Part shown: positions 1 to 64,000 of the stretch, one piece after another
How positions within the stretch are numbered: position 1 is the first letter of the stretch
Layout of the letters: each line of letters starts with the position of its first letter
Source of the DNA: an uncultured Bacteroidota bacterium
GTDB taxonomy: Bacteria; Bacteroidota; Ignavibacteria; Palsa-1295
Reading direction: 5' to 3'
DNA: 64,000 nucleotides
Assembly (NCBI GenBank): GCA_963702215.1
Contig: OY969726.1
Span: forward strand, 1,443,050 to 1,507,049
The notes under the pieces: generated by a model
Databases searched by the model: none
Told to the model about the DNA's origin: nothing
Seen by the model: the letters and a program-made list of their open reading frames with translations, nothing else
Position numbers and translations under genes: made by a program

Positions 1-464
1 GCGCACCCGAGATCGAGCAATTTCGGAAAACGGATAACCCGATGGAACTTATATTTCGCATTGCCGAGTCCGATGAATCGAAGCCCTTCCACTTCCACTT
101 CCGGCGCCCCAAGGATGAGCGCCCGCTCGTGGAAGATCCGAACGTCGCCTACATCACCTTTTACTCGCCGCGCACCGGAAGCCCGACGAAGCAGGGAGAG
201 AACCATTTTCTGCTCACGATTTACCGCGAGTCCCTTGCGCACCGGCTCGTTTCGCTCATCCGTATGCTTCAATATGACTTTGCGAATCGTAATATCATTT
301 TTCATTTGGGCTGGCCAACTTCGAATTGGGTCGATCGCTTTTCGACCGGTGTGATGGTCTTTTCGCTGATGCGGCTGCCGAAACGATTTCCGGCATATAG
401 TTTCGTTATCGAATATGAAGGCTCCGAAGAAAAAGCAAAGGAAATAGCGCGCGCAAATGGATGA
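1..464 (+). CDS. 5'-truncated gene; C-terminal soluble domain, possibly of an APC-family permease
   Basis: Frame is open from position 3 to TGA at 464 and overlaps the ispD start; the family assignment is only a resemblance. Confidence 0.5.
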   Translation, partial: APEIEQFRKTDNPMELIFRIAESDESKPFHFHFRRPKDERPLVEDPNVAYITFYSPRTGSPTKQGENHFLLTIYRESLAHRLVSLIRMLQYDFANRNIIFHLGWPTSNWVDRFSTGVMVFSLMRLPKRFPAYSFVIEYEGSEEKAKEIARANG

Positions 465-1242
465 ACTACCGGTAAGCATTCAGCCGTCGAAAAAAGATGG
501 ATTTTCGGATGACCGATCATCCTCGGATGACCGATCATCCTCCGTGCGAGATGTTGCGACCGTGATCGTGGCGGGAGGATTATCGGTTCGCTTTGGGCGG
601 CCAAAGCAGTTCGAAATGCTCGGCCAGCTTCCGATATACCAGTATGTAGCGCGGACGTTCGCGCTGATCGAGTCGATGAACACGGTCGTAATTGTCGGGC
701 CGGAGCGCGATCTGCCGAAAATGCAGAAGGGTATGGAGGCGCTGAACCCGCCCGTGAAATGGAAAGTCGTCGCCGGCGGTGTGACGCGGCAGGATTCCGC
801 AGGCAACGGAATGCGCGCCGTCCATGACGATCCCGAAGTGAAGATCGTGCTGATCCACGATGTCGCGCGGCCTTTGGTGGATGACGTAGTGATTCTTTCG
901 GTCATTGGCGCAATCCGCGAGCACGGCAGCGCGGTTCCCGCAGTCGAGGTGGTCGATACATTAAAGCGCGTGGTGGATGGCGATATCATCGAGACGGTTC
1001 CTCGCGAAAATTTGTGGCGTGCGCAAACGCCGCAGGGCGCGCGGATCGAACTCCTCCGCGCCGCCTTCGCCGCAGCGCGCGATTCGAAATACCAGGCGAC
1101 CGATGAATCCCAACTCCTGGAGCGCATCGGCGAACAGCCGCGCCTGGTTCCGGGAAGCAACCTCAATTTCAAGATCACCTACCCGATCGACTTAGATCGC
1201 GCGCGACTCACGGTGGAACACCGGATTTCTGCGGGGAAATGA
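457..1242 (+). CDS. ispD: 2-C-methyl-D-erythritol 4-phosphate cytidylyltransferase
   Basis: VAGGLSVRFGRPKQF, GGVTRQDS, IHDVARP, RAQTPQ, TDESQL and NFKITYPIDL motifs. Confidence 0.93.
   Translation: MDELPVSIQPSKKDGFSDDRSSSDDRSSSVRDVATVIVAGGLSVRFGRPKQFEMLGQLPIYQYVARTFALIESMNTVVIVGPERDLPKMQKGMEALNPPVKWKVVAGGVTRQDSAGNGMRAVHDDPEVKIVLIHDVARPLVDDVVILSVIGAIREHGSAVPAVEVVDTLKRVVDGDIIETVPRENLWRAQTPQGARIELLRAAFAAARDSKYQATDESQLLERIGEQPRLVPGSNLNFKITYPIDLDRARLTVEHRISAGK
505..540. repeat. Tandem 18-bp repeat containing mini-hairpin GGATGA-CCGA-TCATCC (x2, in frame, encodes SDDRSS x2)
   Basis: TCGGATGACCGATCATCC occurs twice exactly; same family as the hairpins at 31907-32173 and 44015. Confidence 0.9.
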
Positions 1243-1281
1243 AAGCCTCACCGAAATTTCCGAGCGGCTTTCCTTTAATTT
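1241..1281 (+). terminator. Putative intrinsic terminator after ispD
   Basis: GAAAGCC...GGCTTTC stem followed by CTTTAATTT. Confidence 0.5.
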
Positions 1282-1314
1282 GCTCCTCAGTCTCTGGGAG
1301 AGGCTGGGTGCGGC

Positions 1315-3828
1315 TTACTCCTTCACCACCTTCACCATAGTGGCGGTGGCATTCTTGCCAGCGACGATGCGCGCATAATAAATTCCCGCCGGAAGCTTCG
1401 AGAGATCGACTTGTATTTCTCCCTCGCCCTTTGGGAGAGGGTGGGGTGAGGGCAGTTCGCGTACCACTTCCCCCAGCACATTCAGAACCGTTACGCTTAC
1501 CGTGCCGGGTGCCGGCAGGGAGAACGAAAGCGTAACCCGGCCCGTGGCGGGATTGGGAGAGACGGATAAAGCAGGGCCCGTAACTCCCGGCTCAGAAACG
1601 GATGCAGTTGATGGGTTCCCATGTAAGGAATCCGTTCGCACGGCGAGCGAGTCGTCCGAGTTCAGAAGCGCTGGGCTGTGCCAATAAGCTCGCGCGCCGT
1701 TCGGATGCGTGCTCGTGGGTTGATAGATAAACCAAACCGAATCGAGACCGTCATGGCTAATCACGCTCGCCTTTTTGGGAACGGCCACAGAAACCGGTTG
1801 ATACGGCGCAAGGTAAAAATGTATTGGATCGGACACCGAATCCAGCGTCACATTAATATCCTGAGCAGATAGATTGTGAATCACCACTGGCATCTGAACC
1901 CAACCCGTATCCTTTTGAAGCGGCACATTATTCCATATTTGATCATCCACGGTGAAATTCAGCATCGGTTTTGGCTTCGTATAAAACGGCAGATCGAGAC
2001 GCCACAGGGAGCTTGGAATACCGCCAGCGAAGGCCGTGTTCGAATCGACGATGGTAAATGTGGGGTAATGAAGCTGATCCCAGCCCGGAATGGGACTCCA
2101 GTCGGCTCCGGCATCGGTGGTGTAAAACCCGCCGTCATACCAGCGCAGCGTATCTAGAGCCAGGAAGTCGGGATATGCAGGGGTCTTTGGAATAGTGTGC
2201 CATGACAATCCCGCGTCGGATGTATAAACAACACCATTATCGTACCAGTGTCGGGAATCGAAAACGAAGGTTGGAATGTAAGTCGTGTCGGGCACGCGCT
2301 GCCATGAAGCTCCCGCATCGCCGGTGCGGAAAATCGCCCTGCTCGATGTTTCCAGAAAGCCCGTAACGCTATCGATCGGTGTAAAGGTATAACTTAGTTG
2401 GAACGAATCCTTGCGGTAGGGAACGTTGTCGGATTGGTTAACCCAAGTATTGCCAGTATCCCTTGAGACATAAAGATCGAGATCGTTACTCGCCCAGAGG
2501 GTTCCATCCGAGGTTCTGGAAATATACCCTGCGGAAGCGCCGGGATAACCAAAGTGCAACGTATTGAAGCTCTGCCCAAAATCGCTCGTCCAGAGAACTT
2601 TATCAGGGGCAGCCATGAAAAGCCGCTTCCCAATGACTGTCCCCCAAGGCCTATGAACAGGAACTATAGGAAGCTGAAAAAGCGGCGCCCAGGCAGCGCC
2701 TCGATCCGTCGAAAGGCAGACGTAATTAGTTCCGTAACAAGCGCCAAGGGAATAATAGGAGGACTGGTCGAAGCTGGAGGGAATGATAATCGGCGCGCCA
2801 GCGGCATAGACGGTCGTGTCGAGACAATCCCAGCTTTGCCCACCGTTATCGGTGCGAGCCGTCCCCACGATAAGGCCATGAAGGGAATCTCTAAAGACAA
2901 TATTCACTGGCCCATTTACACAGCCTGACGAGACCTGCTGCCATGAGGTGCCTTGATCGGTGGACCGAATCAGAGCTTTGACGTAGCCCCCATCGAACGG
3001 ATTATAGCTTGCCATCGCGTACCAGAGGCTATCCTTCAGGATCTGTAAGCTCGTGTAATTGTCCAGAACCTTCCAGGTGTGGCCAGTATCCGCACTCACA
3101 TAGTCGGCCGTGGATGGCCCTGGTGCGGGACCTACGAAGAGCACATTTGGCGCAAGATAGCTTAACGTTCCACTCGCCTGTCTTGGGAAAAGGACCGTAT
3201 CCCAGGTTTTTCCAGCGTTGTGGGTCCGGGCGACGTATGTGCTATCTCCCCTGGAATTGAACCCAGCGAAGCGAGCGCCATGGTCCTCATCGTACCACGA
3301 CATCGTGCCAGCCGGTGCAGGGAACGGAAGGGTATCCCAGCTTAGATTGCCCAAGTCCCTGGTCAGTATGACATGCCTTGACGTCGAGAACCAATATAGG
3401 ATACCGGCAAATGCCGATCCGTTGGCAATCACGGAATCTTTCCCGGGGTTTTGTGGCTTGAGCGTGCGACGCCAGGTAAGTCCGTCGTTAAAGCTCTCCA
3501 TTGGGGAGCCATTTGAATCAATCTGCCATATCGGCCCATATCGATATCCAAAGACTTCAGCCTCCTCACTCGGGAACGAAATCATAGAGCCGCCCAAAGA
3601 ATCACGATGGTCGAAGGTCCTTCCGCCATCGGTCGAAAACCAAATGCCTGCATCACGCCCGTCATTAGTTAAAATGATTGAGTCGGTGCCACAGTACGCG
3701 ATTGGTCTATCGGATAAGCCGATCCACGAAGGACTGGGCTGTAGCAAAACAGGGATTGTATCCGGCTGCGCAAGAACGCGCGCAGCCGGGATTGCCAGGA
3801 TCAAAAAGGCAAGCCGCAATCGCTTCAT
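1315..3828 (-). CDS. Secreted BNR/Asp-box beta-propeller protein with T9SS type A sorting domain
   Basis: Signal peptide, many S.D.G.TW repeats, C-terminal SPNP...VLNVLGE...GIYYARI...KVVKE. Confidence 0.88.
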   Translation of the reverse strand: MKRLRLAFLILAIPAARVLAQPDTIPVLLQPSPSWIGLSDRPIAYCGTDSIILTNDGRDAGIWFSTDGGRTFDHRDSLGGSMISFPSEEAEVFGYRYGPIWQIDSNGSPMESFNDGLTWRRTLKPQNPGKDSVIANGSAFAGILYWFSTSRHVILTRDLGNLSWDTLPFPAPAGTMSWYDEDHGARFAGFNSRGDSTYVARTHNAGKTWDTVLFPRQASGTLSYLAPNVLFVGPAPGPSTADYVSADTGHTWKVLDNYTSLQILKDSLWYAMASYNPFDGGYVKALIRSTDQGTSWQQVSSGCVNGPVNIVFRDSLHGLIVGTARTDNGGQSWDCLDTTVYAAGAPIIIPSSFDQSSYYSLGACYGTNYVCLSTDRGAAWAPLFQLPIVPVHRPWGTVIGKRLFMAAPDKVLWTSDFGQSFNTLHFGYPGASAGYISRTSDGTLWASNDLDLYVSRDTGNTWVNQSDNVPYRKDSFQLSYTFTPIDSVTGFLETSSRAIFRTGDAGASWQRVPDTTYIPTFVFDSRHWYDNGVVYTSDAGLSWHTIPKTPAYPDFLALDTLRWYDGGFYTTDAGADWSPIPGWDQLHYPTFTIVDSNTAFAGGIPSSLWRLDLPFYTKPKPMLNFTVDDQIWNNVPLQKDTGWVQMPVVIHNLSAQDINVTLDSVSDPIHFYLAPYQPVSVAVPKKASVISHDGLDSVWFIYQPTSTHPNGARAYWHSPALLNSDDSLAVRTDSLHGNPSTASVSEPGVTGPALSVSPNPATGRVTLSFSLPAPGTVSVTVLNVLGEVVRELPSPHPLPKGEGEIQVDLSKLPAGIYYARIVAGKNATATMVKVVKE
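1419..1453 (-). repeat. Palindromic REP-like element embedded in frame in the T9SS CTD (encodes LPSPHPLPKGEG); degenerate relative at 1283-1314
   Basis: Minus strand GCCCTCACCCCACCCTCTCCCAAAGGGCGAGGGAG matches the widespread CCCTCACCCC..CCCTCTCCC..GGGAGAGGG repeat type. Confidence 0.7.
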
Positions 3829-4229
3829 TTCTCAAGCACAACCTTTCTAATACCGAGCACGCCGCCGGCGACATACCGGACAAAACTGGATTCCGAAGCA
3901 AGGCATCCGGAATCGAGCGCAATCGAGCGCAGCCTTTCGGCTTGCGTCCGCTCCTTCCCGGAAGTGATTGTTCCACACGGTAGCATAGCCTCCATCAGGT
4001 ACAGGACACAACAAGCCTGTTAAAAGTTACACGAAGCGTACGAGAGCAAGCATTTCATCAATGAATAAATGCGAAATCGTTCGATTTTCGGGATTTTAGG
4101 GGAACTTCGCTCATTCCATGAACGGATTCATGAAAACGAAACGCAATTAAAAATCACAGCGAAAAACATTTACGACCACGCGCGCGCAATAAATCTGGTA
4201 TTTGCCCGTTCTGACGCTGAAAATTTGCG

Positions 4230-4237
4230 TATTTTTG
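4230..4237 (+). promoter_or_regulatory. Bacteroidota-type -7 promoter element
   Basis: TATTTTTG matches TAnnTTTG, about 28 bp upstream of the ABC ATPase ATG. Confidence 0.5.
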
Positions 4238-4264
4238 TTATCTAATTTAAAAAATCGCTTTTTT

Positions 4265-4945
4265 ATGCCGGATTCCATTGTCGCAGTCAAGAACGTAACG
4301 AAAAACTATAAGCGGGATACGATGACGATCCCGGTGCTGCAGAATATCTCGCTGGAGGTTCCCGAAGGCGAGTTCCTTGCGCTCATGGGGCCTTCGGGTT
4401 CCGGGAAAACGACGCTGCTCAATCTCGTGGCCGGCATCGACCGCCCGAACAGCGGCTCGATTACGATTGCTGGAACCGATATTGCGACGCTGAACGAATC
4501 GGCGCTCGCAAAATGGCGCTCGCGGCATGTGGGCTTCGTCTTTCAATTCTATAATTTACTTCCTGTTCTCACCGCCTATGAGAATGTGGAACTTCCGCTG
4601 CTGCTCACGAATCTTTCGAAAGCACAGCGGAAGGAGCATGTCGAAACCGCGCTCGGCGTTGTGGGTTTGGGCGAGCGGATGAATCATTATCCAAAGCAGC
4701 TTTCGGGCGGGCAGGAGCAGCGTGTGGCGATTGCCCGCGCCATCGTTACCGACCCAACCATCATCGTCGCGGACGAACCGACCGGCGATCTCGATCGCAC
4801 TTCCGCAGAGGATGTGCTGAATCTATTAGAGCAGCTCAATCAGGAATTCAAAAAGACGATCGTGATGGTGACGCACGATCCGAATGCGGCCGCCAAAGCG
4901 CACATAACGCGGCATCTGGATAAGGGAACACTTTCGGTGAACTGA
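4265..4945 (+). CDS. ABC transporter ATP-binding protein (LolD/MacB family)
   Basis: [35 protein letters not shown]. Confidence 0.95.
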
Positions 4946-4946
4946 T

Positions 4947-6104
4947 ATGAAAATCGTCAAGCTCATTTTCAAGAACGTTTTTCGGCATAAGCTGCGGGCG
5001 TTTCTTACGATTCTCGGGGTTGCCATCGCCGTGATGGCCTTCGGGCTGCTGCGCACGCTCGTTACGTCCTGGTACGCGGGCGCGAATGCCGCCGCACCGG
5101 ACCGGCTCGTCACGCGTAATTCTGTCTCGTTTATATTTCCGCTGCCGCTTTCCTATCGCGATCAAATCGCGCGGGTTCCCGGCGTGAAGAGTGTCACGTA
5201 TGAGAATTGGTTTGGCGGCCAATATATCGATAAGAACCATTTCTTCGCGCGCATTGCTTGCGATCCGCAAACGATGCTCGCGATGTATCCCGAATATGTG
5301 ATGCCGCCCGATCAGGTTGCAGCATTCGAAAAAGAGCGCGATGCCTGCATCGTCGGCCAAAAATTAGCGGATCAATACCATTTCAAGATCGGTGACGTCA
5401 TTCCCATCACCGGGGATATTTTCCCAGGCCAGTGGCAGTTTGTCGTGAGAGGAATTTATCATGGAAAAACTGCGGCCATCGAAGAAAACACGATGTTCTT
5501 CCAATGGGATTATTTGAACGAATCGCTCCTCAAAACTACGCCCTCTCGCGCGAATAAAGTTGGCTGGTACGCGGTGCAGGTGAATAATCCCGCGGATGCC
5601 GCGCGCGTGTCCCAAAATGTGGACGCGCTCTTCTCGAACTCGGCCGCCGAAACGAAAACCGAGACGGAAAAAGCGTTCCAGGCCGGATTTATTTCGATGT
5701 CCAGCGCGATCATCACCTCTCTTCAAATTATTTCTTACGTCATCATTGGAATTATTTTCCTCGTGCTCGCGAACACGATGATCATGACGGCCCGCGAGCG
5801 CATTCGAGAGTACGCAGTTCTAAAAACCCTTGGATTTACCGGGAAGCATCTCGTACTCCTCATTTTTGGCGAATCGCTTTCCATCGCGATCTTGGGCGGC
5901 ATTGTTGGAATCCTCATCACGTTCCCGATGGCCGCGGGATTTGCGAAAGGCATGGCGAATTTCATTCCCACGTTTATCGTCGAAGGCGAGACGCTCCTGT
6001 TGGCGGGTGTGTTCGCCATTCTCGTCGGAATTGTTTCGGCAATCTTTCCGGCCAATCGTGCGCTCAAGATGAAGATCGTCGATGGGTTACGACAAGTCGG
6101 TTAA
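4947..6104 (+). CDS. ABC transporter permease (MacB/FtsX family)
   Basis: N-terminal TM, periplasmic domain, RERIREYAVLKTLGF plus 3 TMs. Confidence 0.93.
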   Translation: MKIVKLIFKNVFRHKLRAFLTILGVAIAVMAFGLLRTLVTSWYAGANAAAPDRLVTRNSVSFIFPLPLSYRDQIARVPGVKSVTYENWFGGQYIDKNHFFARIACDPQTMLAMYPEYVMPPDQVAAFEKERDACIVGQKLADQYHFKIGDVIPITGDIFPGQWQFVVRGIYHGKTAAIEENTMFFQWDYLNESLLKTTPSRANKVGWYAVQVNNPADAARVSQNVDALFSNSAAETKTETEKAFQAGFISMSSAIITSLQIISYVIIGIIFLVLANTMIMTARERIREYAVLKTLGFTGKHLVLLIFGESLSIAILGGIVGILITFPMAAGFAKGMANFIPTFIVEGETLLLAGVFAILVGIVSAIFPANRALKMKIVDGLRQVG

Positions 6105-6110
6105 AATGAC

Positions 6111-7286
6111 ATGAAAATTCCATTAAGCTATAGTTTCCGTTCCCTCTGGACGCGCAAGCTGACGACCATTCTCACGATCGCCGGTGTGGCGCTCGTCGCC
6201 TTCGTGTTTACCGCCGTGCTCATGCTTGCCAACGGCGTGAAGAACACGATGGTCGCTACCGGCTCGGCGGATAACGCGATCGTGCTCAGAAAATCCGCGG
6301 AAAGCGAAACGCTGAGCATCATTACGTTCGACGAAGCAGATGTGATCGGCACGCAGCCGGAGATCGCGCTGGCAAGTGATGGCAAGCCGCTGATGTCCAA
6401 AGAGGTGCTTACCCTTATCAATTTGCAGAAGCATGGCGCGAACCCGAACGACCTTTCGAACGTGACGGTGCGCGGCGTTACGCCGGATGGAATCTTACTC
6501 CGTCCGCAGGTGAAATTGACGCACGGAAGAATGTTCAACTTTGGCGCTTCGGAACTAATTGTAGGCAATCAAATCGCCGATCGTTTCGATGGCATGGCGA
6601 TTGGCAACTCGATAAAATTTGCGGGACGCGAGTGGAAGATCGTCGGCCACTTCAATGCGGGCCGCAGCGGATTCGCTTCGGACATTTGGGGCGATCAGAA
6701 CCAAATTCTTCAGGCCTTCAACCGGCAGGCGTATTCTTCGGTGGTAATGCGACTGAAAGATCCCAAAGATTTCGCCGCGCTCAAAGCTCGTTTCGATAGC
6801 GATCCGCGCCTGAACGAACTCAAGATCGAGCCGGAAAAGCAATTCTATGCCGAGCAATCGGAAACGCTCGCGAACTTTATCCGAATTTTGGGAATCGTCA
6901 TCACCGTGATTTTCAGCTTTGGAGCGATGATTGGGGCGATGATTACGATGTACGCATCGGTGGCCAATCGCACGGTGGAAATCGGCACGTTGCGCGCGCT
7001 TGGCTTCCAGCGCCGAAGCGTGCTCAGCGCATTCCTGATCGAATCACTCTTTATTGCATTGCTCGGCGCCGGAGTGGGGCTTGTCTGCGCAACGCTTCTT
7101 TCGTTCCTCACCATCTCCACCACCGATTTTAGTTCCTTCGCCGAAATTGCGTTCGGCTTCACGATGACAGGAGGCATCGTCCTTGCCACGCTGATCTTTG
7201 CGATCGTGATGGGCTTCGTCGGCGGATTCCTTCCCAGTTTTCGCGCCGCGCGGCTGGATATCGTGAATGCACTACGATCGGCGTAA
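6111..7286 (+). CDS. ABC transporter permease (MacB/FtsX family)
   Basis: RTVEIGTLRALGF; ends FLPSFRAARLDIVNALRSA. Confidence 0.93.
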   Translation: MKIPLSYSFRSLWTRKLTTILTIAGVALVAFVFTAVLMLANGVKNTMVATGSADNAIVLRKSAESETLSIITFDEADVIGTQPEIALASDGKPLMSKEVLTLINLQKHGANPNDLSNVTVRGVTPDGILLRPQVKLTHGRMFNFGASELIVGNQIADRFDGMAIGNSIKFAGREWKIVGHFNAGRSGFASDIWGDQNQILQAFNRQAYSSVVMRLKDPKDFAALKARFDSDPRLNELKIEPEKQFYAEQSETLANFIRILGIVITVIFSFGAMIGAMITMYASVANRTVEIGTLRALGFQRRSVLSAFLIESLFIALLGAGVGLVCATLLSFLTISTTDFSSFAEIAFGFTMTGGIVLATLIFAIVMGFVGGFLPSFRAARLDIVNALRSA

Positions 7287-7583
7287 TCATCGCGCCAGTT
7301 TTCTTCGAAGGTCCTGCCGTCCGCTCATGACGGCAAGTATTTCGATCCAGTCTTTTCGAATCTCATAAACGATTCGGTAGCCTTCCACAATGAGTTCTCG
7401 GATTGTCCCAACCCGGAGCTCGGGAACTTCGCGGCCGGAGCGTGGAAACTCGGTCAAGCGATCAACACTGTAATACAGGCGATTAACGATCACTTCCGCG
7501 AAATGCGGAGAATTGCGCTCAATAAACATTCCGATCTCCGAAATGTCTTCAAGTGCCTGCAGCGACCACTTTACTTGACCCAC
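7287..7583 (-). CDS. RelE/ParE family toxin
   Basis: WSLQALEDISEI...FPRSGREVPE...RELIVEGYRIVYEI. Confidence 0.9.
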   Translation of the reverse strand: MGQVKWSLQALEDISEIGMFIERNSPHFAEVIVNRLYYSVDRLTEFPRSGREVPELRVGTIRELIVEGYRIVYEIRKDWIEILAVMSGRQDLRRKLAR

Positions 7584-7774
7584 TTCCGTAATCGTTCCTT
7601 CGCTTCGGCATGGCTGAGTGTCCGACCAGCCCGGATGTCTTCACGGCCTCGCTCAATTTTTTGAAGCACATAGAGCTCATACATCATTTCTTCGTACGAG
7701 GCCGAATCCTTCAAGTGCGAAATGGCCTTCATCGCCGTTTGTTTCGGTTTGCGAGTGGTGCTTTTAACTGGCAT
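7571..7774 (-). CDS. Cognate antitoxin
   Basis: SYEEMMYELYVLQKIERGREDIRAGRTLSHAEAKERL; overlaps the toxin start. Confidence 0.85.
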   Translation of the reverse strand: MPVKSTTRKPKQTAMKAISHLKDSASYEEMMYELYVLQKIERGREDIRAGRTLSHAEAKERLRKWVK

Positions 7775-7839
7775 ATTTTTTAATAACGAGCGTATCCGTC
7801 GGCGCGTTTCCAGTTCCATACCTCCTTTTTCAGAGCTAT

Positions 7840-7914
7840 GGCTTCGTCGGCGGATTCCATCCCAGCTTCCGCGCCGCGCGGCTGGATATTGTGAATGCGC
7901 TACGGTCGGCTTAG
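7840..7914 (+). repeat. Diverged copy 2 of the permease 3' end (7212-7286)
   Basis: 67/75 nt identical; 7 of the 8 differences are synonymous. Confidence 0.95.
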
Positions 7915-9764
7915 GGATCTTTCACGCAGCGGCAGGAGTAACCCGCTCCTTGATAATACTGACCCGAGTCAAGGTTGGCGGAATTATAAGTCAGAGCGTA
8001 AGTGCCTCCCCAGAACGAGCCATCCGGGGCAGGATTCGCGGTACTCTGAAAGGTATCCCAAAAGTTGGAGGTGAGCCCAACATCGACAACAGGATGGGAG
8101 ACGCCGAGGCTTTGCCCCGCCGGTACCGCGAAAAATCCACTGCTGTTTGTAGCTCCGGTGTTTGGGCTCTGCCAAAGATTGGTTGTTTTCATCGCGCCGC
8201 CTGCAACCGCATTCCCGCCTAAGAATGCGGCGAGCTGCGAAAATTCTGCCGGGCTTGGAACGTGCCATCCTTTCGGGCAAATGCCCTGCACGCCGCTCGG
8301 GTTTGCTGTGCTCGGGGCCGCACCCTGCATCACCGCTGTCCAAGTGTAGATCCGGCCATAAATTGGGCCATTCGCAGGATCGTCATTGTACAGCATACTC
8401 CCCGGCGCGTTATAATTCAGGTTCTGCGCCATCCAGGTTTGCGTGCCGATGCAAACCGCGCGATACACCTGCCCATCTCGCGCATCGGTGAACGAATCGA
8501 TGCAGGTCCCGTAGCTATAGTTGTCGGAACCGAAATGACGAAAAAAGAGCGAGCGCTTCCAATCGGAACTGAATTCGCTCGTGTTGTCTGATTTCAAATT
8601 GGCTATCCCGGTGCTGTCCTGATCGATGACAAGGCGGGTCAGCAGGGAATCTTCCATGAGCCGAGCAAAATCGTCATCGACGCTATAGGAAATCTCTGAT
8701 CCTGGTGCTCCTATAACATAACAATAATAGCTGATGGGGTTCAGGTTCAAAAACGCGGTGCGGATCGGAGTTTGTAAACCCTCATTCACAAAGGCATTTC
8801 CACTGTAGCACATATTGCCAAAAATAGCTGTGCCAGAGAGGGGAGCGAGCGTGCTCAGGTACTTCAATGTCACCCATTGAGTACGAAGACTATCGGGAAT
8901 TGCCTTTTTCTGCCATTGGGGATCGCTCAAGTTCGCTTTCACGCTCGAGCCTAAGGAAATATTTCCCGTCGTTAGCTGCGTGTAATTATCGAGAGAAGTT
9001 TGAGATGACACTAATGCTTTCATAGCACTCTCGTTGGCTGGACGAACGGGGATGGAAAGAGTGGAACCAATCAGAAAGCCATCTCTTTGGCCGTGCGTAT
9101 CGAGGATCACCAGCCCATAACTGCCGAATGTCGAAACAGCCTCGTACGTACATTGTTTGTTGACGAGCGTGGTAAGCTTCAACCCTAAGCTGGAACTCGA
9201 GAGGAGCTTCGCGGCAGACTTCAGTTGCCCCGAAAGTTCAAGAGAGGTAGTATCGGAAGCGAAGACCAAAACATTTTTATTCGTAATGGCGTGCGTGGCT
9301 GGGACTCCTTGTGGGGACATGGGGTCCTCCTCGATGATTTTGTCTTCGCGAGGCGTCGCTTCGGCATCGAAGGTTCCGTTCCTCCGCTCATCTTGACCGC
9401 GAGGAATATATTTTCCGGCACCGCGGAAAACATCCTTCCCATTGGCATCGACTTGTTCGAAATAGAACACGGTCGTTAATCCGGACTTCAGCGCAATGTT
9501 AATATAGACGCTATCGTCGCACACCACCGAAGCGACATTCGGCAGGGTCTGAAGCCAATCGGCAGTCTCAATGATGGCCTGATACGGATTACCGTTCGTC
9601 TGTTGAGCATAAGCGATGAATACCTTACCGGTCGTGTCGAGAATAGTGTTGACATCCAACACTGATGTCGAAGTAGGCGTCCCTTCCATGGTTTGTGTCG
9701 GCGCTTTGCACCGCGAGAAAGCGAACGCTAACGCGAAAAGCGCAGCGAGTTTTAGGACCTTCAT
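7911..9764 (-). CDS. Lipoprotein with C-terminal FISUMP (Fibrobacter succinogenes major paralogous) domain
   Basis: Signal peptide ending FSRC; FTDARDGQVY...WMAQNLNY...GICPKGWHVPS...SCRCVKD. Confidence 0.85.
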   Translation of the reverse strand: MKVLKLAALFALAFAFSRCKAPTQTMEGTPTSTSVLDVNTILDTTGKVFIAYAQQTNGNPYQAIIETADWLQTLPNVASVVCDDSVYINIALKSGLTTVFYFEQVDANGKDVFRGAGKYIPRGQDERRNGTFDAEATPREDKIIEEDPMSPQGVPATHAITNKNVLVFASDTTSLELSGQLKSAAKLLSSSSLGLKLTTLVNKQCTYEAVSTFGSYGLVILDTHGQRDGFLIGSTLSIPVRPANESAMKALVSSQTSLDNYTQLTTGNISLGSSVKANLSDPQWQKKAIPDSLRTQWVTLKYLSTLAPLSGTAIFGNMCYSGNAFVNEGLQTPIRTAFLNLNPISYYCYVIGAPGSEISYSVDDDFARLMEDSLLTRLVIDQDSTGIANLKSDNTSEFSSDWKRSLFFRHFGSDNYSYGTCIDSFTDARDGQVYRAVCIGTQTWMAQNLNYNAPGSMLYNDDPANGPIYGRIYTWTAVMQGAAPSTANPSGVQGICPKGWHVPSPAEFSQLAAFLGGNAVAGGAMKTTNLWQSPNTGATNSSGFFAVPAGQSLGVSHPVVDVGLTSNFWDTFQSTANPAPDGSFWGGTYALTYNSANLDSGQYYQGAGYSCRCVKDP

Positions 9765-9858
9765 AAATTTTTCTCCCATTAAAAAACCGTCATGGAAAAA
9801 TCGCAACTCCAAAGATAACCCAAAGAATCCCGGGCCGGCTAGAAAATCTGCACCACCC

Positions 9859-18970: not shown

Positions 18971-20954
18971 ATGAAACTCCCTCGGATATGGCTTCTCGTG
19001 CTCGGCTTCGGTTCGGTTACGAGCGCGAGCGCGCAATGGAGGAATGTGGCGCCGAATTTAGTAGCCGGCACCGCGTTTGGCGGCGCCATGCAATATCGCG
19101 CGGGGATCATCTGGGCCGGGGGCAACAACCTATGGCGATCCACGGACTTGGGCGCATCGTGGAAGGCATCCGGTAGCTTTACGAATGCGATGATCAATGA
19201 TATTGCGTTCTTCGATGCCCAGAATGGGCTGATCGGAACCAATTCGAACGGCGTCTACCACACCTCCGATAGCGGTAAAACGTGGCAGCATGTTCTCGCG
19301 GCCGGAGCCATTTCGAAGGTCAGCTTCAACGGGTCGAGAACGATTCTCCATGCTCTGGATTTCTCGGGTATCTTTTACGCGAGCACGAATGGTGGGGTAA
19401 CCTGGACCTCTTCGAACGCGAGCAACGGCGAATGTCGCTCGTTCGCCACGGCGAGCGATGGAACCATCTACGTGCAAGCCGCGAACATCGTTGCGAACCC
19501 ATATTCCGGCGCAGTCCTTCGAATCGAACGACCTCGGCAAAACGTGGACGACGGCTGCCGGCACGATGGATGGGGATTGTCATACGCTCGCCGCCGATTC
19601 CTGCGACCCAAACCAACTCTATCTCGTCAATGAAGAAATTTATACTCCGAGCGACAGCCTCGCGCAAATCTTTCTTAGTACGAATGGAGGGGATTCGTGG
19701 CAAACGGTAGATTCGCACCATTCCCTGTTTTACTCCGGTGCACTGGCAACCACGGGTGATGCCATTTTTGCAGGGACCCTCGAATCGTCAACAGGAACCT
19801 ATAGATCGGTCGATCGGGGGCAAACATGGGAGAGTATCGGTGGACCAGGCACCGGCGCGGATTCTCGTAACATTGCAGCGATCAATCAAAACTACGTCCT
19901 CACGATGGATCCCTCCGGGAGCATCTGGCTTACCACCAATGGCGGCGGGGATTCCGTGGCCTACACAGGTCCATTCGTCGGCAGCGTCGCGTTCTCGGCC
20001 AAGACGCTCTTTGCTGGAGATACCTTGCGCTGCGATTCGGCAGCGTCGCCACTCTACATTTACCTCACGGGATGTCACCCTCCGATTCCCGAGCAATATC
20101 AGATAACCGGGCCCGATTCGGCAAGCTTCAGGGTAATCGATCCTTCGCCGGATTCGCTTGTTGTCGATTTTATCTCCCAAAAGCCGGGTGCCCAGAATGC
20201 CACACTTGTCGTTACGCTTGCCGATGGATCGGATAGTTCCATTGCGCTCGCGGGATTTAGCGAGCCGCCCGAACAGCTCGCCTTCAATGCCACTTCGCTC
20301 AGCTCAAAAACCGATACCATCGGAGGCGATGTTTCGATTCCGATTAAGATCGACGGACTTTCGAAGCCGGAGTCGATCGAACTTGTGCTGCACTATCCCC
20401 TTCCCGATCTTGTCTATGACGGTTCCTTCAACCGGTTCGGAGCGAAAGTGGATATTCCGGGCGAGCAATGGCCGGGCCGCTCGAAACTGCGTATTTTAAA
20501 TGATACGCCCGGGAAGGTTGCCGCTTATGCAAAATTCAATGTCTTTAGCGATACCGCCTATCATCCTGAAGTTACCTTCAACTCCGTAACAATTCCGACG
20601 GCCGCCACGCCCTGTGACTACGCGCCGCCTCCCGCCGCGACGGCCACCATCTATCCACTCGAAGCTTGCGGCGACCAGATGCTTTCGCGCTGGATCCATC
20701 TCGGCGTGCAACCCGTCCTGGATATTCGCCCGAATCCCACGAGCGGCGAAATTTTCATCACCCCATCCGATGATGCCGGCCCGGTGACGATCGAAGTATT
20801 CGATATGCTGGGCACGTTGCGGAGTTCCGAACGCCGAACGCTTTCGAAGGGAACCAATGCGGAACTTATGTTGCCGCGCGAGAGTGGAATGTATTACCTG
20901 CGTGTCCTTTCCCGCACAGGAGAAACGAACCTGCCCGTAGTGGTAAGCCGGTAG
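18971..20954 (+). CDS. Tandem paralog T9SS-sorted BNR-repeat protein (apparent +1 frameshift at ~19516)
   Basis: QWRNVAPNL start as in the upstream gene; removing one C restores AVFESNDLG (paralog KVFISKDLG). Confidence 0.82.
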
Positions 20955-21051
20955 AAATGGCTCGCGGCACAAAGCCTGCAGGTAGTGTGTTTCCCGCAAC
21001 CCATCATCTATTTTCGCCGTGCTTTAGAGCTAACGGCTAAAGAATTACTCA

Positions 21052-22395
21052 ATGTTTGAAAGTCTTTCCTCCCGGTTCGAGGAGGTTTATAAAAAAATTC
21101 GCGGGCAGGCGCGGCTCACAGAAAGCAATGTCAACGACATTATGCGGGACATTCGCCGCACGCTGCTCGATGCCGACGTCAATTACAAAGTGGCGAAGAA
21201 ATTCGTCGATGATGTGCAGGCCAAGGCCCTTGGCAGCGACGTGCTCCATTCGGTAAGTCCGGAGCAGCAGTTCATCAAGATTCTCTACGACGAGCTCGTC
21301 CTCATGATGGGCGAGACTTCGAAGGACATCACCTACGCCCCGCAGCCTCCTACCATCGTTATGGTTTGCGGACTTCAGGGCTCTGGCAAGACGACGTTCT
21401 GCGCGAAACTTGCCAATATGCTGCAAGCGAAGAATCGCAAGCCGCTTCTTGTGGCCGCGGATATTTACCGTCCCGCCGCCATCGAGCAGCTCCAGGTGCT
21501 CGGAAAGCAAGCGGAAGTTCCCGTCTTTTCTATCGAGGGCGAAAAAAATGCGGTGAAGATCGCAGAGCAGGGATTGAAATATGCGCGCGATCATGCTAAC
21601 GAAGTAGTAATCGTCGATACCGCAGGCCGGCTCACGATCGACGAAGCGATGATGCAGGAAGTGGCCGACATCAAGTCCCGTATTTCGCCCAACGAAATTC
21701 TTTTCGTCTGCGATGCGATGACGGGCCAGGATGCCGTAACCACCGCGAAAGCGTTCCATGACCGGCTGGCTTATGACGGCGTCGTTCTCACCAAACTCGA
21801 TGGCGACGCGCGTGGTGGCGCGGCGCTTTCAATTCGTTCCGTCGTAGATGAGCCTATTAAATTCGTCTCAACCGGTGAAAAGCTCGATGCCATCGAACTG
21901 TTCCACCCGGATCGCATGGCCTCGCGCATTTTGGGAATGGGCGATGTCGTTTCGCTCGTCGAGCGGGTGGAAGCACAAATTTCCGAGGAAGAAGCGAGAA
22001 AAACCGAAGAAAAACTTCGCAAAGCGGAATTCACGTTCGACGATTTTCTTACGCAGCTTGGCCACATCAAGAAAATGGGTTCCATGCGGGACTTGCTCTC
22101 GATGATTCCCGGCGTGAATTCCGCCATGATCGGCAGCGAAGCCTTCGATGATAAAGCGATGACGCGCGTGGAAGCCATCGTTCACTCGATGACGGCCGAC
22201 GAGCGCCGGTTCCCGCACATCCTGAATGCTTCCCGCCGCGCGCGCATTGCCTTAGGCAGTGGAACGAGCGTGCAGCAGGTCAATCAGCTTGTCAAGCAAT
22301 TTACCGAGATGCAGAAGATTATCAAAAAAATGTCCCGCGGCGGAGGAATGCGAAAAGAGATGAAGGATTTGATGAAGGGAAGGGTGCCGGGGTAA
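21052..22395 (+). CDS. ffh: Signal recognition particle protein
   Basis: GLQGSGKTT, DTAGR, TKLDGDARGG, M domain. Confidence 0.97.
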   Translation: MFESLSSRFEEVYKKIRGQARLTESNVNDIMRDIRRTLLDADVNYKVAKKFVDDVQAKALGSDVLHSVSPEQQFIKILYDELVLMMGETSKDITYAPQPPTIVMVCGLQGSGKTTFCAKLANMLQAKNRKPLLVAADIYRPAAIEQLQVLGKQAEVPVFSIEGEKNAVKIAEQGLKYARDHANEVVIVDTAGRLTIDEAMMQEVADIKSRISPNEILFVCDAMTGQDAVTTAKAFHDRLAYDGVVLTKLDGDARGGAALSIRSVVDEPIKFVSTGEKLDAIELFHPDRMASRILGMGDVVSLVERVEAQISEEEARKTEEKLRKAEFTFDDFLTQLGHIKKMGSMRDLLSMIPGVNSAMIGSEAFDDKAMTRVEAIVHSMTADERRFPHILNASRRARIALGSGTSVQQVNQLVKQFTEMQKIIKKMSRGGGMRKEMKDLMKGRVPG

Positions 22396-22396
22396 G

Positions 22397-22990
22397 CTAC
22401 GCTGAGTCTATGAGTGGAAGTAAATCGAGATACATGGAGCGATACTCGCCCCCTTGAGATGGTTCTTCTTTTGAGTTCACGTAGCGGAAATCGAATTGCG
22501 ACGCATAATACGGGCCGCTGTCATAGATCTCGCCGTGCGAGTTGAATTCATAATAGGCATCGACCGTGATAAACCTCACTCCCAATCGAGGCACAATCTC
22601 ACGGATAATATAATCTATGACCCACGTGAGAAGGGCCTTTCCCGCCCCTTGGGCACGGTCATGACGCGCCAGAACTATAAGTTTTACCGCTGGAACGATA
22701 GCGAAATCACCATCGGGGAGTGAGATGGTTTTCCCACGTTCCGTGGACTCGAAACGAAATTGATCCGCCTGAATCGTCAGATACGCGGCGATGCTGCGCT
22801 CGGAAACCAATGCCCACCCGGTACACAGGTGGCTCTTTAATTCATTCCCAATCCTACCCAAACGCGAGCGAAAGCCTGCATGGGAGCATTGGAACTTCTT
22901 GCTCCATTTCGTATGCGCCGTTGCCAAAGGAACAGGAACCTCGCTTGCGAAATCGACCCCATCAAATGGATTTTTTCGACGGGACACCAT
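22397..22990 (-). CDS. GNAT acetyltransferase, AtaT/TacT-like toxin
   Basis: VPAVKLIVLARH...GAGKALL...GVRFITVDA. Confidence 0.75.
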   Translation of the reverse strand: MVSRRKNPFDGVDFASEVPVPLATAHTKWSKKFQCSHAGFRSRLGRIGNELKSHLCTGWALVSERSIAAYLTIQADQFRFESTERGKTISLPDGDFAIVPAVKLIVLARHDRAQGAGKALLTWVIDYIIREIVPRLGVRFITVDAYYEFNSHGEIYDSGPYYASQFDFRYVNSKEEPSQGGEYRSMYLDLLPLIDSA

Positions 22991-23162
22991 TACCGTGTTT
23001 TGGCTGTGCTTTTGCTCTAAATTTACGCAACTTTCGCAGCCTTGCGACTAATTCCTTATGCGCAGGCCCGGTAATACCGGTCCCTTCCTTGAGCGCTTTG
23101 GCAATCTTGCGCGCTTCCGATCCTACGGCAGGCTGGGTTATTGTTGTTCCGGAGAATGCCAC
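22962..23162 (-). CDS. Putative antitoxin of the GNAT toxin
   Basis: 66-aa basic protein overlapping the toxin start. Confidence 0.6.
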   Translation of the reverse strand: MAFSGTTITQPAVGSEARKIAKALKEGTGITGPAHKELVARLRKLRKFRAKAQPKHGNGVPSKKSI

Positions 23163-23216
23163 AAATTAACAACTCCGATATCCTGGTAATAGTTTGCCGT
23201 TTCCTTCCACGGACGC

Positions 23217-25292
23217 TCATGGCTGGTTCCCCGTATTAACTGGCTTATACAGCACAATATTAACGGTCCGCGAATAGAACCTGCCTTCCGGGTAATTATT
23301 ATCGAAGAGCAGCACGGATTTCCCGAGGCCCTTGGCCTGTGAATTCGGTGCTCCGAGCATGGCGGCCACGGCATTGGCGCGGTCTTCCGTGAGGTGCTGG
23401 TTCAGTGTGTCCACACCGGTTCGGTCGGCATAGCCGGTAATGTAAGCCATCGTCCCCGGTGTGATCTGCTGCCGGATGTACGCGATGGCGCGCGCGTTCG
23501 TCGGATCGATCCTGGACGATCCGAAATCGAAGAGAACGAGCGTGTACCGCTCGATGACGGTATCCGCGATTCGTTCCTCGCGCTTTTTCTTGATGGTCAC
23601 CTGGCGGACGGGAATGGTTCCAGCCGCTTCCAGTTCCTGACCGTCCGAATCGTCGATAATAAGCCCGTATTCGATGGAATCTTCCGTGCGTGGAATTTTG
23701 GCACTCGACGATCGTAAATCCCACGTCCAGGTAGTCGGCTGTCCTGAACCATAATCATGATAGAGCGTCAGCACATTCGTGGTCACATACATATCCCATC
23801 GCTGAATACCCGCCTGCGCACGGACGCTCGGGATGAATTGCATCATGGGCGGATCGCTGATGAGCGTCGTGTCTTGCAGGAAGACGGGGGCGAGGATCGC
23901 GGGATCTGCGGAACTAATTTCCACGCGGCGATTCTCCTGCCTGCCGTCGGGTTCCGTAAGCGAGGAAGGTTTTTGCGGCAGCCCGCGCGCCGCGAGCGTA
24001 ATGCGCCGCGGCGAAATCCCCCACACCTTTTCGAGATAGACGCCGACGGCATCGGCCCTCGAGATCGCAAGATTTTGGTTAGCCAATTCCTGCGGTTCGT
24101 TCGAGGTGCAGCCCGTGAGCGTCAGGTGCGCGGCCGGCTGGCTCCGCATCCGCTGACCGATAATGTTCAGGACGTTGTGATAGACGACCACATTATTCGT
24201 CGAGTCTGTATATCGTTCCTGGAAGGCGGCGGTATCGTAAGCGGTTAGGTCGTGATAGCGTGCCGGAATCTCCGCGCTATCCAAGCCAAAGAACACGAAC
24301 GGCAGAATCGGAGTCTGCGTCGTTGAATAATACTCCTCGACCGAAACGGCGAGGTTCGTCGAATCTTTGATCCCGTTGATGACGCTATAGGCTTTCAGGC
24401 TCGCCGCCAACTCCGGCTTGTGCGGTGGTGGAGGCGGTGGTGGTGGAGGAGGCGGCGGCGGCGGCGGAACGATCATTGGCGTGTAGCCAATGCTCGCGCC
24501 ACCCTGAATGGGGCTGACACTCCAGGTGAGTCCCGAAACCATCGGCGTAAGGCCATAATCGAACGAGATCTCGGGAATTAAATGAAATGTGCCGGAGGAA
24601 TTAAGCGGAAGCCAGTAGGAAACGCCGGCTACTGCGCCAACTCGCAAACTTGCGGCTTCGGGAATCGTTCCGGAATAGACATTCCTCGTGCGCGTGCCTT
24701 CCGGCGAAAATACGCCTTCGTCCGCAGGCTGCACAATCGCTTCGGATTGATTATACGTACTCTTCATCATCATTCCGGCAGTCGCGCCGAGCGTGAGACG
24801 AAACGCGCCCACGTCCATCGAGTAATACGGTTCGAGCGCCAGCGTGGTAAATTGGGATTCGATCGTATGCTCGATTGTTCCCTGAACGGCCTGTCCATTA
24901 ATGGCAAGGGTCTGCGGTTCATCGGCTTTGAGTTTACCATCGAGCAAATTGATTCCGACACGCACGCCGAGGTGCCCATCGCCAAAGGCATCGTACTCGT
25001 AAAAGAAGCCGAACGAACCGCCAAAGCCGCCTCCGTTTTCGAAGAGCGGGCAGCAATTCGGAATACCGGGCAGCGTTTGAAAATTCGCACGATGAATGTT
25101 CCATGCTCCATCCGCGAAGGCGCCAAACGTGTTCTTCGAAAGTTGTGGCGTGTTCATGCTGCCGTTGTCGATCAGGCTCCGATCGACAACGTGTTGCGAG
25201 ACGACCTGTGCAAATGTAGTGCAGGGCCAGAGAACCAAAGCGACGATAGCCGCTGTGCGGGCAGTAGAAACGATATTCCGGGCGATCATCAA
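23217..25292 (-). CDS. OmpA-family protein: beta-barrel, poly-Pro linker, two OmpA-like domains
   Basis: Long poly-Pro run; LAISRADAV...ENRRVEI and LTEDRANAV...YSRTVNI. Confidence 0.87.
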   Translation of the reverse strand: MMIARNIVSTARTAAIVALVLWPCTTFAQVVSQHVVDRSLIDNGSMNTPQLSKNTFGAFADGAWNIHRANFQTLPGIPNCCPLFENGGGFGGSFGFFYEYDAFGDGHLGVRVGINLLDGKLKADEPQTLAINGQAVQGTIEHTIESQFTTLALEPYYSMDVGAFRLTLGATAGMMMKSTYNQSEAIVQPADEGVFSPEGTRTRNVYSGTIPEAASLRVGAVAGVSYWLPLNSSGTFHLIPEISFDYGLTPMVSGLTWSVSPIQGGASIGYTPMIVPPPPPPPPPPPPPPPHKPELAASLKAYSVINGIKDSTNLAVSVEEYYSTTQTPILPFVFFGLDSAEIPARYHDLTAYDTAAFQERYTDSTNNVVVYHNVLNIIGQRMRSQPAAHLTLTGCTSNEPQELANQNLAISRADAVGVYLEKVWGISPRRITLAARGLPQKPSSLTEPDGRQENRRVEISSADPAILAPVFLQDTTLISDPPMMQFIPSVRAQAGIQRWDMYVTTNVLTLYHDYGSGQPTTWTWDLRSSSAKIPRTEDSIEYGLIIDDSDGQELEAAGTIPVRQVTIKKKREERIADTVIERYTLVLFDFGSSRIDPTNARAIAYIRQQITPGTMAYITGYADRTGVDTLNQHLTEDRANAVAAMLGAPNSQAKGLGKSVLLFDNNYPEGRFYSRTVNIVLYKPVNTGNQP

Positions 25293-25296
25293 AGGG

Positions 25297-28200
25297 TTAC
25301 CGAGCGATCTGCAGGTTCTGAGATTTTACGATGGTGGGCGTGCGTAGCGTATAAATGTAACGCCCCGCCGGAAGCGAACTAATATCGGCAATCGCGCTGT
25401 AGCCGCCCGGTTCCTCATCGCCATTCACAAGTTGCATGACTTCATGGCCGAGCACATCGTAGATCGTAAGGGTGGTTTGCCCGTGCTCGATAAGGTGGTA
25501 GTCGATTTCGATGCTGCTATAGGCCGGGTTGGGAACCGCTTCGGTGAGCGAGACTTGTCCATTCGGGTCGATAAGCCGTGCGCCGCCTTGCTCGCAAAGG
25601 CTATCAAGGCAGAAGTTCCCATCCTGCGTCGCGACGGAAATGCCGGGTGTGCTCCACGCAAAGGAGTCGATCGTGACGGTGGTACAGCTATCGATTCCTA
25701 GCGCCGCGATAAAATCCAGAATATCGATGCTGCCCTGCGTCACCGCAGTCGAGCCAGTATATTCGACGACGAGATCGTTGCCCTGTGCCACCTCTGAAAC
25801 AAACGATCCCAGCGGAACTAAAAGTGTTTTATCGAACCGGAGCTTCGTCGTGAAGGTGCGGTTCATACCCGGCGTCAAATTTTGCGACGAGAGAATGCTG
25901 AGTGGAATCGTGACGTGATCCGATTCCTTGGCAATCACCATCGCCGGAACTGCGACCACCGTCGATCCGCCGTTCGTGAACGGATCCGAGATGCTCGAAC
26001 ATCCGCTCGAATCCGTTATCATCACGGTATAACTTCCTCCGGTTTGGGGCGTGAAGGTTTGGCCCGTTGCGCCGGCAATGAGCGTATCGTTTAGGAACCA
26101 TTGATAGGTATGGGCTGGCGTCGAACTGAGAATATTATTCGCCGAAGTGATGACCGGTTTCGGCGGCACGGGATCGATATTGACTGCGACCGGTGCAGAA
26201 GTTCCCGAACATCCGGCGGAATTTGTTACTTGTACGGTGTAGCTTCCAGACGTTGTGATGGAAGCGGTCTCCGCAGTCATTCCGGGAATCGCGGTTCCAT
26301 TATTTAGCCATTGATAGGTTGCGAACCCGCCTCCCGCATCGAGCTTCGCAGAATCCGGCGCGCAGAGCGCAATCGGTCCAGCCGGAACGATTGTGGGCTG
26401 CGCGGGCGAGAACACAATCGTGTCCGGATCCGAAGTGGCCGCGCAGCCGATTCCATCCTGCACCGTGACGGTAAAGATTCCAGCTTTTCGAACGGTGATT
26501 TGGCGCGTGGTATCGCCGGTGGACCACTCATATCCGCCAAAGTTTCCACCGGCATCGAGCGTGGCAAAATCGGTGTCGCTGCAAAGCACGTTTTTCGAGG
26601 CCGTGATGACCGGCTTCACGCCTTTAGAGAACGAAAGTTGTAGAACGGTCGAAAGATTTCCGGCGCAATCCATCGCGCGAATCGTCGCTTGCGCGCACTG
26701 CGTAGTATCGGTAACTTTAACGACCAAATCGAAGGTGGGCGCGCATCCAATTGGATTCGGAATCGGCGAAGGCGTGATTGTCACATTCGAAGCCGCTACG
26801 ACCCAGACGGAATCCAAGCCGCGATCCCATTCCTGGGAATCCGTCCCATGAACATTCCACGAGGCCGTTGCAGGGTCCATCGCGGAATGCGTGAGAAGCG
26901 GTGGCGTGGTATCCGGTGTGGTGCAATACGTGATCGTGTCGAAGGAAAAATTGTGCGTGGAATCGTTCGCGCGAAGAATAATAGATCCATCGTGCATGGA
27001 ATCGGTCACGCAGGCATGAAGCGTGACCGTTTGGGTTCCGGCTGGGAACGTTCCTCCCGCGGGGATGCCGGATGGCGTCATATTGGTACTGGAAAACACC
27101 TGAATGGAATCGACGCCTCGATCGATACTGGTATCACTGATATTCGTGTCCGTCACCGTCAGCACCCTGCATTGCGAATGGCAGTCGATAGGGCTAGCGA
27201 GCCAGAACTTTGGCGCGGTCCGGTCCGGCAGCGGCGGATGCGCCGTAAAGCAAATCGTATCGTGGCTGATATTACCGGCGCAGTCGATAAGCGTAAAAAT
27301 AATCTGCCCGCTTTGGAACGTATCGACTTGCTGCACCAAAATCGTTACCGGAGTCTTGATGCAGGGATATGGCGGCGCGGGAGCGAGCGTCACGCGATAA
27401 GCGGAAGCGGGTAAATCGGGCGAAGCATAGCCAATGCTATCCAATCCAAGATCGTAGAAATAATTATCCTGGACGGTCACTGTGTCGCGCTGAATCGAAT
27501 CGCAGCCCAGGAACGAATTCTTATATCGTGGCGCAACCGTATCGGGATTCGGGCATTCCACGTCGATGGCGCACTCCCAGGGCTGAAAAAAGATGGGAGT
27601 ATCGATCGCACCGGCGCTGACATTGAATTGAATATCCACCGGGAATGATTTCGCGCATCCGCCCGGCAGCACTACCGCGGAATCGGTCCAGTGAAAATCG
27701 TAAAAGCTGCCTGGAGCAATACCCGAAATGCTCGTTACCTCGGTTGTATCTTTGGAAAGGCCGGAAGGTTTGGGGTTGGTGATGCGAATCGGATCCCCGA
27801 TGGTTTGGCGAATCGTGGTGTGGCTCGAGCCATTATCGCCAAGCGTGAAAAGGAATGCATCGACTGGGAACGGATTGGGCGAATACGTTCGCGATTGCGG
27901 ATCCCAGTAAAGATGATGGGGATAGAGCGCGAAGCCGAACATATTCCCATGATCGTAACACCATTCCGGCGTGCCGTAGGCGAAGCGCATAAGTTCCGTG
28001 ACACTGTCACCATTTTGCGGCGGTTCAGCGATTTCGCCCCCAGGGCCCATCATCAGAGTTGCGCAATCGGTATAGGTGTTTCGGGAAAGGCCCGCAGCGC
28101 CCCAGGTAGAATAGACCTGCGCGGTCGTCCAATCTCCGAATTCCACGAAGGAGGGCGGAATCAGGCCGAGCGGCCGTGGCGGGAACGAATCATTCATATA

Positions 28201-28884
28201 GGCAATGCCGACCACACCCAGATTCGCCTCCGTCGGCGGATGCTCGAATGCAAGATAAAAGCTTGGGATCGGCGCCGGCGGCATATCCTGCCAATCTCGA
28301 ATAAAGCCATAGCGCGTGAGAAGCCAGGGATTGTCGTTCGCCGAATCCTTGTCGCTGTTCATGTTGTCCAGCAGGAACTGCGCCTGCGCCGGCAGTGGAG
28401 TGCCCGAATGATTGACGATCTTTATACTGACGACGATTACCCCGCTGCTTGTGAAGGCAACAGGATAAACATCCTGCTCGATATCGAAGCCTTGCTCCTT
28501 CCATGTGGTTCGAATAGTATCCCTCACTTTTCCCGTCCCGCCGTTCAGGAGCAGCACATCGGGCGGATACTGGTTCGAGCCGATATAGTCCGCGTTGGTA
28601 TTGTTGCTATAATACAGCCCATTGACTTTGAGGGTCAGGTAAGATTTCTCGATATAGGTCAGCAACTCCCTGTTCAAGGGATCGCCATTGTAAATAGTTA
28701 CCAATCCGTCCCCATCGGTCACCGAGGCGCCGACGAACGCATTTTTGGTGGTGACCTGCGCACCGGCGCGCGAAACCAAAAGTCCGGAACCGAGAAGAAA
28801 AATGCCAAACGCAGCCAGGAATACGGCGAGGAACGCGCCCCGAAATAGGCGGTCGAGGGTCCTCAGCGAAACGGAGAAATGCAA
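25297..28884 (-). CDS. Large T9SS-sorted protein with Ig-like repeats
   Basis: YQWLNNG/YTVQVT Ig repeats and CTD (VPNP...IYDVLG...GRYIYTL); start uncertain (TTG ~28884). Confidence 0.82.
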   Translation of the reverse strand: MHFSVSLRTLDRLFRGAFLAVFLAAFGIFLLGSGLLVSRAGAQVTTKNAFVGASVTDGDGLVTIYNGDPLNRELLTYIEKSYLTLKVNGLYYSNNTNADYIGSNQYPPDVLLLNGGTGKVRDTIRTTWKEQGFDIEQDVYPVAFTSSGVIVVSIKIVNHSGTPLPAQAQFLLDNMNSDKDSANDNPWLLTRYGFIRDWQDMPPAPIPSFYLAFEHPPTEANLGVVGIAYMNDSFPPRPLGLIPPSFVEFGDWTTAQVYSTWGAAGLSRNTYTDCATLMMGPGGEIAEPPQNGDSVTELMRFAYGTPEWCYDHGNMFGFALYPHHLYWDPQSRTYSPNPFPVDAFLFTLGDNGSSHTTIRQTIGDPIRITNPKPSGLSKDTTEVTSISGIAPGSFYDFHWTDSAVVLPGGCAKSFPVDIQFNVSAGAIDTPIFFQPWECAIDVECPNPDTVAPRYKNSFLGCDSIQRDTVTVQDNYFYDLGLDSIGYASPDLPASAYRVTLAPAPPYPCIKTPVTILVQQVDTFQSGQIIFTLIDCAGNISHDTICFTAHPPLPDRTAPKFWLASPIDCHSQCRVLTVTDTNISDTSIDRGVDSIQVFSSTNMTPSGIPAGGTFPAGTQTVTLHACVTDSMHDGSIILRANDSTHNFSFDTITYCTTPDTTPPLLTHSAMDPATASWNVHGTDSQEWDRGLDSVWVVAASNVTITPSPIPNPIGCAPTFDLVVKVTDTTQCAQATIRAMDCAGNLSTVLQLSFSKGVKPVITASKNVLCSDTDFATLDAGGNFGGYEWSTGDTTRQITVRKAGIFTVTVQDGIGCAATSDPDTIVFSPAQPTIVPAGPIALCAPDSAKLDAGGGFATYQWLNNGTAIPGMTAETASITTSGSYTVQVTNSAGCSGTSAPVAVNIDPVPPKPVITSANNILSSTPAHTYQWFLNDTLIAGATGQTFTPQTGGSYTVMITDSSGCSSISDPFTNGGSTVVAVPAMVIAKESDHVTIPLSILSSQNLTPGMNRTFTTKLRFDKTLLVPLGSFVSEVAQGNDLVVEYTGSTAVTQGSIDILDFIAALGIDSCTTVTIDSFAWSTPGISVATQDGNFCLDSLCEQGGARLIDPNGQVSLTEAVPNPAYSSIEIDYHLIEHGQTTLTIYDVLGHEVMQLVNGDEEPGGYSAIADISSLPAGRYIYTLRTPTIVKSQNLQIAR

Positions 28885-29040
28885 GCAGCGATTTGGTCGC
28901 ACGAGAATAGCAATTAAGGAAATGAATTCGGCTCGCCCATCCGAGAAGCACGGGCATCCCACCGAATGAACAATCCCTAATGCCAAAACAGGCCCGTATA
29001 ATTCCGGGCTGGCTGCCGGAAGGCAATCCAATTGGCCGAT

Positions 29041-29366
29041 TCAGACAATTTCCGCCGGGCCGGGCCGCCCGTTCGCGAACATCGTTCTGAACTGGGATGG
29101 GTGGGATTCGGGGAATGTTTGGGATGATTCTGCGCCATCCCAATAATTCCATGCATCCCAATAATCCCTCCTCAGCTTGACTGGGGATCAGACCTTTTCC
29201 GCCGCGCCGGGCAGCCCGCCCGCGAACACGGATGGGAACCATAACGATTTTTGCTCCCCTCCCGCGTGCGGGAGAGCCTGGCCACGACCGGAGCGGGGAG
29301 GCCGGGGGAGGGTGTGGGAATTAAATACCGTTACCCACCCGCCGCGCCGGGCGGCCCGACCGCGAA
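29041..29366 (-). repeat. Three degenerate 28-41 bp direct repeats (29041-29081, 29188-29228, 29339-29366) separated by palindromic repeat elements
   Basis: Consensus CCGCCGSGCCGGGCNGCCCGNYCGCGAA; on the minus strand each reads FAxGxPGxA and ends in a stop codon. Confidence 0.8.
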
Positions 29367-29410
29367 GGGGAACCCGGCTCGGCCCGCCCATTGGCCACAA
29401 TGCACGATTG

Positions 29411-30169
29411 TCAATTGGGCTTGATAGGCATACCAGTGGGGTTCTCCTTTATTATCATGCGAGCGTAAATCGCTGAATAACCCATGAATAGACCGGCCGG
29501 AGCGTGATGCCCAGGCAGGTCCAAACCGGACGACACAACTGCGAGTATCCGGCGCTCACCATTTTGGTTGCAAGCGAAGATTGGACCGCCGGAGCATCCG
29601 TTCGTAGCGTTTCCATCGAACCAATAGAGGAGCGGAACCTTCCGCCAATCCGCAATGTAGGCATGCTCAAGTATAGGAAAAGTGTGCTCCAACTTTGTCG
29701 CCTCAAGCGCGAGCGGAAATCCAAGTAGCCACGCGTCTCTTCCAAGTAGGTCGAATCCGTCCGTGGTGTCTGCGAGCGGAGTTGTTGAAAAGGGCAGAGC
29801 GGGGTATGAAGTTGCTGACGAGGGGGTGAACACGGCGATGTCCACTTTTGCCTTGCCGCGCCCGATTACCCGAATCGGCCACCTACACCACTTGTCGTTT
29901 TCCAGAATGTCGATAGTGTCGTCGTCTGCCACATTCGAGAGGACATGCCGAGCGGTTATGTAATAGATCCGTCCACCAATTACAGTCGAGAAGGCTGTAG
30001 CTTCGTGGCCTGTTCTGTCGGCAATTAGGTCGACCACATGGAAGTCGCCTTCCGAAGGTAGCGAAGGCGATCCCCTCTGTGGAGTGTAGCATCCTACTGA
30101 CTGACAGGCCGAAGTGACACAGAGGAGGAGCAATTTTCCGATGCGCGAACGATTCTTCGAACTACCCAT
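29411..30169 (-). CDS. Trypsin-like serine protease (exported)
   Basis: ITARHVL (His), VDIAVF (Asp), GCSGGPIF (Ser). Confidence 0.8.
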   Translation of the reverse strand: MGSSKNRSRIGKLLLLCVTSACQSVGCYTPQRGSPSLPSEGDFHVVDLIADRTGHEATAFSTVIGGRIYYITARHVLSNVADDDTIDILENDKWCRWPIRVIGRGKAKVDIAVFTPSSATSYPALPFSTTPLADTTDGFDLLGRDAWLLGFPLALEATKLEHTFPILEHAYIADWRKVPLLYWFDGNATNGCSGGPIFACNQNGERRILAVVSSGLDLPGHHAPAGLFMGYSAIYARMIIKENPTGMPIKPN

Positions 30170-30224
30170 TTTCAACTTATCGCTTCCGGCGTTATTCTCT
30201 TGCGTAAAATTGCGAAAGGATTTT

Positions 30225-30375
30225 CGCTGAGCGAAACGGCGAGGTGCGTGATGTCGATGCCACCGCCGCCCGAGCTTTTGCGCCGCATGGACCGCCGTGC
30301 CGCAACCGCAAAACGGACCCAAGCCCCACATCGCCCGGATTGCTCAATGCCTTGATGATTCGTTCCAAGAGGGCG
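30225..30375 (-). pseudogene. C-terminal remnant of a DNA methyltransferase (SAM-binding motif)
   Basis: Frameshifted ALLERIIKALSNPGDV/PFCGCGTAVHAAQKLGRRW/IDITHLAVSL. Confidence 0.85.
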
Positions 30376-31119
30376 CTATCGTACTCTTGCGGCCACTTTT
30401 TTTGGAATAGCCTCTCTCGGTTCACTGCCTGCGGCATAAATTCTTACGCGAGAAATTATTTTTTCGGAGAAGAACAAATCTTCGTCGCGCTTTAAAATGG
30501 ATTCTATCTTATAGGTCTTTCCATTTTCAATTCTCTCGAGTTGAGTTAATGGATAGGACTCGATTTCATTTCCCCATTGATCCCATCCCTCTCGTTGCAC
30601 CCGAGCGAATAGTTCCACATAAGGTCCGGGACTGCATGCCTCAATAATATCATAGGCCTCATCGGGTTTGCGAGAATGCTCACGTTTCTTTGTCTTGATA
30701 ATATTAACCTGGGTACGCCCGGGATTCAGCGTTCTCATACTGCCTTTGGTTCCAAATAGGATAAGCTCAGTCACATTCCGAAAGTAGAACCCTACACCGC
30801 GCCCGTCGGGACCACCATCCTTCCGGATCTTGTGCCAAACGATGTTCGCTTTGTACTTGAACCCCCATGCTTTCATTACTTCCAGACCTTCCGATAGAAG
30901 GGCATTCGGAACCCAGAGATAGAGGTGCGCCGTATCATCCGCAACCTGGTTTACGGGAAGGGATTTAATCTCTTCCAGATCCATAGTTGAATAACGGTTC
31001 AATCGAACGTGCTCCGGTGCAACCTTACCCGTCCGATTCATAAACCTCCAAGGAGGATCGGCAAGGACGGTCTTATATTTTTTCCTAAGACTTTGCCTTA
31101 AGCTTTGCTTTGCGTTCAT
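30376..31119 (-). CDS. MT-A70 family adenine methyltransferase
   Basis: LADPPW, HLYLWVPN, REHSRKPD, ELFAR. Confidence 0.93.
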   Translation of the reverse strand: MNAKQSLRQSLRKKYKTVLADPPWRFMNRTGKVAPEHVRLNRYSTMDLEEIKSLPVNQVADDTAHLYLWVPNALLSEGLEVMKAWGFKYKANIVWHKIRKDGGPDGRGVGFYFRNVTELILFGTKGSMRTLNPGRTQVNIIKTKKREHSRKPDEAYDIIEACSPGPYVELFARVQREGWDQWGNEIESYPLTQLERIENGKTYKIESILKRDEDLFFSEKIISRVRIYAAGSEPREAIPKKVAARVR

Positions 31120-31762
31120 CTTGTATTCGTTGTAACTTTGTCAAAACTTCTGCCGGTACTTCGTCTTCGATGTACGATGCTTTCGTAATCCCGAACATCA
31201 GCAATGGGCATCCACCAATCGTTCCCGACTTCACTTCTTCAATGAGTTTGCTCATGTGGGTTGTCGATGCTCCATATTTTTTTCCGAGATCGTAACCGAA
31301 ACTTTTGAATAAAGGATCCAGCGAATCGGCGCGCGTAATGATCACTCCAACACTAATCGCACCATGATCGTGTAATTGCCTGAAATTTTTCAGATCCCGG
31401 TCAAAAACTGAATCCTTGCTATTCCATTCCGTCTCGATAGCGATTCGACCCTTAAAATGATCGATCTGATGAGTGTCCGCCTTTCTCATTTCGTCATCAA
31501 TGAGAACCGCTACCTTGAATTTTTTTTCAACCCATCCAAAATCGCTAAATCGTTGATGAATGCTTTTAGCAACGGAACTCATGTTGCCACCTTCCGCGAA
31601 TACCTGGCTTTTCCTAAACCGGAATTCTAAAAGTATCGATTGAATTTCTTCCCACTCGTTGGGGAAATCTTGAGTTAATACAGCGGATGCGTGCCGCCAT
31701 TCCGCTGTATCGAAACTCTTAAGAATTTCGGAAGAAATGTGTTTAGCAGGGATCGAGAGCAT
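31085..31762 (-). CDS. BglII/BstYI-family type II restriction endonuclease
   Basis: THQIDHFKGRIAIETEWNSKD...DRDLKNFR...KYGASTTH; AT-rich; coupled to the MT-A70 gene. Confidence 0.85.
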   Translation of the reverse strand: MLSIPAKHISSEILKSFDTAEWRHASAVLTQDFPNEWEEIQSILLEFRFRKSQVFAEGGNMSSVAKSIHQRFSDFGWVEKKFKVAVLIDDEMRKADTHQIDHFKGRIAIETEWNSKDSVFDRDLKNFRQLHDHGAISVGVIITRADSLDPLFKSFGYDLGKKYGASTTHMSKLIEEVKSGTIGGCPLLMFGITKASYIEDEVPAEVLTKLQRIQDERKAKLKAKS

Positions 31763-31807
31763 TATTTAAAGTGGATATTTATTACTTGAAACCGAGTCTT
31801 CGATAAT

Positions 31808-32263
31808 TCAATTCGCTGTGGGATCGCAATGGAGATAGAGGGAACCGGTCGGCTTTAGTACGCGGTGGAGTTCGAGGAGTCGGTTGGCCATCATGGTGAG
31901 ATAGGCAGCATCGCCGACGATGCTCATATCGTTCTGGCCGAGGAATACGTCGAAGTACAGCATCATCTCGGAGACGTTGGTATTCGGGCTGTGTTCCAGT
32001 TCAGCGAACTCGCGTTCGGAGCATGACCGATCATGCGGCTCGCCCCAATGCCAGGAGTCCTCGAATGCGGTAATCTGGGCGTCGGAAGCATGAGCGATCA
32101 TGCGTCGTGTCCTTCGGCGTTTTGAAGAGCACGGAATAATCGCGCTTCGAATTAAAAGCATGAGCGATCATGCGGGCGGATCGAGATAGACGAGATCGAC
32201 CGATTCCGATGCGATGTGCTCGCGGAGAATATCGAGATTGTCGCCGAAAAAGAGTTTGTTCAA
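31808..32263 (-). pseudogene. N-terminal remnant of a site-specific DNA methyltransferase with four mini-hairpin insertions
   Basis: NKLFFGDNLDILREHIASESVDLVYLDPP^FNS...AQITAFEDSWHW...RLLELHRVLKPTGSLYLHCDPTA; internal stop and truncation. Confidence 0.9.
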
Positions 32264-32322
32264 GGATAGGTGCCTATCAAACATGCTATTAATATACGAT
32301 ATTTTTCGGCGGCGCGGGGCAA

Positions 32323-32345
32323 GTCGGGCTGGAAGCCCGACCTAC
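32323..32345 (-). repeat. GTAG-type REP element
   Basis: Minus strand GTAG-GTCGGGCT-TCC-AGCCCGAC; partial copy GTAGGTCGGGC at ~33651. Confidence 0.8.
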
Positions 32346-32867
32346 GCGGCCGAAATTTCTATGCAGCAATCGCGCATTCGCTTGACTTTGCCATTTGGAT
32401 TGATTATATTAGCACCGTATTCTATAGGCACCCATTTGCTGTTGGCAAGCCGAGTATCTTGCTCATTGAAAACAAACCATCGGTTCATGAATGGATGGAG
32501 GCGAATTGGCGATTTCAGGCGATTTGGATAGTTTTCAATGAATTATGAACTTGCACACACACGATCGGCACCTGTTTGCCTAAAGAATTCGCTTTCCGGA
32601 AAATGGTGCGCCTTGGACAAGCTCCGGGCAAGCTCGATTTATTTATAGAAAATGGTGGCGTTAGTAAAACCAAACGCAAATGTGACAGAAATCCGAGGCA
32701 ATTTAAAGATTCCGGGAGCGTTTTTGCGGCGATGTTGTTTCGTGCGCGGAGAAATCCAGGAGACTCTGCGAAGGCCGTTCATGGTAATGGCCCGGCAGAC
32801 ATCCTCCAAAATCAACCACCCCCCAACCCCCGCCTTGAAAAGGCGGCGGAGAAATAATGTAAGAACC

Positions 32868-33557
32868 ATGGTAAAACTGAGATTAGCACGTCAGGGACGC
32901 AAGAAAGTCCCGATTTATAGAATTGTAGCCACCGACAGCCGTTCGCGGCGGGATGGGCGATTTATCGAATCGCTCGGGCAATACCGGCCTTCGAATGAGC
33001 CGGGGCAGAAAGTCCAGATCAAGGAAGACCGGGCGCTGTATTGGCTCGGCGTTGGCGCCCAGCCGACGGATACGGTCCGCTCCCTGCTTTCGGGCGAGGG
33101 AATTTTACTCAAGTGGCATCTCGAAAAGAAGAAGATCGAGCCGGCCCGTGCCTCCGAAATTTTTACGACGTGGAAGTCGAAGCGCGACGAAAAGCTAACC
33201 GCGAATATGGATGCGAAGGCCGCCGCCCTCCTGTCCCGCGAGGAAGCGAAGCGTAAAGCGGCCGCGAAGAAGGCTGCGGAAGCTGCGACAGCGGAAGCTG
33301 CGACAGCGGAAGCTGCAGCGGTAGCTGCTGCCGAGGCCGCCGCAGCTGTGGTTCCCGAAGCTACGGTTCCCGAAGCTACGGTTCCCGAAGCCGCAGTTCC
33401 CGAAGTTGCGGTTCCCGAAGTTGCGGTTCCCGAAGCTGCGGCAGTGGCAGAAGCTACGGTCGAAGCCGCTGCCGCGGAAGTTCCAGCGGAAGCTGCGCAG
33501 GCAGTCGGGGAACCCTCCGGCACGGAGGCGCGTCCCGCCGAGCGTGTGGAAGGATAA
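32868..33557 (+). CDS. rpsP: 30S ribosomal protein S16 with long Ala/Glu/Pro tail
   Basis: [34 protein letters not shown]. Confidence 0.95.
33280..33440 (+). repeat. 15-bp coding tandem repeats (AATAE x2; [10 protein letters not shown] x6) in the rpsP tail
   Basis: GTTCCCGAAG(C/T)T(A/G)CG units visible. Confidence 0.85.
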
Positions 33558-33924
33558 TCGGCAGGTCGATGATTTGCGGGCCGGGTGCGGCCCGCACTCG
33601 GAGGGCGTTCGGCGTTTTTCGTGCGGCGCCATTTTTTTTGTATTATATTTGTAGGTCGGGCATGAATGAAGTCCGGGCGAAATTCAATATTCGGATTCGA
33701 AACGAAGGCCTTCCCTTTCATCCGTTCGGTGAATTTTTGAAAAACGATGTTCCAGCGCTTGCTTTTTGTTTTTAAATTGTGTATATTTGAATTAAGCTGA
33801 AACCAACTGAAATTCGGCGGCTGTTTCCAATCGAAGAACGTGAACGTTCTTTCACGAAACGGCATTAGCCAATCGATAGCGATATTTGAAAATTGATTTT
33901 TTAGCAAGATCGAGGCGTTGAGTT

Positions 33925-34180
33925 ACAAGCCTGATGCCCCGGTCCGAAGCTAACCTAAGTTGTCCTGCTGACCACAGGACATATTGAACGAGAGGGGCGC
34001 TTCGGAAGTCTCGTGGTGTTTCACAAATTAGGGAGGACCAACTCTCACCACTCACGAGTGCCGAAGCGCTTTTTATTTTAAGTAACGAGTGAGGAGTTAC
34101 GGGTGTCGAGACGGTCCCAAAACTTTTCGTCCCTGTTTTACGTAGAAGAGGCCGGTTTCCGCCCACAGTATTTTCTACGA
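33925..34180 (+). promoter_or_regulatory. Structured leader upstream of gcvP with terminator-like hairpin and a competing stem
   Basis: TGTCCTG/CAGGACA hairpin; GCGCTTCGG (33997) pairs with CCGAAGCGC (34061) followed by TTTTTATTTT; ACGAGA/TCTCGT alternative stem. Confidence 0.5.
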
Positions 34181-34194
34181 AGACATTTCCTTCC

Positions 34195-37120
34195 ATGAAT
34201 TCCATTCTTACCCATTTCGACCGCTTCCAGGACCGGCATATCGGCCCAAGCGAACAGGATCTCGAACAAATGTTCGAAACGACCGGCGTTCACTCGCTCG
34301 GGGAACTCGTCGAGCAAACGGTGCCGGCTTCGATTCGATTAAAAGAGCCGCTGGATCTAAAGCCTGCGATGACTGAAACCGAATTTCTTGCCCATGCCTC
34401 TCGGCTGGCGAAGAAGAACAAGGTATTCAAATCCTATATCGGCATGGGGTATTACGATACGGTGACGCCGCCGGTAATACTGCGGAATGTTCTCGAGAAT
34501 CCAGGGTGGTACACGCAATACACGCCGTATCAGGCGGAGATATCGCAGGGCAGGCTCGAATCGCTCGTGAATTTTCAGACAATGGCGGTCGATCTGACCG
34601 GTCTCGAAATCGCGAACGCCTCACTCCTCGATGAGGGAACTGCCGCGGCAGAAGCGATGCATCTTATGCTCGCCGTACACAAAAGCGACAAGGCGCATAC
34701 GCTCTTCGTTTCCGAAAATATTTTTCCTCAAACGCTGGACGTGCTACGGACGCGGGCCGGAGCAATTGGGGTAACGATTGTAGTTGGCGATCACCGGACG
34801 CTCGAATGGAACCCGAATATCTTTGGCGCGATCGTGCAATATCCTGCGGGCGATGGTGAGATTTACGATTATCGCGAATTTTGCGAAGCCGCACATGCGA
34901 ACGGCACGCTCGTAACGGTGGCGTGCGATCTCATGAGCTTGCTTCTCCTCAGGCCGCCGGGAGAATTCGGCGCGGATGTCGCCGTTGGTTCCGCGCAGCG
35001 ATTTGGAGTTCCCTTGGGATATGGCGGCCCGCACGCCGCATTCTTTTCCACGCGCGATGAATACAAGCGTTCAATGCCGGGCCGCATTATCGGCCTCACG
35101 ATCGACTCGCATGGGAACCCTGCCTACCGCATGGCGCTGCAAACCCGCGAGCAGCATATTCGACGCGACAAGGCTACGAGCAACATCTGCACGGCACAGG
35201 CGCTGCTCGCAAATATCTCCGCCATGTATGCGGTGTATCACGGCCCGAACGGGCTCCGCACGATTGCAGAGCGGATTCATGGCCTTACAGCATTTCTTTC
35301 TCACGAGTTAAAGCATCTCGGCCTTCGCATTTCCAACGAGCGGTTTTTCGACACGCTGAAAATCGAAATCGAAAATGTTGCACAACTCGAAGCAATCCGG
35401 CGCGAGGCGCTGAAAGCGGGAATGAACTTCCGTTATTTTGGCGAGCGCGCCATCGGCATTTCGCTCGATGAAGCGGGCGACCGTCGAAGATGTGCGAGCC
35501 ATCGCCAGCGTATTTCATTCCGCGATTCATGCGGATAGCGGGATTGCGCTGCACACCAACGGGAACGATCTCTCCTTTCTCTACGATGCAAAATTTGCGT
35601 TACAATTTGAACGAACGAGCGAGTATTTAACCCATCCAACCTTCAACGCGCACCACTCCGAGACGGAGATGCTCCGCTATCTCAAGCGCCTGGAGAATAA
35701 AGATTTCTCGCTCGCGCATGGAATGATTCCCCTCGGTAGCTGCACGATGAAGCTGAACGCGACGAGCGAAATGATTCCCATCACGCTGCCGGAGTTCAGC
35801 CGTATGCACCCTTTCGCACCGCTCGATCAGGCGGAAGGCTATCTCGAAATGTTCGGCGAACTCGAAGCGATGCTGAAGCACATTACGGGCTTCGACGCCG
35901 TATCGCTCCAGCCCAATGCCGGCGCGCAAGGGGAATATGCCGGCTTGCTTGTGATTCGCGAATATCTGAGATCGAAGGGGCAGTCGCACCGCGATCTCGT
36001 GCTGATTCCCGCCTCGGCGCATGGAACGAATCCGGCGAGCGCGGTCATGGCCGGGATGCGCGTGGATGTTGTAAAAACCGATGCGCGCGGAAATATCGAC
36101 GTGGATGATCTTCGCGCGAAAGCCGAAGCGAATAAAGACAAACTTGCCGCCCTGATGGTAACGTATCCATCCACACATGGCGTGTTCGAAGAAAGCATCA
36201 AGGATATTTGCGAAATTATTCATGCCAATGGCGGGCAAGTTTATATGGATGGCGCGAATATGAATGCGCAGGTTGGCCTCACGAACCCAGCGGAAATCGG
36301 CGCGGATGTATGCCATCTCAATCTGCATAAAACTTTTTGCATTCCGCATGGCGGCGGTGGGCCAGGCATGGGGCCGATTGGTGTTGCGAAACATCTCGCG
36401 GCGTTTTTGCCTGGGAACCCGGTCATTCGCACCGGCGGAGAACATGCTATCGGTGCCATCAGCGCGGCGCCATGGGGCAGCGCGAGCATTCTTCTCATTT
36501 CTTATGCTTATATTGCAATGATGGGCGCAGATGGTCTGAAACGCGCTTCTGAATTTGCAATCTTAAACGCGAATTATATCAAAGCCCGGCTCGCAAAAGA
36601 TTTTCCCGTTCTTTACGAGGGAACTCATGGCCGCGTGGCGCATGAAATGATTCTCGATATGCGCGGATTCAAATCCATTGGCATCGACGTGGAAGATATT
36701 GCCAAGCGCCTGATGGACTACGGCTTCCATGCGCCGACACTTTCGTTCCCCGTGGCCGGCACCCTGATGGTCGAGCCAACCGAAAGCGAACCGCTCGAAG
36801 AACTCGACCGATTCTGCGATGCGATGATTGCCATCCGCGCAGAAATGGAAGAAGTCGCGAGCGGAACGATGGATGCGAAGGATAATGTGCTGAAGAATGC
36901 GCCGCACACCGCCGAATCCGTAATCGCCGATAATTGGAAGCATCCATATTCTCGCGAAAAAGCGGCCTTCCCGGTTCCCGGTCTTCGCCAGAATAAATTC
37001 TGGCCCAGCATCGGCCGCGTCAATAATGCCTATGGCGACCGCCAGCTTATCTGCACCTGCCCGCCCATCGAAGCCTACGCGCACGAGACCTCGCTCGAAA
37101 CCCAGGCGGAACTGGTGTGA
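34195..37120 (+). CDS. gcvP: Glycine dehydrogenase (decarboxylating), apparent +1 frameshift at ~35476
   Basis: [47 protein letters not shown]. Confidence 0.93.
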
Positions 37121-37160
37121 GGGGAAGGTCAATCTGAACAGCTAACCCTTCTCATGCGTT

Positions 37161-37976
37161 ATGGCCCGCCGAATGGGAAAAATTATTACAATCGCGAATC
37201 AAAAAGGGGGCGTGGGGAAGACAACGACGGCCGTGAACCTCGCCGCCTCGCTCGCCGTGGGAGAATACAAAACGCTGCTCGTCGATATTGATGCCCAGGC
37301 AAATGCGACGAGCGGGTTAGGCATCGATTCGAAATCGCTCACAAGTACAATCTATGAAGTGCTCATTAATAATCAGCCTGCAGAGAGCGCAATTGTGCAG
37401 ACCGCAGTTCCCAATCTCGATCTGCTCCCATCCCATCTCAATCTTGTTGGCGCGGAAGTGGAACTGATAGAGTTCCCGAATCGCGAGCATATTATGGAGC
37501 ATGCGCTTTCTACAATTCGCGAGAAGTACGATATTATCATTATCGACTGCCCGCCCTCGCTTAGCCTGCTCACGCTCAATGCGCTCACGGCATCGGACAG
37601 CGTTCTTATTCCGGTACAATGCGAATATTATGCGCTCGAAGGATTGGGCCAACTTCTCAACACGATCAATATCGTAAAGCGGCATCTGAACCCGAGGCTC
37701 GACATCGAAGGCGTCCTGCTTACGATGTACGACAGTCGCCTCCGGCTTTCGAATCAGGTCGCCGAGGAAGTGCGAAAATATTTTGGCGAAAAAGTATTTT
37801 CGACGATCGTCACGCGCAATGTCCGGCTTTCGGAAGCGCCGAGCTTTGGCCAGCCGGTGGTGCTCTACGACGCGGCTTCCAGCGGGACGAAGAATTATCT
37901 CGATCTCGCCGCCGAGGTCGTGCGTCGAAATCCCGAGTTGCAAAAGAAGGATGGCGTTGCCAGAATGCGCATCTAA
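37161..37976 (+). CDS. parA: Chromosome partitioning ATPase ParA/Soj
   Basis: [32 protein letters not shown]. Confidence 0.95.
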
Positions 37977-38027
37977 CTCCGAACAAATGCGGAGCTTATT
38001 TTACCGGTTGCGGGGTTCTAAGAAAGC

Positions 38028-38978
38028 ATGTCAAAAACACGATCGGTATTAGGGAAAGGCTTGAATGCGCTGCTGCCTGGCGCGACGGTGGCTGAGCCGT
38101 TTTCGGGAATCGAGCTTGCTGATACCCCTACGCCCACCCGCGAGCGCCACGTGCCGAATATTGCCGCAATCGAGATCGCCCGCGTGGCGCCGAATCCGCT
38201 TCAGCCTCGCAAGGTATTTTCGCCGGAGCAGTTGATCGAGTTAACGGAGTCCATCCGAGAGCACGGCATCATTCAGCCGATCACCGTTCGCAAAGTGGCA
38301 GGCGATAAGTTCGAGTTGATAAGCGGCGAGCGCCGCATTCGCGCCGCGATCGAAGCAGGGCTGACGCAGATTCCGGCATATATTATCACGGTCGAGAGTG
38401 ATCGGAAAATGCTCGAACTCGCCATCGTCGAGAACGTACAGCGAGTCGAACTTAATCCCATCGAAGAAGCGGAAGCCTACGAGCGCCTCGTTGAAGACTG
38501 CGGGCTTACCCAGGAGGATGTTGCAGCCAAAGTTTCGAAGGACAGGACAAGTGTCGCGAATGCAATTCGCCTGCTCAAATTGCCGGAGCATATTAAGGAC
38601 TCCGTTCGTGCCGGCGTGCTAAGTCCGGGCCATGCAAAGGCCATTCTCGCAGTTGTGGATCCGGCACGGCAAAGCATATTATGGCAGGAAGCGATTCGGA
38701 ACCATTACTCGGTGCGAAAGTTAGAAGAATTGGCAAAAAACAGAAGCGTAAAGTCTCCTTCAGTGCTAAAACGAAATCGGGAGGCATCACGGGAAGCGCC
38801 CCAAATCGAACCATCTTCAGATATTCGTTCCATCGAATCCGGCTTCCAGCATATTTTCGGAACTCAGGTTCGCATTCGCATGAAAACGGATGACACGGGC
38901 GAAATTGCCATCCAATTCTATTCCCCGGAAGAATTCGAACGCCTGCAGGAATTATTATCGAGCATCACCCTTTCATAA
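38028..38978 (+). CDS. parB: Chromosome partitioning protein ParB
   Basis: LGKGLNALL, GERRIRA, ENVQRVELNPIEEA. Confidence 0.95.
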   Translation: MSKTRSVLGKGLNALLPGATVAEPFSGIELADTPTPTRERHVPNIAAIEIARVAPNPLQPRKVFSPEQLIELTESIREHGIIQPITVRKVAGDKFELISGERRIRAAIEAGLTQIPAYIITVESDRKMLELAIVENVQRVELNPIEEAEAYERLVEDCGLTQEDVAAKVSKDRTSVANAIRLLKLPEHIKDSVRAGVLSPGHAKAILAVVDPARQSILWQEAIRNHYSVRKLEELAKNRSVKSPSVLKRNREASREAPQIEPSSDIRSIESGFQHIFGTQVRIRMKTDDTGEIAIQFYSPEEFERLQELLSSITLS

Positions 38979-39019
38979 TCTCACCAATCCACTAAATCCG
39001 CGAAAGCCAGGTTCAGACC

Positions 39020-39409
39020 ATGGAAGCACTATTAGAGACAATTTTAACCGCCAACGCGCCGCAGCCAATCGGGCCCTATGCGCAGGCTGTTCGTAGCCGC
39101 GAGCTGCTTTTTTGCTCTGGCCAAATTGCCATTGATTCAGCCACGGGGGAAATGGTGCAAAGCTCCATCGAGGACGAGACGAAGCAAGTAATGAAAAACC
39201 TGCGCGCCGTCCTCGAAGCGGCGGGAGGAACGTTTGCAAACGTCGTGAAGACGACGATTTTCCTCACCAATCTGGCTGATTTTGCCGCCGTTAACCGCGT
39301 CTATGAATACGGCTTGGGAACCGCCCGTCCCGCGCGCAGCACGGTGCAGGTCGCCGCATTGCCAAAGGGGGCGCGGGTAGAAATTGAATGCGTAGCCTCG
39401 CTCTCATAA
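39020..39409 (+). CDS. ridA: RidA family reactive intermediate deaminase
   Basis: APQPIGPYAQAV, SGQI, PARSTVQVAALPKG. Confidence 0.9.
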   Translation: MEALLETILTANAPQPIGPYAQAVRSRELLFCSGQIAIDSATGEMVQSSIEDETKQVMKNLRAVLEAAGGTFANVVKTTIFLTNLADFAAVNRVYEYGLGTARPARSTVQVAALPKGARVEIECVASLS

Positions 39410-39942
39410 TTTTCGCGCTGCTCACTCTTTCCGGAGCCTGCTTCGCACAAGTTCCCGAGAGTGCCGTGCGGGATACCATTCGCGGCCCAGCGGACAGCAC
39501 CTTCCACATGACGAAATCACCCCTCGAAGCGATTCTCCTCAGCGCGGCGGTTCCCGGAGCTGGACAAGTCTATCTCCATCAAGCATGGAAAGTTCCAGTT
39601 ATCTATGCACTGGCGGGCGGATTTTTGTATGGCGCCCTCATTCAGAATTTTCGCTACCACGAAATGATCGACTCGATCAACGAACGCGACGCCCGCGGAA
39701 CTGCAGCCGATAGCGCCTACGCGAATGTTTTCACAAGCCCACGGGAATTTTATCGTAATGATCGCGATAAATGGTGGATCTATTTGGGACTGGTCTATGT
39801 CGCGAATCTGCTGGATGCCTACGTCTCGGCTAATCTCTACGATTTCGATGTGAGCACGCCCGGCGGCGGCGGCAGCCCGTTCGAGTCCTATTACGATCCG
39901 TTTGGCGGGCAATTCGGAATTAGTTACACGCTCCATTTCTGA
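39388..39942 (+). CDS. DUF5683-like membrane protein
   Basis: SAAVPGAGQVY...WKVPVIY...NLLDAYVSANLYDFDV. Confidence 0.75.
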   Translation: MRSLALIIFALLTLSGACFAQVPESAVRDTIRGPADSTFHMTKSPLEAILLSAAVPGAGQVYLHQAWKVPVIYALAGGFLYGALIQNFRYHEMIDSINERDARGTAADSAYANVFTSPREFYRNDRDKWWIYLGLVYVANLLDAYVSANLYDFDVSTPGGGGSPFESYYDPFGGQFGISYTLHF

Positions 39943-39943
39943 C

Positions 39944-40862
39944 ATGAAGCCGGCATGGACGCTTGTTATCCTGATTCTTGCGGGCTGTGCCGGCGGGCCA
40001 CGAGTGACGGCCGAGGTCGGACTCTCTCATCGGGGATCTCGCCGCTACTACCCTGCTGCGCGAGTTTCACGATGCGACGGCGATGAGCGCGGATCAATTC
40101 GGAAATATCTATGTGGTCGAACCTTCTGCGAATTCGATTATCAAGATTTCGCAGAAGGGAGATAGTTTGCACGAAGTGAGTGGTTTCGGCGCCGATCATT
40201 ATCAATTCAACGGCCCATCCGATGTCGATGCGCACCTTACCAATGCTGTGCTCATCGCCGACCGGTTCAATCATCGAATCGAACAATATACCAAAAACCT
40301 GAATTATACTTCCACGCTTTATACGCGCGATAATCCCGATCTCGCCAAGCGATTCGGTTACCCGGCCGCCGTTGCCGTGGATGAAGCCGGGAACATTTAT
40401 GTGGCCGACGGCGAAAACAAGCGCGTTCTCAAAGCGCGGTCGGATTATTCGGTCGAGCGCGTCTTTGGCGGCTATTCCGAAGTCGCGCGGCCCGATGCGG
40501 TACTCAGCAATCCCGTCGATCTTGCGATTGCAGGCGATGAGCATCTCGTCGTGCTCGATAATGGCGGCTCGTCACTCGTGGAATTCGATAATCTTGGCAA
40601 CCTGCTCGAACGCCGGGAACTGCGCGTTCCCGCGAAATCGATCTGTGCTTCGAACGATACGATTTTTGCGCTTTCGAGCGACGCGCCATCGGTGGAACTT
40701 CTCCTGGGCGCCGGGCTAACCTCCATCGGCTCCTGGCACATCGAGCGCACTACCTCGGATACAACCGACGTTGAAGACCTCACCGTGCGCGACGGAACGA
40801 TTTATTTCCTTACGCGGCATGGGCTGTATGCATGTAATTTAAGGACCGCAGGGAGGCAATGA
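39944..40862 (+). CDS. NHL-repeat lipoprotein (apparent +1 frameshift at ~40015)
   Basis: The lipobox LAGC ORF joins the NHL ORF (FNGPSDV, PAAVAVDEAGNIYVAD) if one G is removed. Confidence 0.75.
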
Positions 40863-40899
40863 AATTGCTCGTGCCCTTAATTCATAATTCGTAATTATC

Positions 40900-41586
40900 T
40901 TGCGGGCCGTATCCTTTCCGGTTCGCCGGCATGAGCTTTACGACCTGATCGACTCGGGCGAAGGATCGGACGTAGAGTTCAAGCGGCAGTTCAGCTCTCC
41001 GGAAAAAATCGCGAGAGAGATTATCGCGTTTGCCAATACGCGCGGCGGATACCTTCTCTTCGGCATCGATGACGATGGGACGGTCGTGGGCGTACGGAGC
41101 GAAAAATCAGAACTGGAACAGATCGAGCACGCCGCGCGCTGGATGATCGAGCCGCCCGTCGATATTATTACCGAGAATGTCCATGCCGGTCGCGGGCTGG
41201 ACATTGTCCTCGTTCGGGTTCCCGAAAGCGCCGCGAAGCCGCACACGCTGGTCGAATACGATAGTTCCGGGAAGCGCAAGACCGAGCAAATGGGAACCGG
41301 ATTTGTCCGCTTCGAAGATAAATCGGTGCAAGCGAGCCGCGAAATGATGAACGTGATGCGCGGACAAAGCCCGGCGGGCAAGCCACTCAAGCTTTCGATC
41401 GGCTATAACGAAAAAACGCTATTTGCATATCTTGAAAAGCGTGACCGAATTACCGTCGAGGAATTCGCACAGCTCGTCAACATTAGCCGGCGGCGGGCTT
41501 CGAAGATTTTGGTCGATCTCGTCCGCGCCGGAACGCTCATTCTCCACACGTTCGAAAAGACCCAATTCTTTACCCTGGCAAAATGA
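40900..41586 (+). CDS. AlbA_2/Schlafen-like domain protein with C-terminal HTH
   Basis: GEGSDVEFKR...IAFANTRGGYLLFGIDDDG. Confidence 0.85.
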   Translation: MRAVSFPVRRHELYDLIDSGEGSDVEFKRQFSSPEKIAREIIAFANTRGGYLLFGIDDDGTVVGVRSEKSELEQIEHAARWMIEPPVDIITENVHAGRGLDIVLVRVPESAAKPHTLVEYDSSGKRKTEQMGTGFVRFEDKSVQASREMMNVMRGQSPAGKPLKLSIGYNEKTLFAYLEKRDRITVEEFAQLVNISRRRASKILVDLVRAGTLILHTFEKTQFFTLAK

Positions 41587-41627
41587 CCGAAACAAGTCAT
41601 TACCCAGCGGATTTGACAGGTGCTGAA

Positions 41628-42083
41628 TTACACCGCCTGTCCCGGGCGCATGAGAGAGTGCGTTCGTTTCTTTCGCCGAATCCACGCATCAACGCTCCAC
41701 GGTCCCGGGTCAGCCGCGGATAGATAAAGCCATAGGAAACAATAGAAAACGGCATCGGAACCGCCGTTTGCCAACGTCCAGAAGCCATGCGGCGCGTGTC
41801 CTTGAAAATAGGCGACCGCCATTTCGCCCGATAGGATAAAAGCAACGGGACTCGTGAATAATCCTAGAAGTATCAGCGTGCCGCCGAAAGCTTCGAGGAT
41901 TCCCGCGATTCCAATCTCGGAAAAAACATGGAGCGGCCCCGCTTGCGGTGGCATCGCAATCGGCCAGCCGAAGAGCTTCATCGTCCCGAACTGCATGAAA
42001 AGTAGCGCAGCGACGATGCGCAACAGGCTTCGCAATTGCGGAGCAAGGCCGCGCCATTGCTCAAAAATGGTTGGTTGTTCCAT
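41628..42083 (-). CDS. DoxX family membrane protein
   Basis: LLRIVAALLF..GTMKLFG...AFILSGEMAVAYF. Confidence 0.9.
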   Translation of the reverse strand: MEQPTIFEQWRGLAPQLRSLLRIVAALLFMQFGTMKLFGWPIAMPPQAGPLHVFSEIGIAGILEAFGGTLILLGLFTSPVAFILSGEMAVAYFQGHAPHGFWTLANGGSDAVFYCFLWLYLSAADPGPWSVDAWIRRKKRTHSLMRPGQAV

Positions 42084-42144
42084 GGAACTATTTCTCCTGC
42101 TATGTACTCGATCTCAGATCCTTCGAGTTCACTGAATAACGTCT

Positions 42145-42242
42145 TGTCATTCCCGCGAAAGCGGGAATCCAGCCGTCTCAGTCGAACGGAAAATTTTGCG
42201 AAAAATCGCGAATTCAGGATTTCCGCTTTCGCGGGAATGACA
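42145..42242. repeat. Inverted pair of GTCATTCCCGCGAAAGCGGGAATCC palindromes (dRS3/RPE-like)
   Basis: 42145-42170 and near-perfect inverted copy 42217-42242. Confidence 0.88.
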
Positions 42243-42257
42243 TCTCCGCATACTTTT

Positions 42258-43529
42258 TCAGCAGACTCCCATTTGTGCTATGTTTTCGGCTCGGTTCAAC
42301 AGAAGCGCTCGTTCGCGAGCGTTCCCGGTGAGTGAGGCTGCATGTTGAAACTCCGCGGAAGCTTCCTCGAATCGGCCGAGCCGGTGCAGCAGCTCGCCGC
42401 GCGCGCGCGGCAGCCAATGGTAAGTCTTTAGCGATGGGTTGAGTGCCAGACGGTCCATAATTTCAAGTCCCGCAGCTGGGCCGAACGCCATCGCGACTGC
42501 AACCGCGCGATTGAGTTCAATCACGGGCGACGGTGCAAGTTCTGCGAGCGCATCGTAAAGTGCCGCAATACGCTGCCAGTCTGTGTCGTGAGCAGTGCGC
42601 GCTCGCGCATGACATGCCGCAATCTCCGCTTGCAATGTGTAAAATCCAAGCGGAGCGCCAAGCGACTCTGCCCGTGCAAGCGATGCAAGTCCACGCCGAA
42701 TAAGAAGCTGATCCCATCGCGTGCGGTCCTGATCGTTGAGCAAAACCGGCTCGCCCGCCGGACCAATTCGCGAATGCGAGCGCGATGCCTGAATCTCCAT
42801 CAATGCGACTAAACCGTGTACTTCCGGCTCCAATGGAACGAGTTCCGCCAGAATCCGGCCGAGCCGCAACGCTTCGTCGATCAGCGCTGGCCGCAGGATG
42901 CCATCGCCTGTCGTCGCCGAATAGCCTTCATTGAATATGAGATATAATACTTCGAGTACGGATGACAGACGCAAAGTTAGTTCCGCGCCGTGCGGCGCTT
43001 CGAACGGAACTCGCGCTTCCGCGAGCGTTCGCTTTGCGCGGACGATACGCTGGGCAATCGTCGATTCGGGAACCAGAAATGCTCGGGCGATTTCTTCCGT
43101 CGTCAACCCTCCCAGCAATCGGAGCGTCAGCGCGACACGCGCTTCTTTCGAAAGCACCGGATGGCAGGCGATAAGCATCAGCCGCAGGAGATCGTCCTCG
43201 ATATACCCATCGAGATTTCTATCAATTGCCGTTATCGAGGAATGAAATTCCGCTTCGAGTTCCCGCGCGATCTCTTCCTGGATATTCGCAAAGCGCGTGC
43301 TCCGGCGGAGCATATCGATGGCCCGATGCTTGGCCGTGGTCATGAGCCAGGCGCCGGGATTATCCGGTACGCCTGACTCCGGCCAGCGTTCGAGTGCCAT
43401 GACGAGCGCATCCTGCGCGAGGTCTTCCGCCAGTCCGACATCGCGCACGACGCGGGTTAGCGCAGCGATCAGCTTCGCCGATTCGATCCGCCAAACCGCC
43501 TCGATCGCGCGATGGATGTCCAGTGCCAC
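42258..43529 (-). CDS. ECF42-type sigma factor with C-terminal TPR-like extension
   Basis: AEDLAQDA, PGAWL, ACHPVL, RIVRAKR, YLIFNEGY; adjacent DGPF protein. Confidence 0.9.
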   Translation of the reverse strand: MALDIHRAIEAVWRIESAKLIAALTRVVRDVGLAEDLAQDALVMALERWPESGVPDNPGAWLMTTAKHRAIDMLRRSTRFANIQEEIARELEAEFHSSITAIDRNLDGYIEDDLLRLMLIACHPVLSKEARVALTLRLLGGLTTEEIARAFLVPESTIAQRIVRAKRTLAEARVPFEAPHGAELTLRLSSVLEVLYLIFNEGYSATTGDGILRPALIDEALRLGRILAELVPLEPEVHGLVALMEIQASRSHSRIGPAGEPVLLNDQDRTRWDQLLIRRGLASLARAESLGAPLGFYTLQAEIAACHARARTAHDTDWQRIAALYDALAELAPSPVIELNRAVAVAMAFGPAAGLEIMDRLALNPSLKTYHWLPRARGELLHRLGRFEEASAEFQHAASLTGNARERALLLNRAENIAQMGVC

Positions 43530-43537
43530 GTGTGCGG

Positions 43538-43961
43538 TTAATTAGAATAAGCTGCTAATTGCTCGCGAACACGTTTGTCATTATCGAGTACTTCCGGCGT
43601 CGCCTGATCGCCGAAATCTTCGACCTCGAAGACCTGACGAATTTCGATTTCGGTTCCTCCATCGAACGGGGCACGCTTGAGCCATTCGATCGCCTCATCG
43701 AGCGACTTCACCTGCCAGACCCAATACCCGGCGATGAGTTCCTTCGTCTCGGCGAACGGCCCGTCGATGACCGTGCGCTTCTTGCCATCGAACCGCACGC
43801 GCGCGCCTTTTGCGCTCAATTGCAGTCCATCCATAGCCAGCACCACGCCCGCCTTGACTAATTCTTCGTTGTATTTGCCCATCGCGACCAAATCCTCGGT
43901 GCGCGGCATCGCGCCCGATTCGGATTCCTTCGAACGCTTTTACTATTACCATGAATCGCAT
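43538..43961 (-). CDS. YciI/DGPF family protein (apparent +1 frameshift at ~43933)
   Basis: MRFMVIVKA joins SKESESGAMP; DGPFAETKELIAG. Confidence 0.85.
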
Positions 43962-44014
43962 GTTCGTATCTCCTAATGTTTAGTGTTTGTAAATTGTTGG
44001 GTTCAATGAGCTTA

Positions 44015-44030
44015 GCATGACCGATCATGC
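44015..44030. repeat. Mini-hairpin GCATGA-CCGA-TCATGC
   Basis: Identical to 32021-32036. Confidence 0.85.
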
Positions 44031-44109
44031 AGATCGTCCATTGTTCCGCTTTCATAGTTACGACGAATGGGATCCGGTGATTTCGACATTCGCTCGAAAT
44101 TATTTGCGA

Positions 44110-44544
44110 TTATTTTTTCGGGTACGTATAGTTCACATTCCACCGGATGCCGAATTTATCGGTCAGGAACCCGGAGTAGGCTCCCCAGAATGCTTCGCGG
44201 AGCGGCATCATCGGATCTTCCTTTCCGCCGCCGGCCAGAAGCGCGTGATACAGATTCGCGGCTTCGTCCTTGCTCTCGCATTCAAGGGAGATCATAAAAT
44301 TCTTGCCGCCGGTGAATTGCGAGCGCATCGCGCTGGGCATGTCTTCGCCCATGAGGACATTATTCTTTCCAATTGGTAGCGACGCATGCATGATTTTTTC
44401 GGCGTCCTCCGCGGAAGTTTTTCCGCCTGGCATATCCTTCCAGCGCATGAAGCTGGTGAACTCCCCACCGAATATCGATTTGTAGAAATTAAATGCCTCT
44501 TCGGCATTGCCGTTAAAAGTGATGCTTGGGTTTGGTGTTGCCAT
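44110..44544 (-). CDS. VOC/PhnB-like protein
   Basis: AEEAFNFYKSIFGG...FWGAYSGFLTDKFGIRW. Confidence 0.9.
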   Translation of the reverse strand: MATPNPSITFNGNAEEAFNFYKSIFGGEFTSFMRWKDMPGGKTSAEDAEKIMHASLPIGKNNVLMGEDMPSAMRSQFTGGKNFMISLECESKDEAANLYHALLAGGGKEDPMMPLREAFWGAYSGFLTDKFGIRWNVNYTYPKK

Positions 44545-44568
44545 GATTGTTTCTTTGAGTGATAATGA

Positions 44569-45036
44569 TTATTCTCCGTTGAACGCCTTCTGCAAGCCCG
44601 CGATTTCGAGCTTGGTCATTTTCATCATCGCGTCCATCGCACGGCCAGCTTTTTCACGGTCGGGATCGCCTAAGACTTTGCCGAGGATTGTGGGAACCAC
44701 TTGCCATGTGATGCCGAATTTATCGGTGAGCCAGCCACAGCGGTCCTGATGTCCGCCTTCGGAAAGCTTATTCCAATAATGATCGACTTCCTCCTGCGTT
44801 TCGCAGTTGATGAAGAAGGAAGTTGCGCCAGTGAACTTCCAATCTTCGCGAAAAGGAGGGCCGCCATTGAAGAGAATAAATTCCCGGCCTTCGAGCGAGA
44901 CGGTCACGCCCATCGGCTTGCCATTCGCTCCCGGCATGCGGCTGACGATATTCGAATTCCTGAAAATTGACGCGTAGAAATTCGCGGCATCTTCCGCGTT
45001 GTTATCGAACCACAAGAATGTTTGGATTTTCTCCAT
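44569..45036 (-). CDS. VOC family protein (3-demethylubiquinone-9 3-methyltransferase-like)
   Basis: FLWFDNNAEDAANFY...CGWLTDKFGITWQV. Confidence 0.9.
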   Translation of the reverse strand: MEKIQTFLWFDNNAEDAANFYASIFRNSNIVSRMPGANGKPMGVTVSLEGREFILFNGGPPFREDWKFTGATSFFINCETQEEVDHYWNKLSEGGHQDRCGWLTDKFGITWQVVPTILGKVLGDPDREKAGRAMDAMMKMTKLEIAGLQKAFNGE

Positions 45037-45051
45037 GATTGTTCCTCCTTA

Positions 45052-45474
45052 TTACTTCGGGTAGGTATAATTGACCATCCACGGAATTCCGAATTTGTCT
45101 TTGAGCGCTCCCCAATAGGCGCCCCAGAATTGATCTTTCATCGCCATGATGTCGGATGCGCCTTTGGAAAGGCCGTTAAATATGTGATCTGCCTGCTCCT
45201 TGCTATCGGCCTCGATTGACATGGAGGCGTAGTTCCCCGGCTTTACCGAGTGGCCCATGGAATCGACCGCGTCGGTTCCCATGAGGGTATTATTTCCGAT
45301 CTTGAGCGAGACGTGCATGATGCCGTTTGCGTTCTCGGCTGGAACTCCGCCGCCGCCGGGAATATCGCTGAAACGTTGGAGCATGACGAACTCGCCGCCG
45401 AAAATGGATTTGTAGAAGTTGAATGCTTCCTCGGTATTGCCGGGGAAATTAAGGTATGGGTTGAGTATTGGCAT
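45052..45474 (-). CDS. VOC/PhnB-like protein
   Basis: Paralog of 44110-44544. Confidence 0.9.
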   Translation of the reverse strand: MPILNPYLNFPGNTEEAFNFYKSIFGGEFVMLQRFSDIPGGGGVPAENANGIMHVSLKIGNNTLMGTDAVDSMGHSVKPGNYASMSIEADSKEQADHIFNGLSKGASDIMAMKDQFWGAYWGALKDKFGIPWMVNYTYPK

Positions 45475-45638
45475 GTGCGAAATGGATGAATTTGATTGAC
45501 AAGAACAATTTGACTACTCGTTGCCCGAGACGACCCAGGCGACGATGTGATCAAGAAAAAGGTAGAAGGCCGCGATTCCATGCAGGAATCGCGAACTTCT
45601 TACCGAGGATAGGAATGACGAAGGCATCGTCGTTCTCC

Positions 45639-46046
45639 CTATTTGTGATTGGTGTACTGTTCCGATGGCTGCAATAAACTGACGCGGTTCCCTTCGGTAT
45701 CGAGGAACGATGCGTAGGTTCCCACCCCCGGAATTGGCATTGGTTCCCCAAGTATTTTACCTCCGGCGGCGGTAATTTTCTTGAGATGATCTTGAATGTT
45801 CTCAACGCCGATGACGACGGACGGTGCGTGCGAAGTGGGATCGTCCGTCCGCTGGTAAAAGCCGCCGTTGATCGCTCCGGGTTGGCTCGATCGGCCGTTC
45901 GGGTTGCTCTCCGCCGTCTGCACGGTGATGTAGTTGCCCATGTCTTCGCCCATCTGCTGGGTTTGCCAGCCAAAGACGTTCGAATAAAAGTTGCTCATGC
46001 GTTTCCGGTCCTGTGCCGGCATTTCGAAGTGTACTACTGGATTCAT
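45639..46046 (-). CDS. VOC/glyoxalase family protein
   Basis: VVHFEMPA...FLDTEGNRVSLLQ. Confidence 0.9.
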   Translation of the reverse strand: MNPVVHFEMPAQDRKRMSNFYSNVFGWQTQQMGEDMGNYITVQTAESNPNGRSSQPGAINGGFYQRTDDPTSHAPSVVIGVENIQDHLKKITAAGGKILGEPMPIPGVGTYASFLDTEGNRVSLLQPSEQYTNHK

Positions 46047-46112
46047 TTTGTTCTCCTAGTGATTATGATTGAGTTCGTTAGAAAAATGTCTCTTAGGACG
46101 TGGAAAAATTGT

Positions 46113-46721
46113 TCATTCGTCCATCGTTCCCATTTTTACCTCTCCATTCCGCTTGTAATTAGCGAAGATGATGCCCTTCGGCGAGACGGCACTTTTGATG
46201 AGATCGAACGCAGAGGGTATAGTCCCTTCTGCGAACAAACTTTTTCCTTTGCCGAGCGTAACCGGATGGAACTTAAGCCAAAGCTCATCGACCAAGTCGT
46301 TCTTTAGCAATGTTTGAATCATATTGCCGCTGCCATGCACCTGCAGTTCCGGGCCAGTTCCCGCTTTTAGTTTCCGCACACCTTCGGCCAGATCGCCCTC
46401 GATGCGGAACGACTTCTCCCACTCCATTGCGAGCGGGCTGCGCGTTGCGACGTGCTTCGTTGCTTTATTGAGGCTATCGCCGATGGGGTTGCCACCATGT
46501 GTTGGCCAATAGCCGGCAAAGATTTCGAAGGTCTTGCGGCCGAGCAGAAGATCAAAATCGTGGTCCATCTGCTCGAGCATAATGGAATGAGAGAAATCAT
46601 CCCAGTAATGAGCGCTCCAGCCGCCGTAGGCGAAGCCCCCATCACGGTCCTCATCCGGCCCTCCTGGCGCCTGCATGACGCCATCCAAAGTAATAAACGA
46701 TAAAACGACAAGTTTTCGCAT
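46113..46721 (-). CDS. Dihydrofolate reductase/RibD C-terminal family protein
   Basis: ITLDGVMQAPGG, LLGRKTF, VHGSG, LVDEL. Confidence 0.9.
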   Translation of the reverse strand: MRKLVVLSFITLDGVMQAPGGPDEDRDGGFAYGGWSAHYWDDFSHSIMLEQMDHDFDLLLGRKTFEIFAGYWPTHGGNPIGDSLNKATKHVATRSPLAMEWEKSFRIEGDLAEGVRKLKAGTGPELQVHGSGNMIQTLLKNDLVDELWLKFHPVTLGKGKSLFAEGTIPSAFDLIKSAVSPKGIIFANYKRNGEVKMGTMDE

Positions 46722-46761
46722 GGTTGTGGTGTTTGATTATTGTTAAATGTGTGTTTACAAA

Positions 46762-47250
46762 TCATTCTTTAATGACCGGAACCCAAATTTCGAGCTTCGC
46801 CTGATTCACATCCATCACGCGCTCAGGATAGTATTCGAAATCCAGCGATAACTTGAGATCCATCGAGTAGCCGGAGTGCGGCATCCAGTCCGCGTAGATG
46901 TAGCCGAAGAAATCGTGCAGGCTGTCCAGCGAACCGCTGTACGAGAAAACTGCGTAATGCGCCGCGGGAATTTCCTTCCCCGTCATTCCTTCGGGAATCT
47001 CATCGAGCGAATCGACTTCGAGGCCTGCCATGTAATAATACTTTGGGAACCCGCCGTTGTTCATGTCGAAATTTCGGGAGTAATCCTCGATCCCATACGC
47101 CACATCACTCACGGCGTGCTTGATCTCACTCGACCGCTTCGCAAATTCGGTCCAGGCTTCCCGGATGGCAGGTATGCCATTTTCGGTGTAGCGCTCAATG
47201 CCCACGATTCGAAAGGTGGCTCGATCGCGAAATTCTGGTTTTTGATTCAT
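46762..47250 (-). CDS. GyrI-like small-molecule binding protein
   Basis: YMAGLEV...IPAAHYAVF...DFEYY...EIWVPV. Confidence 0.85.
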   Translation of the reverse strand: MNQKPEFRDRATFRIVGIERYTENGIPAIREAWTEFAKRSSEIKHAVSDVAYGIEDYSRNFDMNNGGFPKYYYMAGLEVDSLDEIPEGMTGKEIPAAHYAVFSYSGSLDSLHDFFGYIYADWMPHSGYSMDLKLSLDFEYYPERVMDVNQAKLEIWVPVIKE

Positions 47251-47367
47251 TTGATTGTTTTCCGATGACTGATTGAATTAAGGGCTACAAAATTACGATG
47301 CAGAGGTTAGGGCTAGTGAGGCGCAAAAACGTCATTCTAAGGGGTTGATTGCGACAGATTTATTTCG

Positions 47368-47375
47368 TATTTTTG
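47368..47375 (+). promoter_or_regulatory. Bacteroidota-type -7 element directly before the AraC gene (near-leaderless)
   Basis: TATTTTTG 5 nt before ATG 47381. Confidence 0.5.
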
Positions 47376-47380
47376 TAAGT

Positions 47381-48352
47381 ATGAAAAAAATAGCAATTCT
47401 TGTTCCGCGAGGCGCAGCCTCCGTTGGCTGCATCGAGGGCTCCTACATCGGATTTAACCGGGCCAATGAAGTGCTGGCCGGAGTGGGCCGAGCGCCACTA
47501 TTCGAACTGAAGCTCTTTGGCCTAACGCCCGAACCACAAACTTACGACCGTTTCATCAGCATCCGACCCGATCTCACGATACAGGATCCTTACGATGCCG
47601 ATCTCGTAATTATACCAGCCGTGAATGGCGACTGGAACGAAGTGATCGAACTCAATCGTGAGTTCTTTCCGTGGATCGTCGCTCAATACAAGCACGGCGC
47701 GGAAGTGGCAAGCCTGTGCGTGGGGGCGTTTTTGCTCGCTTCCACCGGATTGCTCGAAGGCAAAAAATGCGCAACGCACTGGCTGTCCCAGAACGATTTT
47801 CGTAAAATGTTTCCCGATGTGCATCTCATTTCCGAAAAAATAATTACGGACGAACGCGGGATTTATTCGAGCGGCGGAGCGAATTCATTTTGGAACTTAA
47901 TTATCTATCTCATCGAGAAATACGCCGGGCGCGACGTGGCAATCACCTGCGCAAAAATTTATGAGATCGAAATCGACCGCGATACGCAATCGCCTTTCAT
48001 CATGTTCAGGGGGCAAAAAGATCACGAGGATGAGCCGATCAAGGAAGTACAATCGTTTATCGAATCGAATTTCGCGAAGAAGATCACCGTCGAAGAATTA
48101 GCCGAACGTTCTGCGATGGGACGCCGCACATTCGAACGGCGCTTCAAAAAGGCGACCTCGAACACCGTCGTCGAATATCTCCAGCGTGTGAAGATCGAGG
48201 CCGCGAAAAAAAGCCTCGAACACAACCGCAAGCAGGTCGCCGAAGTGATGTACGATGTCGGCTACACGGATACCAAAGCCTTCCGCACGACTTTCAAAAA
48301 GATCACCGGCTTATCGCCGGTCGATTATCGGAATAAGTACGCGTCGGCGTAA
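47381..48352 (+). CDS. GlxA-family AraC regulator (DJ-1 domain plus HTH)
   Basis: ASLCVGAFLLA, ATHW, RTFERRFKKAT; divergent from the VOC cluster. Confidence 0.92.
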   Translation: MKKIAILVPRGAASVGCIEGSYIGFNRANEVLAGVGRAPLFELKLFGLTPEPQTYDRFISIRPDLTIQDPYDADLVIIPAVNGDWNEVIELNREFFPWIVAQYKHGAEVASLCVGAFLLASTGLLEGKKCATHWLSQNDFRKMFPDVHLISEKIITDERGIYSSGGANSFWNLIIYLIEKYAGRDVAITCAKIYEIEIDRDTQSPFIMFRGQKDHEDEPIKEVQSFIESNFAKKITVEELAERSAMGRRTFERRFKKATSNTVVEYLQRVKIEAAKKSLEHNRKQVAEVMYDVGYTDTKAFRTTFKKITGLSPVDYRNKYASA

Positions 48353-48369
48353 TGAATCGGTCAGCGATG

Positions 48370-48615
48370 CTACGAATTTCGCCGATTCTTCAACACCGCG
48401 AGCCGCTCATTATATTCCTTCTCGTCGATCTCGCCTTTGGCGAAGCGCTCGGCGAGGATGTCCTCCGGCGAATTTCCCCACACCTGCCACGGCCCGGATT
48501 GCCACGGCCCGCCGCGCCACCAATGCCGGTGCCAGGGACGGCGAAAAATAAACAGGAATATCAGGATGAGAACGAAAATCCCAAACCACGGAAAGTAAAA
48601 TGGGTGATAGCACAT
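48370..48615 (-). CDS. SHOCT-domain membrane protein
   Basis: PEDILAERFAKGEIDEKEYNERL. Confidence 0.8.
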   Translation of the reverse strand: MCYHPFYFPWFGIFVLILIFLFIFRRPWHRHWWRGGPWQSGPWQVWGNSPEDILAERFAKGEIDEKEYNERLAVLKNRRNS

Positions 48616-48643
48616 AAGGTAATATGATTTATGATTATGACGG

Positions 48644-49054
48644 CTAATCAGCAGGATTATTGGACGCATGCCCTGGTGTATTACCAAATCGCCCAAAAAG
48701 ACCAACGAGGTAAGTCGAAGTGAAGATCAGGGCAAATGGCAGCCAGGTTCCTTCAAAACTTTCGAACATCGCGGTGGTATGAAGAATGAGCATCGCAACG
48801 ACCACGAAGTCCATAACGATTATGAAGCCGGTAAAGAACACGGCCGTCTGCAGCGGCGTAGTAAGATTAAAGCGCGAGAAGTAGATCGCCGCGAGCGAGC
48901 CGAAGATTATCGGCGCGGCAATCGCATGAACGTGGAGGGTTATCTCCATGGAAGTTATCGCCGTTCCCACACCCATGATCGCGGCACATAATGCCCAGCC
49001 CACGAATGCGAACATCGAGAGAATCCGAATCGAGCGAAAGTTCAGGCTCTTCAT
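48644..49054 (-). CDS. Hypothetical 4-TM membrane protein
   Basis: Four hydrophobic segments. Confidence 0.7.
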   Translation of the reverse strand: MKSLNFRSIRILSMFAFVGWALCAAIMGVGTAITSMEITLHVHAIAAPIIFGSLAAIYFSRFNLTTPLQTAVFFTGFIIVMDFVVVAMLILHTTAMFESFEGTWLPFALIFTSTYLVGLFGRFGNTPGHASNNPAD

Positions 49055-49067
49055 ATAAAGGATTGAT

Positions 49068-49748
49068 TTAGAACACCCCCGGCACCAGCCGCCACTTTAC
49101 CTTCGCGCAATACTCGGCATAGCCCGGCAGGTTTTTCGTGAGCAGGTGTTCTTCATCGAAGAGGCGCCAGATTAGGACGGGAAGCATCATCCCAAACGGG
49201 GCGAAGCCCCACCAGGAACCGAGCGCCAGCGGAATGCCGAGGCAATAAAGCAATCCGCCGGCATACATGGGATGCCGAACAATGGCGTAGGGGCCGGTGG
49301 AAATGACTTTTTGTCCCTCGGCAATTTCGATGGTGGAAGCCGTAAAGGTATTCACCTTAAAGACGAAGAAGATAATCAAAAAACCGATTGCAATGAGCAG
49401 ATTGCCGATGATTTCGAGCACGAGCGGCACGTGCGACCATCCAAAGCGGCGATCGAGCGCGGGAACCACGAGCAGCCCGATAAACCCGATCGAGGCAAAG
49501 AGCATGATGATTTTCTGCGCGGGTTCCTTTTCGGCGGTCGGGCCGCCCGCCATGCGCCGCTGGAGCAGCGCGGGATCTTTTCGCATCAGATAGCCCGTAA
49601 TGATGGCCGACGCCCCGAAGAACACAGCGAGGAAAATCCATGCCTGCCAATAATTAATCGTTCCAGCCGGAACGAAAAGGAGCAGGCCGATCACGATCTC
49701 GGTGCCAATGAGAGAGAGCCAGGCTTTTGTGTCGAGGCTTGCGTTCAA
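49068..49748 (-). CDS. Isoprenylcysteine carboxylmethyltransferase family protein
   Basis: STGPYAIVRHPMY...DEEHLL...LPGYAEY. Confidence 0.9.
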   Translation of the reverse strand: MNASLDTKAWLSLIGTEIVIGLLLFVPAGTINYWQAWIFLAVFFGASAIITGYLMRKDPALLQRRMAGGPTAEKEPAQKIIMLFASIGFIGLLVVPALDRRFGWSHVPLVLEIIGNLLIAIGFLIIFFVFKVNTFTASTIEIAEGQKVISTGPYAIVRHPMYAGGLLYCLGIPLALGSWWGFAPFGMMLPVLIWRLFDEEHLLTKNLPGYAEYCAKVKWRLVPGVF

Positions 49749-49772
49749 AGTTGCGAGAGAAGCAGAAAATTC

Positions 49773-50204
49773 CTAATGGGCAAGTTCCGCGCGTTCCTTG
49801 CTTTTCCTCACCACTAACCGAACGAAAAGCAGGAACCAATACGCAAAATAGCCAAACCAGAACAGCCCGATAAATGGCTTGGAATTCGTCGCCGACACGG
49901 CCACCAGCAGCACAAAAAACAGCGCCACTTTCCACCAGTGCAGGTGGTGCGTGTGGTATGGTTGAGTGGCCGGCACTTCTGCCTCCTGTTTCGGCTCAGC
50001 TTCCGCGTCTTCGCGCGGGGTGCTGCCCACTCGCGAACGCCACGAGATTCCGGTTCCCGGGATGCCGGTGTTGATGTAGCGCCCGCGCTTGCCAAAGGTC
50101 ATGCTTGCCCCGCGCACACCTAACGTGGTGCTAATGCCGGAACGGCTAACGTTCAGGTGAACTCCGGGAAGGATATTGATGCGGCGGCGATATCTGAATG
50201 CCAT
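49773..50204 (-). CDS. DUF4236 domain protein
   Basis: MAFRYRRRINILPGVHLNVSRSG...GIPGTGISW. Confidence 0.85.
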   Translation of the reverse strand: MAFRYRRRINILPGVHLNVSRSGISTTLGVRGASMTFGKRGRYINTGIPGTGISWRSRVGSTPREDAEAEPKQEAEVPATQPYHTHHLHWWKVALFFVLLVAVSATNSKPFIGLFWFGYFAYWFLLFVRLVVRKSKERAELAH

Positions 50205-50322
50205 GCTGTTTCGATGAATTGGGAATCAATTATGGAACCGGGCTCGAACGTCTTCCATTCCCCATGCACCGCAAACTTCAGCTTGCGATTTTGGAGACAC
50301 AAATCGCGAACTGAGGTTTGCG

Positions 50323-50985
50323 CTACACCGGCATCTTTTCGCCAAGCCGCATCCGCAGGAGAATTCCATCGTGAAACGTGCGATAGACCTGATGAACAAG
50401 AATCAGCGTGATCCAAATCGCGAAGAGCACATTCACTACGCGATTTTGATCCAGCACTTGCCGGCTCGAATGGATGATACCCGGCACCTTCGTCAGAATA
50501 TCCCAGCTATTGTATCGCGCAACGCGGCCCAAGTAAATGCCAATCGTCGAGAGGAGCGGAATGCCGATAAGCGCAGCCCATGCCCACCCGCGGCCCAGCC
50601 GCATTCGAATCGCAAAGAGAAGACGATCGACCGTAAACGAATAGCAGGTAAGCCCGAAAAGGACGAACGTCGCATAGAGCGGGAAGATTTTCCAGAGTAA
50701 TTCCCAGAGCGAAATATCGGTCATCCGGACGGTTTCGAGGAAGTGGATCAGATCTGTCGCGATATAGGGCGCGTTGGGAAGGAAAAGAAGGATAAGTGCC
50801 AGTTCGAAGCCGAACGTCACGTTACGGAGGCCACGCCGTGGCTGATCTTCGCGCTTGAAGAAGATCATCGCCAGTGCCGCGGGAATTGCGGCCAGCACCG
50901 CATTCCAGGCCATCCACCAGAATGTGCCGCCATGCGCCTGAAATTCGTGGCGCATGAGGTCGATCCAGACATTCAAAAGGTACAT
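50323..50985 (-). CDS. DUF1361 membrane protein
   Basis: WNAVLAAIP, FLPNAPYIATDLIH, GIYLGR..RYNSWD. Confidence 0.85.
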   Translation of the reverse strand: MYLLNVWIDLMRHEFQAHGGTFWWMAWNAVLAAIPAALAMIFFKREDQPRRGLRNVTFGFELALILLFLPNAPYIATDLIHFLETVRMTDISLWELLWKIFPLYATFVLFGLTCYSFTVDRLLFAIRMRLGRGWAWAALIGIPLLSTIGIYLGRVARYNSWDILTKVPGIIHSSRQVLDQNRVVNVLFAIWITLILVHQVYRTFHDGILLRMRLGEKMPV

Positions 50986-51049
50986 TCGCCTTCTTTACGC
51001 GACCGGAGGGCGGAAGGTTCAATTCCAAAGATTTGGCGAAGCCCGGACT

Positions 51050-51080
51050 AAAAAACCGCCCCCAAAAGCGAAGGGCGGTT
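51050..51080 (-). terminator. Intrinsic terminator after the ester-cyclase gene
   Basis: AACCGCCC/GGGCGGTT stem with T6 tail on the minus strand. Confidence 0.75.
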
Positions 51081-51107
51081 CTAAAAGGTACGAAACCAAT
51101 CACCAAA

Positions 51108-51680
51108 TTACATCTTCTTTTGCATCGCACCACCGGCTGGCGGCGGGGGCATGAAGCCAAGCTGCGTCATCATAGCCATGTCGTCTGCATAGCCCCAACG
51201 TTCGTTGGCTTTGCCATCCTTAATCTGGATAAGATCCATGCCACCGATTTTCATAGACTTGTTACTCGCCTTCATGGGTCCCATATTTCCCTTCATCGTG
51301 CCCGTCATCGTGTACATCACCCAAACGAGATCGTTATCGGCGGAAATTTTATCGACCGCAAAATGCACATCGGGGAACGCGGCGAACAAGTTGCCCAATT
51401 GCGCTTTCAGATCGGCCATGCCTTTCCCGCTGTGGCCTGGCGCCGGATTATGATCCACGAAATCGGCCGAGCAATATTTATCGCAGGCCGCGGTGTCGTG
51501 GGCATTCATCACGTTATCGTAAAATGCCTTCGTGGCGGCCTTGTTGGAATCCATCATGTTGGTGGCTGCCATCTGCGTGGAGTCGGTGGCAGTTCCCGCC
51601 ATTTCACCCCGCTTCGCGCAGGAGGAGAACATCGTCACCGCTAACGCGGCGATCGCAAAAAAACTCAGTGTCTGTTTCAT
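51108..51680 (-). CDS. SnoaL-like ester cyclase lipoprotein
   Basis: Lipobox FSSC; AFPDVHF...DLVW...GTMKG...DGKANERW. Confidence 0.85.
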   Translation of the reverse strand: MKQTLSFFAIAALAVTMFSSCAKRGEMAGTATDSTQMAATNMMDSNKAATKAFYDNVMNAHDTAACDKYCSADFVDHNPAPGHSGKGMADLKAQLGNLFAAFPDVHFAVDKISADNDLVWVMYTMTGTMKGNMGPMKASNKSMKIGGMDLIQIKDGKANERWGYADDMAMMTQLGFMPPPPAGGAMQKKM

Positions 51681-52187
51681 GGTTTGTGGATAATTTGAAT
51701 AAGTTGTGGAACAATTACTTCGGTTCTGGCGCCAATCGAGATCGGCACGCCGTCAGTCTGGTTACAAATTTAACTAAATTGTTACCGCGCTGCGCCAAAT
51801 CCAATTTTTCGGGCGCAAATTACCCGCCAACACGCCCGGTCCCAGAAAATCCAGAATATTTCAGATTCCTTCTCCGATCTTCCCCACTCGCCCGTCACTA
51901 CGAGCGAAGCCAAAAAATCTCCCCATTTTCCCCGGGCCTTAAAAAAATCCCAGAAAACTACTTTTTATAGTGCGCGCGCGTTTGTGCTTCATGAACTATG
52001 CCTTTTGCGTTCCATTTTCGCCGTTTTTTAAAAAGAGGTAACTTTTTACCCGCTTTTTTGAGGGGTGGTTTTGAAAAGGCGAGAAAGCTATGATTCTATA
52101 AGAATGGCACCGAAAATAGACTATCATCGGCGGGATGACGTTGCGGCGGCGGGAAGCTTTTGGGAAGAGCGAAGGCGCGCGAACTAA

Positions 52188-52448
52188 CTACGCCGCAACA
52201 ACATCAACATGGGCGGCATAACCAAGTTCGTGCAAAATGGCTTCGCAATCTTCCCACGTGAGTCCAAACGGACGAACGTCCGCAAGACCGACTTTGCCAA
52301 GCGCATCCGCGAGCGTGCGCGAGGCGAGTGGTTCGAATTCGCCTTCCATAATAGCATTTTCGGCCCAGTCCACGAGTTGCGCAAGCGTGATCTCGTGATG
52401 TAAATAAGCGGCAATTTTTTCTGCGGCCGCGCGCTTGGTAATTCTCAT
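52188..52448 (-). CDS. Hypothetical protein (putative antitoxin/immunity)
   Basis: 86 aa; YLHHEITLAQLVDWAENAIME; coupled to the upstream gene. Confidence 0.7.
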   Translation of the reverse strand: MRITKRAAAEKIAAYLHHEITLAQLVDWAENAIMEGEFEPLASRTLADALGKVGLADVRPFGLTWEDCEAILHELGYAAHVDVVAA

Positions 52449-52450
52449 GA

Positions 52451-52687
52451 TCAAACTTTTTGGTGCCCCGTGTCAACCGGGTACTTCTGATGCACTTCTA
52501 CTAACTCGTTTTGGCCGTTGTAAATTTCCTGCCGGAACGTGAGCGTCGCTTCATCCCCATCGACTTCTTTGATGTAAGCCGCGTGCCATCCATGCCGGCC
52601 TTCGATTCCTAAATGATAGCGCCTCCCGCCATTCGGCAGATCTTCCCATTCATCGAACTTTCGCTCGTTTTGCTCAAGCTTGTTCAC
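52451..52687 (-). CDS. Hypothetical protein (putative toxin)
   Basis: 78 aa; GGRRY...GRHGW...YIKEVD...HQKYPVDTGH. Confidence 0.7.
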   Translation of the reverse strand: MNKLEQNERKFDEWEDLPNGGRRYHLGIEGRHGWHAAYIKEVDGDEATLTFRQEIYNGQNELVEVHQKYPVDTGHQKV

Positions 52688-52847
52688 AATCCTTCTCTCC
52701 TAACACTCAGCGAGACATTTTAACTCATTGTTGCGAGCCACCGCGGCATGATGACGAGCGACCCCAAATGCCCCACCATCGGCGGGACGATGGTCGTCGT
52801 GGCGGCGTGAAGCTTTTGGGTGGGGCAAAGGCGCGATGAGGTATAAA

Positions 52848-53011
52848 GTGCCGGAGGCGCGCAGTACCCGCAGCCCAGGGTGCAGCGAAGCGGAACCCTG
52901 GGTTCGGATCACGATTGGGAATTATTAGCCCGGGAAGAGCCTGCCCCCGACCCGATCGGAGGGCGATGTACTCCGTCCCTTCGGCAAGCTCAGGGCCGGC
53001 TCTTTCAGGAC
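52848..53011. repeat. Cluster of REP-like palindromes with nested insertions
   Basis: CCCAGGGT..ACCCTGGG hairpin, AGCCTGCCCCCGACCCGATCGG, CCCTTCGGCAAGCTCAGGG. Confidence 0.7.
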
Positions 53012-53116
53012 CGAGGGAACCTAAACGCAATGACTGCGTAAATTTCAATTTTTGGGTACTCAAAATTGCCCGTTCCCGAGGGCACCTTTGGCAGATGGCC
53101 TCGCTTTCAAGGAATC

Positions 53117-55300
53117 ATGATTGCGAAACGGCTTCTCGCACTCGCGCTCTTCGCCGCGCTCGCGGCAGCGCCAGGCGTGCTGCTCGCGCAGTGGAAGCAA
53201 ACGAGCGGGCCGGGAGGCGGCAAAATTAATAGCCTTGTCGTTGTGGGTGATACATTTTGTGCTGCAACAAGTTACGGAATTTATACATCCACCAATGCCG
53301 GGGTGAGCTGGCACGCAACCGATGACGGTCTGCCAGATCCCACGCGCATTCTTCAGGGATACCGCCTCGGATCCCGTATAGACTTTTTGGCCGAGACCGA
53401 AGGGAACGCAGTCAACGTGTTCGAGCTATCTGAGTCCGGTATGGATTGGCACCCTGTGGATAGCGGCCTTGTTGTCAGCGTATTTGGTTCCATCGGTCCA
53501 GTCTGGTTGGCTTCCGGTGGGAAGGGTTCGACGGGCGACAACGGCATTTATCGTTCAACCGACAGTGGACATAGTTGGCTCTTTGTGAACGGAATAAATG
53601 CGGTTTCCTTTGCCTCAAGCGAAAATTACGTTTACGCTGTCAGCGGGTTGGGGGTATGGCGTTCCGGCGACAGCGGCAAGACGTGGACCATAATTGATAG
53701 CTCACTATTAAACCTTATCAGCAACAATGCATATCCAACGGTGGCTGCACTCGGAAGCGTTGTGATTCTTGATTTCCCGGCCAATGAGCCCGGGCAAGAC
53801 GGCCTCTTGTTCAGATCGACGGACTTTGGAACAACGTGGAATGGAGACTTTGAAATAACATGGCCAGCAGCGATGAATCAATTCGAGCGTGAAACCTTTG
53901 GCGTCCATGCTGGCAACATATTTCTCTCGATTAGCCAAGGAATCTACGAGTCCACCGACAGCGGCGCGACCTGGCAACTCGTGAGCGATTCCCTTGGCAA
54001 AGCCGGCTTTCTGGAAGCAAATGGGCCTCATCTTGTCGCCGGAACAGGGTATGGAGTATTTATTTCGGACGATAGTGGCCACACATGGAAGAGCAGAAAT
54101 ACTGGCCTCTGCGGAACGTCAGTGGGAGCAATGTGCCTCCACGACGATAAGCTCTTTGCAGCACCAAACTATGGTGTTTCGGTAACGAGTGATCAAGGTA
54201 ATACGTGGACCGACCTAAGTCCGCAATTTCCAATTCAGCAACCCGTCGTCCAACTTGCGGCTACCGACGATGCGCTATTCTCAGCAACCGAATATCCCGA
54301 CCATGACTACGTTTCAACAAACGATGGCGCGAGCTGGGATTCAATCAGCCTCCCAGATGGGGGCGGGGGGATGGTCACGATTGGGAACGATCTATATCTG
54401 AGCTCCTTCGATAGTATGTATCATACTTCGGACGATGGCGCTCACTGGATGACACTCGGTAAGAGCGGCCTCCCGCGTTTCGGCGCCGGGCTCCTTCTTG
54501 TGTCGGACATCGGCATGTATGCTGACGCTGATGTCGCTGTAGGTGAGGTAACTGAGCTATTCCGGAGCACGGATAAGGGGCTTAACTGGAGTTTAGTCGA
54601 TTCTTCCGAATTGCCCATGGCACTAACATTTTATGGCGGAAGCCTATTTGCCAGCATGATTGCCGGGAACTACTATGAATCTCCCCCTGTGCGTGTCTCC
54701 AAAGACGGCGGATCGACGTGGCTGCCTGATAGCGGATACGGACACTATATCCCATATACTCGGCTGCTTGATAGCGTGTACGCACCCTTCGCTTACCCGA
54801 CTGGCTTCGCAGTCATTGGTGGTTATCTCGTCGCCATGACTTCAGGTAACCTTTATATGACGCGCGATACTGGTCGTTCCTGGCAAGAAGTTGACCATGG
54901 TTTACCATTGTCATTGGGCCTAAAGTCCTTGCAGAACATTGACGACACACTTTTTGTGGGAACCGATGGCGCTGGTGTCTGGTACTGCCCGCTCCCCGAA
55001 CTGCTCGCTCTTAGTGCCGTCAGGCCAAGTAGGCAGGCAGCGAGCTCTATCGACGCTTACCCCAATCCCTTCACCTCCTCTTCCACCATTCGCTTCGCAA
55101 CCGCCGAATCCGAGCGAGCCGAAATCACCATCGAAAACATTTTTGGGAACCAGGTTGCGCATCTCTTTTCGGGCGAACTTGGCGCGGGCGAGCATAGCTT
55201 TACCTGGCGCAAACCCGCAGGATTGCCCGAAGGGGTTTACGAGTGTGTCGTCCGCATGAACGGGCAGGCAGAGACCGTGCCGCTGGTTGCGATTCGGTAA
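53117..55300 (+). CDS. T9SS-sorted BNR-repeat beta-propeller protein
   Basis: AQWKQTSGPGGG, S.D.G.TW repeats, YPNPF...GVYECVV. Confidence 0.88.
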   Translation: MIAKRLLALALFAALAAAPGVLLAQWKQTSGPGGGKINSLVVVGDTFCAATSYGIYTSTNAGVSWHATDDGLPDPTRILQGYRLGSRIDFLAETEGNAVNVFELSESGMDWHPVDSGLVVSVFGSIGPVWLASGGKGSTGDNGIYRSTDSGHSWLFVNGINAVSFASSENYVYAVSGLGVWRSGDSGKTWTIIDSSLLNLISNNAYPTVAALGSVVILDFPANEPGQDGLLFRSTDFGTTWNGDFEITWPAAMNQFERETFGVHAGNIFLSISQGIYESTDSGATWQLVSDSLGKAGFLEANGPHLVAGTGYGVFISDDSGHTWKSRNTGLCGTSVGAMCLHDDKLFAAPNYGVSVTSDQGNTWTDLSPQFPIQQPVVQLAATDDALFSATEYPDHDYVSTNDGASWDSISLPDGGGGMVTIGNDLYLSSFDSMYHTSDDGAHWMTLGKSGLPRFGAGLLLVSDIGMYADADVAVGEVTELFRSTDKGLNWSLVDSSELPMALTFYGGSLFASMIAGNYYESPPVRVSKDGGSTWLPDSGYGHYIPYTRLLDSVYAPFAYPTGFAVIGGYLVAMTSGNLYMTRDTGRSWQEVDHGLPLSLGLKSLQNIDDTLFVGTDGAGVWYCPLPELLALSAVRPSRQAASSIDAYPNPFTSSSTIRFATAESERAEITIENIFGNQVAHLFSGELGAGEHSFTWRKPAGLPEGVYECVVRMNGQAETVPLVAIR

Positions 55301-55393
55301 CAAGTCTTAGGCTCCTGTCGTTAAAGAGCGGTTTGGGCGCTCTTCCTAATGCTGATCGCCATTTCATCCTCGTCAATTCTTAGGGAATTTTTA

Positions 55394-58300
55394 ATGCGCC
55401 GTTTTTATCTCGGTTTATTTTTCGCCGTTATTCTTTTTGGTTCCACGCGCGTAGGTCGGTGCTTCCAGCCCGACTCCGTTAGCGATTACCCGCTTTGGAT
55501 GCGTTATCCTGCCATCTCGCCGGATGGCACTACCATCGCCTTCGAATATCAGGGCGATATTTACACGGTGCCAGTTGGTGGCGGGCGGGCTACGGACATC
55601 GTGCCGGATGTGCCCTACGATTTTGATCCTGTGTGGTCGCCCGATGGGAAATGGATCGCTTACGCCAGTGATGCCAATGGCAACTTCGATGTTTTTATCG
55701 TTCCCGCCGCCGGCGGAATTCCGAAGCAGCTTACATTTCATACCGCGAGTGAGGTTCCCGCCTGCTTCACGCCGAATGGCGATTCGGTTCTTTTCGCCGC
55801 AGATCGGATGCCGGATGTTTCGGATGCGCAGTATCCCACCCCCGCCCAGCCACAGTTATACGAAGTTTCCGTGAGTGGCGGAATGCCCGCGCAAGTGCTG
55901 ACCACACCTGCCATCAATGCGAGATTGGATGCGAGTGGGAACCGACTTCTGTACGAAGATTTAAAGGGCTATGAAAGTCCGTGGCGGAAGCATGAAAAAG
56001 CTTCCATCGCGCGCGACGTGTGGCTCTACGATCGCACGACCGGCAGCTTTACCCAACTCACGCACTTCATTGGCGAGGACCGGAACCCGGTTTGGAGCCC
56101 GGATGAAAAAACGGTTTACTACTTGAGTGAGCGAAGCGGGTCATTCAATGTTTGGAAGTTCCCGCTGGATGACACCACCCTGCACACGCAGGTGACTTCC
56201 TTCGATAAGAATCCCGTGCGGTTCCTTTCGATTGCGAAGAATGGAACGCTGGCCTTCGGCTATAATGGTGAGATTTATACGCTGCCCGAAGGTGCCACCG
56301 CGCCTCAAAAAGTGTCAATCGAAATCATTCCCACCGAGAAATCGAGCGGAACGAAATTCGAGACGCTCGCGAAAGGCGCGACGGAATTTGCGCTCTCGCC
56401 GAATGGGAAAGAATTTGCCTTCGTCGTGCGCGGCGATATTTTCGTTGCTTCGGTGGATTACGGAACTACGAAACGGATCACGAATACGCCGGGCGAAGAG
56501 CGAAGCGTAAGCTTCAGTCCCAATGGCCGCTCGCTCATCTATGCGAGCGAGCGCGAACATTCCTGGAAGATTTACCAGACGACGATCGAACACAAAGATG
56601 AGCCGTATTTCTACGCGGCTACGACGCTAAAAGAAGAACCGATCGTTGCCACATCGAACGAATCGTTCCAGCCGCATTACTCGCCGGACGGGAAGGAAGT
56701 TGCGTTTTTAGAAGACCGCACGAATCTCGAAGTCATCGATCGAAAGACTCGAACGATTCGGATGATTATGGATTCTACCCACAATTATTCTTACTCCGAC
56801 GGCGATCAGTGGTTCGAGTGGTCGCCGGATGGGAAATGGTTCCTCGTGCAATTTTACGATCACGATCGGTGGTCGAATGAAGTGGGCCTGCTCGCCGCGG
56901 ATGGCTCGGAGGCGGATGGCAGCACGGCCAAGATCAACAATCTCACCAATAGCGGCTATGACGATACGCATCCAACCTGGTCGCGCGATGGCAAGATGAT
57001 GTATTGGTTCAGCGACCGGGAAGGCTTGCATACGGAGGGCAATAACTACGGGCAATCCGATGTGTTCGGCATGTTCTTCACGCAGCCGGCGTATGACCAG
57101 TTTCGATTAACGCCGGAGGAACTCGCGGTCGAGGAACTGGAATCGAAAGATACCTCCAAACGAAAGTCCGTTCCCGCGAAGAACGAAGAGGGATCGACAC
57201 TTTCGAAAGAAGATACCTCCGGAAATATCAAGCCGATCCCACCCATTACGATCAATCTGAAAGATATCGATGACCGCATTGCACGCCTTACGATTAATTC
57301 CTCGCGGATGTCCGATGCCGTCCTTTCGCCCAACGCGGACCGGCTGTTCTATCTCGCAAGCTATCCCAAAGGCGGCGCGCTGTGGGTGCATATTTTCCGC
57401 GATGGCGAAACCAAGCTTCTCGCAAATCTTCCCAAACCGGGCGGAGACCTGATTCTCGATCATGAGGGAAAGAATTTGTATGTTCTGAACGACGGCACGA
57501 TTACACGCATCGATACCGCCAACGGACACGAAACGCATATTGGTTACAGCGCGGAGATGGAGATCAACACTCCGGCAGAGCGCGCCGCCATGTTCGAGCA
57601 CGTTTGGCGTCAAATGTTCGAAAAGCTCTATGTCAAAAACATGAATGGCGTGGAATGGAACTATTACAAGACCAATTATTCACGGTTCCTTCCCTACATC
57701 AATAATAACCAGGACTTCGCTGAAATGCTGAGCGAAATGTTGGGTGAGCTCGACGTATCGCACACCGGCTCCGGCTACCGCATTCCGAATCCCGAAGAGA
57801 ACGCAACGGCGTCGCTGGGAATTTTTATCGACCGGCACTATACCGGCAACGGCATTCGCGTGGCCGAAGTCATCGAGCGCGGGCCGCTCGATATTTCCAA
57901 CTCGAAAGTCCGCGCCGGCGATATAATTACGGCGATAGACGATCACACGATCACTCCGGCCGAAGATTTCAATATTTATCTCAATCGCAAAGCCGGCGTT
58001 CCGACGCTTATTTCGATTCACAACCCTCGGAACGATTCCACCTGGGAAGAAACAACAAGGCCGATTGCGCAGGGGGAACTCGGCGAGCTGCTGTATCAGC
58101 GTTGGATAAAAACGCGGCGCTTGGAAGTCGATAGCCTCTCGCATGGAACGGTCGGCTACGTCGATGTGCGCGCCATGGGCGATGCCAGTTACCGGCATGT
58201 CTATTCGGAACTATTCGGGCGGGAGTATGCGAAAAAAGCGGTGATCGTCGATACGCGCTTCAATGGCGGTGGCTGGCTGCATGATGAACTGGCCACCATG

Positions 58301-58696
58301 TTGAATGGCAAGGAATATGTCCATTTCTCGCCGCGCGGGCAGGACTTGGGCATCGAGCCTTCGGACCGGTGGACGAAACCCTCCGTCATCCTCGTCGGCG
58401 AAAGCAATTACAGCGATGCCTCGTTCTTTCCGGACGCGTACCGCGCGCTCGGCATTGGCAAGATTGTCGGTATGCCGGTTCCCGGAACCGCGACCGCCGT
58501 GTGGTGGGAAACGCTGCAGGATAATTCCCTCTATTTCGGCATTCCGGAAGTCGGCGTGGTGGATATGCACGGCCATTTCCTCGAAGGCCAGCAGTTAGTT
58601 CCCGATTACGAAGTCGAGAACACACCGAAGTCGATCGCTGAGGGAAGAGATTTACAGTTGGAGAAAGCGGTGCAGGTGCTGATGCAGGGAGGGTAA
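55394..58696 (+). CDS. S41 family tricorn-like protease
   Basis: PD40 repeats, PDZ, DTRFNGGG, NYSDAS, PGTATAVWWE. Confidence 0.92.
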   Translation: MRRFYLGLFFAVILFGSTRVGRCFQPDSVSDYPLWMRYPAISPDGTTIAFEYQGDIYTVPVGGGRATDIVPDVPYDFDPVWSPDGKWIAYASDANGNFDVFIVPAAGGIPKQLTFHTASEVPACFTPNGDSVLFAADRMPDVSDAQYPTPAQPQLYEVSVSGGMPAQVLTTPAINARLDASGNRLLYEDLKGYESPWRKHEKASIARDVWLYDRTTGSFTQLTHFIGEDRNPVWSPDEKTVYYLSERSGSFNVWKFPLDDTTLHTQVTSFDKNPVRFLSIAKNGTLAFGYNGEIYTLPEGATAPQKVSIEIIPTEKSSGTKFETLAKGATEFALSPNGKEFAFVVRGDIFVASVDYGTTKRITNTPGEERSVSFSPNGRSLIYASEREHSWKIYQTTIEHKDEPYFYAATTLKEEPIVATSNESFQPHYSPDGKEVAFLEDRTNLEVIDRKTRTIRMIMDSTHNYSYSDGDQWFEWSPDGKWFLVQFYDHDRWSNEVGLLAADGSEADGSTAKINNLTNSGYDDTHPTWSRDGKMMYWFSDREGLHTEGNNYGQSDVFGMFFTQPAYDQFRLTPEELAVEELESKDTSKRKSVPAKNEEGSTLSKEDTSGNIKPIPPITINLKDIDDRIARLTINSSRMSDAVLSPNADRLFYLASYPKGGALWVHIFRDGETKLLANLPKPGGDLILDHEGKNLYVLNDGTITRIDTANGHETHIGYSAEMEINTPAERAAMFEHVWRQMFEKLYVKNMNGVEWNYYKTNYSRFLPYINNNQDFAEMLSEMLGELDVSHTGSGYRIPNPEENATASLGIFIDRHYTGNGIRVAEVIERGPLDISNSKVRAGDIITAIDDHTITPAEDFNIYLNRKAGVPTLISIHNPRNDSTWEETTRPIAQGELGELLYQRWIKTRRLEVDSLSHGTVGYVDVRAMGDASYRHVYSELFGREYAKKAVIVDTRFNGGGWLHDELATMLNGKEYVHFSPRGQDLGIEPSDRWTKPSVILVGESNYSDASFFPDAYRALGIGKIVGMPVPGTATAVWWETLQDNSLYFGIPEVGVVDMHGHFLEGQQLVPDYEVENTPKSIAEGRDLQLEKAVQVLMQGG

Positions 58697-58698
58697 GT

Positions 58699-59115
58699 TT
58701 AGATTCGCATCAAGAGCTGGAATCCTGCCTGCTCGAGGTGATGATCGGATGTCAGGGCTTCCGATATACCTCGCCCGCGCATGATCAGCATGGAAGCGCA
58801 ATCTGTAAGGCTCCATTCCTTGTCGGCGGAGCGTTTAAAAAGTTGGACTGCCGCTTGCAAAAGATGGTCCGTGTCCGGAATTACAAGGATTTCTTGGTTG
58901 GAGTGAGTGCGTTGCCAAATCTCGGCAACTTCCAAACGAGTATTGGCTCCAACTCCGCTTGCAAAATTGAGGAATTCGATAAGCACAAGGTCGGACGTTA
59001 CGATTAACACGGAATCGGCTTCGGTTAGCGTCCAGTGTTTTGCGAAACGGCGGAGCGAATCCTTTTCGAATTGCAGCGCAACCCAATACGCGGTGTCTGC
59101 GAAGACTTCTCTCAC
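58699..59115 (-). CDS. PIN/VapC toxin
   Basis: VFADTAYW, LIEFLN, SLTDCAS, TSDHHL; GTG start overlaps the antitoxin stop. Confidence 0.9.
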   Translation of the reverse strand: MREVFADTAYWVALQFEKDSLRRFAKHWTLTEADSVLIVTSDLVLIEFLNFASGVGANTRLEVAEIWQRTHSNQEILVIPDTDHLLQAAVQLFKRSADKEWSLTDCASMLIMRGRGISEALTSDHHLEQAGFQLLMRI

Positions 59116-59330
59116 TCGCTGACCTTTGGGTGGCCGTAGAGGTAATGATCCACGTTTAGCGCGCCATCGACCGGGATCCGTGCTCGTTCTTCGGATGGGA
59201 TGCGTTCCCAAGCATCCGACATGCGTTCCATTAAATCTCGCAAGGAGTTGTTTGGCTTTGCGTACGTTCGGCGTTGGCTTTTCCCTGTTCTGCCCTTCAC
59301 CGCATTTTTTGTTTTAGGAACTGGTTTCAT
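59112..59330 (-). CDS. Cognate antitoxin
   Basis: PVDGALNVDHYLYGHPK C-terminal motif. Confidence 0.8.
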   Translation of the reverse strand: MKPVPKTKNAVKGRTGKSQRRTYAKPNNSLRDLMERMSDAWERIPSEERARIPVDGALNVDHYLYGHPKVSE

Positions 59331-59482
59331 ACATCTGCCCTAACATTAATTTAATTGCTTCGTTTCAGGTTGCCTGGTCTCGCGGACTGACGTGAGGGCT
59401 TCGTGAAGCAAATCCTCGAAGTTTCGCCATGTGATTGCTTTTTAGTGATGGATGGGTTTGAATTCCGAGAGATACTACGGCG

Positions 59483-59920
59483 CTATTCTCGAACGCCAGA
59501 GATGGACAAAAGGCTGTCTCCACGCGCGGTGGTATAATTCAGCGTATCTGCATTCGCTGATAGCCAGCATTCTCCGTGTTCATCTGTATCACCATAGAGG
59601 CTGCTGCTGTCTCTTACGTTGAAGTCATGGAGGTACATATATCCACAGGGACTGGTCGCATCCCAGGTAATCACAAAAGGGCCGTTGGGGATGAGGGATA
59701 AAACTTCCCGAGTAGAATCATTCCTAACCGATCCCGTCAGGAATGTATCGGCGTTTATAATCTTGCATGTGCAAGGAGTAGCGGAGTTCCCGAGCGTCCA
59801 TGTTCCGACAAAAGCGCCGGGTGCCACGGTTGCGACCCACCCAGAAGGAGGCGGGCACGAGTTATTTGGAGAGCTGCATCCAACGAGAAGTGTGAATAAG
59901 ATAGCGAAACAGATTTTCAT
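59483..59920 (-). CDS. Hypothetical Cys-rich lipoprotein
   Basis: Lipobox LVGC. Confidence 0.65.
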   Translation of the reverse strand: MKICFAILFTLLVGCSSPNNSCPPPSGWVATVAPGAFVGTWTLGNSATPCTCKIINADTFLTGSVRNDSTREVLSLIPNGPFVITWDATSPCGYMYLHDFNVRDSSSLYGDTDEHGECWLSANADTLNYTTARGDSLLSISGVRE

Positions 59921-59989
59921 GCCATTTGGAGAACAGAGGAAATCTCGCATGATTCCCGCTTGGGTGACTACATTAAGCTCGGCATCTCA

Positions 59990-60255
59990 ATCCCCACCAC
60001 CTCCCCGTATCGGTGCTTCGGGTACCAATTCATCCCCCGCCTTTCCGGCGTGAGATCGAAAACGTTCCAGACAGGCCAGATGCTATCGACGTGGCGCTCA
60101 TTCTGTCCGGGATCGGCTGGAGCGAAAAGCAATTCCGTGGCATACCGATGAAAAATTCCGTCCAGCGGCGCAACTCGATCTCTTCTTCGAGTAATGCGCC
60201 CCTTGCGGCGCGATAATTGTCGTTCTCGCTGAGAAAGCGTTTGGTACTGAGCGTG
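59990..60255 (-). pseudogene. Internally deleted DUF899-family gene remnant
   Basis: N-terminus RFLSENDNYRAARGALLEEEIELRR fused out of frame to C-terminus YATELLFAPADPGQNERHVDSIWPVWNVFDLTPE..WYPK. Confidence 0.7.
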
Positions 60256-60361
60256 AGTTTAAGAATTTCTTCGGTTTGTGATTATTTATGATCTTTAAAA
60301 ACACACAACTGAGGGAAAAAGATGTACGAATCACTTTGCAAAAATCTGCGTTTCGAATTCG

Positions 60362-60556
60362 ATGAAGGGAATTCAATACGTCACTGATGATACGGGCGCG
60401 CGCGTTGCCGCGCTCGTCGATCTCGCGGAGTGGGGCGAGGAATGGCAGGACTTTCTCGATGGTATCGAAGCGGAAAGAGAGCCCAGGGAACCGAGCGTTC
60501 CGTGGCGCGAGCTGAGAGCCGAAATGGAAGAAGCTTCGCACATTGTACGAGCTTAA
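60362..60556 (+). CDS. Antitoxin
   Basis: IQYVTDDTGARVAALV...VPWRELRAE. Confidence 0.8.
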   Translation: MKGIQYVTDDTGARVAALVDLAEWGEEWQDFLDGIEAEREPREPSVPWRELRAEMEEASHIVRA

Positions 60557-60797
60557 ATTCACTCCTGCGGCTGTGCGGAATTGGCGAAAGCTCACGCTCC
60601 TTGCTCAACAACAGATCGCGCCTCATCTCGACCGGCTCGCGATAGATCCACGGCCGCCAGGTGTAAAAAAACTGAAGGGATTCCAAAAACTATATAGAAT
60701 TCGCACCGGGGATTACAGAGTGATTTACGAGATCGATGATTCATCGAAAGCCATTTGGATTACGAAGGTAATGGATCGCAAAGATGAATATTCCTGA
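60543..60797 (+). CDS. RelE/StbE family toxin
   Basis: DPRPPGVKKLKG...YRIRTGDYRVIYEI. Confidence 0.92.
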   Translation: MYELKFTPAAVRNWRKLTLLAQQQIAPHLDRLAIDPRPPGVKKLKGFQKLYRIRTGDYRVIYEIDDSSKAIWITKVMDRKDEYS

Positions 60798-60800
60798 ACG

Positions 60801-61289
60801 ATGATTTTTTCCATCCTCAAATCCCTCGCCTTAGGCGTGTGGCTCGGCGCGCTGATTATGCTGGGCTATGCCGTGGCCGGGCCGATCTTTCAGCAATCTC
60901 CCTCGAAAACGCTGGCGGGAACGATTAATGGCGTCATCCTCGGACGCATGAATAATATCGAATGGGTCTGTTGGGCGGTAGCGATCGCGTGCTCAATTAT
61001 CCTTCTGATCTTAAATTGGACCAGCGCGCGCGGGCTTCGCATCGCCGAACTGGCGATCCTTTGCGTTGCCGGTGTGCTGTTGTGGTTCTATTCCATTCGC
61101 ATCACCGGAAGAATGGATACGCTCCGCGCGACGATCGGCGATTTCGATCATCCGAAGCAAACGACCGAATATGTGCAGGCGAAATCCGAATTCGACACGC
61201 TCCATCATCGCTATACTGCGCTCGTGGGAACGAATATGATCTTCCTGCTCGGAGCGTTTACGATTTCGATGCTTCTTACGCGGAAATAA
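60801..61289 (+). CDS. DUF4149/TMEM205-like membrane protein
   Basis: GVWLGALI...AGPIF...FDTLHHRY. Confidence 0.75.
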   Translation: MIFSILKSLALGVWLGALIMLGYAVAGPIFQQSPSKTLAGTINGVILGRMNNIEWVCWAVAIACSIILLILNWTSARGLRIAELAILCVAGVLLWFYSIRITGRMDTLRATIGDFDHPKQTTEYVQAKSEFDTLHHRYTALVGTNMIFLLGAFTISMLLTRK

Positions 61290-61918
61290 TGCCGGGCTTG
61301 CGGTTCGCGGAACTTGAGGCGCTCGTCCAGCGCGATGAAGCGGTTCGTGCCGAACTCGTTGAACGGGGAGAACTCTTCGGCGGCTATCATCCGGAGATGG
61401 AAGCGTTGCATACTGCGAATGGCCGGACGCTTGAAGTGTTGATAGACCAATTCGGCTGGCCGGATGAAGCCCAGGATGGCGTGGCCGCCTGCGCGAATGC
61501 TTGGTTGATAGTCCAGCACGCTATTTCGCTCCCAAGCCTTCAACGCAAAGTGTTGGCGTTGCTTAAAATGAATCCCGCTGGTTGCACGCCGCCCCAGCTT
61601 GCCATGCTCGAAGACCGGACGCTCGTTTTTTCGGGCAAGATGCAAAGGTATGGAACTCAATTCGATTGGGATTCAAATGGCGAATTAAATCCGTTCCCAA
61701 TCGAAGATGCGGGGCATGTCGATATTCGGCGGACCGGGGTTGGGTTACCCCCGCTAAAGGAAACTTCCGCCCGTCTCCGCGAACGGGCCGAGAAGGAGCG
61801 TGACAAGCCGCCGCCAGATTTCTTGGAGTATGTGCGAGGCAGAGAAGAGTGGATGATTCGCGCCGGATGGATTCGAGAGCGTTCAGAAATCGATGCCGCC
61901 TATCGCGCTCACGAATAG
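61289..61918 (+). CDS. DUF6624-like protein
   Basis: FGWP, AWLIVQHA, AMLEDR, QRYGTQ. Confidence 0.8.
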   Translation: MPGLRFAELEALVQRDEAVRAELVERGELFGGYHPEMEALHTANGRTLEVLIDQFGWPDEAQDGVAACANAWLIVQHAISLPSLQRKVLALLKMNPAGCTPPQLAMLEDRTLVFSGKMQRYGTQFDWDSNGELNPFPIEDAGHVDIRRTGVGLPPLKETSARLRERAEKERDKPPPDFLEYVRGREEWMIRAGWIRERSEIDAAYRAHE

Positions 61919-61950
61919 CGCACCCCCTTCGCGAGTTTGTTAAACTTGAA
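61909..61950 (-). repeat. Most decayed copy of the ABC-2 permease 3' end
   Basis: Encodes FKFNKLAKGVRYS* versus native FKLSEIAKWVRYS*. Confidence 0.75.
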
Positions 61951-61964
61951 TCCTTTATCCAAAT

Positions 61965-62390
61965 TTATCCTCGCTCTGGTGGCAATAGCACCGGCAGTGG
62001 CTCATTTCGATTTCGGCGATAGATAAGAAAGTCTGAATTGAGCGTAAGAATTGGCGCGTCGGGATACAGCTCCGAAAGTTGGACGAGACACGCATCCGCG
62101 AAGGACATTGGCACATCGACGTAACGGGTGAGAAGTTTGCGAATGGCATCTCGATTCTGAATATAACTAAACGGAAAGAGCAGAGGAGCCTCCTCAACGA
62201 AAGAGAGAAGCCCGGAAATGTCCAGCGACGCTCTTAAGAGCAGAAAAATAGCTTCCGTCAGGACTGCCTCGCAGGTTAGGAATGCAGCCGAAGAACTACG
62301 CAACTCATTCGATGCCCACGCATGGAATGGGTCGTTGCGATCAAGTGCTGCAATCAGAGGGCCAGTGTCGAAAATAAGATAAGGGCTCAC
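61965..62390 (-). CDS. PIN/VapC toxin
   Basis: IFDTGPLIA, TCEAVLTEA, MSFADACLV, TLNSDF. Confidence 0.9.
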   Translation of the reverse strand: MSPYLIFDTGPLIAALDRNDPFHAWASNELRSSSAAFLTCEAVLTEAIFLLLRASLDISGLLSFVEEAPLLFPFSYIQNRDAIRKLLTRYVDVPMSFADACLVQLSELYPDAPILTLNSDFLIYRRNRNEPLPVLLPPERG

Positions 62391-62587
62391 TTGCCAAAGT
62401 TTTCCATATACTTCGGGTTGGTCGAAAGATCGCCCGGCCCATCGAGGGAGCCCAGCAAGTGTTTGATTCGATCGAAGGGCGTATCAACCCTAAGCGGTGA
62501 TTTCCCATTTGATTTCCGAAGCGATGATTTCCTCCGCACTGCCGGATTGCGCTTCCGCATTCCTGGAGATTTCGTTTTTGTTTCCAT
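62387..62587 (-). CDS. Cognate antitoxin
   Basis: LGSLDGPGDLSTNPKYMENFG motif. Confidence 0.8.
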   Translation of the reverse strand: METKTKSPGMRKRNPAVRRKSSLRKSNGKSPLRVDTPFDRIKHLLGSLDGPGDLSTNPKYMENFGK

Positions 62588-62630
62588 GCTATCAAAAAGG
62601 CAGGGATTTCTGGGTTCGTTCCCCGTTGAG

Positions 62631-62677
62631 ATAATTTGCGAATAGCACACCCACTTCGCGATCTCGTCGAGTTTGAT
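62631..62677 (-). repeat. Diverged copy of the ABC-2 permease 3' end
   Basis: Encodes IKLDEIAKWVCYS; ACCCACTTCGCGATCTCG identical to the native end. Confidence 0.85.
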
Positions 62678-62679
62678 AT

Positions 62680-62901
62680 TTATGCGGCTTTCGCAAGCGT
62701 TCCCACACCTTCGAGCGTTATACGGCGGAGCGTGATGACGTTGCCGAATCGTTCTTGAGCGTCTAACACTTCGATTCCAGCGACCAAGCCATTTGCATCA
62801 TAGTCAATGGCAATGCCTTCGGCAATATGCCTTGTCGTAACGGTCGTATCCTTGAAAATAATGCTCAGGGCATCCACCGATGGATCGTACGAGATTGTCA
62901 T
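62680..62901 (-). CDS. DUF2283 domain protein (orphan)
   Basis: ISYDPSVDALSI...IDYDANGLVAGIEVLDA. Confidence 0.88.
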   Translation of the reverse strand: MTISYDPSVDALSIIFKDTTVTTRHIAEGIAIDYDANGLVAGIEVLDAQERFGNVITLRRITLEGVGTLAKAA

Positions 62902-62919
62902 AATACCGTTTGGAATAAT

Positions 62920-64000
62920 TTACGAATACCTTACCCACTTCGCGATCTCGCTCAACTTGAATTTCTTGCCATACATGAGAATGCCTACGCGATAAATTCT
63001 CGCGGCGACCCACAGGCAGCCGAAAAAGGTTCCGATCATGAGCACGACTGCGAGCGCGATTTGCCACCATGGTGGGGTTTCGGTGAAAATGCGGCCAAGC
63101 ATTAATATTGGCGAGAAAAATGGGACGAGTGAAAGGATGACGCTCTTCGTGCTCGATGGATTCCGAATAATTCCCTGCAATAAGATGAATGGAATGACGA
63201 GCAGCATCACGACCGGCATGGCGATTTGCTGCGCACCGCTCGCCGATTCCGACGTCGAACCTACCGCCGCATAGAGCGTGGCATAAATTAAAAATCCCAG
63301 CGCGAAGAACAGAACGAAATACAGGAACATAAAGGGAGAGATCGAAGGCAGAATCCCGGAACCCAGCATGGCGCTTGCAGCCGTGAGGCCGACGGTCACC
63401 AGCAAGGCGAGCATGATCGCCCATACGCCGACCTGAATAAGTGCCGCGCCGGCAACGCCTACCACTTTGCCAACCAAAAGCTGGAATGGCCGCACGCTCG
63501 ATGCTGTAATTTCGATCACGCGGCTCGATTTTTCTTCGATCACGCTGTTCATAATTTGCGTGCCATAAAGCACCAACGTGAGATACAGCAGAAATGCCGT
63601 GACGAACGCCATAATCATTCCCGTATCGCCGCTGTCTTTTTCTTCCGAGCCTGCCTCGAGTTTCACCGTCTCGATATGCACACCGGATTCCACGTTAGTC
63701 ACCAAGCCTGGATCGATACCGCGCGCGCGAAGTTTTGCGTCGCGCACGGCATCGCGATAGGATTCCTTCAGGAAGGATATCGTTGTAAAATCACTTGGGT
63801 TGTGTAGCTTGATAGTTGCCGTCGAGGCGCTATCGCGAATGGCATTGGCCGGAATCACCATGTATCCCGTGAGCGATTTACTTTCGACGAGTTTCGCGAG
63901 CGAATCCATCACATGCTGGCCGGGCGTTGCGTTCGAAAGCGTGACCTTGGTTTCTACCTGTTTCGAGAGGAAGTCCGTCGCAGTAGTTTTCGAGGCCTCG
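62920..64000 (-). CDS. ABC-2/NatB-like transporter permease (5'-truncated)
   Basis: SVIEEKSSRVIE, GKVVG, AARIYRVGILMYGK; frame open to the window edge. Confidence 0.9.
   Translation of the reverse strand, partial: EASKTTATDFLSKQVETKVTLSNATPGQHVMDSLAKLVESKSLTGYMVIPANAIRDSASTATIKLHNPSDFTTISFLKESYRDAVRDAKLRARGIDPGLVTNVESGVHIETVKLEAGSEEKDSGDTGMIMAFVTAFLLYLTLVLYGTQIMNSVIEEKSSRVIEITASSVRPFQLLVGKVVGVAGAALIQVGVWAIMLALLVTVGLTAASAMLGSGILPSISPFMFLYFVLFFALGFLIYATLYAAVGSTSESASGAQQIAMPVVMLLVIPFILLQGIIRNPSSTKSVILSLVPFFSPILMLGRIFTETPPWWQIALAVVLMIGTFFGCLWVAARIYRVGILMYGKKFKLSEIAKWVRYS

Follow-up and report, generated by a model that had tools for sequence, protein, structure and literature searches.

The four short hairpins located in a broken DNA methylase gene of this soil bacterium are probably copies of a very small, non-coding, mobile palindromic family, which is restricted to one genus and comprises three sub-families whose stem arms change together. 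With a core of 16 nt, a usual unit of 18 nt and about 180 copies in the genome, the hairpin is among the smallest mobile DNA elements seen. The initial annotation had proposed a dispersed mobile family smaller than REPs or MITEs, and this agrees with the size of the core, the empty homologous sites and the changing copy numbers presented below; ‘mobile’ is used here on the basis of such comparative patterns rather than of an observed jump.

The window, i.e. the whole stretch of 64,000 nucleotides that was analysed, is part of a single 3.58-Mb contig. The hairpins found in it are the following:

32158..32173, plus strand: mini-hairpin copy 1, GCATGA-GCGA-TCATGC, between the DPP and FNS codons of the minus-strand methylase
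32088..32103, plus strand: mini-hairpin copy 2, GCATGA-GCGA-TCATGC, in the methylase remnant
32021..32036, plus strand: mini-hairpin copy 3, GCATGA-CCGA-TCATGC, in the methylase remnant
31907..31924, plus strand: mini-hairpin copy 4, A-GCATCG-CCGA-CGATGC-T, of the third stem type, with a 7-bp stem
44015..44030, plus strand: intergenic copy, GCATGA-CCGA-TCATGC, between two minus-strand genes
507..540, plus strand: tandem GGATGA-type pair (507-522 and 525-540), with an 18-nt period
63411..63426, minus strand: worn copy GTATGGGCGATCATGC, with two mismatches, found as a pattern match

The seven hairpins of the initial annotation are all present at these positions with the letters it gave, and the worn copy is an eighth. 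When up to two mismatches are allowed, the hairpin pattern has 11 matches in the window, which correspond to seven places (palindromes being counted on both strands); dinucleotide-preserving shuffles of the window give a mean of 0.26 and a maximum of 3 matches, and none of the 100 shuffles reaches 11. The single orientation that had been noticed for the seven copies holds within the window but not genome-wide, where 35 exact copies of the GG and GC types (GGATGA and GCATGA stems, respectively) are forward and 21 are reverse, with no replichore bias. The tandem pair is translated as SDDRSS-SDDRSS in the 5' part of an open frame which goes on as VIVAGGLSVRFG, a motif that we take to be IspD-like. 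A search of positions 31500-32700 against Rfam, with E-values up to 1, gave no match.

Looking at the whole genome, the core of the family can be written as G-S-A-T-S-R / SCGA / Y-S-A-T-S-C. Perfect 6-bp stems with an SCGA loop (TCGS on the other strand) are found 34 times for GGATGA, 18 times for GCATGA and three times for GCATCG, and any other perfect stem with this loop occurs at most once. The GG and GC types amount to 164 copies (56 exact, 59 with one mismatch and 49 with two); all three stem types together, when at least five of the six stem pairs are demanded, amount to 184 copies, versus 3 for the reversed-pattern control. The stems covary while the loop is kept, as had been claimed: among the exact 16-mers, 52 have matched arms (34 GGATGA/TCATCC and 18 GCATGA/TCATGC) and 4 have mixed arms. 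The flanks are not random. GC-type cores are preceded by A and followed by G in 14 of 36 copies, and by C and G in 7 of 36, and the flanks of GG-type cores often lengthen the stem (C..G in 18 and T..A in 11 of 80 copies), which indicates a usual unit of 18 nt. The folding energy of the units, as single-stranded DNA, lies between -4.9 and -7.2 kcal/mol, the lowest value being that of copy 4 (31907-31924; z -4.0). The open frames which hold copies are shorter than those at random places (median 193 vs 423 aa), and frames of fewer than 100 aa account for 20% of the copies versus 4.8% of the random places; part of the pattern therefore seems to reflect survival rather than targeting.

The hairpin family is confined to one genus. 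The GG and GC types are found in all 14 other species of the genus, with 1 to 75 exact copies, and in 2 of the 26 genomes from outside it (six copies and one copy), while the reversed-pattern control had no match in any of the 41 genomes. Eleven of the 14 other species also have the GCATCG type (0 to 58 copies across the 14), and outside the genus it occurs once, in one of the 26 genomes. Copy number ranges from 1 (G010) to about 120 among the species of the genus, which are at most about 80% identical in DNA, and the dominant stem type varies: in G003, 48 of 51 copies are of the GG type, and in G009, 45 of 64 are of the GC type, with 58 more of the GCATCG type. When the stem types are summed, G002, G007 and G011 have 10-16 copies, and G004, G005, G009 and G014 about 92-122. 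In a public genome collection, the multi-copy records among the matches listed are titled Candidatus Kapaibacterium, Ignavibacteriota or Bacteroidetes MAGs, and the single matches listed from unrelated phyla are at chance level by our own estimate. Viral contigs gave 27 and 35 single matches, numbers that we estimate to be close to chance in a collection of that size. Among them, a contig of 32,987 bases (behind L309 and L358) carries two copies, one of the GG type and the other of the GC type, and may belong to a phage or prophage of the genus. A literature search, supplementary files aside, found no such element described in Kapabacteria/Ignavibacteriota.

The gene which holds the four hairpins is found in the following surroundings:

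31808..32284, minus strand: N-terminal remnant of a PF01555 N6/N4 DNA methylase, about 135 codons without the inserts, ending CDPTAN-stop
31085..31762, minus strand: BglII-family restriction endonuclease gene, after the methylase remnant (PF09195, E 2.1e-39)
30376..31119, minus strand: MT-A70-family DNA methylase gene, partner of the endonuclease (PF05063, E 7.1e-30)
30240..30331, minus strand: probable C-terminal SAM-binding motif leftover of the split methylase, GPFCGCGTAVHAAQKLGRRW, with which the ORF 29411..30331 begins

The remnant is translated as MFDRHLSLNKLFFGDNLDILREH...DLVYLDPP and, later, ...LHCDPTAN-stop. The intact full-length homologue L016 has 533 aa and contains PF01555 and Mrr_cat; the probable leftover GPFCGCGTAVHAAQKLGRRW was compared with LDPFCGCGTAVHAAEKLGRQW of L016 by eye. 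We aligned the methylase stretch with nine homologous loci (L010-L018) from nine other species of the genus. Copy 1 (32158-32173) is absent in all nine homologues and has a net gain of 17 nt; it separates DPP from FNS in the motif and brings in an in-frame TGA, as the initial annotation had read it, and with its stop it is the only one of the four copies which is unique to this genome. Copy 2 (32088-32103) consists of 18 nt replacing 1, with one G fewer 8 nt away (net +16 nt). It is absent in eight of the nine homologues; L012 has a copy within 1 nt of this place, with different loop and junction letters and a net gain of 15. Copy 3 (32021-32036), 18 nt replacing 3, gives a net +15 in frame (PHDRSCS in place of QA), and is absent in seven of the eight homologues which cover the site and identical in L010. 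Copy 4 (31907-31924), also with a net +15 in frame (SIVGDA in place of M), is absent in seven of eight homologues and is found in L012 with one extra base (+16). The methylase inserts are thus of about 18 nt (flank base, 16-nt core, flank base) and replace 1-3 nt. Since the homologues are without them, the hairpins are insertions, and the claim that they interrupt the sequence of a dead methylase gene stands.

The source of L010 is G012, the sister species in a four-protein tree, and that of L012 is a more distant species. The sharing of copies (L010 at site 3, L012 at sites 2 and 4) fits no simple tree; it would take repeated insertion at one spot, precise loss, or gene conversion in the methylase family, of which the genomes of some species contain several copies. 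The four copies may have piled up under relaxed selection or may have caused the inactivation of the methylase, a gene that is further truncated and split by another restriction-modification cassette.

Concerning this cassette, the methylase stump ends at the same place (CDPTA/SHYL) in two species, i.e. in the window (30240-32284, minus strand) and in L010 (1502-2753), and the cassettes behind it differ: here they are the BglII-family endonuclease and the MT-A70 methylase, and in G012 an EcoRV-family endonuclease. An apparent old motif-I remnant is present beyond the cassette in this genome. This looks like cassette swapping within the methylase gene. About 200 nt upstream of the remnant (32403-32600) are found at seven other places of the genome with 81-89% identity, one of which adjoins a RAYT gene; a GTAG-type REP lies at about 32310-32350 in the window, and the ribosomal protein S16 gene (32652-33557) has a long C-terminal Ala/Glu/Val/Pro repeat tail (AVPEATVPE...). 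At no fewer than eight loci in six species, a RAYT (Y1) gene is preceded, at a distance of 150-500 nt, by a 5' piece of the methylase, varied in length. In G003, a homologue starts about 1.4-1.8 kb upstream of a RAYT gene, which by the coordinates only fits a full-length gene ending just before it, and at 2230700-2232300 of this genome a RAYT gene and REPs are located between direct repeats of about 100 nt, which are the methylase 3' end. The methylase and the RAYT gene may together form a unit that is present in several copies.

Copies are also found inside working genes. In this genome, ribE (riboflavin synthase) has gained 18 nt (RITDHP) at one site and 36 nt, as a double insert, at another; two other species have in common a 21-nt insert at a third site, and one of these two has a further one of 21 nt at a fourth. 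None of the ribE inserts is present in the five aligned sequences from outside the genus. In a syntenic block from 14 species, and in yidC, cores are found also in the GWxTD protein (20 in 15 sequences), rimO (9 in 15), a glycerate-kinase-like protein (8 in 15), yidC (2 in 6) and the LTD protein (1 in 14), and the PpiC-type protein has 0 in 10 sequences. At the cleanly gapped sites of these five genes the gain is mostly +18, the rest being +15 or +21, and most in-gene copies belong to one or a few species only. Every gain in a working gene is a multiple of three (15, 18, 21 or 36 nt) and is in frame without TGA, i.e. in two of the three frames; the in-frame bias that the initial annotation had proposed to look for in intact genes is present. 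As the gains are multiples of three and the TGA frame is avoided, the in-gene copies appear to be translated and not removed. Splicing or editing out of the inserts was considered and rejected for the same two reasons. In-frame inserts of other sequence, outside the hairpin family, are also species-specific: 22 residues in RibE of G012 (L169), and LPAGRG-type inserts in RimO of G004 (L198) and G014 (L203). These RimO and RibE inserts may be REP read-throughs.

Three usable pairs of paralogous empty sites were found within the genome. In a stray 16S rRNA fragment a copy adds 17 nt compared to the real 16S gene, and a paralogous pair has a gain of 14-16 nt. The stray fragment is of about 135 nt (2657150-2657310) and lies 4.6 kb from the real gene (compared at 2661910-2662028).

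Concerning the junctions, the target lacks 0-3 bases and the flanks have 1-5 extra ones, with net gains of 14-21 nt; divergence blurs the junctions to the base, and small target losses are indistinguishable from later change. No target duplication is seen at the methylase, ribE, rimO, GWxTD, yidC and LTD sites, where a divergence of about 20% limits the precision. The alignment with orthologs, proposed earlier as a way to define boundaries and any target duplication, gave the insertion gap, without boundaries fixed to the base and without a duplication. A common target word was not found by eye at about 15 empty sites. The copies are clustered: 16 gaps between neighbours are of at most 25 nt and 39 of at most 500 nt, versus 0.2 and 4.7, respectively, expected from random placement. 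Close copies are head-to-tail direct tandems, with a period of 18 ten times and of 17 four times, and doublets are found again as units, each at two loci. Of 130 copies, 5 (all GC-type or differing from it by one letter) are located in the loop of a larger REP-like hairpin, versus 1.5% of 5000 random places, and two copies (one pair) are inside AATTCGT-type short repeats.

Three public soil runs of one study revealed no insertion polymorphism, at a contig depth mostly under 3. One contig of these spans 31987-32192, with three copies, without difference, and the run may be the source sample; a contig joint at 32147/32220 has a depth of 2 and may derive from a relative. A metagenome scan with RibE as the query returned only proteins of at most 48% identity and no closer relative.

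These patterns show that new copies arise, in either orientation and on both replichores, at many places which are unrelated to each other, often beside an existing copy (as 17-18 nt tandems) or in the loop of a larger REP hairpin. Selection would then sort the copies, working genes keeping gains of a multiple of three in the two stop-free frames, and the surviving in-gene copies would be read as 5-7 extra residues (such as DERSS, MSDHP, HDRSC, ASPTM and IVGDA). The methylase remnant would be the unsorted outcome, with two in-frame copies which are shared with other species and two frame-breaking ones. The folded single strand is presumably recognised by a trans-acting factor, which would be unlike RAYT, IS200-type transposases, reverse transcriptase and Ku end joining. 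Going further, we tentatively suggest that the 18-nt hairpin is a complete transposable unit, the smallest known, and that it could be moved by a route which involves none of these four, recognises the 6-bp stem and SCGA loop when the DNA is single-stranded, places the unit at exposed sites (single strands or hairpin loops) and is able to excise it cleanly. The variable net length (14-21 nt) is unlike that of any well-studied transposase and counts against reading the hairpin as a mobile element. Reverse transcriptase (RVT_1) was not found in this genome; 6 of the 14 others are positive, and the copy-rich G003, G004, G008 and G009 are not among them. A search for Ku was positive for one of the 14 other genomes of the genus and negative for this genome, and no ORF between neighbouring copies 250-3500 nt apart resembles a transposase.

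The initial annotation had named an HUH/RAYT-type single-strand transposase as the possible mover. In this alternative, which we consider unlikely, the hairpin is a minimal REP-like substrate of such an enzyme (RAYT or the TnpA of IS200/IS605), cut and pasted in single-stranded DNA at the replication fork. It is consistent with the folding of the unit as a single-strand hairpin and with the missing target duplication, but the replichore strand bias that would accompany it is absent: with the origin placed by GC skew near 1.97 Mb and the terminus near 0.23 Mb, the loop strand is leading in 27 and lagging in 34 exact copies (p 0.44), or 42 and 55 with a mismatch (p 0.22). In 35 of the 41 genomes a Y1 gene was found; the 15 of the genus all have one, but so do 21 of the 26 outside genomes, 18 of which are without a GG- or GC-type copy, and the largest number of Y1 matches (11) is that of G010, with its one hairpin. 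The initial annotation had proposed to look for a RAYT or Y1 gene flanked by the same hairpin. The RAYT gene at genome position 2231159-2231503 is flanked by GTAG-type REPs of different sequence, with no mini-hairpin within 3 kb, and a mini-hairpin is near 1 of the 4 Y1 matches in this genome and 1 of the 12 fetched Y1 loci of relatives. Some copies are located in REP loops and two REP composites share 44 nt, so that hairpins may have travelled with a REP; however, the flanks of 36 GC-type and 80 GG-type copies contain no GTAG or CGTC tag (they are A..G in the GC type and C..G or T..A in the GG type), and the doublets are direct tandems, not inverted pairs. The ribE site which is occupied in G008 and G014 and empty in G005 and G009 fits precise loss, on an inner branch that is weakly supported, whereas the net lengths vary and such enzymes cut at fixed places. 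With no strand bias, no tag and no link to Y1 genes, the proposal of this mover is not upheld. A different idea, that the arms act as Type IIS sites (GGATG, GCATC), was rejected by reasoning: the implied cut places differ among the stem types.

It is also unlikely that the copies arose with no dedicated enzyme, a stalled nascent strand pairing with a distant copy, copying the hairpin and returning, and tandems forming by slippage. The variable junctions (0-3 target bases missing, 1-5 extra flanking bases) and the common tandems with 17-18 nt periods would follow from such template switching, as would the empty result of the search for a mobiliser gene. Some empty sites are indeed arm-like (AGGATCAAT in ribE, CATGATG in the methylase and GTCATC at genome position 1399792), but most are unlike the element. 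Template switching leaves unexplained why only this hairpin spreads, given the other, longer REP families in the genome, why the three stem variants have a constant loop and length, and why the family stops at the border of the genus.

We judge it very unlikely that the 16-mer is a selected functional site (bound by a dimeric protein, acting as an RNA stability hairpin or serving as an uptake-type signal, for example) whose mobility is only apparent. Letter-perfect copies across species which are at most about 80% identical in DNA, loop letters kept while stems vary, and the 6-4-6 inverted repeat layout would suit such a site; however, the places are not kept between species, the co-changing arms favour pairing over a protein half-site, copies are found in a dead gene and in a stray rRNA fragment, Rfam has no match, and sister species range from 1 to about 120 copies. 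A sequencing or assembly artefact (adapter or chimera) has a negligible probability, the element being present in the assemblies of 15 species, in frame in conserved genes and in three covarying variants, with a public-run contig that agrees over three copies. The observations which the initial annotation had set against itself, i.e. orthologs already containing the sequences, counts at chance level and an adapter artefact, were checked and the outcome goes the other way, as the orthologs are mostly without copies, the counts are above the control and the element is in the assemblies of all these species.

Returning to a mobile palindromic family as the preferred reading, it would mean that DNA of only about 18 nt can behave as a mobile element, below the limit known so far, and one may ask how little structure is sufficient for a mobilising machine. 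It also offers a concrete source of short indels in conserved proteins, since sister species have different 5-7-residue inserts in the same gene. If the reading as an 18-nt transposable unit is true, there would be steady insertion of 5-7-residue loops into essential proteins across the genus. The methylase remnant would show raw, unselected insertion products beside the selected, in-frame ones of working genes. The three stem types and the spread of copy number (1 to about 120) form a natural experiment for finding the mover, and if this is found, a defined 18-nt insertable tag, of possible practical use, would be available.

Among known systems, MITEs are like the present element in being non-coding and in having inverted-repeat ends, and those of DDE transposons make target duplications. 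In contrast, the present element has arms of 6-7 bp and no duplication is seen, 0-3 target bases being missing instead. MITEs also measure 70-300 bp, with terminal repeats of 15-30 bp (PMC3733652). Rickettsia palindromic elements, as well as the present hairpins, are palindromes that lie in frame in protein genes and are, or here appear to be, translated (as extra loops in the case of Rickettsia). They are of about 100-150 bp, i.e. about ten times longer, and belong to another lineage, the gains here being of 15-21 nt. The Rickettsia elements are those of Ogata et al. 2000, as cited in PMC3184786. HIP1, an 8-mer palindrome of cyanobacteria whose abundance is linked to DNA methylases and selection in the HIP1 passages of PMC4390886 and PMC5861425, is similar in being a short GATC-bearing palindrome which occurs far above chance (CGATC is found in two of the three stem types here). 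Those passages do not present HIP1 as an inserted unit, whereas here homologous empty sites show the insertion of a unit of 15-21 nt.

REPs and REPINs, with their RAYT transposases (Bertels & Rainey 2011, PMC3116915; Di Nocera et al. 2013, PMC3733652), are also dispersed palindromes that fold as single strands, are clustered and are sometimes found in genes and read through. REPs measure about 20-60 bp, are tagged by GTAG or CGTC, flank RAYT genes and have an inverted doublet as their replicating unit (PMC3116915, PMC3733652). The present element differs in size, tag, location relative to RAYT genes and doublet structure, its close pairs being head-to-tail. Compared to IS200/IS605-type (PATE-like) elements, it has no replication-direction bias, a single hairpin rather than distinct left and right ones, and, by eye, no fixed target word.

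The families SDR1-8 of the Nostocaceae, which Elhai and colleagues reportedly described in 2008, are said to be hairpin families of 21-27 nt. These small dispersed repeats and the present element are alike in being very small, dispersed, non-coding and lineage-restricted, and in having no known transposase. Both are also inserted into other short repeats: SDR5 is described in PMC4390886, in its passage on this repeat, as inserted precisely inside HIP1, and the present element is found in REP loops (5 of 130 copies), in AATTCGT-type repeats and beside other copies, which is a likeness of behaviour and not membership. The present element is shorter (16-nt core, 18-nt unit), belongs to another phylum and has variable junctions. 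On this comparison, the small dispersed repeats of the Nostocaceae appear to be the closest known kind, and the present element the smaller of the two.

Follow-up and report, generated by a model that had tools for sequence, protein, structure and literature searches.

How does the last stretch of a single gene come to lie three times in a row, with unrelated small genes between the copies? The question is raised by one end of the window, by which we mean the whole 64,000-nucleotide stretch of DNA that was analysed. There, on the minus strand, a gene for an ABC-2 type transporter permease (62920..64000; the open reading frame extends beyond the window end and totals 426 aa in the genome) is followed by two further, imperfect versions of its own 3′ end.

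Three copies of a permease gene end and the genes between them

The working end of the permease gene, copy A (62910..62969, coding 62920-62961, minus strand), comprises the last 13 codons of the open reading frame (FKLSEIAKWVRYS), the stop codon and a post-stop stretch that is common to copy B. Copy B (62626..62685, codons 62636-62677, minus strand) is a retired gene end that reads IKLDEIAKWVCYS, with CAA at the stop position and three further amino acid changes. Copy C (61909..61950, minus strand) reads FKFNKLAKGVRYS with its stop codon present and runs into the convergent DUF6624 gene (PF20329; 61289..61918, plus strand), the native right-hand neighbor of the permease. The DUF6624 stop codon (61916-61918) lies inside copy C, and the final 10 nt of the copy still serve the DUF6624 gene. 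A repeat search gave identities of 78% (A to C) and 71% (B to C) over 41 nt and of 75% between A and B over 60 nt (62626-62685 versus 62910-62969), the similarity of A and B continuing about 10-14 nt past the stop. When the 42-nt permease end was slid along the downstream 6.9 kb, copies B and C each matched it at 32 of 42 bases, as against a best match of 20-26 in 199 of 200 mononucleotide shuffles of the 6.9 kb and of 30 in the remaining one. An earlier, sequence-only reading of this DNA had proposed that the permease end recurs twice downstream, that the copies bracket a DUF2283 gene and a PIN-domain toxin–antitoxin (TA) pair, and that the most distal copy overlaps the DUF6624 stop; all of this is borne out by the coordinates above, the shuffle control and the family matches that follow.

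Cassette 2, between copies A and B, carries an orphan DUF2283 gene (PF10049; 73 aa; 62680..62901, minus strand) that starts 19 nt past the permease stop and ends 2 nt short of copy B. In all eight related loci inspected for the DUF2283 homolog, coding sequence with a conserved C-terminal peptide of a partner protein abuts the gene directly upstream, and an intact partner ORF of about 84-94 aa was called in five of them; the partner is absent at the permease locus. Cassette 1, between B and C, carries two genes, both on the minus strand. The first encodes a putative antitoxin (62387..62587; 66 aa counted from METKTK) and overlaps by 4 nt the start of the second, a gene for a PIN-domain, VapC-like predicted toxin (PF01850; 141 aa; 61965..62390) whose stop codon precedes copy C by 14 nt. 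Homologous pairs in five relatives start at the equivalent Met. PF01850 matches the PIN protein itself and most of its homologs, the match to TIGR00028 is weak, and an NCBIfam search returned no family match for the 66-aa protein. This arrangement of a predicted toxin after a small overlapping gene fits a type II, VapBC-like toxin–antitoxin module. Outside the ORFs, an alignment of the cassette across five genomes shows conservation of only about 12 nt of 5′ leader. Predicted promoters and terminators between 61200 and 63200 occur in numbers at the level of shuffled sequence, as scored with a sigma-70 consensus that may not suit this phylum.

The nearest relatives of these cargo genes in related genomes sit behind other host genes. 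For homologs of the PIN pair (59-78% identity) no flanking repeat is significant in four related loci, and for those of the DUF2283 gene (58-81% identity) none exceeds shuffles by more than 8 in eight related loci. Homologs of a Bro-like cargo gene likewise lie behind other host genes, with no flanking repeats in six of seven related loci and one weak 52-nt match in the seventh. Since the nearest homologs lie behind different hosts, mostly without repeats, cargo also moves by a route that is independent of the host gene end.

An empty site and the order of insertion

Orthologs of the permease are present in eight same-genus genomes at 75-83% identity. At one of these eight loci, in genome G012, the permease and DUF6624 genes are immediate tail-to-tail neighbors: the stop of DUF6624 falls on a permease Tyr codon, as it does at copy C, and the region is colinear with copy C and its flank. 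This is the empty-site relative that the sequence-only reading had proposed looking for, and its end resembles the distal copy, as that reading expected. At the silent sites that differ between A and C, copy C has the G012 states at the Val codon (GTG), the Arg codon (CGC) and the stop codon (TGA); copy A differs at all three (GTA, AGG and TAA), with GTA and TAA found in none of the eight relatives and AGG in two. Because the G012 site overlaps DUF6624 exactly as copy C does, copy C is the retired ancestral end, now a fossil. It carries five amino acid changes in a permease end peptide that is otherwise invariant across all eight relatives (the exceptions being two conservative changes in G013 and a final S/T), and changes of this number in a near-invariant peptide mark it as retired.

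Two cassettes were thus added serially behind the permease, first the antitoxin/PIN pair and then the orphan DUF2283 gene. With each of them a new complete gene end was set before the cargo and the older end was moved downstream, where it decayed. Copy C is the original end, B arrived with the TA pair and A with DUF2283, a course of events that we describe as 3′-end displacement or accretion.

Gene-end repeats across the genome and the origin of the new ends

A second stack in the window, locus 1, has the architecture that had been claimed for it, with antisense cargo: three gene-end copies (7212-7285, 7840-7913 and 9852-9925) accompany a RelE-family pair and a FISUMP lipoprotein gene. In the closest relative of this locus (L106) the permease is directly convergent with the lipoprotein gene and the TA pair is lacking. 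One of the locus-1 fossils, F1, is nearer than the working end to five of seven relatives. A tract resembling lineage L108 spans about 215-260 nt and thus exceeds the 74-nt repeat; its breakpoint rests on one significant pair among 21, and three other pairs that contain L108 put breaks nearby.

Across the whole genome of this soil bacterium, an automatic search over gene calls from a crude, greedy longest-ORF set returned 28 candidates, curated to 17 host genes. Candidates 1, 4, 8, 14 and 20 were removed because they are tandem paralogs or internal repeats, and candidates 3, 6, 9, 10, 15 and 16 because the repeat begins at or after the stop; candidates 17, 21, 22, 25 and 27 were kept as weaker cases, in which the fossil lies within another long predicted ORF or identity is low. 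The 17 hosts include groEL and trxB as well as the genes for the ABC-2 permease and an FtsX-type permease. Their repeats begin at -41 to -164 relative to the stop and end within -10 to +11 of it (one reaches +66), are 41-167 nt long with 69-100% identity, and have no common core. Small ORFs fill nearly all of each cassette (243-3073 nt), and in the co-oriented cassettes that were read the cargo stop lies 0-14 nt before the next copy. Under one symmetric automatic rule, 20 repeats were of the stop type and five of the start type. Also in this genome, a TA-like pair at window positions 52188-52687 has flanking repeats of about 70 nt in a non-coding region. Repeats at genome positions 1158978-1162096 were considered as 3′ ends of 5S rRNA and rejected; only about 30 nt are 5S-like, joined to GC-rich palindromes.

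The same gene-end architecture occurs in the independently assembled genomes G002, G012, G013, G004 and G001. Fossils of the groEL end with a common left boundary and differing cargo are present in four of nine related loci; that boundary lies at -67 to -70 for the fossils in G000, G004, G001 and G013, and its nominal position in G002 is -78. For a manC-like gene the left boundary is at -68 and -69, and for the permease at about -42 to -56 in three fossils of two genomes. The motif CGAR, picked after inspection of the data, begins 7 of 19 fossils as compared with a background of 9.7%. With 17 curated loci in one genome and fossils in other species, the earlier suggestion of a general process in this lineage has held up. 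The manC-like site is empty in 12 of 13 relatives, and this, together with the empty permease site in G012 and the lack of the TA pair in L106, gives the events the polarity of insertions.

Where the new ends came from is indicated by the way in which working ends and fossils differ. In the 14 pairs of working end and fossil that share at least 83% identity, the first, second and third codon positions differ 15, 16 and 67 times, and 58 codons differ synonymously as against 32 non-synonymously; the five sites that distinguish the groEL working end from its fossil are all synonymous. The third-position excess (binomial p of 1e-6 against the 44% share estimated for a copy decaying in place) implies that working and fossil ends diverged as functional genes in different genomes. 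Import is also favored by the locus-1 fossil F1, with its greater similarity to most relatives, and by a groEL fossil in G013 that has an in-frame variant of the C-terminal tail (PPM followed by glycines) like the type found in G002 and G003. Taken statistically across loci, these data show that the new ends are orthologous ends imported with the cassettes from related genomes and not copies made in place. At the permease locus itself we infer the same origin. The permease gene is mosaic, with breakpoints around columns 300-370 at a resolution limited by high divergence, and the breakpoint analysis found no distinct imported 3′ tract in it.

Proposed recombination between gene ends and its alternatives

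We propose, with about even chances of being right, that 3′-end displacement is driven by homologous recombination with no dedicated integrase. DNA arriving from a relative would recombine by the ordinary RecA-type pathway, with the conserved host gene as the first arm and, as the second, the short retired end that travels behind the cargo. Pairing of this right arm with the working end of the recipient would build a stack and pairing with an existing fossil would swap the cargo, while recombination between two copies would lose the cargo and restore a clean empty site. A single crossover of a circular form of the cassette that carries one gene end would yield the same product. Only products that leave host gene and promoter intact would survive selection, which would account for repeats that reach the stop codon and for the dominance of 3′ ends.

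Two lines of evidence support the two-arm model: the left boundary is conserved for each host gene across genomes with different cargo, and at locus 1 the L108-like tract is longer than the repeat. Uptake genes lend the proposal weak support: ComEC and DprA are present, although most control genomes carry both too. Several observations count against the mechanism. Sequence past the stop is shared by copies A and B and, over about 12 nt, by two groEL fossils in G013. The two copies at the manC-like gene are 100% identical over 68 nt, and both encode a Glu in RDEAQ that none of the 13 relatives has; identity that includes a lineage-specific codon is what an in-place duplication, or gene conversion at a later time, would leave. 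The missing imported tract in the permease gene and the cargo homologs behind other hosts also count against the mechanism, and recombination between stretches of 40-160 nt that are 75-90% identical should be inefficient.

The strongest rival, which we consider possible if rather unlikely, is that the cassettes are remnants of decayed ICEs, IMEs or prophages that integrated at host 3′ ends and brought a replacement end (attL/attR), the integrase and the transfer genes having since been lost; later elements would enter an att site that holds the gene end, and TA genes would persist by resisting loss. This explanation also predicts imported ends, per-gene left boundaries across species, 3′ bias and TA cargo. 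It needs at least 17 target genes, however, and the 3.6-Mb genome has three tyrosine recombinase genes, none near a stack and, by their coordinates, all more than about 10 kb from any curated locus. The search covered tyrosine recombinases through the IntI model: TIGR02249 gave six matches in three ORFs of the whole genome, the best at 84 bits against a cut-off of 265, so that none of the three genes qualifies as an integron integrase, and none lies within the window. Against decayed elements also stand the lack of a visible integrase fragment, the trimming of the cassettes (243-3073 nt) to ORF boundaries, repeats of such varied length and identity without a shared core, and a locus-1 tract that outreaches the repeat. 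The earlier conclusion that no fixed att site is involved is sustained insofar as the repeats are each host gene's own end and no recombinase of IntI grade was found; one specific recombinase per locus, from elements since lost, may nevertheless have acted.

We consider it improbable that the target itself was duplicated in place over 40-160 nt, by a transposition-like or template-switching process that inserts ORF-sized cassettes, with selection sparing only events in which the duplication extends to the stop codon. Such a process would suit the identical manC-like copies with their lineage-specific codon, the 14 nt that A and B share past the stop, the recurrence of the same cargo families behind different host genes, the repeats around the TA-like pair in non-coding DNA and the CGAR fossil starts, a post hoc motif. 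The third-position excess (67/98), however, is impossible under neutral decay from an identical copy, and fossils are as close to orthologs as working ends are, or closer. The right boundary, moreover, falls within about 10 nt of the stop and is not spread into the downstream spacer, and neither the cassettes nor their immediate surroundings contain a transposase ORF. It is very improbable that the copies resemble one another by chance or that variants from different strains were joined in tandem during assembly. Their length is only about 42 nt and their identity 71-78%, the assembly is of metagenome type (judged by the naming of relatives) and public reads over the joins are sparse (seven contigs of 151-401 nt and at least 99% identity on 60500-64000, from three soil-metagenome runs, none spanning a junction and none from an excised circle), but the matches exceed those of the shuffles, copy C is colinear with a relative's empty site, five independently assembled genomes have the same architecture, and assembler loops should be unable to make diverged copies.

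Displacement of gene ends has a precedent in Rhs, CDI and T6SS toxin arrays. As set out in PMC5361080, a module anchored by upstream homology brings a new 3′ end and cargo and orphans the old end, repeated events build arrays (there with citation of the Rhs literature), and homology-facilitated illegitimate recombination and homologous recombination are the proposed routes. As in those arrays, the old ends (copies B and C) are kept downstream as orphans, each with a stretch homologous to the host gene. In contrast, the hosts here are housekeeping and transport genes rather than polymorphic toxins, with a permease end conserved in all eight relatives; the displaced piece is the conserved last 40-160 nt and not a variable toxin tip, and the new end encodes the same protein, with the cargo after the stop codon. 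Cis-mobilizable elements (CIMEs) and their tandem accretion at the 3′ ends of target genes are the model behind the decayed-element rival; by definition CIMEs are ICEs or IMEs in decay that a cognate site-specific integrase mobilises. The cassettes here may have such an origin, but a search for tyrosine recombinases placed no integrase beside them, they contain no remnant of an ICE or IME, their repeats have no core in common, and a single genome uses the ends of many unrelated genes.

Integron arrays, as is generally known, consist of compact, mostly promoter-less, ORF-sized cassettes, often of TA genes, head to tail behind a fixed point, with a recombination site directly after the ORF stop. 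The stacks share this layout, including a site-like repeat of 40-160 nt in that position. They differ in having no IntI and in a repeat that consists of the coding end of the host gene itself and is no attC site. Folding of copies A and B is no better than that of shuffles (z-scores on the minus strand, +1.08 for A and +1.06 for B; on the plus strand, +0.49 for A and -0.59 for B); the scores for copy C are -1.8 and -2.0. Target-site duplication by transposons or IS elements differs as well, since here the cassettes have no transposase-like ORF, an inverted-repeat search found no inverted repeats at the cassette ends of the permease locus, and identity between the copies is 71-78% where such duplications are short and identical. 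In the minimal mobile elements of Neisseria, transformation and homologous recombination swap cassettes that lie between conserved neighboring genes, with no dedicated enzymes. The exchange proposed here is similar, while the Neisseria elements, to our knowledge, have no duplicated gene end and use full flanking genes as both arms. An open-access full-text word search returned no description of TA cassettes bracketed by gene-end repeats at housekeeping genes, a result that does not imply absence.

More tentatively than for the mechanism, we suggest that Candidatus Kapaibacterium-like bacteria possibly run an integrase-free form of gene capture that uses retired gene ends as portable homology arms, so that the final 40-160 bases of a host gene would act as its recombination site. 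TA and other small cassettes would then be gained, swapped and lost through homologous recombination behind dozens of housekeeping genes, groEL and trxB among them, as in an integron without an integrase. In a bolder variant, an enzyme so far unrecognised may make the first cut, accounting for left boundaries that are set per gene and often start with CGAR. If recombination between gene ends is the route, small accessory genes, above all TA modules, would have a simple and general way to colonise the ends of core genes and to cross between species without a mobile-element enzyme. This would help to explain movements of TA loci that are so far unaccounted for.

The order of insertion can be read from the retired ends themselves, which thus serve as a record, and their silent-site differences tell how closely the donors were related. 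In genome annotation, fossils of this kind account for short "pseudo-gene-end" matches and for spurious ORFs downstream of core genes, and they flag hot spots of insertion, the groEL end among them.

Permease gene ends and the empty site

The ABC-2 permease ORF, on the minus strand, stops at position 62920 and its working end (copy A, 62920–62961) reads FKLSEIAKWVRYS followed by a stop codon. The same 13 codons recur on the same strand as copy B (62636–62677, IKLDEIAKWVCYS), with CAA in the stop position, and as copy C (61909–61950, FKFNKLAKGVRYS), which retains a stop. A repeat search of the window placed the three 41-nt copies in one family (71–78% identity), and sliding the 42-nt gene end over 6.9 kb downstream gave 32/42 matches at exactly two places, B and C, versus a best match of 20–26 in 199 of 200 shuffles and 30 in the other. 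The sequence-only reading that the permease end recurs here, bracketing a DUF2283 gene and then a PIN pair, is thereby confirmed. The A–B similarity extends to 60 nt at 75% identity and takes in about 14 nt past the stop.

Packing at this locus is very tight. The DUF2283 gene (62680–62901; 73 aa, PF10049), between A and B, begins 19 nt past the stop of the permease gene and runs to within 2 nt of copy B, and the gene for the 141-aa PIN protein (PF01850), between B and C and overlapped by a small ORF, ends 14 nt from copy C. The stop codon of the convergent DUF6624 gene (PF20329) lies at 61916–61918, within copy C, as had been noted for the distal copy. In all eight related loci inspected, sequence coding for a conserved C-terminal peptide (...VYTYYF) directly abuts the DUF2283 homolog (loci L187–L193), and an intact partner ORF of about 84–94 aa is called in five of the eight. 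The window DUF2283 gene starts directly behind the permease end without such a partner, which makes it the orphaned half of what is probably a two-gene module.

A search of 14 genomes of the same genus found permease orthologs in eight (75–83% identity), and the 4.5–7.6 kb downstream of each was compared. All eight end in FKLSEI[AV]KWV[RK]Y[ST] and a stop. Because copy B carries three amino acid changes and a lost stop, and copy C five changes within the part not shared with DUF6624, relative to this conserved end, we regard both as retired gene ends, or fossils. If copy C were the ancestral end, a relative with the permease and DUF6624 genes directly tail to tail should match it better than the working end, and genome G012 provides this arrangement. 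There the TAG that ends DUF6624 falls on the Tyr codon of the permease, giving the same overlap as in copy C, and 118 nt across the junction are colinear with copy C plus its adjoining sequence. Three silent positions distinguish A from C: C has the G012 states (GTG, CGC and TGA), whereas A has GTA, AGG and TAA, of which GTA and TAA are absent from all eight relatives. The sequence-only reading had predicted this result for a distal copy that is ancestral.

In genome G002 (locus L036) a permease fossil (35/42) with its left boundary at −56, near those of B and C (about −42 to −51), is found 88 nt past the working end. Only a hairpin-rich spacer separates them, with two GC-rich hairpins, a T run and no cargo gene; this arrangement may be what was left when cargo was lost, or else an insertion of minimal size. 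In the remaining six permease loci other genes follow, and no fossil scores 27/42 or higher.

Gene-end repeats across the genome

The genome scanned is a single 3.58-Mb contig that includes the window, and the related genomes are Candidatus Kapaibacterium or Ignavibacteriota MAGs. Using genome self-BLAST and a crude ORF set, a survey for genes of 120 aa or more whose 3′ end recurs no further than 8 kb downstream returned 28 automatic cases. Five were removed as tandem paralogs or internal repeats and six because the repeat begins at or past the stop; 17 were retained after curation, five of them weaker. The retained repeats start 41–164 nt upstream of the stop and end between −10 and +11 nt of it, with a single exception reaching +66, and in co-oriented cassettes, where measured, the cargo stop codon lies 0–14 nt ahead of the next copy. 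Host genes include those for GroEL, thioredoxin reductase, a mannose-1-phosphate guanylyltransferase-like protein (manC-like), a DNA methyltransferase, a radical SAM protein and the FtsX-type permease of locus 1, the other stack in the window. Among the products encoded by the cargo are a RelE-family toxin, an ‘addiction module antidote’ protein, PIN, DUF2283, a FISUMP lipoprotein and several small uncharacterized proteins; on sequence motifs, some cargo is provisionally named HigBA, BrnT, HicAB or Bro-N, and the DUF2283 partner DUF4258. Under one symmetric automatic rule, stop-anchored repeats outnumber start-anchored ones 20 to 5 (binomial p = 0.002). With 17 curated host genes here and fossils in relatives, the suggestion of a general process in this lineage is supported.

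A TA-like pair of small ORFs (52188–52454 and 52451–52687, minus strand) in the spacer between two divergent genes is flanked by direct repeats of about 70 nt (52109–52179 and 52761–52835, 73–83% identical); since this spacer is non-coding, the pattern of a cassette between repeats also occurs away from gene ends. Five copies of an element of about 100 nt lie downstream of 23S–5S rRNA genes (genome 1158978–1162096, L053), each joining about 30 nt of 5S-like sequence to GC-rich palindromes, with small cassettes, PIN-like pairs among them, in between.

Occupancy in relatives and origin of the replacement ends

The groEL 3′ end (genome 377651–380069 here; L058, L200–L214) is a genus-wide insertion hot spot. 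Fossils occur in four of nine related loci (G004, G001, G002 and G013, with two in G013); G005 is ambiguous and four have none. Their left boundary falls at −67 to −70 in this genome, G004, G001 and G013, the G002 alignment running nominally from −78, and they sit behind differing small cargo genes. For the manC-like gene, one of 13 related loci (G012) contains a fossil, with a left boundary of −69 versus −68 in this genome and two different TA-like pairs as cargo. No fossil was found in 14 related trxB loci or in 10 related loci of the FtsX gene; in the closest relative the latter and the lipoprotein gene converge directly, which leaves this site empty for the locus-1 TA cassette. Beyond DUF6624, the genes up to an S41 peptidase (58699–60797) differ among relatives, and no flanking repeats were seen there. 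The RelE-family pair at 60362–60797 has a counterpart directly behind the permease in G001 (84% identity), and the second PIN pair (58699–59330) has one in G008, where it immediately follows the permease, and another in G012, beside a 162-aa membrane gene.

A copy made in place would drift neutrally, and its differences from the working end should therefore be spread over all codon positions. Among 14 working-end/fossil pairs of at least 83% identity, the differences number 15, 16 and 67 at codon positions 1, 2 and 3 (58 synonymous versus 32 non-synonymous codons), a third-position share of 68% versus a rough expectation of about 44% for in-place decay (p = 1e-6). Six older pairs (44, 28 and 59) are compatible with added neutral decay. 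All five differing sites in the groEL pair are synonymous, as are six of seven at locus 1, where the fossil is nearer than the working end to five of seven relatives; a groEL fossil of G013 carries an in-frame tail variant like the G002/G003 type, PPM then glycines. From the third-position excess and these individual cases we conclude that the copies diverged while both were gene ends in different genomes, and that each cassette arrived with an orthologous gene end. The focal copies are too short and decayed for a stand-alone test, and their silent-site pattern is consistent with import. At locus 1, informative sites break at about columns 917–963 of 1176: past the break this genome resembles locus L108 by 42 to 7, versus 88 to 92 before it (0 of 300 permutations as high), and the tract is three times longer than the 74-nt repeat. 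As the best of 21 pairs tested, this break is no more than suggestive; no comparable 3′ tract was found in the permease gene.

Candidate mechanism

Serial insertion with imported replacement ends is, in our judgment, very probable; how it proceeds is less certain. The IntI model, which in each of the 14 control genomes also picks up tyrosine recombinases of a generic kind, matched three tyrosine recombinase genes in this genome, none above the IntI cut-off and, by coordinates, none near a stack. A fixed att site is not indicated, in keeping with the sequence-only reading, for repeats of different loci have nothing in common except being the host gene's own end; copies A and B fold no better than shuffles. 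These observations, taken with the import of gene ends and with left boundaries that are constant for each gene, argue for homologous recombination free of an integrase, to which we give an even chance. One arm would be the conserved host gene and the other the retired end that follows the cargo; a circle with one gene end would yield the same product through a single crossover. Such recombination would cover stacks, cargo swaps, clean empty sites, the right boundary at the conserved coding end and the 3′ bias, as duplication on the start side would part a gene from its promoter, but not each gene's first duplication. The ComEC and DprA genes present in this genome lend homologous import weak backing.

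Several facts count against this scheme. The same cargo families occur in relatives behind other genes, mostly without repeats; the two manC-like copies match at all of 68 nt (100% identity) and have a lineage-specific codon in common; the similarity of A and B past the stop, and the repeats around the TA-like pair in the non-coding spacer, also pull the other way. So does an excess of fossils starting with CGAR (CGAG/CGAA; 7 of 19 versus 9.7% background, p = 0.0014), a motif picked after viewing the data; groEL fossils begin CGAG in this genome, G002 and G013, and align from AGAAGA in G004 and G001.

With the finding confirmed and its first interpretation supported, we class the process as 3′-end displacement or accretion. 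Sequential displacement of 3′ ends has been described at T6SS effector and Rhs loci, with a proposed route of homology-facilitated illegitimate recombination whose anchor is the conserved part upstream (PMC5361080). The architecture is common to the two closest situations, these loci and the tandem accretion of decayed integrative elements (CIMEs); unlike in both, many ordinary genes here lend their conserved ends, the host protein is unchanged and no recombinase is seen. A word search of open-access full text found no description of this combination, which does not prove absence. Elsewhere in the window, a 15-nt tandem repeat array (33304–33438) with six 60-nt windows in register lies within apparent coding sequence.
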